Positions 1 through 35,952 of a DNA stretch of 35,952 nucleotides are shown one piece after another. The first letter of the stretch is position 1. Every line of letters starts with the position of its first letter. The stretch lies in the NCBI GenBank assembly GCA_046331705.1, contig JAXLQJ010000027.1, positions 62,001 to 97,952 of the forward strand. The letters run 5' to 3'. Under the pieces are notes generated by a model. It did not search any database and was not told the DNA's origin. It saw only the letters and a program-made list of their open reading frames with translations. The DNA is from a bacterium (lineage in GTDB: Bacteria > JADJOY01). The translations under genes and the position numbers were made by a program.

Positions 1-2
1 GC

Positions 3-530
3 CCGGTTGTCCGCTTCCACGGCTTCGCGTAGCCGCGCCAGCTCGTGGAAGCGCTGGTCGTTGTCGAGCGCCACGGTGAAGGGCTCGAGCAACGAGCGCA
101 CCACGCGCTCGTGCTGCGGCGTGAAGCGTTGCTGGCCGCGCGCGACCACCACCAGCACGCCGACGGGGCCGGAACCGTCGACCAGCGGGCCCGCGATCAC
201 GCGAGCGGAGATGCCCTCGGGCACCAAGAGCGCGAGCAGCGCGTCGGGGCCATGGCCTTTTCCGGCCAGCACGCCGCCGCGACGGCACCAGGTCGCGACC
301 TTCTCGATGTCCGCCGGCGCACAGCGGCTGCGCACCTTGGTGGGCGGCGGCTCCTGGCCGCACACGCCGGTGGCGACGGTCTCGATCCGCTCGTGCTTGA
401 GGTCGATCCGCCGGACCAGCACCAGCTCGAGCGGGAGCTGGCGCGCGAGCAGGGGCGCGATGCGCGCCACCGACTCGCCGATGTCGAGATGGCGGCAGGC
501 TTCGCGCCAGACGTCGAGGAGGATCGCCAT
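3..530 (-). CDS. N-terminal GAF-like part of a probable sigma54-dependent enhancer-binding activator (FhlA/NifA type); runs off the left edge and is absent from the ORF track
   Basis: My translation from ATG 530 is open to the edge: MAILLDVWREACRHLDIGESVARIAPLL...IAGPLVDGSGPVGVLVVVARGQQRFTPQHERVVRSLLEPFTVALDNDQRFHELARLREAVEADNR. The end resembles the GAF-to-coiled-coil linker that precedes the AAA+ domain in FhlA-type activators. It is divergent from a -24/-12 promoter. The AAA+/GAFTGA domain itself is outside the window. Confidence 0.7.
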   Translation of the reverse strand, partial: MAILLDVWREACRHLDIGESVARIAPLLARQLPLELVLVRRIDLKHERIETVATGVCGQEPPPTKVRSRCAPADIEKVATWCRRGGVLAGKGHGPDALLALLVPEGISARVIAGPLVDGSGPVGVLVVVARGQQRFTPQHERVVRSLLEPFTVALDNDQRFHELARLREAVEADNR

Positions 531-583
531 GGGGTCGTTCGGTTTGCCGAGGTTCTCACCTCGAGCCGGCGAATGCAACGGAA

Positions 584-589
584 ATTCTA
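584..589 (-). promoter_or_regulatory. Candidate sigma70 -10 box (TAGAAT) for the activator gene
   Basis: Minus-strand TAGAAT about 54 nt upstream of ATG 530. Only a weak -35 (TGGCCG at 18-nt spacing). Confidence 0.35.
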
Positions 590-716
590 GCCTCAGTCAT
601 GGCTCATCGGCCAGTAAACCCGCTTAATGCGACGGGAAAAGTAACTTCCGATGACGCAGATTCGGGCTGGGTCGGATATTCGCCGTGATTTCAGCGCCTT
701 GTGCCACCGCGCGCGG

Positions 717-733
717 TTGGCCCAGCGACTGCA
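717..733 (+). promoter_or_regulatory. sigma54 (-24/-12) promoter of the sulfate-uptake operon
   Basis: TTGGCCCAGCGACTGCA with GG at 719-720, exactly 10 nt, then GC at 731-732. Close to the YTGGCACGNNNNTTGCW consensus, about 70 nt upstream of the first ATG and next to a divergent activator-like gene. Confidence 0.65.
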
Positions 734-800
734 CTGTGGGGTGTGGCGAGCCGCGATGGCTCGAGCGTGGATGGACCACCAGCACGCCAGGAGCCTCCGC

Positions 801-1025
801 ATGACCACCGCCCAGACATCGTCGTCCACGACCGAGCTTCCGCTCGAGGAGATCGTGCGGGCGGTTCGCCAGATCCGCTTCGGCTCGGTCGAGATCGTGA
901 TCCACGACTCGCGCATCGTGCAGATCGAGCGTCGCGAGAAGGTCCGCTTCGACAAGGCCGCCGGCGGAAACGGCCACAGCGGTTCACATCTCTCCCACGA
1001 CGCGTCCTCGCGCGCCGAGCGTTGA
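801..1025 (+). CDS. oscA: OscA/YezD-family (DUF2292) sulfur-starvation small protein, 74 aa
   Basis: Signature IRFGSVEIVIHDSRIVQIERREKVRF; AGGAG at 789-793 before ATG 801; upstream of sbp, as oscA is in Pseudomonas. Confidence 0.85.
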   Translation: MTTAQTSSSTTELPLEEIVRAVRQIRFGSVEIVIHDSRIVQIERREKVRFDKAAGGNGHSGSHLSHDASSRAER

Positions 1026-1070
1026 GCCGCGACTTTCTGCTCCGTCCCCGACCCAGCCGAACCCAACCCT

Positions 1071-1193
1071 GACCCACCAGACGACTGGCGGTCCGCACCG
1101 TGAAACCCCACGCATCGGCGCGCTTCGTGCCGACTCGATCGGTGCCTACCGGATCTCCGGCGGCCGCCCACCGAAGGAGATCCCGTCTGATGG
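1071..1193 (+). promoter_or_regulatory. Putative cis-regulatory RNA: twin hairpins that can refold to sequester the porin SD and AUG
   Basis: Hairpins GACC-CA-CCAG-ACGA-CTGG-C-GGTC (1071-1093) and GCC-TA-CCGG-ATCT-CCGG-C-GGC (1144-1164). Alternative helices 1151-1158/1176-1183 and 1074-1083/1184-1193. Confidence 0.55.
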
Positions 1194-2629
1194 CCACCTC
1201 ACGATTTTCGCAACGCTCGGCGCTCGCGGCGCTGGTGCTGACGATCGCGGCGCCCGCATTCGCCGGACCCCCCACCGCAGCCTCGACGCCCACCGCTCCC
1301 GCGGCGGCTCCCGCATCCACGGACCCCACCGCTCAGAAGCTGCAAGAGCTCGATCAGAAGGTGAAGGTGCTGGAGCGGCTTCGCGAGATCGACAAGGAGA
1401 CGGCCGACGCCAAGAAGGCGGAGGCGGTCACGGTCACGGCGAATCCCAAGGACGGGTTCTCGATCAAGAACGCCGACGGCACCTTCGTCCTCAAGCTCAC
1501 CGGCTTGGTGCAGACGGACGTGCGCAACTTCTTCGACGACACCACGGCGAAGCTCCCCACCCAGTTCCTGGTGCGGCGGGCGCGGCCGATCATCGAGGGC
1601 ACGGTCTACAAGTACTTCGAGTTCCGGCTTGTGCCCGATTTCGGCGGCGGCGCGGCGGTGATCCAGGATGCCTACGCCGACGTCAAGCTGATCCCAGAGC
1701 TCGCGCTGCGCACCGGCAAGTTCAAGGCACCGGTGGGCCTCGAGCGTCTCCAGTCCGACTCGTTCACGTTCTTCATCGAGCCGGGTCTGCCGACGGCGCT
1801 GGTGCCGAACCGAGACGTGGGCGCCCAGCTCTTCGGTGACATCGGCAACGGCGTGCTCACCTATCAGGTCGGTGTGTTCAACGGCGTCGCCGACGGCGCC
1901 AGCGGCGATCTGGACACCTTCGACGACAAGGACATCGACGCGCGGATCTACGCAGCGCCCTTCAAGACGACCGACGTGGACGCGCTGGTGGATCTCAACA
2001 TCGGCATCGCCGGAACCTTCGGGAGCCAGCACGGCAGCATCACGGCGCCCAATCTGCCCAGCTACCGCACGTTCGGGCAGAACACGTTCTTCCGTTACAA
2101 GACCGACGCCACGGCCACCGCCGCAGCGACGGCCGCCGGAACCGCGTACGCGGTTGGCTCGCGCACCCGTTTCACGCCGCAGCTCTACTGGGCGTGGGAT
2201 TCGTTCAGCACCCTCGCCGAGTACGTCCACTCGACACAGAAGGTGAAGCTCGCCGACGTCGCGGAAGACATCCCCGCGGACGCGTGGTCCGTCTCGGTCG
2301 GCTACGTGGTGACCGGTGAGAAGGCCTCCTTCAAGGGCGTGCAGCCCGCGGCTCCGTTCGATCCCGCCAACGGCGGCTGGGGCGCCGTGGAGCTGGTCGC
2401 TCGGTACGGCGACCTGACCATCGACGACAAGGCCTTCGACTCGAAGTTCGCGGACATCGCCAAGTCGGCGAAGGAAGCGAAGGAGTGGGGTGTGGGCGCC
2501 AACTGGTACCTCACCAAGATCTACAAGATCGCCCTCGATTACGGCCGCACGGAGTTCGACGGCGGCGCGAAGGGCGGCGACCGCGAGACCGAGAACGCGA
2601 TCCTCACGCGTCTCCAGGCGGCGTTCTGA
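1190..2629 (+). CDS. OprO/OprP-family anion-selective outer-membrane porin, 479 aa; sulfate is the probable substrate here
   Basis: Signal peptide ([15 protein letters not shown]), N-terminal coiled coil, Porin_O_P-like segments [38 protein letters not shown] and GANWYL, and a C-terminal Phe. AAGGAG at 1174-1179 supports ATG 1190. Confidence 0.85.
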
Positions 2630-2658
2630 TTTCCCACCCACTCATGGAGACCAAGCTC

Positions 2659-3678
2659 ATGTCGCGTCGCGTTCTCACTCTGCTCACGATCCTGGCAGCG
2701 GCCGTCGTGGTCGCGTTCGCCGCACCACCCGCAGCACGGGCCGACGAGGAGCCGTTGCTCAACGTCTCGTACGACCCGACCCGCGAGCTCTACGAGGACT
2801 TCAACGAGGCGTTTGCCGCCTATTGGCAGAAGAGATCCGGCAAGGCGGTCACCATCCAGCAGTCCCATGGCGGCTCGGGCAAGCAGGCGCGCGCCGTGAT
2901 CGACGGGCTCAAGGCCGATGTCGTCACGCTGGCGCTCGCCTACGACATCGACGAGATCGCAGCGAAGGCGCGGCTGCTGCCCGCCGACTGGCAGACCCGC
3001 CTGCCCAACAACAGCTCGCCCTACACGTCGACGATCGTCTTCGTGGTGCGCGCCGGGAACCCCAAGGGAATCCACGACTGGAACGATCTGGTGAAGCCCG
3101 GCGTCTCGGTGATCACGCCCAACCCCAAGACCTCGGGCGGCGCGCGCTGGAACTACCTCGCTGCGTGGGGCTACGCGCTGCGCCAACCCGGCGGCAACGA
3201 CGCCACGGCGAAGGAGTTCGTGAGCAAGCTCTTCAAGAACGTGCCCGTGCTCGACTCGGGCGCGCGTGGCTCCACCACCACGTTCGTGCAGCGCGAGATC
3301 GGTGACGTGTTCATCTCGTGGGAGAACGAGGCCTATCTGGCGGTGAACGAGCTCGGGAAGGACAAGCTCGAGATCGTGGTGCCGTCGGTCTCGATCCTGG
3401 CGGAGCCGCCAGTCGCGGTGGTCGACAAGGTGGTGGACAAGAAGGGCACCCGCGAGGTCGCCGAGGAATACCTGAAATACCTCTACACGCCCGAAGGCCA
3501 GGCGATCGCAGCGAAGCATTACTACCGCCCGCGTCTGGCCGCGGCGGCCGCCGCCGGGCCACGACTCGCGAGCCTGCCGCTGTTCACCATCGACGAGGTT
3601 TTCGGTGGCTGGCAGAAGGCCCAGAAGACCCATTTCGCCGATGGCGGCGTCTTCGATCAGATCTACGCCGCCAAGTGA
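2659..3678 (+). CDS. sbp: Sulfate ABC transporter periplasmic binding protein
   Basis: [51 protein letters not shown]; signal peptide; GGAG at 2646-2649. Confidence 0.95.
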
Positions 3679-3718
3679 GGATCGAGCCCTGAAGCTCGCA
3701 CCCGTATCCGTGTTGGTT

Positions 3719-3810
3719 CTGGGGACCGCCCGCTCGAGACCCCCCACGTCTCCTCGGGAAACGCCGTTTCGGCGTGATCCGTTTCGAGGGCGGGTGGTCC
3801 CCAGGTTTTC
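3719..3810 (+). terminator. Long stem-loop after sbp (mRNA stabiliser or leaky terminator)
   Basis: 3719-3740 pairs with 3781-3804 over 22 bp, including two G-U pairs and a GG bulge. Inner hairpin ACGCCG-TTT-CGGCGT. Followed by GTTTTC. Confidence 0.55.
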
Positions 3811-3882
3811 GGCGCCCGCGTCGGTGCCGGCGCGTTCCGCAGGCGGGTGACGCGAAGGCCGTCGATCGATTCGAGAGCGACC

Positions 3883-4731
3883 ATGTCCACCGTCAAGATC
3901 TCGGGGTTCCGCCGCTACAGCGTGTTGCCTGGCTTCGGGCCGACGTTGGGCTTCACGCTCAGCTACCTGAGCGTCATCGTGCTGGTGCCGCTGGGGGCGC
4001 TCTTCCTGCGCGCGGCGGGGCTCGATTGGGCGGCGTTCTGGACGGCGATCTCGTCGCCGCGGGTGCTGGCATCGCTGCGGCTGAGCTTCGGCGCGTCGGC
4101 GTTGGCTGCGCTGGTGAACGCCGTGTTCGGGTTCCTCGTGGCGTGGGTGCTGGTGCGTTATCCGTTCCCCGGCCGCAAGGTCGTCGACGCGTTGGTGGAT
4201 CTTCCGTTCGCGCTGCCGACGGCGGTGGCCGGGATCGCGCTCACCGCCATCTACGCCCCCAACGGCTGGATGGGGCGGCTGCTCGAGCCGCACGGGATCA
4301 AGGTCGCGTTCACGCCGGCAGGTGTGTTCGTGGCGCTCACGTTCATCGGGCTGCCGTTCGTGGTGCGCACCGTGCAACCGATTCTCGAGGATCTCGATCA
4401 GGAGCTCGAGGAGGCGGCGGCGAGCCTGGGCGCATCCCGCTGGACCACGTTCCGGCGGGTGCTGCTTCCCGCGCTGTGGCCGGCGGTCCTGACGGGCTTC
4501 GTGCTGGCATTCGCACGAGCGCTCGGCGAGTACGGCTCGGTGATCTTCATCGCCGGCAACATGCCCATGAAGTCGGAGATCGTGCCGCTCTTGATCGTCA
4601 CCAAGCTCGAGCAATACGACTACGCGGGCGCGGCCTCGATCGCCGTGCTCATGCTGGTGCTGGCGTTCTCGCTGATGCTCGTCATCAACGTCCTGCAGGC
4701 GCGTCTACAGGGACGGCACCTCGCCAAGTGA
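3883..4731 (+). CDS. cysT: Sulfate ABC transporter permease CysT (CysU)
   Basis: [25 protein letters not shown] loop [30 protein letters not shown]. Confidence 0.95.
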
Positions 4732-4783
4732 GGGCGACGGCTTCGAACGGTCCCGACGGCGCGCGCTGAGGAGACCTCCGCTC

Positions 4784-5680
4784 ATGCATTCCATCCCATC
4801 GTCCAACGCTTCCGCCGCCGGCCAGGATCTTCGCCGTGCCGTCATCAGCGAGCCACCGCTGGTTCGTCTCGCGCTGCTGACGATCGCGCTCGCGTTCCTG
4901 GGTCTCTTTCTCGTGATGCCGCTGGCGGCGGTGTTCGCGGAAGCGCTCTCGAAGGGCTTTCAGGCGTACTTCGGCGCGATGCGACACGCCGATGCGCTCG
5001 CCGCGATCCGTCTCACCCTGGTGACCGCGGCGATCGCGGTGCCGCTCAACTTGGTGTTCGGGATCGCGGCGGCCTGGGCGATCGCGAAGTTCGACTTCCG
5101 CGGCAAGAACCTCCTCATCACGCTCATCGATCTGCCGTTCTCGGTCTCGCCGGTGATCTCGGGCCTGATCTTCGTGCTGCTCTTCGGCTTGCAGGGTTGG
5201 CTCGGCCCGTGGCTCGACGACCACGACGTGCGCATCATCTTCGCGGTCCCCGGAATCGTGCTCGCCACCGTGTTCATCACCTTTCCGTTCGTGGCGCGCG
5301 AGCTGATCCCGCTGATGCAGGCGCAGGGCACCGAGGAGGAGGAAGCCGCGGTGGTGCTGGGCGCGAGCTTCTGGCGCACCCTCTGGAACGTGACGCTTCC
5401 CAACGCCAAGTGGGGATTGGTGTACGGCGTGATCCTCTGCAACGCACGGGCGATGGGCGAGTTCGGCGCGGTCTCGGTGGTGTCGGGCCACATCCGCGGC
5501 CTCACCAACACCATGCCGCTGCACGTCGAGATTCTCTACAACGAATACGACTTCGTGGGGGCCTTCGCGATCGCTTCGCTGCTCGCCTTGCTGGCGCTGG
5601 TCACGCTCGCAGCGAAGAGCCTCGTGGAGTGGAGGGCGCGCGCCGCCGTGCGCGATGCGCTGGCCGAGGCCGAAGCGTGA
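4784..5680 (+). CDS. cysW: Sulfate ABC transporter permease CysW
   Basis: DLPFSVSPVISG, PFVARELIPLM, EEEAAVVLGA, NARAMGEFGAVSVVSGHIRG. Confidence 0.95.
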   Translation: MHSIPSSNASAAGQDLRRAVISEPPLVRLALLTIALAFLGLFLVMPLAAVFAEALSKGFQAYFGAMRHADALAAIRLTLVTAAIAVPLNLVFGIAAAWAIAKFDFRGKNLLITLIDLPFSVSPVISGLIFVLLFGLQGWLGPWLDDHDVRIIFAVPGIVLATVFITFPFVARELIPLMQAQGTEEEEAAVVLGASFWRTLWNVTLPNAKWGLVYGVILCNARAMGEFGAVSVVSGHIRGLTNTMPLHVEILYNEYDFVGAFAIASLLALLALVTLAAKSLVEWRARAAVRDALAEAEA

Positions 5681-5852
5681 GCGGCGTGGGTTCGCGCAAC
5701 GAACGGCCCGTAGTGGTCCACGAGGGGGCTCGCCGAGTGGCCGGTCGCGGCGCGACCGCACGAGCGCAGCGAAGTGACTTGGGGGTGGGGCCGCGCCGAG
5801 ACCGCGCTCTTGGCGGGGCGGGGGGCTGGAACAGACTCCCGAAGGAGACAAC

Positions 5853-6938
5853 GTGAGCATCGAGGTTCGCAACATTCACAAGCACTTCGGACGGTTCCAC
5901 GCCCTTCAGGACGTGAATCTGCACGTGGACACCGGTGAGCTGGTGGCGCTGCTCGGCCCTTCGGGCTCGGGCAAGACCACCTTGCTTCGGATCATCGCCG
6001 GCCTGGAGGTCGCGGATTCGGGCTCGGTGCTCTTCCACGGCGAGGACGCGACCGATCGCCACGTGCGCGAGCGCCAGGTCGGCTTCGTGTTCCAGCACTA
6101 CGCGCTCTTCCGGCACATGACGGTGTTCGAGAACGTCGCCTTCGGCCTCCGCGTGAGGAAGGGGAAGGCGAAGCCGCTCGAGGGCTACATCCGCGCGCGG
6201 GTGAGCGAGCTCCTCGACCTCGTCCAGCTCGGCTGGCTCGCCGATCGCTACCCGTCCCAGCTCTCGGGAGGGCAGCGCCAGCGCGTCGCCCTGGCACGGG
6301 CGCTCGCCGTCGAGCCGCGCGTGTTGCTGCTCGACGAGCCGTTCGGCGCGCTGGACGCCAAGGTCCGCAAGGAGCTGCGCCGCTGGCTGCGTCGCTTGCA
6401 GGACGATCTGCGCATCACCAGCGTCTTCGTGACGCACGATCAGGAAGAAGCGCTCGAGGTGGCCGATCGGGTGGTGGTGATGAACGAGGGCAAGATCGAG
6501 CAGGTGGGGGCCCCCGACGACGTCTACGATCACCCCGCGAGCCGTTTCGTCTACAACTTCCTGGGTGACGTGAACCTCTTCCACGGCCGCGTCCACCAGG
6601 GGCAAGCCCACCTCGGCGAGCTCAACGTCGCGGTGCCGGAACACGACGCGACGCTCGATACCGCCGCCGTCGCGTTCGTGCGCCCGCACGACGTCGATGT
6701 GGCTCGCCACCAGAACGGCGCGCCGTCGATCGAGGCCACGGTGCGCCACGTGAAGGCGCTGGGGCCGCGCGTGCGGCTCTACCTGGAGCGCAGCGAAGCG
6801 GGATCCGAGATCGAGGCGGAGCTGAGCCGCGAGCGCTTCGAGGAGCTTGCGCTCCACGAAGGGGAGACGGTGTTCGTGAGCCTGCGCAAGCTCAGGGTGT
6901 TCGTGGAGGAATCACGGGTGTCCGCCGCATCGGGATGA
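5853..6938 (+). CDS. cysA: Sulfate ABC transporter ATP-binding protein CysA
   Basis: Walker [53 protein letters not shown]-terminal TOBE-like region; GTG start with AAGGAG at 5842-5847. Confidence 0.95.
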
Positions 6939-7030
6939 GCGGCACCGTGTCGACCATGGCGTGAAGCGGCGGATGTCGATTCGGCGCCGTCGAATGGCCG
7001 AGCGCACGAGCGCAGGCCAGGAGGGGTTCG

Positions 7031-8803
7031 ATGACGTGGCAAGCCTGGGTGACCCTGGGAACCGTCGTGGGGATGCTCTACGTCATGGTGCGCAACCTGG
7101 CGGGACCGGACGTGACGCTCCTCGGTGGCGTCGTGGTGCTGCTGAGCGCGGGGATCGTGTCCAGCAAGGAAGCGTTCGCGGGCTTCGCGAACGAGGGCAT
7201 GTTGACGGTGGGCGTGCTCTTCGTGGTCGCGGCGGCGATGCGCGAGACGGGTGCGCTCGACTTCTTCGTGCGACGCGTGCTCGGCCGCCCCTCGAGCGTG
7301 GTCGGGGCGCAGCTTCGATTGATGGTGCCCACCGCTGCGATCTCCGCGTTCATCAACAACACGCCGCTGGTCGCGGCGATGGTGCCGATCGTCGGTGATT
7401 GGTCCAAGCGCATCGGAGTGTCGGCGTCGCGGCTGATGATGCCGCTGAGCTGGGCGACGATCCTCGGCGGTACCTGCTCGCTCATCGGTACCAGCACCAA
7501 CCTGGTGGTGGTCGGTCTGGTGCAGAAGCGCGATCCGAGCGCGCACGTCCCGCTCTTCGAGATCGCGTGGGCGGGCGTGCCGGTCGCGATCGTGGGCATT
7601 GCGTACACGGTGTTGCTCGCCCGCCGCTTGCTGCCCGATCGCGTCGGCTCGTTCGAGCGGCTCGGCGATCCGCGCGAGTACACGGTGGCCATGCGGGTCG
7701 AGAGCGGGTCGCCGGTGGTCGGTCAGACCATCGAGGAAGCCGGGCTGCGGCACCTCCCGGGATTGTTCCTGGTGGACGTCGAGCGCGACGGGGATCTGCT
7801 GCCCGCCGTGGGGCCGGAGCTGCGCCTCAAGGCCGGCGACCAGCTCACGTTCGCGGGCGTCGTCGAGAGCGTCGTCGATCTGCGCAAGATCCGCGGCCTG
7901 GTGCCGGCGACGGATCAGGTCGCCAAGTTGACCGATCCGCGTCCCGAGCGGCGGCTGGTCGAGGCGGTGGTGGCGGCGCAGTCGCCGCTGATCGGGAAGA
8001 CGGCCAAGGAGGTCGAGTTCCGCACGGTCTACAACGCGGCGATCATCGCCGTGCACCGGCGTGGCGAGCGCGTGCGCGGCAAGATCGGCACGATCGAGCT
8101 CAAGGCTGGCGACACGCTGCTCCTCGACACCCACCCGAACTTCCTGCGCGCGCGCCGCAACGACTCGAGCTTCGCGCTGGTGGCCGCCGTGGAAGGCAGC
8201 GCCGCGCCGCGCCACGAGCGCGCATGGCTGGCCGGCGCGGTGGTGGTGGCGATGATCGCCGCGAACGCGTTCGGCTGGATCTCGCTCTTGCAGGCAGGAC
8301 TGCTCGCGGCCGGCGCCTTGCTGCTGACTCGCTGCCTGACCGCGGACGAAGCACGCGACTCCGTGGACCTGCGCGTGCTGGTCGCCATCGCCGCATCGTT
8401 CGGCGTGGGGGCCGCGATCGAGCAGAGCGGGCTTGCGCGTGTGCTGGGCGAGCGCATCGTCGAGGTGGCTCGGCCGCTCGGCAACGTCGGCATCCTGCTG
8501 GCCGTGTACGTGGCCACCACCGTGCTCACCGAGCTCGTGACCAACAACTCCGCGGCGGCGCTCATGTTCCCGATCGCGATCGCCACCGCGGACGCCGCTC
8601 ACATCACCAACCTGAAGCCCTTCTACTACGTGGTGATGATGGCGGCCTCGGCGAGCTTCTCGACGCCCATCGGCTACGCCACGAACCTGATGGTGTTCGG
8701 GCCTGGCGGCTATCGGTTCGGGGACTTCCTGCGCTTCGGTGTGCCGCTCCAGCTGCTCCTGGCCGGTGTCACCGTCGCCGTCGTCCACCTACGCTGGATG
8801 TGA
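7031..8803 (+). CDS. SLC13/DASS-family permease with central TrkA-C (RCK-C) domains
   Basis: SAFINNTP, LGGTCSLIGTSTNL, TELVTNNSAA, FSTPIGYATNLMVFGPGGYRF; soluble insert with TrkA-C-like repeats (SPVVGQTI...LKAGDQL and SPLIGKT...LKAGDTL). Confidence 0.9.
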   Translation: MTWQAWVTLGTVVGMLYVMVRNLAGPDVTLLGGVVVLLSAGIVSSKEAFAGFANEGMLTVGVLFVVAAAMRETGALDFFVRRVLGRPSSVVGAQLRLMVPTAAISAFINNTPLVAAMVPIVGDWSKRIGVSASRLMMPLSWATILGGTCSLIGTSTNLVVVGLVQKRDPSAHVPLFEIAWAGVPVAIVGIAYTVLLARRLLPDRVGSFERLGDPREYTVAMRVESGSPVVGQTIEEAGLRHLPGLFLVDVERDGDLLPAVGPELRLKAGDQLTFAGVVESVVDLRKIRGLVPATDQVAKLTDPRPERRLVEAVVAAQSPLIGKTAKEVEFRTVYNAAIIAVHRRGERVRGKIGTIELKAGDTLLLDTHPNFLRARRNDSSFALVAAVEGSAAPRHERAWLAGAVVVAMIAANAFGWISLLQAGLLAAGALLLTRCLTADEARDSVDLRVLVAIAASFGVGAAIEQSGLARVLGERIVEVARPLGNVGILLAVYVATTVLTELVTNNSAAALMFPIAIATADAAHITNLKPFYYVVMMAASASFSTPIGYATNLMVFGPGGYRFGDFLRFGVPLQLLLAGVTVAVVHLRWM

Positions 8804-8844
8804 TCGCCACGCGGTCGCGGCGCCGGCGCCGCGCGCCAGACGGA

Positions 8845-8875
8845 GAACGGGCGCGGGGGGTGCCCGCGCCCGTTC
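8845..8875. terminator. Perfect 13-bp hairpin between convergent genes (probable bidirectional terminator)
   Basis: GAACGGGCGCGGG-GGGTG-CCCGCGCCCGTTC; no classical U tract. Confidence 0.55.
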
Positions 8876-8903
8876 GGTTGGCCGGCTTCGTCGAAGCGCC
8901 CGA

Positions 8904-10268
8904 TCAAGCGGCGGCTTGCGAGAAGATGCGCTTTCGTAGCATGCGTGCCTTCCGCTTGAGCGTGGTCATCGTGTTGCGCTGGATGACGAGACGGCGCGCC
9001 TTACGATAGAGCCGCATCCGCTCCTCGGCCGGGAAGTCGGGGGTGTCGAAGACCGGCGTGTTGGAGAAGTGGTGGAAGCGCGTGTAGTCGGCGTGGATGA
9101 TGTTCCCGTTGTCCTTCGCGAAGTCCCAGAGCTCGGTCTTCGGGTAGGGGCGGGCGAGATAGAACTCGACGGTCGCGAGCGGCATGCGCCGCGCGAAGTC
9201 GATGCTGCGCTCGATGGCCTCGGGGGTGTCGCCGGGATTGCCGATCATGAACTGCCCGGTGATCTCGATCCCCGCGCCGGCCAGGTTGGCGATGCCCTGC
9301 TCGAGATCGGCGAGCGACTCGCCCTTCTTGATCTTGAGCAGCATCTCGTCGTCGGCGCTCTCGATGCCGATGGCGACGGTCAGGCAGCCGGCCTTGCGCA
9401 TCTTCTCGCAGAGATCGCGCGGCGCCCGGTCCGCGCGCAGGCCCCAGATTCCCCAGACGATGTCGAGCTTCTTCGCCTGCACCAGGTCGCAGAAGTCGTG
9501 GACGCGCTGGATCTTGAGGTTGAAGGTGTCGTCGACGATCACGAACCAGCGGTGCGGGATGTGCCAGGTGCCCAGCGCCCACTCGATCTCGTCCACCAGA
9601 TCCTCGGCCTTGCGGTAGCGCCACGGGCGGCCGCTGACGGCGGGGACCGAGCAGAACACACACTGATACGGACAACCGCGGCTCGTGAGCAGCGGGTAGC
9701 ACTCGTACGAATCCATCTTGAAGAGATGGAAGGCGGGACGGCCGAGCGCCGCCAGATCGCGAATCCACGCGGCCTTCTCGATCTGCTTGACCTCGCCGCC
9801 GTCGCGGTAGATCAGCCCCGGGACCTGGGCGAGCCGCTCCGGGGTGTCCTCCCCGTTCAGGACGAGGCGCGTGAGCACCGGCATCACTTCCTCGCCCTCG
9901 CCGATGACCGCGTAATCGATGGATGGAACGTCGAGGACCTGCGTCTCGCTCACCGACACGTGCGGACCGCCGACGATGATCTTGGTGTCCGGCCGCCGGT
10001 GCTTGATGTCGGCGATCGAGATCATGACGCGGTCCCACGTGAAGCTGGTGGCGGTGATGCCCACCACGGGTGGGATTCGCTCGAGGAAGGTGGCCCAGCC
10101 GGCATCGCCCTCGACCTCGCGGTCGACGACCTCGACGCTCATTCCTTCCTTCTCGAGCGCCGTCGCGATGTAGCCGACGCCCAGATTCGGGAAGAACGGC
10201 TTGCGCAGGCTGCGGGGTCCGGCGTCGATGAGTGCCACGTCCCGGGTCGTGGTTCCCGTCTTCTGCAT
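8904..10268 (-). CDS. Cobalamin-binding-domain radical SAM enzyme (class B methyltransferase/BchE-like)
   Basis: PNLGVGYIA, VGITAT, IIVGGPHVS and GEGE of the B12-binding domain; TSRGCPYQCVFC (CxxxCxxC); DDTF; GIES. Start taken as ATG 10268. Confidence 0.9.
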   Translation of the reverse strand: MQKTGTTTRDVALIDAGPRSLRKPFFPNLGVGYIATALEKEGMSVEVVDREVEGDAGWATFLERIPPVVGITATSFTWDRVMISIADIKHRRPDTKIIVGGPHVSVSETQVLDVPSIDYAVIGEGEEVMPVLTRLVLNGEDTPERLAQVPGLIYRDGGEVKQIEKAAWIRDLAALGRPAFHLFKMDSYECYPLLTSRGCPYQCVFCSVPAVSGRPWRYRKAEDLVDEIEWALGTWHIPHRWFVIVDDTFNLKIQRVHDFCDLVQAKKLDIVWGIWGLRADRAPRDLCEKMRKAGCLTVAIGIESADDEMLLKIKKGESLADLEQGIANLAGAGIEITGQFMIGNPGDTPEAIERSIDFARRMPLATVEFYLARPYPKTELWDFAKDNGNIIHADYTRFHHFSNTPVFDTPDFPAEERMRLYRKARRLVIQRNTMTTLKRKARMLRKRIFSQAAA

Positions 10269-10331
10269 TTCCCAGAGTCCTCGGAGGGCGCGCCCGCCGT
10301 GCCGGAAGCGCCGCGCGCTAGTGAGAGAAAA

Positions 10332-10340
10332 AGCATACCA
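10332..10340 (-). promoter_or_regulatory. Extended -10 element (TGGTATGCT) for the radical SAM gene
   Basis: TGn plus TANNNT in the only AT-rich patch, about 65 nt upstream of ATG 10268. Confidence 0.4.
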
Positions 10341-10435
10341 TTGTGCCGCGCGCGGGCCTCCGCTCGCCAGCTCGGCTCCCATCGCTCGCGCGACGGCCCG
10401 TGGCGGCGGCCGTGCGATTCGGCCGGGCGCGCCGC

Positions 10436-10470
10436 TTGACGCCCTGCCGCTCGGATGCAAATCTTCGCGG
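10436..10470 (+). promoter_or_regulatory. Candidate tRNA promoter
   Basis: TTGACG, 17-nt spacer ending TGC, AAATCT, then a GC-rich discriminator-like run. The -10 is a poor match. Confidence 0.35.
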
Positions 10471-10501
10471 CTCGTCGCTCGAACGACATCGACGAATGCA
10501 C

Positions 10502-10577
<76 letters not shown>

Positions 10578-10583
10578 GGAAAT

Positions 10584-10613
10584 GAACGAGGCCGGGGAAG
10601 CCCGGCCTCGTTC
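10584..10613. repeat. Perfect 13-bp inverted repeat in the tRNA spacer
   Basis: GAACGAGGCCGGG-GAAG-CCCGGCCTCGTTC. Confidence 0.7.
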
Positions 10614-10657
10614 GTCTTCGGCCACGACCAAACGAGAGGGAAGGCGAAGCAGCACCG

Positions 10658-10733
10658 GGCACGGTACCCAAGTGGTTAAGGGAGCGGTCTGCAAAACCGT
10701 TATGCACCGGTTCGAATCCGGTCCGTGCCTCCA
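10658..10733 (+). tRNA. tRNA-Cys (GCA)
   Basis: Acceptor GGCACGG/CCGTGCC, anticodon arm GCGGT-CTGCAAA-ACCGT, T arm ACCGG-TTCGAAT-CCGGT, U73 discriminator, encoded CCA. Confidence 0.97.
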
Positions 10734-11008
10734 GATCGATTCACCCGCGCGCCCCCCGCGTTCCGTCGCCGCGAGCGGCGGGATCTCGTTCGGCGCCCAG
10801 CGCATCCGAGCGGTGCGAGATTGCGCGGCGCGCGTTCCCGTGCCCCCGCTCGGCGCGCCGGGCATGGGACATTGACCGTACGGTGCGGCGTCGTCGGCAC
10901 CGCCGTCGTGCGTGGGTGGCGTCGCGCGAAGGTCGTGGAACGACGCGCGTGCCTGCGGGCGGGTTGAGGTAGGCTGACGGCTCTCGCCCGGCTGCCCTCG
11001 GAGCACCG

Positions 11009-12250
11009 ATGTCCTCGATCCCCGCGCACGTCGAATGGATCTCCTCCCGCCACGACGAGATGTGCCGCCTCGTCACGCAGTGGGCGAGCATCAACAGCGG
11101 CACGCACAACGCGGCGGGCGTGCGCGCGCTGGGACAGCAGATCGGCGATCGGTTCGCGGCGCTGGGGGGTGAGGTCACGGTTTCCGACGTGGCGCCCCAC
11201 GTCACCGTCGACGATCGCGGCATGCGCTCCGACGAGCCGCTCGGCAGCCTGGTGCGGGTGCGCAAGCGCCCGGAGGCCCCGCTCCAGGTGCTGCTGGTGG
11301 CCCACCTCGATACCGTGTTCGGCGCTCAGGACGCGTTTCAGCGGGTCTCGGTCGTCGACGAGCACACGCTGCGCGGCCCAGGGGTCGCCGACTGCAAGGG
11401 CGGGATCGCGGTGATGCTCACGGCGCTCGAGGCCTTCGAACGCTGTGACCTCGCGGGTGAGCTCGGCTGGGAGGTGGTCCTCAACCCCGACGAGGAGATC
11501 GGCTCACCCGCCTCGCGCGGGCTGCTGCTCGAACGCGCCCGCGAGCTCGACCTCGGGCTGGTCTTCGAGCCGGCGCTGCCGAGCGGCGCGCTGGTGAAAT
11601 CGCGCAAGGGGTCCGGCAACTACACGCTGGTGGTGCGCGGCAAGGCCGCGCACGCGGGCCGCGACTTCGAGCGCGGCCGCAACGCGATCCACGCGCTCGC
11701 CTCCGCCGTGGACGCGCTCGCGCGGCTCTCCGGCTCGCGGCCGGGGCTCACCGTGAACGTGGGCCGCATCGCCGGCGGTAGCGCGGTGAACGTGGTCGCC
11801 GACGTCGCCGTGGCGCGCTTCAACGTGCGGGTCGTCGAGCCGGCGGATCAGTCGTTCGTGGAGGCGCGCCTGCGGGACGTGATCGCGGGACTCGAGAGCA
11901 AGGACGGCATCCAGCCCGAGCTGATCGGTGGGTTCGGCGCTCCGCCCAAGCCGCTCGTCGGGCCGAGCGCGATCCTGCTGGACCACGTCCTCGATTGCGG
12001 GCATCGGCTCGGTCTCGATCTCGCCACCGAGGCGAGCGGCGGTGTGTGCGACGGCAATCGGCTCGCCGCCGCGGGACTCGCCACCGTCGACTCGCTCGGA
12101 CCGCGGGGGATCGGCATCCACACCGATCGCGAGGTGCTGCACCTCGACACGCTCACCGAGCGCGCCAAGCTGAGCGCGCTGCTGCTCACGCGGCTCGCGA
12201 GCCGCGAGATCGAGTGGCAGGCACGCGACCGGTCCGGAGCGCGAGGCTGA
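11009..12250 (+). CDS. M20-family metallohydrolase; probable succinylglutamate desuccinylase substitute in the ast cluster
   Basis: M20 metal and catalytic motifs AHLDTV, GVADCKGG, DEEIGS, FEP, GKAAHAG, IHT; 5 nt upstream of astA. Confidence 0.85.
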   Translation: MSSIPAHVEWISSRHDEMCRLVTQWASINSGTHNAAGVRALGQQIGDRFAALGGEVTVSDVAPHVTVDDRGMRSDEPLGSLVRVRKRPEAPLQVLLVAHLDTVFGAQDAFQRVSVVDEHTLRGPGVADCKGGIAVMLTALEAFERCDLAGELGWEVVLNPDEEIGSPASRGLLLERARELDLGLVFEPALPSGALVKSRKGSGNYTLVVRGKAAHAGRDFERGRNAIHALASAVDALARLSGSRPGLTVNVGRIAGGSAVNVVADVAVARFNVRVVEPADQSFVEARLRDVIAGLESKDGIQPELIGGFGAPPKPLVGPSAILLDHVLDCGHRLGLDLATEASGGVCDGNRLAAAGLATVDSLGPRGIGIHTDREVLHLDTLTERAKLSALLLTRLASREIEWQARDRSGARG

Positions 12251-12255
12251 CGGCC

Positions 12256-13302
12256 GTGGACGTGGTCCGACCGGCGCGGGTGTCGGACCTCGATGGGTTG
12301 CTGCATCTCGCGACCCTCACCGGTTACGGCCTGACCTCGCTGCCGCGCGATCCGGAGTTCCTGCGCAAGCGGCTGGTCGAATCCGCGCGCAGTTTCGCCC
12401 ACGACGCCGACGAGCCCCGCGGCGAGCCCTATCTCTTCGTCCTCGAAGCCAGCGATGGCGAGGCGATCGGCACCAGCGCGATCTGGTCCAAGGTCGGCGG
12501 TTTCGAGCCGTTCTACGCCTACCGGCTCGAGACCGCCGTGCACGAGTCGAAGATGCTCGGTGTGCGCAAGGAGGTGCCGATGCTGCACCTGGTGCGCGAG
12601 CACAGCGGTCCGTGCGACGTGGGCGGGCTCTTCCTGGCACCCGCGCAGCGGCGTTCCGGCCGCGGGCGCATGCTGTCGTTGAGTCGCTTCCTGTTCATGG
12701 CCGAGCACCCGCATCCGTTCGATCCCGAGGTGATCTCCGAGATCCGCGGCGTGAGCGACGAGCAGGGCGAGTCGCCGTTCTGGGAAGCCATGGGGCGGCG
12801 TTTCTTCGACATCGACTTCCCCAAGGCCGATTACCTGAGCCTGCTCAACAAGCGCTTCATCGCGGACCTCATGCCCACGCACCCGATCTACCTGCCGCTG
12901 CTGCCGGACGCTGCGCGGGCGGTGATCGGCGAGCCGCATCCCCACAGCCGTGCGGCGCTCGAGCTGCTCGAGGGCGAGGGTTTCCGGCGCAGCAATCTGG
13001 TCGACATCTTCGACGCCGGCCCGGTGATCCACGCGCGCCTCGACGAGGTGCGCACCGTGCGCGAGAGCGTGCGCGCGGAGGTGGAGGAGGTCCTGGCCGA
13101 GCCGCCCGACGGCGAGGACGTCCTGGTGAGCCGCGCGGCGGCGAAGCCGGATTTCCGGGCGGCGGTGGGGACGGTCGCGCTCACCCGCGCCGGTGGCGTG
13201 CGGATCGCGTCGGCGCTCGCCGAGCGTCTGCGCGTCGGCGTGGGCGATCGGGTTCGGTTCGCGCCGCTGCGCGCGGCGACGCACGGGGAGGCGAGCACAT
13301 GA
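12256..13302 (+). CDS. astA: Arginine N-succinyltransferase
   Basis: VVRPA...GLTSLP, YLFVLE, GGLFL, LSLSRFLFMA, EIRGVSDEQGESPFW, FIADLMP..PIY, VDIFDAGP. GTG start inferred. Confidence 0.93.
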   Translation: MDVVRPARVSDLDGLLHLATLTGYGLTSLPRDPEFLRKRLVESARSFAHDADEPRGEPYLFVLEASDGEAIGTSAIWSKVGGFEPFYAYRLETAVHESKMLGVRKEVPMLHLVREHSGPCDVGGLFLAPAQRRSGRGRMLSLSRFLFMAEHPHPFDPEVISEIRGVSDEQGESPFWEAMGRRFFDIDFPKADYLSLLNKRFIADLMPTHPIYLPLLPDAARAVIGEPHPHSRAALELLEGEGFRRSNLVDIFDAGPVIHARLDEVRTVRESVRAEVEEVLAEPPDGEDVLVSRAAAKPDFRAAVGTVALTRAGGVRIASALAERLRVGVGDRVRFAPLRAATHGEAST

Positions 13303-14789
13303 GCGCGCTGCATCGTGCACGCGGTCACTACCTCAACGGGCGGTGGATCGAGGGCGCGGGTCTGCCGCTGGTCTCCGAGGATCCCGCCACGGGCGAGCTG
13401 GTCTGGCAGGGCCGGGCCGGGCTCTCCGTGGAGGTCGATCGCGCCGTGCGCGCCGCGCGCGCGGCGTTCCCGAGCTGGGCGGAGCGCACGGTCGAGGCCC
13501 GCACCGAGCTGCTCGACGCGTTCCGCGCCCAGCTCGAGCATCACCGCGACTCGCTGGCGCGAGTCATCTCGCGGGAGACCGGCAAGCCGCTGTGGGAGTC
13601 GACCGCCGAGGTGGGCACCATGATCGGCAAGGTGGCGCTCACCCTCGACGCGCATCGCGCCCGCAGCTCCACGACCGTGCACGACAAGGGCGGCGAGCGC
13701 CTGGTCACGCGCTATCGGCCGCACGGAGTGCTCGCCGTGCTCGGGCCGTTCAACATGCCGGGGCATCTGCCCAACGGGCACATCGTGCCCGCGCTCCTCG
13801 CGGGCGACACCGTGGTGTTCAAGCCGAGCGAGCTCGCGCCGTGGGTGGCCGAGCACACCGTGGCGATGTGGGAGGAGGCCGGGCTTCCCGCCGGCGTCCT
13901 CAATCTCGTCCAGGGCGGTCGCGAGACCGGGGAAGCGCTCGCCTCACACCCGGACCTCGACGGCTTGCTCTTCACCGGAAGCCACGAGGTGGGCCTCGCG
14001 CTCAGCCGACGCTTCGCCGAGCACCCGGAGCGCATGCTCGCGCTCGAGCTGGGTGGCAACAACCCGCTGGTGGTGTGGGACGTCGGTGAGAGCGTGCTCG
14101 ACGCGGCGGCGCTGCTCACGCTGCAATCGGCGTTCGTCACCGCCGGCCAACGTTGCACCTGCGCGCGGCGCTTGATCGTGCCGCGCGGCGAGGAGGGCGA
14201 TCGCTTCCTCGCGCGGCTCATGCAGTGGACGGCTCGGGTGCGCGTCGGGCCCTTCACGGCCGAGCCGGAGCCGTTCGCGGGACCCGTCATCTCGGTGGCC
14301 GCCGGCGAACGGGTGCTGGCGGCGCAGGCGGCGCTGGTCGAGCATGGCGGGCACGTCCTCGTCGAGACGAGGCCCGTGGGACGGCGCGTGAACCTGCTCA
14401 CGCCTGGAATCGTCGACGTGACGGAGAAGAAGGAGCGCGAGGACCGGGAGATCTTCGGCCCGCTCTTGCAGGTGGTGCGGGCGCGCACCTTCGACGACGC
14501 GATCGCGGAGGCGAATCACACCCGCTTCGGGCTCGCCGCCGCGCTGGTCAGCGAGGATCGCGAGCTGTGGAACGAGTTCCTGCTGCGTGCGCGGGCCGGG
14601 GTCGTGAACTGGAATCGACCGACCACCGGCGCGAGCGGGGCGCTGCCGTTCGGCGGCGTCGGCGCGAGCGGAAATCACCGGCCGAGCGGCTTCTTCGCCG
14701 TGGATTACTGCGCCCATCCCGTCGCGACGCTCGAGCGCGCGACGCTCGAGATGCCGCAGCGCCCGCCGCCAGGCATCGAGGTGCCCTGA
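13299..14789 (+). CDS. astD: Succinylglutamate-5-semialdehyde dehydrogenase
   Basis: ETGKPLWES, GPFNMPGHLPNGHIVPALLAG, FTGS, LELGGNNP, AGQRCTCARR, GASGNHRPS; ATGA overlap with astA. Confidence 0.95.
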   Translation: MSALHRARGHYLNGRWIEGAGLPLVSEDPATGELVWQGRAGLSVEVDRAVRAARAAFPSWAERTVEARTELLDAFRAQLEHHRDSLARVISRETGKPLWESTAEVGTMIGKVALTLDAHRARSSTTVHDKGGERLVTRYRPHGVLAVLGPFNMPGHLPNGHIVPALLAGDTVVFKPSELAPWVAEHTVAMWEEAGLPAGVLNLVQGGRETGEALASHPDLDGLLFTGSHEVGLALSRRFAEHPERMLALELGGNNPLVVWDVGESVLDAAALLTLQSAFVTAGQRCTCARRLIVPRGEEGDRFLARLMQWTARVRVGPFTAEPEPFAGPVISVAAGERVLAAQAALVEHGGHVLVETRPVGRRVNLLTPGIVDVTEKKEREDREIFGPLLQVVRARTFDDAIAEANHTRFGLAAALVSEDRELWNEFLLRARAGVVNWNRPTTGASGALPFGGVGASGNHRPSGFFAVDYCAHPVATLERATLEMPQRPPPGIEVP

Positions 14790-16144
14790 TGGCCGCGATC
14801 GAGCTCAACCTCGACGGCTTGGTCGGCCCGACCCACCACTACGCCGGGCTCGCGCACGGCAACGTGGCGGCGGTCGCGAATCGGGGAGCACCGTCGAATC
14901 CGCGCGCGGCAGCGCTGGAGGGGCTCGCCAAGGCCAAGCTGGTGGCCGGGCTCGGCGTGCCGCAGGGAGTGCTGCCGCCCCAGGAGCGGCCCGACGTGGC
15001 GGCGCTCAAGCGGCTGGGGTTCGTGGGATCGGACGCGGAGGTGCTGCGCGAGGCGGCGCGGGTGGATCCTCGCTTGCTGTCGGCGGTGGCGAGCGCCTCG
15101 AGCATGTGGACGGCGAACGCGGCCACCGTCTCGCCGAGCGCGGACGCCGGGGACGGACGCGTCCACCTGACGCCGGCGAACCTCACGGCGCATCTGCACC
15201 GTTCGCTCGAGCCGGCGCTGGTGGCACGGGTGCTCCATCGCGTCTTCCCGGATCCGGCGCATTTCGCGCACCACGAACCGTTGCTCGCCTGCGAGGCGCT
15301 CGCCGACGAGGGCGCGGCGAATCATACGCGGCTCTGCCGTGCGTTCGGCGAGCCGGGAATCGAGGTCTTCACGTATGGCCGTGAGGGTCTCGACGCCGAG
15401 CGCGCCGTCGAACAGCGCTTCGGCGCGCGCCAGACCCGCGACGCCTCGGAAGCCGTCGCGCGCCTGCACCGGCTGGCGGGCGCGGCGACGGCGTTCGTCC
15501 GCCAGCACCCGGCGGCGGTGGACGCGGGGGCGTTCCACAACGACGTGGTCGCGGTCGGGCATCGCAACGTCTTGCTCGTTCACGAGCGCGCGTGGGTGGA
15601 CGGCGATGCGGCGCTGGACGAGCTCGCGCGACGCTTCGCGGCGCGCTGCCGTGGCGAGCTTCGGGTGTTGCGGGTCGGCGAACGCGAGCTCAGCCTCGCC
15701 GACGCCGTTGCGACCTATCTCTTCAACAGCCAGCTCGTGACGCTCCCCGATGGCTCGATGGCGCTGATCGCGCCGCTCGAGGTCGAGGAGCACGCCGCCG
15801 CGCACGCGGTCGTGGAGCGAGTCGTCGGCGGCGGCAGCCCGATCGGCGCGGTGCGCTACGTGGGGCTGCGCCAGAGCATGCGCAACGGCGGCGGCCCCGC
15901 GTGTCTGCGCTTGCGCGTCGAGCTCGGCGACGCCGAGCAGGCGGCGATGGAGACGGGAGTGCTGCTCGACGACGCGCTCCACGCCCGTCTGGTCGCGTGG
16001 GTCGAGCGGCACCATCGCGACCGACTGGCGGCAGCGGATCTCGCCGATTCGACCTTGCTCGACGAATCGCGCACGGCGCTCGACGAGCTGACCGGGATCC
16101 TGGGCCTCGGCTCGATCTATCCCTTCCAGCTCGCCGGCGCCTGA
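14789..16144 (+). CDS. astB: N-succinylarginine dihydrolase
   Basis: ELNLDGLVGPTHHYAGLAHGN, SASSMWTANAATVSPSAD, DEGAANH, FHNDV, SMRNGGGPACLRLRV, IYPFQ; TGATG overlap with astD. Confidence 0.96.
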   Translation: MAAIELNLDGLVGPTHHYAGLAHGNVAAVANRGAPSNPRAAALEGLAKAKLVAGLGVPQGVLPPQERPDVAALKRLGFVGSDAEVLREAARVDPRLLSAVASASSMWTANAATVSPSADAGDGRVHLTPANLTAHLHRSLEPALVARVLHRVFPDPAHFAHHEPLLACEALADEGAANHTRLCRAFGEPGIEVFTYGREGLDAERAVEQRFGARQTRDASEAVARLHRLAGAATAFVRQHPAAVDAGAFHNDVVAVGHRNVLLVHERAWVDGDAALDELARRFAARCRGELRVLRVGERELSLADAVATYLFNSQLVTLPDGSMALIAPLEVEEHAAAHAVVERVVGGGSPIGAVRYVGLRQSMRNGGGPACLRLRVELGDAEQAAMETGVLLDDALHARLVAWVERHHRDRLAAADLADSTLLDESRTALDELTGILGLGSIYPFQLAGA

Positions 16145-16217
16145 CCGGCGTCCGCGGAGCGCGCCGCACGGCCGGCTCTCGCACCCCTCGCGCGGCCGCT
16201 CTCGTCTCTTGGCTTCG

Positions 16218-18803
16218 ATGACCGCTTCGCTGACCGCCGACGCGTTCTTGCTCCAATCGACGTACCGCATCGAGAGCGGACGCGCGGTGGTGCAGCTCTG
16301 GGGGCGGCTCGACGACGGGCGCACGTTCCTGGTGCGCGACACGCGGCAGGTGCCGCATTTCTGGATCCCCGCGAGCGATGCGCCACGCGCGCTCGCGCTG
16401 GGCGCGCGCATCGAGCCCGCTCGCTCCGAAGCGGGTCGCGCCAGCGCCGAGGGCGACCCGGTGGTGCGTGTCGTCGTCGAGCTGCCGTCCCAGGTGCCGC
16501 CGCTTCGCTCCAAGCTGGTGGCGGCTGGCATCCGCTGCTTCGAGGCGGACGTGCGGTTCGCGCTCCGGCCTCTGATCGATCGCGGCATCCGGTCGCGACT
16601 CAGGATCTCGGGCGTGCCGCGCCGGCCGCGTGCGGACGAGGCGGTCGAGGTGGTGTTCGAGGATCCCGCGATCGAAGCGCTCGCCGCGAGCTCGCTCCCC
16701 GCAGCCGCGCGGCCGACGGTGCTGTCGATCGACATCGAGACCGACCCACGCGCGCGGCGTCTGCTGGCGGTGGGCCTGCACGGCTGCGGCCACTCGGAGG
16801 TGTTGCTGCTCACGCCGCCGGGCTACGCCTGTCCCGAGATCGCCACCGCTGCTCGCGACGAGCGTCGGCTTCTGGCGCTCTTCGCGGAGCGCCTGCGCGA
16901 CCTCGATCCCGACGTGCTCACCGGCTGGAACGTCATCGACTTCGATCTGGCGGTGCTGACGCGCATCGCCGCCGCCGAGGGCGTGCCGCTCGCGCTCGGG
17001 CGGGGCCCGGGCGACGTACGGATCCGGCCGGCGCGGAGCTTCTGGGATCGCGCCACCGCGTCCATCCCCGGGCGCGTGGTCCTCGACGGCATCCACGCGC
17101 TCAAGAGCTCGTTCGTGCGCATGGAGAGCTACGCGCTCGATGCGGTCGCGCGCTCGGTGCTCGGCCAGGGGAAGCTCGTCACGGGGAGCGATCGCGCCGA
17201 GGAGATCTTGCGGCTCTTCGAGGAGGACCGCTCGCGGCTGGTGGCCTACAACCTCAACGACGCGCGCCTGGTGCTCGACATCCTGGATCGCCTGGCGCTC
17301 GTCGACCTCGCGGTCGAGCGCAGCCTGCTCACGGGTATGCCACTCGATCGCGTGGGGGCCAGCATCGCGTCGTTCGAGCTCCTCTATCTGGCGGAGATGG
17401 CGCGACGCGGCCTGGCCGGCCCCACCCTCGCGGTCGCGAGCGACGGTGAGGGCGGGGAGAACGTCGCCGCCGACGACGAGCCGCGACTCGATCTCGACGG
17501 TCCGGAGCTTCCGCTCGATGCGCCAGACGCACCCGGGCGCGGCGGCTGGCGCGATGCCCCGTCCGCGCGCTCTCCGGTGCGCGACGCGGGCGCCGCCAGC
17601 GCGCGTGCGGCGCCGATGATGCTCGGCGGACACGTGCTGGAGCCGCGACCGGGGCTCTACGAGTTCGTCGTGGTCTTCGATTTCAAGAGCCTGTATCCGT
17701 CGCTGATGCGGACCTTCCAGATCGATCCGCTGGGCTTCGTGCCAGCCGCGGTCGAGGTCGACGACCCGATCGTGGCGCCGAACGGCGCGCGGTTTCGACG
17801 GGCCCCCGGCATCCTCCCGGCGCTGCTCGACGAGCTCTTCCCGCGTCGCGAGCGCGCCAAGAACGAGCGCCGCCCGCTCGAGGCGCAGGCGATCAAGATC
17901 CTCATGAACTCGTTCTACGGCGTGCTGGGCACCCCCGCGTGCCGATTCTTCAACCCGGAGGTGGCGAACGCGATCACGGCGTTCGGCCGCGAGCTGTTGC
18001 TCTGGACCAAGGCGCGGATCGAAGCGCTCGAGCACGCGGTGATCTACGGCGACACCGACAGCCTCTTCGTGTGGCTCGCGGGCGGCGCCGAACGCACGCT
18101 CGACTCGGCGCGCGCGCTCGAGCTCGGCGAGGCGCTGCGCGCCCGGCTCAACGCGGACCTCGCCGCGCACGTGGCGGATCGCTACCGCGTCGAGTCGAAG
18201 CTCGACCTCGAGTTCGACACGCTCTACCGGAAGTTGCTCTTGCTGCCGCTGCGACACGGCGGCGGCGGCGCGCGCAAGCGGTACGCGGGCTGGGTGGAGG
18301 ACTCGCCGGCGGGGTCCGCCGCCGGGCGCGGCCGGGTCGAGTTCACCGGCATGGAAGCGGTGCGCAGCGATTGGACCGATCTCGCCAAGCGCGTTCAGCA
18401 CGAGCTCTACGCGCGCCTCTTCGAGGGGCGACCGGTCGAGTCGTTCCTGCGCGAGACCGTCGACGAGCTGCGCGCCGGCCGCCTCGACGGCGAGCTGGTG
18501 TACCGGAAGATGCTGCGCAAGGATGCGGCCGCGTACACCAAGACCACGCCGCCGCACGTGGCCGCCGCGCGCGTCAGCGGTGCCAAGCCGGGGGCGGTGG
18601 TGGCGTACGTCGTCACGTCGAACGGCCCCGAGGCGATCGAGCGGCGCACCAGCGCGATCGACCACGAGCACTACGTCGAGAAGCAGATCCGCCCGGTGGC
18701 GGAGCCGGTGCTCGCGGTGCTCGGGCTCGACTTCGACCGCGCGGTGGGTGCTCAGCTCGAGCTCACGCTCGGCCCGCGGGGGCCGAACCGGCGCCGCCGC
18801 TGA
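16218..18803 (+). CDS. polB: DNA polymerase II (family B)
   Basis: ExoI SIDIET, ExoII GWNVIDFD, ExoIII YNLND; polymerase motifs DFKSLYPS, KILMNSFYG, YGDTDSLF, KRYAG; clamp-binding-like QLEL near the C-terminus. Start could also be TTG 16209. Confidence 0.93.
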   Translation: MTASLTADAFLLQSTYRIESGRAVVQLWGRLDDGRTFLVRDTRQVPHFWIPASDAPRALALGARIEPARSEAGRASAEGDPVVRVVVELPSQVPPLRSKLVAAGIRCFEADVRFALRPLIDRGIRSRLRISGVPRRPRADEAVEVVFEDPAIEALAASSLPAAARPTVLSIDIETDPRARRLLAVGLHGCGHSEVLLLTPPGYACPEIATAARDERRLLALFAERLRDLDPDVLTGWNVIDFDLAVLTRIAAAEGVPLALGRGPGDVRIRPARSFWDRATASIPGRVVLDGIHALKSSFVRMESYALDAVARSVLGQGKLVTGSDRAEEILRLFEEDRSRLVAYNLNDARLVLDILDRLALVDLAVERSLLTGMPLDRVGASIASFELLYLAEMARRGLAGPTLAVASDGEGGENVAADDEPRLDLDGPELPLDAPDAPGRGGWRDAPSARSPVRDAGAASARAAPMMLGGHVLEPRPGLYEFVVVFDFKSLYPSLMRTFQIDPLGFVPAAVEVDDPIVAPNGARFRRAPGILPALLDELFPRRERAKNERRPLEAQAIKILMNSFYGVLGTPACRFFNPEVANAITAFGRELLLWTKARIEALEHAVIYGDTDSLFVWLAGGAERTLDSARALELGEALRARLNADLAAHVADRYRVESKLDLEFDTLYRKLLLLPLRHGGGGARKRYAGWVEDSPAGSAAGRGRVEFTGMEAVRSDWTDLAKRVQHELYARLFEGRPVESFLRETVDELRAGRLDGELVYRKMLRKDAAAYTKTTPPHVAAARVSGAKPGAVVAYVVTSNGPEAIERRTSAIDHEHYVEKQIRPVAEPVLAVLGLDFDRAVGAQLELTLGPRGPNRRRR

Positions 18804-19752
18804 GAAAGGGCAGAGCGGCGGCCAGGAAGCCCGTCGGGTTGTCGACGTGGGCGAAGTGGGAGGCCGCTTCGAGGCGCACGAACTCGGCGTCGGGTATCCG
18901 GGCGCGCAGCCGCTCGCCGACCCGCGGCGGCACCATCGGATCGCGCGGCACGTACACGAGCTGAAGCGGGATCGGAAAGCGCTCGCCGCGCTCCCGGCGC
19001 GCATCGAGCTCACGCGTGAAGGCCGCCATGTGCGACGGCGCCAGCGTCTCGCGCAGCACGCGCGCGAAGGCCACGAGGCCCTCGCGTGTGCGCAGCGCCG
19101 CGGCGTACTCGCGCGTCTCCTCGCGCGACTTCAGCGTTTCGTCGAAGTAGTGGACGTTGCGGTGCACCCAGCGCTCCGGATCGCCGGCGACGAGCTTCGC
19201 GAGCAACGCCGTGCTGCCGGGCAGGGACAGCACCGCGTGGAGCGCGTGCAGGCGCGCGAGCGGAACGCCCGGCGAGTGGAGGTTCACGAGCCGCGACATG
19301 GCCCCGGGATCGCGGAGCGCGAGCCGCATGCAGAGGTAACCGCCGAGCGAGTTGCCGATCGTGGCCGAGCCGCGAATGCCCACCTGGCGCTGGAAGTCGG
19401 CGATCCAGCCCGCCAGCGCGTCCGGGTGGTACGGCGCGTCGGGTTTCGCCGTGCGACCCGCGCCAGGCAGGTCCGGCGCGTACACCGTGAAGTGCGCGGC
19501 GAGCGGCTCGAGCACGTAACGCCACGAGTAGCTCGACGTCATGAGCCCGTGGACGAGCAAGAGCGGCGGGCCCTGTCCGTGGACGCGGTAGTGGACGCGC
19601 AGCTTGCCGAAGTCGCGCGAGTCGAGGGTGGCGTCCACGGCGCGGCTCGCGGCGTACCCGTGTGGAGCGCGTGGAGTCTCGGGCAGCGACGCGAATGGCA
19701 GCTGCCGGAACGGCTTCGCTCGCCGTGGCGGGGGTGTCTGGGCTTCGGGCAT
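18763..19752 (-). CDS. Alpha/beta-fold hydrolase (Ser nucleophile)
   Basis: LLLVHGL, PDLPGAG, GNSLGG elbow, D in VPRDPMV, H in ASHFAH; overlaps the polB 3' end by 41 nt. Confidence 0.85.
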   Translation of the reverse strand: MPEAQTPPPRRAKPFRQLPFASLPETPRAPHGYAASRAVDATLDSRDFGKLRVHYRVHGQGPPLLLVHGLMTSSYSWRYVLEPLAAHFTVYAPDLPGAGRTAKPDAPYHPDALAGWIADFQRQVGIRGSATIGNSLGGYLCMRLALRDPGAMSRLVNLHSPGVPLARLHALHAVLSLPGSTALLAKLVAGDPERWVHRNVHYFDETLKSREETREYAAALRTREGLVAFARVLRETLAPSHMAAFTRELDARRERGERFPIPLQLVYVPRDPMVPPRVGERLRARIPDAEFVRLEAASHFAHVDNPTGFLAAALPFLSGGAGSAPAGRA

Positions 19753-19785
19753 CGTCGGGGCCTCGGGTGAGCGCGTGAGCGGGCG

Positions 19786-21279
19786 TCACTCCGCGGGGAA
19801 AGCGTAGAGCGTTCCGTCGACCCCACCGATCACGACCAGCCCCTCGGCGATCGCTGGTGCGGCGACGAAGCCCTGCAGGAAGGCGCCCTCGGCGGTGGAC
19901 ATGGGCCAGCTCCAGCGCAGCCTCCCGCTGGCGCGATCGAGGGCGACTAGCGCGGCGGCTTGCGGGACCCAGAAGCTCGCGCGTCGGCGTGCACCCGACA
20001 CGCCCGCGTACACCCGGGTCGCTGTCAGCGCCGGGCGTTCCAGGACCCAGCCGCCCACGTCGGTGCGCCACTCGTTCCGACCGGTCGAGGTGTCGATGCT
20101 CGAAACCCGGAACAGATCGCCCGAGCCGATGTAGGCGCGCGCGCCGTCGATCACCGCGGTGGACTCGACCCACGATCCCCACCAGAACTGGCTCCACAGC
20201 GCCGCGCCGTTGGCGGCGTCGAGCGCGAGCAGCTTGCTGCCTCGCGTGCCCACGATCAGCCGGCCCTGGACGATGGCCGGCGCGCTCGTGATCGGATCGT
20301 GGGCGTCGAGCTCCCACACGGTCGTGCCGGTCGCGCGCTCCACCATCCGCACCAGACCGCTGGTGGTCGCGAACGCGACGTTCGGCCCCGCGACCGCCGC
20401 GCTGGCGCGCACCTTGCCGGCCGCCAGGACGCGCCACGAGCGGGTGCCATCGTCGGCGCGCACGGCGTGGAAGCTGCCGTCGCCGCTGCCCACGTAGAGC
20501 ACCCCGTCCGCGAGGCTCGGACGGGGCGCGCCGCGGTCGTAGTCGAAGATCAGCGGGTTCGGCGATGTTCGCGCCACCTGGCCGTCGCCGAGATCGTAGC
20601 GCCAGCGTTCCTGACCGGTGGCGCGGTCGAGCTTGATCAGGAAGCCGCCGTCGCAGGTGAAGTAGACCGCGTCGTCGGTGACGAGCGCCTCGCCGTAGAT
20701 GGGGCGGCCCGCGGCGAATTTCCACGTGGGGTTGCCGTCGCTCATCGAGATCGCGACCATCACGCCGTCCACGTTTCCGACGTACGCGAGGCCGTCGCGC
20801 AGCGCGGCCGTGGCGAAGATCGCGCCCCCGAGCCGCACCCGCCAGCGCGGGCCGGGACCCCGCGGCGGCGACGTGGCCGCCGCGCGCCGGGGCAGGTGCC
20901 GCGTGCGGTGGAGCTCGAGCGTGGCCTTGGGTTCCTCGAGCAAGCCGCTCACCAGGATCTGCTCGCCGCTCACGACGATCTCGAGGTCGGCTGCGGGCAC
21001 GCGGTAGCGGCCGTCGGCAACCTTCTCCACGGCGCCCAGCGGCACGCCGAAGAAGTGCACCAGGTCGCAATGGAGCAGCGCGGCGAGCGCGCCGGATCCG
21101 TCACGGCTCACGTCGAGGCCGAATACGGCACGGTTGTCGGCGGGACCGGCCTCGCCCGCCCAGCGTCCTTCGATCGCTTCGCGAGGTGTGGCCGCGGCCG
21201 CCGCCGCGCTCGGTGCGGCGGGTGCTGGCAGGAGGGTCGCGGTCAGGCATCCGACGAGCGCCCAGCGCGCGATCCGCAT
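19786..21279 (-). CDS. Secreted PQQ-like (BamB-type repeat) beta-propeller protein, paralog 2
   Basis: Signal peptide; repeated A(L)DxxxGxxxW blades; about 120-aa N-terminal extra domain. Confidence 0.85.
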   Translation of the reverse strand: MRIARWALVGCLTATLLPAPAAPSAAAAAATPREAIEGRWAGEAGPADNRAVFGLDVSRDGSGALAALLHCDLVHFFGVPLGAVEKVADGRYRVPAADLEIVVSGEQILVSGLLEEPKATLELHRTRHLPRRAAATSPPRGPGPRWRVRLGGAIFATAALRDGLAYVGNVDGVMVAISMSDGNPTWKFAAGRPIYGEALVTDDAVYFTCDGGFLIKLDRATGQERWRYDLGDGQVARTSPNPLIFDYDRGAPRPSLADGVLYVGSGDGSFHAVRADDGTRSWRVLAAGKVRASAAVAGPNVAFATTSGLVRMVERATGTTVWELDAHDPITSAPAIVQGRLIVGTRGSKLLALDAANGAALWSQFWWGSWVESTAVIDGARAYIGSGDLFRVSSIDTSTGRNEWRTDVGGWVLERPALTATRVYAGVSGARRRASFWVPQAAALVALDRASGRLRWSWPMSTAEGAFLQGFVAAPAIAEGLVVIGGVDGTLYAFPAE

Positions 21280-21294
21280 GCCGTCCTCGCTTCC

Positions 21295-22770
21295 TCAGTC
21301 CGCGGCGAACCCGTAGAGGGTGCCGTCGAGGCCGCCGACGACGAGCGTGTCGCCGTCGAGCGCGGCGCCGGCGGCGAATCCCCAGTACATCGCGCCAGGT
21401 GGCTCTCGCACGGGCCAGCGCCAACGCAGCTTGCCGGTGCGGCGATCGAGCGCCGCCAGCGCCGCGACGTGGCGGATCTCGTACGGCGAGACGCCGCTGG
21501 TCGCGACGATGACCGAGCGCGGCGTGAGCAGGGGCGCGCCCCACGACCAGCCGAAGACGTCGGTGCGCCACGCGATGCGACCGTCGACGGGATCGAACGC
21601 CGTGACGCGGCGCAAGTCCGACGAGCCGACGTACGCGAGCCCGTCGTCGCCGGCGACCGCGGTCGACTCGACCCACGAGCCCCAGAAGCTCTGTTTCCAG
21701 CGCGTCTCGCCGGTGGCGGGATCGAGTGCCGCGAGCAGGCTGCCGCGGGTGCCGATCACGAGCCGATCGCCGATGAACGCGAGACCGCTGGTGACCGCCC
21801 CCTTCACGTCGCGTCGCCAGCGCTCGTTTCCGCTGGCGCGGTCGAGCGCCATCACCCAGCCGTCGAGGGTGCCGAGCGCCACGAGATCGCCCTGGATCGC
21901 GGCCGTGGCGCGGATCTTCCCGGGAGCTTGGATGCTCCAGGCGCGGGCGCCGGTCGCCGCGTTCACGGCGTGGAAGCCGCCGTCTCCCGCGCCCACGTAC
22001 ACGAGGCCATCGGCGAGCACGGGCGCGGGGGCTTCGTGGTCGTAGTCGAACACGGCGGGGTGCGGCAGCACGCGCGCGACTCGCCCGTCGCCGAGATCGT
22101 AGCGCCACTTCTCCTGGCCGCTGCCGCGATCGAGCCGGAAGAGAAATCCGTTGTCGCACACGAAGTAGACCGCGTCCTCGGTGACGAGCGCTTCGCCGAA
22201 GATCGGACGGCCCGCGGCGAAGGTCCAGCGAAGCCGCCCGTCGGCGAGGTCGACGGCGTGGAGGATGCCACCCGAGGTGCCCACGTACGCGACGTGATCG
22301 TGCACCGCGGCGGTGGCCCAGATCGGCGCGCCGAGCTGCGCCCGCCAGCGCGGTCCCGGACCCTGGGGAAGCCGTGCGGGAAGCGGTGGGTCGGCAGGCA
22401 ACGTGCGGGAGCGGTGGAGCTCGACGGGCGCGATTCCGCCCAGCGTGCCGTGGAGCCGCTCGCCGTCGAGAGCCAGCTCGAGACCGAGCTCGGGCACCTG
22501 GTAGTGGCCGTCGGCGGTCGCTTGGAACGAAGGCAGCGGCGCGCCGTAGTAGTTGATCGCGTCGAGATAGAGCGCTCCGCCGAGCGCTCCTCGTGCGTCC
22601 CGCCGGATCTCGAGTCCGAGGGTGGCGGTGTTCCCCGGCACGCCCGCGGTGCCGAGCCATTTGCCCTCGACGGCATCGCGGGCGCCGGCGACGGGGGCGA
22701 GAAACGCCAGGACGAGCGCCAACGCGAGCGTCCCGCCGAAGCGGCGCTCTGCGCGTGCGGAGAACCTCAT
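21295..22770 (-). CDS. Secreted PQQ-like beta-propeller protein, paralog 1
   Basis: Signal peptide ending PVAGA; blades AVDLADGRLRW, ALDRASGNERW, ALDPATGETRW, ALDRRTGKLRW; collinear with 19786-21279. Confidence 0.85.
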   Translation of the reverse strand: MRFSARAERRFGGTLALALVLAFLAPVAGARDAVEGKWLGTAGVPGNTATLGLEIRRDARGALGGALYLDAINYYGAPLPSFQATADGHYQVPELGLELALDGERLHGTLGGIAPVELHRSRTLPADPPLPARLPQGPGPRWRAQLGAPIWATAAVHDHVAYVGTSGGILHAVDLADGRLRWTFAAGRPIFGEALVTEDAVYFVCDNGFLFRLDRGSGQEKWRYDLGDGRVARVLPHPAVFDYDHEAPAPVLADGLVYVGAGDGGFHAVNAATGARAWSIQAPGKIRATAAIQGDLVALGTLDGWVMALDRASGNERWRRDVKGAVTSGLAFIGDRLVIGTRGSLLAALDPATGETRWKQSFWGSWVESTAVAGDDGLAYVGSSDLRRVTAFDPVDGRIAWRTDVFGWSWGAPLLTPRSVIVATSGVSPYEIRHVAALAALDRRTGKLRWRWPVREPPGAMYWGFAAGAALDGDTLVVGGLDGTLYGFAAD

Positions 22771-22800
22771 GCTCGCCAGCTCATTCGCCGCAGCCCGCGC

Positions 22801-23796
22801 TCACCGCTCGCTATCCATGTGCGCCAGAACGGGATCCGGATAACGACCGCCAGCGGCGGCACCCGCCGGCACGGCGTTCTCGATGCGCGCGAGCGTGTCC
22901 GCCGACAGCGTGAGCGAGCTCGCCGCCAGCGACTCCGCGAGGCGCTCGCGCGTGCGCGCGCCGATCAGCGGCACGATGTCCGAGCCGCGCGACATCACCC
23001 AGGCGAGCGCGACTTGCGCGACGGTGGCGCCGCTCGCGGCGGCGACGGCGCGCAGCGCCTCCACCAAGGCCAGGTTCCGCTCGAGGTTGGCGCCAGTGAA
23101 TCGCGGCGAGAACCCTCGAAAGTCGCCGCCGGCCAGCGCGCGATCCTTGGACCAGTGGCCGCTCAGCAAGCCGCGCGAGAGGACGCCGTACGCGGTGATG
23201 CCGATCCCCAGCTCGCGGCACACCGGCAGAATCTCCGCCTCGATGCCGCGCGAGAGCAGCGAGTACTCGAGCTGCACGTCGCAGATCGGGTGCACGGCGT
23301 GGGCACGCCGAATCGTGCTCGCTCCCACCTCGGAGAGGCCGATGTGACCGACGAGCCCGGCGCGCACCAGCTCGGCGATGGCGCCCACGGTGTCCTCGAT
23401 GGGCACCTGGGGGTCGAGGCGGGCGGGGCGGTAGACGTCGATGTGTTCCGTGCCGAGGCGGCGCAGGCTGTAGGCGACGAAGTTCCGGATGGCGACGGGG
23501 CGCGCGTCGACACCGTTCCAGCCGCCCGCGTGATCGCGCAGGGCGCCGAACTTCACGCTGATGCGCACCTCGTCGCGGCGTCGCCCGGCGAGGGCGTCGC
23601 GGATCAAGAGCTCGTTTTGCCCCATCCCGTAGAAGTCGCCGGTGTCGAGGAGCGTGACCCCGGCATCGAGGGCGGCGTGGATGGTGGCGATGGATTCGCG
23701 GGGATCGGCCGGACCGTAGAGGTCCGACATGCCCATGCAACCGAGACCGATGGCGGAGACTCGCGGACCCGTGCTGCCGAGCGTGCGTCGTTCCAT
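22801..23796 (-). CDS. Aldo/keto reductase
   Basis: IGLGCMGMS, DTGDFYG, VKFG, IGLSE, QLEYSL, QVALAWV, PLIG. Confidence 0.92.
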   Translation of the reverse strand: MERRTLGSTGPRVSAIGLGCMGMSDLYGPADPRESIATIHAALDAGVTLLDTGDFYGMGQNELLIRDALAGRRRDEVRISVKFGALRDHAGGWNGVDARPVAIRNFVAYSLRRLGTEHIDVYRPARLDPQVPIEDTVGAIAELVRAGLVGHIGLSEVGASTIRRAHAVHPICDVQLEYSLLSRGIEAEILPVCRELGIGITAYGVLSRGLLSGHWSKDRALAGGDFRGFSPRFTGANLERNLALVEALRAVAAASGATVAQVALAWVMSRGSDIVPLIGARTRERLAESLAASSLTLSADTLARIENAVPAGAAAGGRYPDPVLAHMDSER

Positions 23797-23875
23797 CCGC
23801 TCTCCGCGTTCCCGCCCGGGGTCGAACGAACGAGGCGGTCTCGACCCGCGCGTCGAGGCTCCCTCGCGCGCGCCT

Positions 23876-24883
<1,008 letters not shown>

Positions 24884-24889
24884 GACGAA

Positions 24890-24918
24890 ACTCTAGGTTG
24901 GCCGCCGGGGTCGGTCAA
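24890..24918 (-). promoter_or_regulatory. sigma70 promoter predicting a leaderless dehydrogenase mRNA
   Basis: TTGACC, 17 nt, TAGAGT, 6 nt, then ATG 24883; no SD. Confidence 0.65.
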
Positions 24919-24943
24919 CGGGCGGCGCGAGCGCTCGCGCCGC

Positions 24944-26647
24944 TCAGCGTTCGAGGCCGATGTTGCGCGCCGTGCGCAACGCCAGCGCTTGGATCGTGCA
25001 GAGCGGGTTGTTGCCCGATGCGGTGCAGAAGACCGCGCCGTCGCAGCAGTAGAGATTGCCGAGGTCGTGGAAGCGGCCGAACGCGTCGGTGACCGAGGTG
25101 GAGGGGTCGGTGCCCATCCGCAATGTGCCCATGATGTGGCGGGTGTCGGGGGGGCCGCCGAAGACCACCGGGATCCAGAAGCCGTACTGGGCCCCCGCGG
25201 CGCGATGGATCTCGACCATCTTCGGGCCGTAGAAGGCGCTGGCGCCGAGCTCGAAACGGTGCGGCGCCGAGGTGACGCGCGGGACGGGCAGCCCGTAGAC
25301 GTCGACGACCTCGGGATCGAGATCGACGCGGTTGGTGTGCTGCGGCGCGTCCTCGGCCTGCATCAGAAGCGCGGCGAGGTGGTCGCGCAGCGGGCTGAAC
25401 TGCATCAGGCGCTGAAGCGCCGCGCCGCGCTGGGGGCTGGGGACGCGCTGGGCGTATTCGAGCGCCTCGGAGATCGGCTCGGGCTCCGCTGCCGAGAGCT
25501 CGATGATGCCGCCGAGGGGATGGTTCGCGAGATCGTCGGGGTCGCCCCGGAAGTCGAGCAGCCCGCCGCTCACGGCGCGTCCGCGGTGGCCGTGGATCCG
25601 CTGCGGGTAGAGACCCACCGAGATCGTTTGCCAATGGAACATCAGGTTTCGGCCCACCTGGCCGCTGGCGTTGCCGAGACCGGCGCCGTCGGGATCGGAG
25701 AGCAGCAGGAGCCGGGCATCCTCGATGGGCGAGGCGGCGAGGACGTAGACCGCCGCGCGCACGGTCTCGCGCTCGCCCTCCGGCCCGACGTAGTCGACGC
25801 CGGTGATCTCGCCGTTGGCGTGCGCGAGCCGCGTGACCCGGCATTCGGAACGAAGCTGCACGCGGCCCGTGAGCAGCGCCTCCCGCAGCCAGGTGACGGC
25901 CCCCGAGCTCTTGGCGTTCGTCGGGCAGCCGTAGCCCGAGCAGAAGCCGCAATCGTTGCACGCCGGGCGCCCTCGATAGGGAACCGACAGGACCGCGCTG
26001 GGATAGGGGAACGGGTGATAGCCGAGCTTGCTCGCACCCGCGGCCAGCACGACGTGGTTGTACATGGGGTTGCCGGGCGGCGTGGGGAACTCGTTCTTGC
26101 GCGGTGGATCGAACGGGCTCGCGCCGCGCTTGCCCTGAACGCCGATGAAGACCTCGGCCTCGTCGTAGTAGGGCTCGAGCTCGTCGTAGGTGAGCGGCCA
26201 GTCGACGAAGCTGGTTCCCGCATAGAGCGACGCGAGCTTGCCCAAACGGAAATCGAACGGCGCGAAGCGCACGTACTTGGCGTCGGAGTGCACCATGCCG
26301 CCGCCCACGATCTTGGGCAGGTCGTTGACGTCGTTCTCCACGCGAGCGCGCTGCGAGTCGCGCAGCCGGAAGGTGCGAGGCTCGGCGAGGCCTTGTTGCT
26401 GGAGGAAGTTCCGGACGCTGTGCTTGATCTCGTCGTTGGAGAAGAGCGGGATCGGCTGGCGGGTCGGATCGTCCAGGCCGAGGAAATGGTTGGGGCCAGC
26501 CTCCAGGCACAGGACCGAGGCACCGCGCCGGGCGAGCTCCCAGCACGCCACCGAGCCGCCGGCGCCGGAGCCGATCACGATCGCGTCGAATTGCGCGAGC
26601 GCGGTGTTCCCGACGACACGTGGCACCGGACCGGGGCGCTGGCTCAT
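24944..26647 (-). CDS. GMC-family flavoprotein dehydrogenase large subunit (gluconate/2-ketogluconate dehydrogenase-like)
   Basis: IGSGAGG FAD motif, WPLTYDELEPYY, Cys cluster CNDCGFCSGYGC, VGRNLMFH, HIMGTLRMG, ASGNNP. Start placed at ATG 26647, just after the partner gene. Confidence 0.9.
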   Translation of the reverse strand: MSQRPGPVPRVVGNTALAQFDAIVIGSGAGGSVACWELARRGASVLCLEAGPNHFLGLDDPTRQPIPLFSNDEIKHSVRNFLQQQGLAEPRTFRLRDSQRARVENDVNDLPKIVGGGMVHSDAKYVRFAPFDFRLGKLASLYAGTSFVDWPLTYDELEPYYDEAEVFIGVQGKRGASPFDPPRKNEFPTPPGNPMYNHVVLAAGASKLGYHPFPYPSAVLSVPYRGRPACNDCGFCSGYGCPTNAKSSGAVTWLREALLTGRVQLRSECRVTRLAHANGEITGVDYVGPEGERETVRAAVYVLAASPIEDARLLLLSDPDGAGLGNASGQVGRNLMFHWQTISVGLYPQRIHGHRGRAVSGGLLDFRGDPDDLANHPLGGIIELSAAEPEPISEALEYAQRVPSPQRGAALQRLMQFSPLRDHLAALLMQAEDAPQHTNRVDLDPEVVDVYGLPVPRVTSAPHRFELGASAFYGPKMVEIHRAAGAQYGFWIPVVFGGPPDTRHIMGTLRMGTDPSTSVTDAFGRFHDLGNLYCCDGAVFCTASGNNPLCTIQALALRTARNIGLER

Positions 26648-26661
26648 GGCGGGCCGAAGGC

Positions 26662-27594
26662 TCAGAAGAGCTTGCGCGGCAGGATCAGGCTCTTCACGAA
26701 CTCCTGGATGTCGTCGGGCAGCGAGCGTGGGAGCAGGCTGCCGTCCGAGGCGATCTCGTCGGGGTCCGGACGCGACATGGGCGAGTCGCCGCGCTCGCGG
26801 AAGGTCGCGTCGCCCGCGGCGTATTGGGTGTAGCCGAGCGGCTGGGAATCCCCTTCGAAGCGAATCGCCGCCCACGCCCGGCGATCCCGGTTGCCGCCGT
26901 AGACGGGGTCGCCGAACACGCCCTCGATCACGTGCTCGGTCAGCTGGCTCACGAAGCTCGATCCGGTGCGCGGATTGATCGTGGCTTCCGTGTCGAGCGA
27001 ATCGAGCACGCGCTCCTGGTCTGCGGGCGAGAGCGCGCTGGTGCGCTCGGCGCCCAGCGCTCGCGCCGCCGCGTCGAGCGCCGCGGCGCCGTCGCGATAG
27101 ATCGTCCGCCACCCGAGGTGGACGCCCGCCACGGCGTCGTTGCGGGCGATCTCGGGGACCGTCGCGGAGCCGAAGATCTGCGCTCGAAACGAGAGCTCCT
27201 GCACCCGCGTCAGCGGCAGGAAGAAGCGAAACGAGGGTTCGGGGTAGCGGCTGCTCGGCGCGCCGGTCTGCGGGTCCGCGAACGGGAACCGGCCGCTGAA
27301 CGGACCGCCTGCGAAGATCGCCGGCGGATCGACGTCGAACGCGGTGAGCAGGTTCTCCAGGTATCCGATCGCGTCGTTCTCGCGGGCGCCCAGGCCCCCG
27401 CCGCTCGGCAGGATCACCTCGGCGGCGGACTCGAGGGCGTCGCGCTCGGCTGCGGTGAAGAAGCTGCGCCGCGCGATCGGGTCCGAGGAGCCGTCGCTGC
27501 CGCAGCCGGCGAGCGGCAGTCGGGTGGCGACGGTCGCGAGCCCCGCCACCTCGAGGAAGCGTCGCCGCGTCACCCGCCAGCGCGGCTCGGTCAT
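26662..27594 (-). CDS. Gluconate 2-dehydrogenase subunit 3-family protein with Tat signal and lipobox
   Basis: MTEPRWRVTRRRFLEV...LPLAGC; FFTAAER...VILP; EGVFGDPVYGGNRD...W family motif. Confidence 0.85.
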   Translation of the reverse strand: MTEPRWRVTRRRFLEVAGLATVATRLPLAGCGSDGSSDPIARRSFFTAAERDALESAAEVILPSGGGLGARENDAIGYLENLLTAFDVDPPAIFAGGPFSGRFPFADPQTGAPSSRYPEPSFRFFLPLTRVQELSFRAQIFGSATVPEIARNDAVAGVHLGWRTIYRDGAAALDAAARALGAERTSALSPADQERVLDSLDTEATINPRTGSSFVSQLTEHVIEGVFGDPVYGGNRDRRAWAAIRFEGDSQPLGYTQYAAGDATFRERGDSPMSRPDPDEIASDGSLLPRSLPDDIQEFVKSLILPRKLF

Positions 27595-27614
27595 GCTCGT
27601 CTCACCGTGCGCGC

Positions 27615-28625
27615 TCACCCGGGACGCATGACCAGGCCTTGCGCGACCAGGCTCTGGTAGTCGCGCGCGAAGGTGGTCATGCCCACGTCCGCGTTGGTCT
27701 CGAGGACGTTGCGCAGCTCGGCGGTGCGGTTCTCGCGGATCATGTTCGAGACCGCCGCGGTGCGAACGAGGATCTCGCGGTTGGCGACGCGCCCGCCGCG
27801 CGTCGAGGGCAGCAGGCGCTGCGCCACCACGGCGCTCAAGGTGGCGGCGAGGCGATTGCGGGCGAGAGGCTGCTCGTCCGCGGGGAAGCTCGCGACCACC
27901 CGGTCCACCGTCTGGATCGTGTCGGCGGTGTGGAGCGTGGTGAACACGAGGTGGCCGGTCTCGGCGAGGGTGATGGCGTGGCGCATGCTCTCGAGATCCC
28001 GCATCTCGCCCACCATCACCACGTCGGCGTCCTGCCGCAACAGCTTGCTGAGCTCGGTGCCGAACGAATGGAAATCGGTGCCCAGCTCGCGCTGGCTCAC
28101 GAGCGAGAGCCCACGCGGAAAGCGGTACTCGATCGGGTCCTCGAGGGTGACGATGTGGAGCGGGAAAGCCTTGGCGAGCGCCGCGAGGATGGCCGCCATG
28201 GAGGTCGATTTTCCGCAGCCCGAGGGGCCCGTGAAGATGACCAGACCGTGGCGCAACCGGCAGAGCTCGAGCACCGCGTCGGGCATGCGGATCTGCTCGA
28301 GGCTCGGGATGGTGGTGGCGATGAGTCGCGCCGAGAACCCCGGACTTCCCGACACCACGTACGCGCTGATCCGCAGGCGCTCGCCGTTGGCGAGCTCGTG
28401 GGCGCATTCGAGGCTGCCTTCCTCGGTGAGACGGGCGATCTGCTCGGCGCTCAGACATTCGCTCAGCAGCGCGTGCACCTCGGTGCCGGTCAGCGGTTCC
28501 TTCGACACGCGGCGCAGCGTGCCGTCGACGCGCAGCACCGCGTGCTGATCCGTGACGGCGTGCAGGTCGGAGGCCTTCGATTCCTGGGCCACCGCCCACA
28601 GCGATCGCGCAGTCGAGTTCGCCAT
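27615..28625 (-). CDS. pilT: PilT/PilU-family type IV pilus retraction ATPase
   Basis: ASDLH, Walker A GPSGCGKS, TLEDPIEY, QRE, RQDADVVMVGEMRD, His box TGHLVFTTLHT, AVSNMIRE (AIRNLIRE-like). GGAG precedes ATG 28625. Confidence 0.85.
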   Translation of the reverse strand: MANSTARSLWAVAQESKASDLHAVTDQHAVLRVDGTLRRVSKEPLTGTEVHALLSECLSAEQIARLTEEGSLECAHELANGERLRISAYVVSGSPGFSARLIATTIPSLEQIRMPDAVLELCRLRHGLVIFTGPSGCGKSTSMAAILAALAKAFPLHIVTLEDPIEYRFPRGLSLVSQRELGTDFHSFGTELSKLLRQDADVVMVGEMRDLESMRHAITLAETGHLVFTTLHTADTIQTVDRVVASFPADEQPLARNRLAATLSAVVAQRLLPSTRGGRVANREILVRTAAVSNMIRENRTAELRNVLETNADVGMTTFARDYQSLVAQGLVMRPG

Positions 28626-28668
28626 GCGAGGGACTCCGTGCTGCCGCGCCGACGAGGTGATGGAGCCC

Positions 28669-28704
28669 AACGAAGATCGGCGCGCCCGAGGGCGCGCCGA
28701 TCCT
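28669..28704 (-). terminator. Probable terminator of the peroxiredoxin gene
   Basis: Minus-strand GATCGGCGCGCC-CTCG-GGCGCGCCGATC (12-bp perfect stem) followed by TTCGTT, about 50 nt after the stop. Confidence 0.6.
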
Positions 28705-28751
28705 ACCTCACGAACCGCGGCGGACGCGCGATTCGCCCGTCACGTCGTGCT

Positions 28752-29237
28752 TCAGAGCTTGGCGAGGACCGACTCGGCGCTCGACACGTTGAGCCCCGGA
28801 CCGGGCTCGACCAGCAGCTCCTTCACCACGCCGTCCTGCACGACCATCGCGTAGCGCTGCGACCGGTGGCCCATGCCGAAGCCCGTGCCGTCCAGGGTGA
28901 GACCGACGGCCTTGGTGAAGTCGCCGTTGCCGTCCGCCAGCATGCGGACCTTTCCCTTCGTCTTGTTGGCGTCGCCCCAGGCGCCCATGACGAACGCGTC
29001 GTTGACGGAGACGCAGACGATCTCGTCGACGCCCTTCTTCTTGAGCTCGTCGGCCTTCTCGAGGAAGCCAGGCAGATGCTTCGCCGAGCAGGTCGGCGTG
29101 AACGCGCCGGGCACGGCGAACATCACGACCTTCTTGCCGGCGAAGACCTCGCCGACGGTGACGTCCTTGGGACCGCTCTCGCCCATCTCCTTGAGCTTCA
29201 CGTCCCCGGGCAGCTTCTCTCCCGCTTGAATGGCCAT
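28752..29237 (-). CDS. Peroxiredoxin, Prx5/type II subfamily
   Basis: FAVPGAFTPTCSAKHLPGF, CVSVNDAFVMGAW, ADGNGDF, RSQRYAM; AAGGAG upstream of ATG 29237. Confidence 0.95.
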   Translation of the reverse strand: MAIQAGEKLPGDVKLKEMGESGPKDVTVGEVFAGKKVVMFAVPGAFTPTCSAKHLPGFLEKADELKKKGVDEIVCVSVNDAFVMGAWGDANKTKGKVRMLADGNGDFTKAVGLTLDGTGFGMGHRSQRYAMVVQDGVVKELLVEPGPGLNVSSAESVLAKL

Positions 29238-29298
29238 GGCCACGCTCCTTTCTCGTTTCTCGACTCGATTGGGTTCGATGCTTCGTGAGAGGGCGGGG

Positions 29299-29326
29299 AG
29301 CGTACCACTCGCGTTTGGACGGTCAA
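29299..29326 (-). promoter_or_regulatory. sigma70 promoter of the peroxiredoxin gene
   Basis: TTGACC, 16-nt spacer ending TGG, TACGCT (extended -10). Confidence 0.6.
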
Positions 29327-29332
29327 AAGCAC

Positions 29333-29355
29333 CGGTTGCCGCATCGGTTGCCGCA
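29333..29355. repeat. Tandem 11-bp direct repeat just upstream of the prx -35 (candidate operator)
   Basis: CGGTTGCCGCA at 29333-29343 and 29345-29355. Confidence 0.6.
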
Positions 29356-29429
29356 CCACGCAAGGCGATCCGCGCGCGTCGATCGCCGCGCGTCGCTCGG
29401 ATGAAGGCTCGATGATCTAGTCTGTCGGC

Positions 29430-30278
29430 ATGCGCACACACATCCCCGAGAGCGGTTGGACCCCGGTGCGGGCGAACGGGCTCGACTTCGCGTGCTTCGC
29501 CGAGGGCGAAGGTCCGCTGGTGCTGTTGCTGCACGGCTTTCCCGATACCGCGCACACGTGGGATTGGATCCGGCCGCGGATCGCCGCCGCGGGCTTTCGC
29601 GCGGTGTCGCCCTTTCTGCGCGGCTACGCGCCCACCCAGATCCCCGCCGGCGACGCGTTCGACCTGCTCACGTTGGGGCGCGACGTGGCGGCGCTCGTCG
29701 AGGTGCTGGGCGGCGGCAAGCCCGCGGTGGTCGTCGGTCACGATTGGGGCGCCGCGGCGGCGTACGCGGCGACTTCGCTCCGCCCGGAGCTGGTGGCGAA
29801 GCTGGTCACGATCGCCATCCCCCATCCGGCGACGCTCGCGCCGCGCCTCGCGACGCTCTGGGGCGCGCGTCACTTTCTCGGCTTCCGGCTTCCCGGCGCG
29901 CTCGCGCGATTCGTGGCCGACGATTTCGCGATGGTGGATCGCCTCTATCGGCGCTGGTCGCCGACCTGGGATGTCCCACGCGCTGAGCTCGAGCCGGCCA
30001 AGAACGCGTTCGCCGCGCCGGGCTGCGCCAACGCCGCGATCGGCTACTACCGGTGCGCCTCGCTGGTGCCGCCAGCCGAGCTGCGCTCACGCGTGCACGC
30101 GCCGGCGCTCTGCTTCGGCGGGCTCGACGACGGCGTTCTCGAGGAACGGGACTTTCGCGCGGGCGCGCGGGCGTTCACGAGCAGCTACGACCTGGTGATG
30201 ACGCCGGGAGGGCACTTCCTGCATCGCGAGTCGCCGGAGGCGTTCGCCGGGCCGCTGCTCGATTTCCTCGCCTCCTGA
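29430..30278 (+). CDS. Alpha/beta hydrolase, epoxide hydrolase-like (Asp nucleophile)
   Basis: LLLHGFP, LRGY, VGHDWGA, YYR, GHFLHRE. Confidence 0.88.
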
Positions 30279-30285
30279 GCGGGGC

Positions 30286-30927
30286 TCACTCGCGCCGCCA
30301 GGCCGACGCGAACCACGGCTGCTCCGCGCGCGGGCGTCCGGCGGGACGGTAGTAGCTCTCGAGCTCGACGAAGCCAGCGCTCGCGCAGTGACGGCGCCAC
30401 GTGGCTTCGCTGAGGTAGGAGCCGTAGCGGCGATCCTGGAAGCCTTCCCGATCGTCGCCACGGGGGTTGGACGCGAAGAGCACGCCCGCGGGCTTCAGGC
30501 AGCGGTGGAGCTCGCCGAGCACCCGCGGCAGCTCTTGCGCGGGAACGTGGAAGAGCGAGGCGTTCGCGAACACCCCGTCGAAACGCTGCGACCCCAGGTC
30601 GAGCGCCAGGAAATCCTGGTGCAGCACCTCGCAGCCCGAGTGGAGGCGCGCCATCTCCACGAACGCGCGCGAGCCGTCGAGGCCGACGGCGAGGTGACCG
30701 CGCTTGCCGAGCGCGATCAGGTCGCGCCCCGGGCCGCAGCCGAGGTCGAGGAGCACGAACGGCGGCGAGCCCACCAGGTGGCGCAGCAGCGTCTCGATGT
30801 TCTGGTCGACGTCGTGGTCGCGCGTTCCCTCCCAGAACGCGCGTGCGTTGTCTTCGTAGTGCCCGAGCGTGGACTGCGTGATCCGCTCGAGCGCGGCGGC
30901 ATCGAGCACGGGGGCGGGTCGTCGCAT
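30286..30927 (-). CDS. Class I SAM-dependent methyltransferase
   Basis: LLDLGCGPGRD, GLDGS, FDGVFANASLFHVP, LKPAGVL. Confidence 0.9.
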   Translation of the reverse strand: MRRPAPVLDAAALERITQSTLGHYEDNARAFWEGTRDHDVDQNIETLLRHLVGSPPFVLLDLGCGPGRDLIALGKRGHLAVGLDGSRAFVEMARLHSGCEVLHQDFLALDLGSQRFDGVFANASLFHVPAQELPRVLGELHRCLKPAGVLFASNPRGDDREGFQDRRYGSYLSEATWRRHCASAGFVELESYYRPAGRPRAEQPWFASAWRRE

Positions 30928-30964
30928 GGAGGGGCGTCGCTCGGAGGCGTTCTCGGTGGGTCGC

Positions 30965-31801
30965 TCAGCCGGTGCCGAGCGGCGCGCCCATCGCGGGACG
31001 CGGAAAGGCCCTCTCCAGCTCGGCGGCGTCGGCGTTCGTCAGGGCGAAGTCGAGCGCTGCGGCGTTCTCGCGCACGTGGCTCTCGCTCTCCGCCTTGGGA
31101 ATGGTGAAGGCGGCGGGGTGGCGGGTGAGGAAGTTGAGCGCCACCTGGCGCGGCGTCTTGCCGTGGCGAGCGGCGATCCGCTCGAGGGTTCGGCGCGCGG
31201 GCTCGCCACCGGGCGGGAAATCGCCGCTGCCGAAGGGCGAGTAGCCGACCATCGCCACCCGCGCCTCGGCGCAGCGCGGCAGCAGCTCGTTCTCGATCCC
31301 GCGATCGCCGAGGTGATGCAGGACCTGGTTGCACACGATGGGATGGCGCGTCGCCAGCCGGCGGGCCTCGTCGAGCTCGTGCGGCTCGAAGTTCGACACG
31401 CCGATGAAGCGCGTCTTGCCCTGGTCGACCAGCGCTTCGAGGGCGCCGATGGCCTCGGGCAGCGAGACCTCCTCGGTGAGCCAGTGCAGCAGGTACACGT
31501 CCAGGCGATCGGTGCCGAGGCGCGCGAGGCTCTGCTCGCAGGCCCGCACGATTCCACGGCGCGACGCGTGCTCGGGGAGCACCTTGGACACCAGGAAGAG
31601 CCGATCGCGATGATCGCGCACGATCGGCGCCAGAATCGCCTCGGCGCCGGTGTAGAGCTCGGCGGTGTCGATGTGGGTGAGGCCGAGGGCGATGCCCGCG
31701 CGAATCGCGCGCTCGGCAGCGCGCGCGTCCCGGAGCTTCCAGGTGCCCTGGCCGATCACCGGCACCTCGAGGCCGGTGCTTCCGAACGGTCGACGGATCA
31801 T
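30965..31801 (-). CDS. Aldo/keto reductase
   Basis: IGQGTW, IDTAELY, VSKV, YLLHW (complete D-Y-K-H tetrad), IGVSNF, NQV, YSPFG, IPKA. Start ATG 31801. Confidence 0.92.
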   Translation of the reverse strand: MIRRPFGSTGLEVPVIGQGTWKLRDARAAERAIRAGIALGLTHIDTAELYTGAEAILAPIVRDHRDRLFLVSKVLPEHASRRGIVRACEQSLARLGTDRLDVYLLHWLTEEVSLPEAIGALEALVDQGKTRFIGVSNFEPHELDEARRLATRHPIVCNQVLHHLGDRGIENELLPRCAEARVAMVGYSPFGSGDFPPGGEPARRTLERIAARHGKTPRQVALNFLTRHPAAFTIPKAESESHVRENAAALDFALTNADAAELERAFPRPAMGAPLGTG

Positions 31802-31805
31802 CGCT

Positions 31806-32762
31806 TCACCCCCTGCGTCCGAGCGCCACACCCGCGAGGATCATCCCCGCTCCCGCCACCGCCCGCGCCTCGACGTGCTCGCCGAAGAACGCGACCCCGA
31901 GCACCATCGAGAGCAGCGGCACGAGGTATTGGTAGAGCATCGTGCGGGTCGATCCGATCCTCGCGATGCCCACGGTCCACACCACCCAGCCGTAGAGGGC
32001 ACCCAGGTACGCGATGTAGAGGATCCCGCCGATCCCGCTCGGCGTGAGCCGGCTCAGCCCGCCGCCGGCCAGGTCGCGCCACACCGCGTTGCCGAACAGG
32101 ATCACCGTCCAGACCAGCCCGAAGCTCATCGTCAGCGCCGTGAGCTCGATGGCGCTGCGCCTGCCGAGCACGGGCGCGGACGCGGCCGCGTAGATCGCCC
32201 AGCTCGTGGCGCTCGCCAGGATGAGCGCGTCGCCGAGCAGCCCGGGATCGGCGTCGCTGCGCGTCGCTCCCGGCGCGACGGTGGATCGCGAGACCACCAG
32301 CGCCACGCCGAGAAACGCGATCGCCATGCCCCACCACACCCGCTTGCCGGTGCGCTCGATCCCCGCCGATTGGGCGAGCAGGCTCGCGAGCGCCGGGCTG
32401 GTCGCGAAGAGCAGCGCCCCGTGGATCGAGCTGGTGTGCTGCATCCCCCACACGAACAGGAACTGATTGCACGGGATGGCGGCGAAGGCGAGACCCGCGA
32501 GGATCACGAAGTCGCGGCGCGACATCGCGAAGATCTCGCCGATCGAGCGCCGCCCGAGCTTGGCCGCGAGCGGCACCAGCACCGGAACCACCAGCGCCAT
32601 GCGCAGCACGATGAGGGTGCGGGGATCGAGACGGGCGCCGTCCGCGAGCCGGCCGGCGAGCTGGGCGGCGCGGAAGTTGACCGCCCAGGTCACCACCACC
32701 GTGAGCAGCCAGAGGTCGATCCAGCCGAGCGTCGTCGGAGGAGGTGTGCGTGCGTCGTCCAT
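31806..32762 (-). CDS. DMT/EamA-family transporter
   Basis: About 10 hydrophobic helices in two repeats; WAVNF, GDALILASATSWAIY, YLVPLLS...FFGE. Confidence 0.88.
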   Translation of the reverse strand: MDDARTPPPTTLGWIDLWLLTVVVTWAVNFRAAQLAGRLADGARLDPRTLIVLRMALVVPVLVPLAAKLGRRSIGEIFAMSRRDFVILAGLAFAAIPCNQFLFVWGMQHTSSIHGALLFATSPALASLLAQSAGIERTGKRVWWGMAIAFLGVALVVSRSTVAPGATRSDADPGLLGDALILASATSWAIYAAASAPVLGRRSAIELTALTMSFGLVWTVILFGNAVWRDLAGGGLSRLTPSGIGGILYIAYLGALYGWVVWTVGIARIGSTRTMLYQYLVPLLSMVLGVAFFGEHVEARAVAGAGMILAGVALGRRG

Positions 32763-32859
32763 CGCGAGAGCTCGGAGCCGAGCGAGACGGACGAGCGTAT
32801 CAGGGGCGTCGCGCGATCGCCGGCGCGCGGGCGCGGTGGAGCGAGCGGGGGGCGCGCGC

Positions 32860-34173
32860 TCAGAGATTCACGGTGGCGATCGGCTCGCGCTCGTGCGGCA
32901 TGGCGAAGAAGAAGCCCTGCATCAGGTCGCAGCCCAGGTCGCGCGCGGCCACCATCTCCTGCACCGATTCGACCCCCTCGAGGACCATCGTCGCCCCCAG
33001 CTCGCCGCACAGCGCCGCCAGCGACTGGATCACCTTGGCCTTGGTGGCGCTCTGGTGAAGGCCGCTCACGATGCTGCGATCGACCTTGAGCACGTCCGGC
33101 ACGAAGCGGGTGACGGTGCCGAGACCCGCGTAGCCGGCGCCCACGTCGTCGAGCGCCAGCCGGTATCCCAGCGCGCGGAGCGCGGCCACGCGCCGCTCCA
33201 GGTCCTCGAATCGCTCGATGGAAGCGTGCTCGGTGATCTCGAGGACCACGCGTGTCGCCACCTGCGAGAGCGGCGAGCGCGTGTCGACGAGCTCGTCGTC
33301 GGCGAGATCGCTGGGATGCAGGTTGACCGCGAGGTACGTCCCGTGCGGCAGCTTGGGCGCGTAGCTCTGCGCGGTGGCGCGCACGGCGCGCCCGAAGGTG
33401 TGCACCTGGCCGAGGGTCTCGGCGGCGCGCACCAGCGCGTCCGGCCGCTCGAGCGTGGGCTGGTCGCTGCGAACCAGGGCTTCCCAGCCGACGATGCGCC
33501 GCTCGAGCGTGCTCACGATGGGCTGGAACGCGAACCACAGCCGTTCGAGCGCGCGCTCGAAGACGGCGCGCTCGGCCGGGTTCGGCCGTCCGCTCTGCGC
33601 CGCGGCGCGCGCCTCGGCGAGGAAGCTCTCGTCGACCTCGTCGGTGAGATCGAGGCGCATCACGACCCGGCCGACCTGGAGCTTGTCGCCCGGGTAGAGA
33701 CAGGCGCACTCCACCGGCGTGCCGTTCACGAAGGTGCCGTTGCGGCTGCGGAGATCGACCACGCGGACGATCCGGGTCCGCTCGTCCAGGCCCTCCGCGG
33801 AGATCGTCGCGTGGGAGCGCGACACGGTTTCGTCGTCGATGAGGATGTCGGCCAGCTCGCCGCGGCCGATCACGTAGGCGCGACGGTCGACGGGGATGCG
33901 GAAACGCTCGCGGGCGCGCGGCCCGTCGAGCACCACGAGGCTCAGGACGCTGGCGAGCGGACTCGCTCGTGGGATCACGATGCGCTGGGTGGGCTCGGAG
34001 CATGCGACGGGGTTCATGCGCTCTCCTTCGAGGTGTCGCGGCACCGGTCGGCTGCCGATGGCGGCGGTCTCGACGATGGGCGTGGACACGGGGACGGTCT
34101 CGCTGAGTGTGGGCAGCGTGGGCTCGCTCACCGGGCCGCGACGCGTGGCTGGCGGGGCGAGCGGCGCGCTCAT
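32860..34173 (-). CDS. FHA-EAL protein (predicted c-di-GMP phosphodiesterase); start at 34173 or 34017
   Basis: FHA motifs IGRG, VSRSHA, SRNGTFVNG; EAL motifs FQPI, WEALVR, VNL, LEITE, LDDVGAGY, LKVDRS, EGVE, QGFFF. Confidence 0.88.
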   Translation of the reverse strand: MSAPLAPPATRRGPVSEPTLPTLSETVPVSTPIVETAAIGSRPVPRHLEGERMNPVACSEPTQRIVIPRASPLASVLSLVVLDGPRARERFRIPVDRRAYVIGRGELADILIDDETVSRSHATISAEGLDERTRIVRVVDLRSRNGTFVNGTPVECACLYPGDKLQVGRVVMRLDLTDEVDESFLAEARAAAQSGRPNPAERAVFERALERLWFAFQPIVSTLERRIVGWEALVRSDQPTLERPDALVRAAETLGQVHTFGRAVRATAQSYAPKLPHGTYLAVNLHPSDLADDELVDTRSPLSQVATRVVLEITEHASIERFEDLERRVAALRALGYRLALDDVGAGYAGLGTVTRFVPDVLKVDRSIVSGLHQSATKAKVIQSLAALCGELGATMVLEGVESVQEMVAARDLGCDLMQGFFFAMPHEREPIATVNL

Positions 34174-35909
34174 CGGGTGATCGGATCGCAGTCGTTGTCG
34201 CGAGGATCGGCGCCGCCATCGCTCACTGCCGGGCTCACGGTGGCGGTCGAGTCGTCGCAGTCGAACGGCGCGGGGTAGCCGTCGCCGTCGCGATCGACCA
34301 CGGCTTGGCCCCATGCCGCGAGCACCGGTTCCGCGGCGAAAGCGGCCTCGAGCTGGGTGGCGTCGATCCGCCGGCCGAGTGGATCGAACGCGAACGTCGG
34401 CGAATCGGGAACGCCCATGGCTCGTCCCAGATCGGCGAAGCCCGTGCCGGGCTGGGCGAATCCCACGGCGACGTGCGATTGGCCGTCCTCGCGATCGAGC
34501 ACGACGAGCGTCCCGTCGCCACCCACGTGGGAGTCGGACACGCGGTAGCCGTCGTGCAGCATCCGCCCGAAGAGCTGCCAGGTGCGTCGCGCGAGGCGCT
34601 CGGCGGTGGTCGACGGGTAGATGGCGGCGAACCCGGGGATGCCCAGCAGCGGCGCGTACGAGACGTGCTCGACGCCCAAGCTCAGCGCCACGACGAGCTT
34701 CTTCGCGAGCCAGCTCGCCTGGTCGCTCTCGCTGACCCAGCTCTTGGTGCCGGGCGGTGGTTGGTCCGCGAAGCCGAGCTCGGTGATCCAGATCGGCTTG
34801 GAGCCGTTGCTGCGCGTGCGATGGAACTCGATCACGCTCGCGAGCGACGCCCAGTCGTCGTAATGGTGGATCCCGATCACGTCGTAGAAGTCGGGCGCCG
34901 AACCCGCGAAGAGCGAGTCGATGAGGTCGCGCGCGCGCCGGCTCTCGCGGTCCTGCTCGATCTGCTTGAAGAGCTGCGCGTCGGGGACGTTGGCCGCGAA
35001 CACCCGCTGCATCGGGTAGCTGGTACGGAAGTACGCCGTCGCCCATGCGCGCACCTCGGCGTCGTAGCGATTGCCGTGGGCGCGCGCCTGATCGTGCGCC
35101 AGTCGAAAGCCGAGCTGGTGGCTCGTGAGCGCGCCGCCGATCACCGTGGCGGATGGGTTGGCGGCCTTCACCGCGCGGTAGAAGCTCGGGAGCGTGCCGA
35201 CGCGCGCGTCGCCGCCGACGCCGCCGAAGTAGTCGGAGGCGGTCCCGTACCAGAAGGACTTCACGTCCGGCTCCTCGACGCACGACCACACCGCCACGCG
35301 CGGCAGCCGCTTGGCGGGGCTCTGGGGGTCGGGTGTGGTGCCGTCGTAGCGTCGCGCCAGAGCGAGCACGAAGTCGTACCAAGGGGAGGTGTTGCCCGGC
35401 TCGTCGCGGGTCAGCACGCGCGGCGGATACGAGTAGGTGCCGATCGGGTACTTGGGGCCGAGGAACTCGCCGTTCTTGGTGTCGTAGGTCGTCGAGTCGA
35501 CGGGCCAGCTCGCCTCGGGACCGGCGAAAGGCGCGATCGGGCCGCCGCCGGGTCGTAGCCGAATGACGATGCGCTCGATTCCGGCGGCGTCGGCGCTGCG
35601 AACCTGCTGATCGAGGGACCGCAGCGCGGTCGCGTCGAAGTCGCGCCCGTTCGGCTCGAGCACCGCCCACGTCACCGCGTTGCCGACGATCTGGAAGGTG
35701 TCGGCGCCTGTCGAGGTGAGCAGCTCGAAGCGATTGGTGGAGAGGGTCACGCCGCCGAAAGTGATGTGCGGGAATGCGTGCGCTGCCGGTGCGCTGCCGC
35801 CGACGAGCAGGAGCAGCAACGCGGCGGTCGCGAGGCCGATGGCGCGCCCGGTCTCGGGCCGCGCGCGAAGCGCGAGACGCTTGGTGACGATTGCGAGGGT
35901 ATCGGGCAT
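34170..35909 (-). CDS. Secreted clan GH-A-like (GH39/GH5-type) glycoside hydrolase with a C-terminal Cys/Asp metal-binding motif
   Basis: Signal peptide (LLLLLVGGSAPAAHA); WAVLEP, LARRY, WSCVEEPD (acid/base position), YRAVKAANP, DVIGIHHY, KPIWITELG (nucleophile); tail DRDGDGY..DCDD...P...DNDCD. Start uncertain. Confidence 0.65.
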   Translation of the reverse strand: MPDTLAIVTKRLALRARPETGRAIGLATAALLLLLVGGSAPAAHAFPHITFGGVTLSTNRFELLTSTGADTFQIVGNAVTWAVLEPNGRDFDATALRSLDQQVRSADAAGIERIVIRLRPGGGPIAPFAGPEASWPVDSTTYDTKNGEFLGPKYPIGTYSYPPRVLTRDEPGNTSPWYDFVLALARRYDGTTPDPQSPAKRLPRVAVWSCVEEPDVKSFWYGTASDYFGGVGGDARVGTLPSFYRAVKAANPSATVIGGALTSHQLGFRLAHDQARAHGNRYDAEVRAWATAYFRTSYPMQRVFAANVPDAQLFKQIEQDRESRRARDLIDSLFAGSAPDFYDVIGIHHYDDWASLASVIEFHRTRSNGSKPIWITELGFADQPPPGTKSWVSESDQASWLAKKLVVALSLGVEHVSYAPLLGIPGFAAIYPSTTAERLARRTWQLFGRMLHDGYRVSDSHVGGDGTLVVLDREDGQSHVAVGFAQPGTGFADLGRAMGVPDSPTFAFDPLGRRIDATQLEAAFAAEPVLAAWGQAVVDRDGDGYPAPFDCDDSTATVSPAVSDGGADPRDNDCDPITR

Positions 35910-35952
35910 CGGGCGTGGTCTCCGGGATGGGCGGCGGGGTTCGTTCCTTGGC

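Follow-up and report, generated by a model that had tools for sequence, protein, structure and literature searches.

A conserved hairpin motif behind DUF2292/OscA-like genes, a candidate translational control element of the gene that follows

What does the spacer between a small OscA-like gene and the porin gene behind it contribute to a bacterial sulfate-uptake operon? The operon lies in a 35,952-nucleotide stretch of DNA that was analysed as a whole and is called the window here. Its first-pass annotation had proposed that the spacer forms two hairpins of one architecture, and that an alternative fold of the same RNA buries the Shine-Dalgarno (SD) sequence and the start codon of the porin gene. 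Two checks had been set beforehand: whether the hairpin is conserved, with covariation, after DUF2292 homologues, and whether it matches an existing Rfam family.

The OscA-like gene (801..1025, + strand; 74 amino acids plus stop) is the sole DUF2292 gene of its own genome. Its product matches Pfam PF10055 with E 1.9e-17 over 801-1022, at 63 bits against a cut-off of 22; with the NCBIfam equivalog sulfur_OscA (NF033785) it scored 50.4 bits, under the 85-bit cut-off. The stop codon occupies 1023-1025 and the hairpins start at 1071 and 1144 on the same strand. A C-rich, G-poor untranslated stretch (1026..1070, + strand; 26 C and 9 G among the 50 bases 1026-1075), poorly conserved in relatives, separates the stop codon from the first hairpin. 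The next gene encodes an outer-membrane anion porin with a signal peptide (1190..2629, + strand; Pfam Porin_O_P over 1190-2626), and its start at 1190 is backed by a conserved SD and by signal peptides in relatives. It is followed by a gene for a sulfate-binding protein (2659-3675, + strand; Pfam match), and the open reading frames after 3675 are read as cysT, cysW and cysA from position and sequence only. The Pfam matches show that the operon encodes sulfate uptake.

Upstream of the OscA-like gene we read a promoter-like element, TGGCCC-N5-CTGCA (718..733, + strand), whose GG and GC are 12 nt apart and whose consensus we take to be of the sigma-54 type. TGGCGC-N5-(C/A/G)TGCA was found at the equivalent place in four same-genus relatives, and the operon transcript carrying the hairpins likely starts at this element. 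The divergent upstream reading frame (3-578, - strand) gave a weak Pfam match to GAF_2. Contigs from three RNA libraries lie over the OscA-like gene and the spacer (914-1179, without a difference from the window; 847-1111; and 771-985), which is weak evidence of transcription because DNA carry-over is possible, ends, strand and level are not readable, and uncovered parts are uninformative.

The two hairpins were present in the sequence, and proved to be copies of one conserved motif, which we name the DUF2292-associated hairpin. Hairpin 1, the distal copy (GACC-CA-CCAG-ACGA-CTGG-C-GGTC, 1071..1093, + strand), has a GACC/GGUC lower stem, a CA/C internal loop, a CCAG/CUGG upper stem that is invariant in 6 of 6 family members, and an ACGA loop. 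Hairpin 2, the start-proximal copy (GCC-TA-CCGG-ATCT-CCGG-C-GGC, 1144..1164, + strand), has a GCC/GGC lower stem, a UA/C internal loop, a CCGG/CCGG upper stem and an AUCU loop; its core ends 29 nt before the porin AUG, the modal value across loci. Both therefore show the features by which the motif is defined: the upper stem is CYRG-N4-CYRG, the 2x1 internal loop is NA/M and the lower stem is paired. Between them the minimum free energy (MFE) fold contains a genus-specific central domain (1095..1145, + strand), a hairpin at 1115-1133 closed by GCACCG (1095-1100) with CGGUGC (1140-1145). Its inner stem is kept in four genus relatives, in two of which (G003 and G004) the closing helix is CCAGCA:UGCUGG in a shifted register; an equivalent form was not found in the family-level relative.

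From 97 units of lineages outside the window's genus and family we built a covariance model (R2), which recovered both hairpins, at 26.7 bits (E 3.8e-5; 1067-1098) and 23.5 bits (E 2.9e-4; 1139-1170). On both strands of the 35,952-base window the next match reached 10.9 bits. A second model (R1), made from 107 seeds that include both window hairpins, ranked these two first over the whole 8.17-Mb genome, at 28.6 and 25.7 bits, with the next match at 21. A genome-wide, REP-like repeat was rejected as the source of the pair: ACCRGAYNNCYGGMGG occurs six times in the genome, two of them here, and the other four are without hairpin.

The distribution of the motif was investigated in 80 DUF2292/OscA-like loci from more than 10 phyla. 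Paired CYRG-N4-CYRG units numbered 118 in the 360 nt downstream of the genes, compared with 10 in an upstream and 19 in a far-downstream control zone. R1, which was trained on these loci, gave 113 matches at E<=0.1, of which 112 lay directly downstream on the gene's strand. Conservation after DUF2292 homologues was thus borne out in 75 of the 80 loci, 37 with two matches and 38 with one only, and it came with a covarying lower stem. Two independent, evenly drawn samples agreed with this: the motif was found at 4/4 DUF2292 loci in 150 Acidobacteriota genomes and at 11/11 in 300 Gammaproteobacteria (8/8 when three in genomes flagged as unpublished are set aside), or after 15/15 loci together. 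In the 36.7 kb of these samples all 16 matches of at least 19.7 bits follow the gene on the same strand, at a distance of 30-230 nt. In five whole genomes and the window's own, all credible matches were at DUF2292 loci bar one, which lies at a contig end with the upstream DNA missing; the motif marks one locus per genome in the genomes scanned.

R1 alone is unspecific in GC-rich genomes. In the 150 Acidobacteriota genomes 17 of 19 new matches at E<=0.005 were background, from genomes without DUF2292 and lacking a ribosome-binding site (RBS) context. One of these 17, L177 (30.8 bits), looks a good orphan. A looser pattern, GACCGGANNNCCGGARG, matched in 52 of 151 Nitrospirota genomes; of 29 new loci fetched with it, two had DUF2292 and RBS context and 27 were coding-like, and it was set aside as too loose for an orphan test.

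Carriers include Nitrospira, Nitrosomonas, methanotrophs and Acidobacteriota, and among cultured strains Methylococcus capsulatus and Nitrosomonas sp. Nm33 have the module. In most loci 21-36 nt separate the core of the unit from the next start codon, most often 29-30 nt, and the spacing from copy to copy ranges from 28 to 61 nt. The downstream gene is usually an outer-membrane channel, from families that are unrelated to each other: among 69 scanned, we found Porin_O_P 43 times, BBP2 nine times, Alginate_exp five times, and Porin_4, Porin_1 and a TonB receptor once each. Three loci of Actinobacteria have ABC ATPases there instead. The motif follows DUF2292 irrespective of the downstream gene.

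In its general form the motif has a covarying lower stem of 3-5 bp, a 2x1 internal loop that is mostly GA/A (CA/C and UA/C in the window), a CCRG/CYGG upper stem that hardly varies, and a tetraloop whose first base is usually A. Across 107 units 86.6% of the cells were paired, against 77.5% after shuffling, and the covariation score was 0.363 against 0.200; none of 500 shuffles reached either value, and slid partners gave at most 0.192. Pairs of the lower stem alternate between G-C and A-U (35/32, 27/26 and 26/8), and unfiltered lower-stem pairing was 0.713 compared with 0.58+-0.013 (0/2000). The upper stem is near-constant (CG 105/105, CG 100/105, GC 81/105 with AU in 21, GC 105/105), and the units were picked by a pattern demanding that it pair, so support from covariation comes from the lower stem only. 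Part of that signal reflects two sequence classes, a GGCC-type distal and a GAACU/AGUUC-type proximal copy, and related sequences can beat shuffles without structure. The loop is variable, with A 21, C 64, G 28 and T 9 times at the third position of 122 units; the fourth is A or G in 90 of the 122. Taken together, we are highly confident that this is a real conserved RNA motif tied to DUF2292.

Could the conserved letters instead serve a protein or the DNA itself? In one frame the motif reads D/H-R/Q-T-T/S-G-G, and the DUF2292 frame traverses it in five loci. This coding explanation was rejected because the spacing between copies is mostly no multiple of three and a stop usually lies between gene and motif. 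The units might also be palindromic operators, CCGG-N4-CCGG sites for a transcription factor on an internal porin promoter: CCGG-N4-CCGG and CCAG-N4-CTGG are inverted repeats, and the window sites start 72 bp apart, about seven turns of the DNA helix. However, G-U pairs occur in the upper stem (CUGG/CCGG, CCGG/CUGG) and U-G in the lower stem; these would be mismatches in a DNA palindrome, and because a G-U pair becomes A-C on the opposite strand they argue for an RNA of the sense strand, where 112 of the 113 matches lie. A DNA site would not explain the conserved asymmetric 2x1 loop, the copies are variably spaced while the constant distance is that to the start codon and not to a promoter, and transcription factors are rarely conserved over more than 10 phyla. 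We consider operators of this kind extremely improbable.

How the hairpins relate to the porin start was examined by folding. Part of hairpin 2 doubles as an anti-SD strand, GGAUCUCC (1151..1158, + strand), which takes in the second half of the upper stem's 5′ strand, then the loop, then the first bases of its 3′ strand; the SD region of the porin gene is GGAGAUCC (1176..1183, + strand). As had been claimed, GGATCTCC at the first site is the exact reverse complement of GGAGATCC at the second, forming a perfect 8-bp helix. The second pairing held up likewise, CCACCAGACG (1074-1083) in hairpin 1 matching CGTCTGATGG (1184-1193) over the AUG at 9 of 10 positions, with a single C-A mismatch at 1077/1190. 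The RNAfold minimum for 1026-1215 was the nested OFF fold with both helices, at -65.7 kcal/mol, and a fold combining hairpin 1 with the anti-SD helix tied with it; the ON fold with both hairpins came to -60.9 kcal/mol. In the same calculation the pairing probability was 0.998 for the anti-SD helix, about 0 for hairpin 2 and 0.75 for hairpin 1. Hairpin 2 and the anti-SD helix are thus mutually exclusive, and the latter is the predicted ground state. Forcing hairpin 2 costs about 5 kcal/mol, and GGAG at 1176-1179 has a mean unpaired probability of 0.002. The fold of 1026-1200 has z = -2.67 relative to 200 shuffles.

The predicted anti-SD helix is kept in four of five close relatives: the four of the genus retain 8/8, 8/8, 7/8 and 6/8 pairs, and the family-level relative 4/8. 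A loop change from AUCU to AUCC within the genus weakens it without compensation (6/8 and 7/8). The helix between hairpin 1 and the AUG region fared differently: of its 10 pairs the five relatives keep 5, 5, 3, 4 and 2. The nested two-helix OFF state, one of the two tied computed minima in the window, is therefore peculiar to the window.

Competing structures were also found in other loci. Of 63 loci, 41 had an MFE structure without the hairpin core, and forcing it cost a median of 2.8 kcal/mol. Among 33 twin loci the distal copy exceeded a probability of 0.5 in 22 and the proximal copy in 11. Nitrospira-type loci have a 16-bp helix, CCGGAAGUUC-CAUGUC with GACAUG-GAAUUUCCGG, which hides the AUG and shares bases with the 3′ half of the hairpin. 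Compensated variants of it were seen by eye (CCGGAG:CUCCGG, CAUGCG:CGCAUG, CCUCAU:AUGAGG); in 14 Nitrospira-type loci the register of the competing helix shifts between clades, which defeated a column-wise covariation analysis. In other phyla the start-proximal hairpin faces analogous competition from helices that cover the RBS or AUG, and in AU-rich Methylococcaceae loci no competing helix was found. The native motif:RBS duplex was stronger than cross-locus pairs (-12.67 vs -10.96+-0.26 kcal/mol, 0/300), but a coding-sequence control of the same locus bound the motif better still (-14.87 kcal/mol), indicating that the GC-rich motif pairs with much else. When the hairpin was forced, computed RBS accessibility rose in 16 of the 63 loci, was unchanged in 43 and fell in 4. 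The proposal that the hairpin frees the RBS is in keeping with its predicted exclusion of the anti-SD helix in the window, and extends by this measure to a minority of loci. On the whole we incline slightly towards the view that the motif controls the RBS of the next gene.

A hairpin in this place might do without any factor, as a structural element of a polycistronic mRNA. It could guide processing, stabilise the message, stand in the way of Rho or an exonuclease, set the oscA:porin expression ratio, or couple porin translation to ribosomes that terminate on oscA. The intercistronic position, the C-rich, G-poor stretch before hairpin 1 and the stable folding of hairpin 1 would all suit such a role. 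In some loci (L102, L091 and L059) the motif starts at the DUF2292 stop codon or at most 15 nt from it, where terminating ribosomes would melt it. Nevertheless, if the hairpin did no more than stabilise the message, there would be no need for its CCGG stem to be invariant or for its asymmetric internal loop to be conserved from phylum to phylum. Nor would it require a constant distance of about 29 nt to the following start codon, or competing helices that leave the motif unfolded in 41 of 63 loci. A purely structural role appears rather unlikely to us; that a factor operates the motif to control translation of the next gene seems about evenly poised between true and false.

If a factor operates the motif, it could be a small molecule. 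The hairpins would then form a metabolite- or ion-sensing riboswitch that binds a sulfur-related ligand directly and frees the RBS, with OscA a co-regulated passenger. The guanidine-II riboswitch (mini-ykkC, RF01068) has two hairpins with A-first tetraloops and conserved ACGR loops upstream of the RBS, acts on translation, and is linked to genes for guanidine carboxylase or exporters. The window shares with it two short look-alike hairpins with A-first tetraloops directly upstream of the RBS, as well as a competing anti-SD helix; the ACGA loop of hairpin 1 fits ACGR, and conservation across phyla is typical of riboswitches. In contrast to guanidine-II, the window loops are ACGA and AUCU and the copies are not jointly ACGR, and conservation resides in the helix and internal loop while the loop varies. 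About half of the loci (38/80) have a single hairpin, and a 9-bp hairpin leaves little room for a binding pocket. The genes downstream are porins, other outer-membrane barrels or ABC ATPases, and the context is sulfur uptake, not guanidine export. A riboswitch would have no need to follow DUF2292 always, being normally placed ahead of an operon's first gene.

Rfam 15 also failed to provide a match, mini-ykkC included. For positions 500-1500 of the window at E<=10 it returned just sR34 (16.3 of 40 bits) and malK-III (14.2 of 50), neither of which overlaps the hairpins. For twenty loci of other phyla at E<=1 the matches were tRNA and a chance match to sR53, none of them on the motif, and small-region scans of L080 and L041 gave chance matches to miRNA, snoRNA and isrG far under threshold. 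The second of the checks set beforehand thus came out in favour of novelty. Among the papers searched, without their supplements, none was found that ties an RNA element to DUF2292, OscA or YezD; so far the motif is undescribed in the databases and literature searched. Direct ligand sensing is, in our judgement, decidedly unlikely.

The alternative factor is a protein, and the near-obligate neighbour of the motif is DUF2292, which Pfam annotates as uncharacterised. The AF2 model of the window protein has a helix at 12-23 and a beta-hairpin at 28-35/38-46. A symmetric homodimer was predicted, with an ipSAE of 0.54 against 0.21 for the best of three controls, three runs sharing at least 90% of contacts and a partner pLDDT of at least 72. 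In calibration this mark was reached by 20 of 30 proteins solved as pairs of one chain and 1 of 23 solved as single chains, counts that apply here only roughly because the dimer was predicted with our own alignment. The conserved residues Q41, E43, R44, E46, K47 and R49 lie outside the listed dimer interface residues, and conserved acidic residues are present as well. Structural relatives, RNA-binding or otherwise, were not found with Foldseek against the PDB (best E 1.4) or in a wide VIA-align search (best Z 2.4), and a PDB sequence search found no relative (best E 0.49). The gene linkage and the predicted symmetric dimer would fit OscA as the operator of the hairpin switch. On gene neighbourhood and predicted dimer we rate this assignment as a good possibility, if just short of an even one.

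Such an arrangement has precedents. With HutP and the hut terminator of Bacillus subtilis, and with BglG, SacY or LicT and their CAT/RAT elements, the regulator gene comes first, followed by the RNA element and the structural genes. In the CAT/RAT systems the hairpin, interrupted by asymmetric internal loops, is held in shape by a small beta-sheet dimer and cannot form together with an inhibitory structure. The window has the same order of small regulator gene, RNA element and structural genes. It differs in that the inhibitory structure is a helix sequestering the RBS and not a terminator, and neither the sequence nor the fold of DUF2292 could be related to HutP or CAT; the protein has no PRD or other known sensor domain. 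CsrA/RsmA, a small beta-rich homodimer with two sites, one of them near the SD, recognises GGA where a loop leaves it single-stranded, and is a global regulator working in trans. GGA occurs twice in the motif (CCGGA..CCGGAGG), but unlike CsrA/RsmA targets these are mostly base-paired and confined to one locus per genome, and the protein family is a different one.

In Pseudomonas corrugata 28, OscA (Viti et al. 2009, via PMC3596284) is a small DUF2292 protein whose gene is, according to passages of that source, directly upstream of and co-transcribed with sulfate-uptake genes. The same passages report a sulfur-starvation and chromate phenotype, give no known molecular function, and mention no RNA element (PMC3596284). 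Relative to the arrangement described there, the window has a porin gene between oscA and sbp, and its protein scores under the OscA equivalog cut-off, as given above.

From these observations we infer the following scheme of translational regulation, including which way the switch works and which factor operates it. The proximal copy, hairpin 2, would be the switch in the leader between the OscA-like gene and the next gene. By default its 5′ half and loop would pair with the SD, blocking translation of the porin, and the block would probably extend to the sulfate importer genes behind it. A factor that stabilises hairpin 2 by roughly 5 kcal/mol would leave the RBS free, the most likely candidate being homodimeric OscA/DUF2292 made from just upstream on the same mRNA. 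Hairpin 1 may serve as a second, constitutively folded site.

More broadly, we tentatively propose, as an idea somewhat more doubtful than probable, that DUF2292/OscA/YezD are a new family of small homodimeric RNA-binding regulators with this palindromic CCGG-stem hairpin as cognate site. They would form an ancient, cis-encoded and self-contained switch, spread over more than 10 phyla, that gates outer-membrane anion channels and sulfate importers in sulfur starvation. For a domain that occurs in many phyla and has no assigned function, a conserved RNA partner next door provides a directly testable hypothesis. The sulfur-acquisition operons of environmentally important bacteria would also gain a so far unannotated family of cis-regulatory RNA, and dedicated outer-membrane anion channels may be under post-transcriptional control, beyond the transcriptional control of sigma-54 or Rrf2 type seen at such loci.

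The genes around the twin hairpins lie in the order DUF2292 gene, OscA-like (801–1022, plus strand; Pfam E 1.9e-17), Porin_O_P channel gene (1190–2626, plus strand; Pfam match) and, directly after it in a family scan, a gene for a sulfate-binding protein. The ORFs behind the latter are putative cysT, cysW and cysA, judged from the ORF listing alone. The DUF2292 protein scores under the NCBIfam OscA equivalog cut-off. The sole NCBIfam match of the porin was to the selenite/tellurite-operon porin ExtI, sub-threshold at 25.8 bits (cut-off 150), and the Pfam name 'phosphate-selective porin' is probably misleading for a porin within a sulfate-uptake operon. A porin start at GTG 1100 (509-aa ORF, 1100–2629, plus strand, through hairpin 2) was rejected, as relatives have signal peptides and a conserved SD that point to ATG 1190. 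A sigma-54-type promoter-like element, TGGCCC-N5-CTGCA (718–733, plus strand), lies about 70 nt 5′ of the start codon of the OscA-like gene; four same-genus relatives share it in the form TGGCGC-N5-xTGCA. The element precedes the small gene, and the hairpins therefore sit within a polycistronic leader rather than at the transcript start. Contigs from three RNA libraries, of low depth and with possible DNA carry-over, cover 914–1179 (with no difference), 847–1111 and 771–985, and are weakly consistent with co-transcription of oscA and the spacer. Upstream, a divergent ORF (3–578, minus strand) gave a weak GAF domain match.

Both hairpins were found exactly where the first-pass annotation had read them, hairpin 1 at 1071–1093 (GACC-CA-CCAG-ACGA-CTGG-C-GGTC) and hairpin 2 at 1144–1164 (GCC-TA-CCGG-ATCT-CCGG-C-GGC), on the plus strand and of one architecture. 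The pairings proposed to occlude the porin start are likewise present: GGAUCUCC (1151–1158) is perfectly complementary to the SD region GGAGAUCC (1176–1183), and CCACCAGACG (1074–1083) forms 9 of 10 pairs with CGUCUGAUGG (1184–1193) over the AUG. When 1026–1215 was folded with RNAfold, the proposed OFF state, in which these helices are nested, was the minimum at −65.7 kcal/mol, tied with a fold that combines hairpin 1 and the anti-SD helix; the proposed ON state, with both hairpins formed, reached −60.9 kcal/mol. Ensemble probabilities were 0.998 for the anti-SD helix, 0.75 for hairpin 1 and about 0 for hairpin 2.

The gene order is common to four same-genus genomes and one same-family genome. 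Neither upper stem varies among the six sequences, the window included; the loops do. For the anti-SD 8-mer, the same-genus genomes keep 8/8, 8/8, 7/8 and 6/8 pairs, and the same-family genome keeps 4/8. The hairpin 1–AUG helix keeps only 5, 5, 3, 4 and 2 of its 10 pairs in the five relatives. These counts indicate that the anti-SD helix is semi-conserved and that the hairpin 1–AUG helix is peculiar to the window.

To follow the hairpin beyond this family, we drew on named public genomes for 80 DUF2292 loci, with taxa including Thermoanaerobaculia and other Acidobacteriota, Nitrospira, Latescibacterota, Gemmatimonadota, Planctomycetia, Verrucomicrobiota, Kiritimatiellia, Actinomycetes/Thermoleophilia, Cytophagia, Methylococcaceae (including Methylococcus capsulatus), Nitrosomonas and Burkholderiales. 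A simple pattern scan found at least one paired CYRG-N4-CYRG unit in 73 of them, and 118 such units within 360 nt downstream of the DUF2292 gene, compared with 10 in an upstream and 19 in a far-downstream control zone. Consensus sequences are gaaCUGA-CCGG-AYNA-CCGG-ARGuuc for the start-proximal copy and GGCC-GA-CCRG-ACNN-CYGG-A-GGCC for the distal one. From the end of the proximal core to the next start codon there are 21–36 nt in most loci, with a mode of 29–30 (29 in the window). A small-molecule riboswitch is less likely as an explanation, because it is the helix and not the loop that is conserved, a single hairpin is present at half of the loci, and such a switch would have no need to follow DUF2292.

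In 69 loci scanned, the next gene mostly encodes a channel of the outer membrane, and these channels belong to several unrelated families (Porin_O_P 43, BBP2 9, Alginate_exp 5, and Porin_4, Porin_1 and TonB-dependent receptor 1 each). An ABC ATPase takes the place of the channel gene in three Actinobacteria, and the motif is missing from the sole locus whose next gene is a phosphorylase. In five Gram-positive Actinomycetes/Thermoleophilia loci (L027, L048, L049, L063, L064) there is a single hairpin of the CA/C type seen in the window and no porin; an ABC-transporter ATPase starts 106–155 nt on, and the expression platform must therefore differ. In five others (L043 and L074 from Planctomycetia, L050, L096, L029) the DUF2292 frame stays open through the motif, encoding ...DRT(S/T)G...; in L029 it is seemingly fused in frame to the porin ORF, maybe through an assembly error or frameshift. 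In some Gammaproteobacteria and Vicinamibacteria (L102:1660–1684, L091, L059, L095) a single hairpin begins either right at the DUF2292 stop codon or no more than about 15 nt from it, so that a terminating ribosome would melt the hairpin; in L102 this stop is the UGA of the CUGA-CCGG consensus.

Covariation was scored after removal of 17 of 124 units (14 inside coding sequence or overlapping another unit, one doubtful intergenic unit and two same-genome duplicates). In the alignment of the remaining 107, 86.6% of cells were paired compared with 77.5% after shuffling (0/500), and the covariation score was 0.363 compared with 0.200 (0/500) and at most 0.192 for slid partners. The three outer lower-stem pairs switch between G-C and A-U (35/32, 27/26 and 26/8). 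The upper stem, where pairing was demanded by the search pattern and variation is slight, contributed no covariation, and the lower-stem signal partly reflects two sequence classes. Without filtering, pairing at five lower-stem positions in all 122 distinct units was 0.713, against 0.58±0.013 for permuted partners (0/2000) and at most 0.515 in slid registers. Matches of R1, the covariance model trained on these 80 loci, lay on the strand of the DUF2292 gene in 112 of 113 cases. Together with G-U pairs in both stems, which would be A-C on the other strand, this speaks for a sense-strand RNA and against a DNA operator. The expectation of a conserved, covarying hairpin after DUF2292 homologues was thus borne out.

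A second model, R2, was built from 97 units without the window's genus and family. It recovered both hairpins in the window, at 1067–1098 (26.7 bits, E 3.8e-5) and 1139–1170 (23.5 bits, E 2.9e-4); the next-best match on either strand scored 10.9 bits. DUF2292 occurred in 4 of 150 evenly drawn Acidobacteriota genomes, with matches just downstream at 4/4 loci (33.5/28.1, 29.2/24.1, 28.3/19.1 and 21.7 bits). It occurred in 11 of 300 Gammaproteobacteria, with a match of at least 20 bits 30–230 nt downstream on the same strand at 11/11 (8/8 without three carriers flagged unpublished); in the 36.7 kb searched there, all 16 matches of at least 19.7 bits lay in that same interval and orientation. Searches of whole genomes (the window's own and five carriers) ranked DUF2292 loci top, with one further good site at a contig end where upstream DNA is missing. 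Among 19 new Acidobacteriota matches with E≤0.005, 17 lay in genomes without DUF2292 and lacked RBS context; the single-hairpin model is too unspecific in GC-rich genomes to prove the absence of orphan sites. One of these 17 is a good orphan match of 30.8 bits (L177, G240:C3:129724–129755, minus strand; CUGA-CCGG-ACGA-CCGG-AGG), with DUF2292 undetected in genome and locus and no obvious RBS after the hairpin. A Nitrospira genome holds a second complete motif (L150, G041:C120:7994–8025, minus strand) together with an SD and a start codon (MRMTWLF...); a contig end lies about 110 nt away.

Competing helices were common across loci. The proximal core was missing from the MFE fold in 41 of 63 loci, with a median cost of 2.8 kcal/mol for forcing it, and of 33 twin loci, 22 had the distal copy above P=0.5 and 11 had the proximal copy above it. 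The competing helix depends on the clade: in the Nitrospira type, 16 bp join the hairpin 3′ half to the AUG and first codons, with compensated variants; in several Acidobacteriota and the window's genus, the SD is paired to sequence from the loop and stem (GGACCUCC, GGAUCUCC); in the AU-rich Methylococcaceae loci examined there was none. We read it as a frequent, not universal, part of the device. Native motif–RBS duplexes were 1.7 kcal/mol better than cross-locus pairs (0/300), a GC-rich CDS control paired with the motif even better than the RBS did, and only 16 of 63 loci showed a higher computed accessibility of the RBS when the hairpin was forced. The observation of the first-pass annotation is confirmed, and its switch interpretation supported in part only.

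OscA is a candidate for a stabilising factor. In hutP and similar systems a small gene is followed by an RNA element and structural genes, and the same order is found here. OscA is predicted to fold as a helix and β-hairpin (pLDDT 73.7) and to form a symmetric dimer via strand 25–37 (ipSAE 0.54, against 0.21 for the best of three controls), with at least 90% of contacts shared by three runs and a partner pLDDT of at least 72. In the tool's calibration 20 of 30 one-chain pairs and 1 of 23 single chains reached the dimer mark, which is rough here as our own alignment was used. Conserved Q41, E43, R44, E46, K47 and R49 lie outside the listed interface residues. A dimer with two-fold symmetry would be compatible with a pair of hairpins or, alternatively, with the palindromic CCGG/CCGG helix. 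Structure and sequence comparisons yielded no structural relative of OscA. The motif may instead be a factor-independent processing or stability element: untranslated 1026–1075, after the oscA stop, has the C-rich, G-poor composition (C 26, G 9 of 50) typical of Rho-utilisation sites, and this stretch before hairpin 1 would be in keeping with polarity through Rho whenever porin translation is off.

Scans against Rfam 15 gave no match to the motif, neither for the window nor for 20 loci from other phyla, and two narrower scans were also negative; this accords with the first-pass annotation, which recognised no riboswitch class in it. Full-text searches of the main texts of papers returned none that links an RNA to DUF2292, OscA or YezD (for OscA, see the passages of PMC3596284 citing Viti et al. 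2009). The motif is real, widespread, probably cis-regulatory, tied to DUF2292 and apparently undescribed, and the window is a clear case with two copies and an alternative anti-SD fold. Because the motif follows DUF2292 whatever comes next, keeps a fixed distance to the start codon and is frequently out-competed by another helix, we hold with moderate confidence that a hairpin-stabilising factor controls initiation at the next gene; a block of porin translation might add polarity on the sulfate importer genes.
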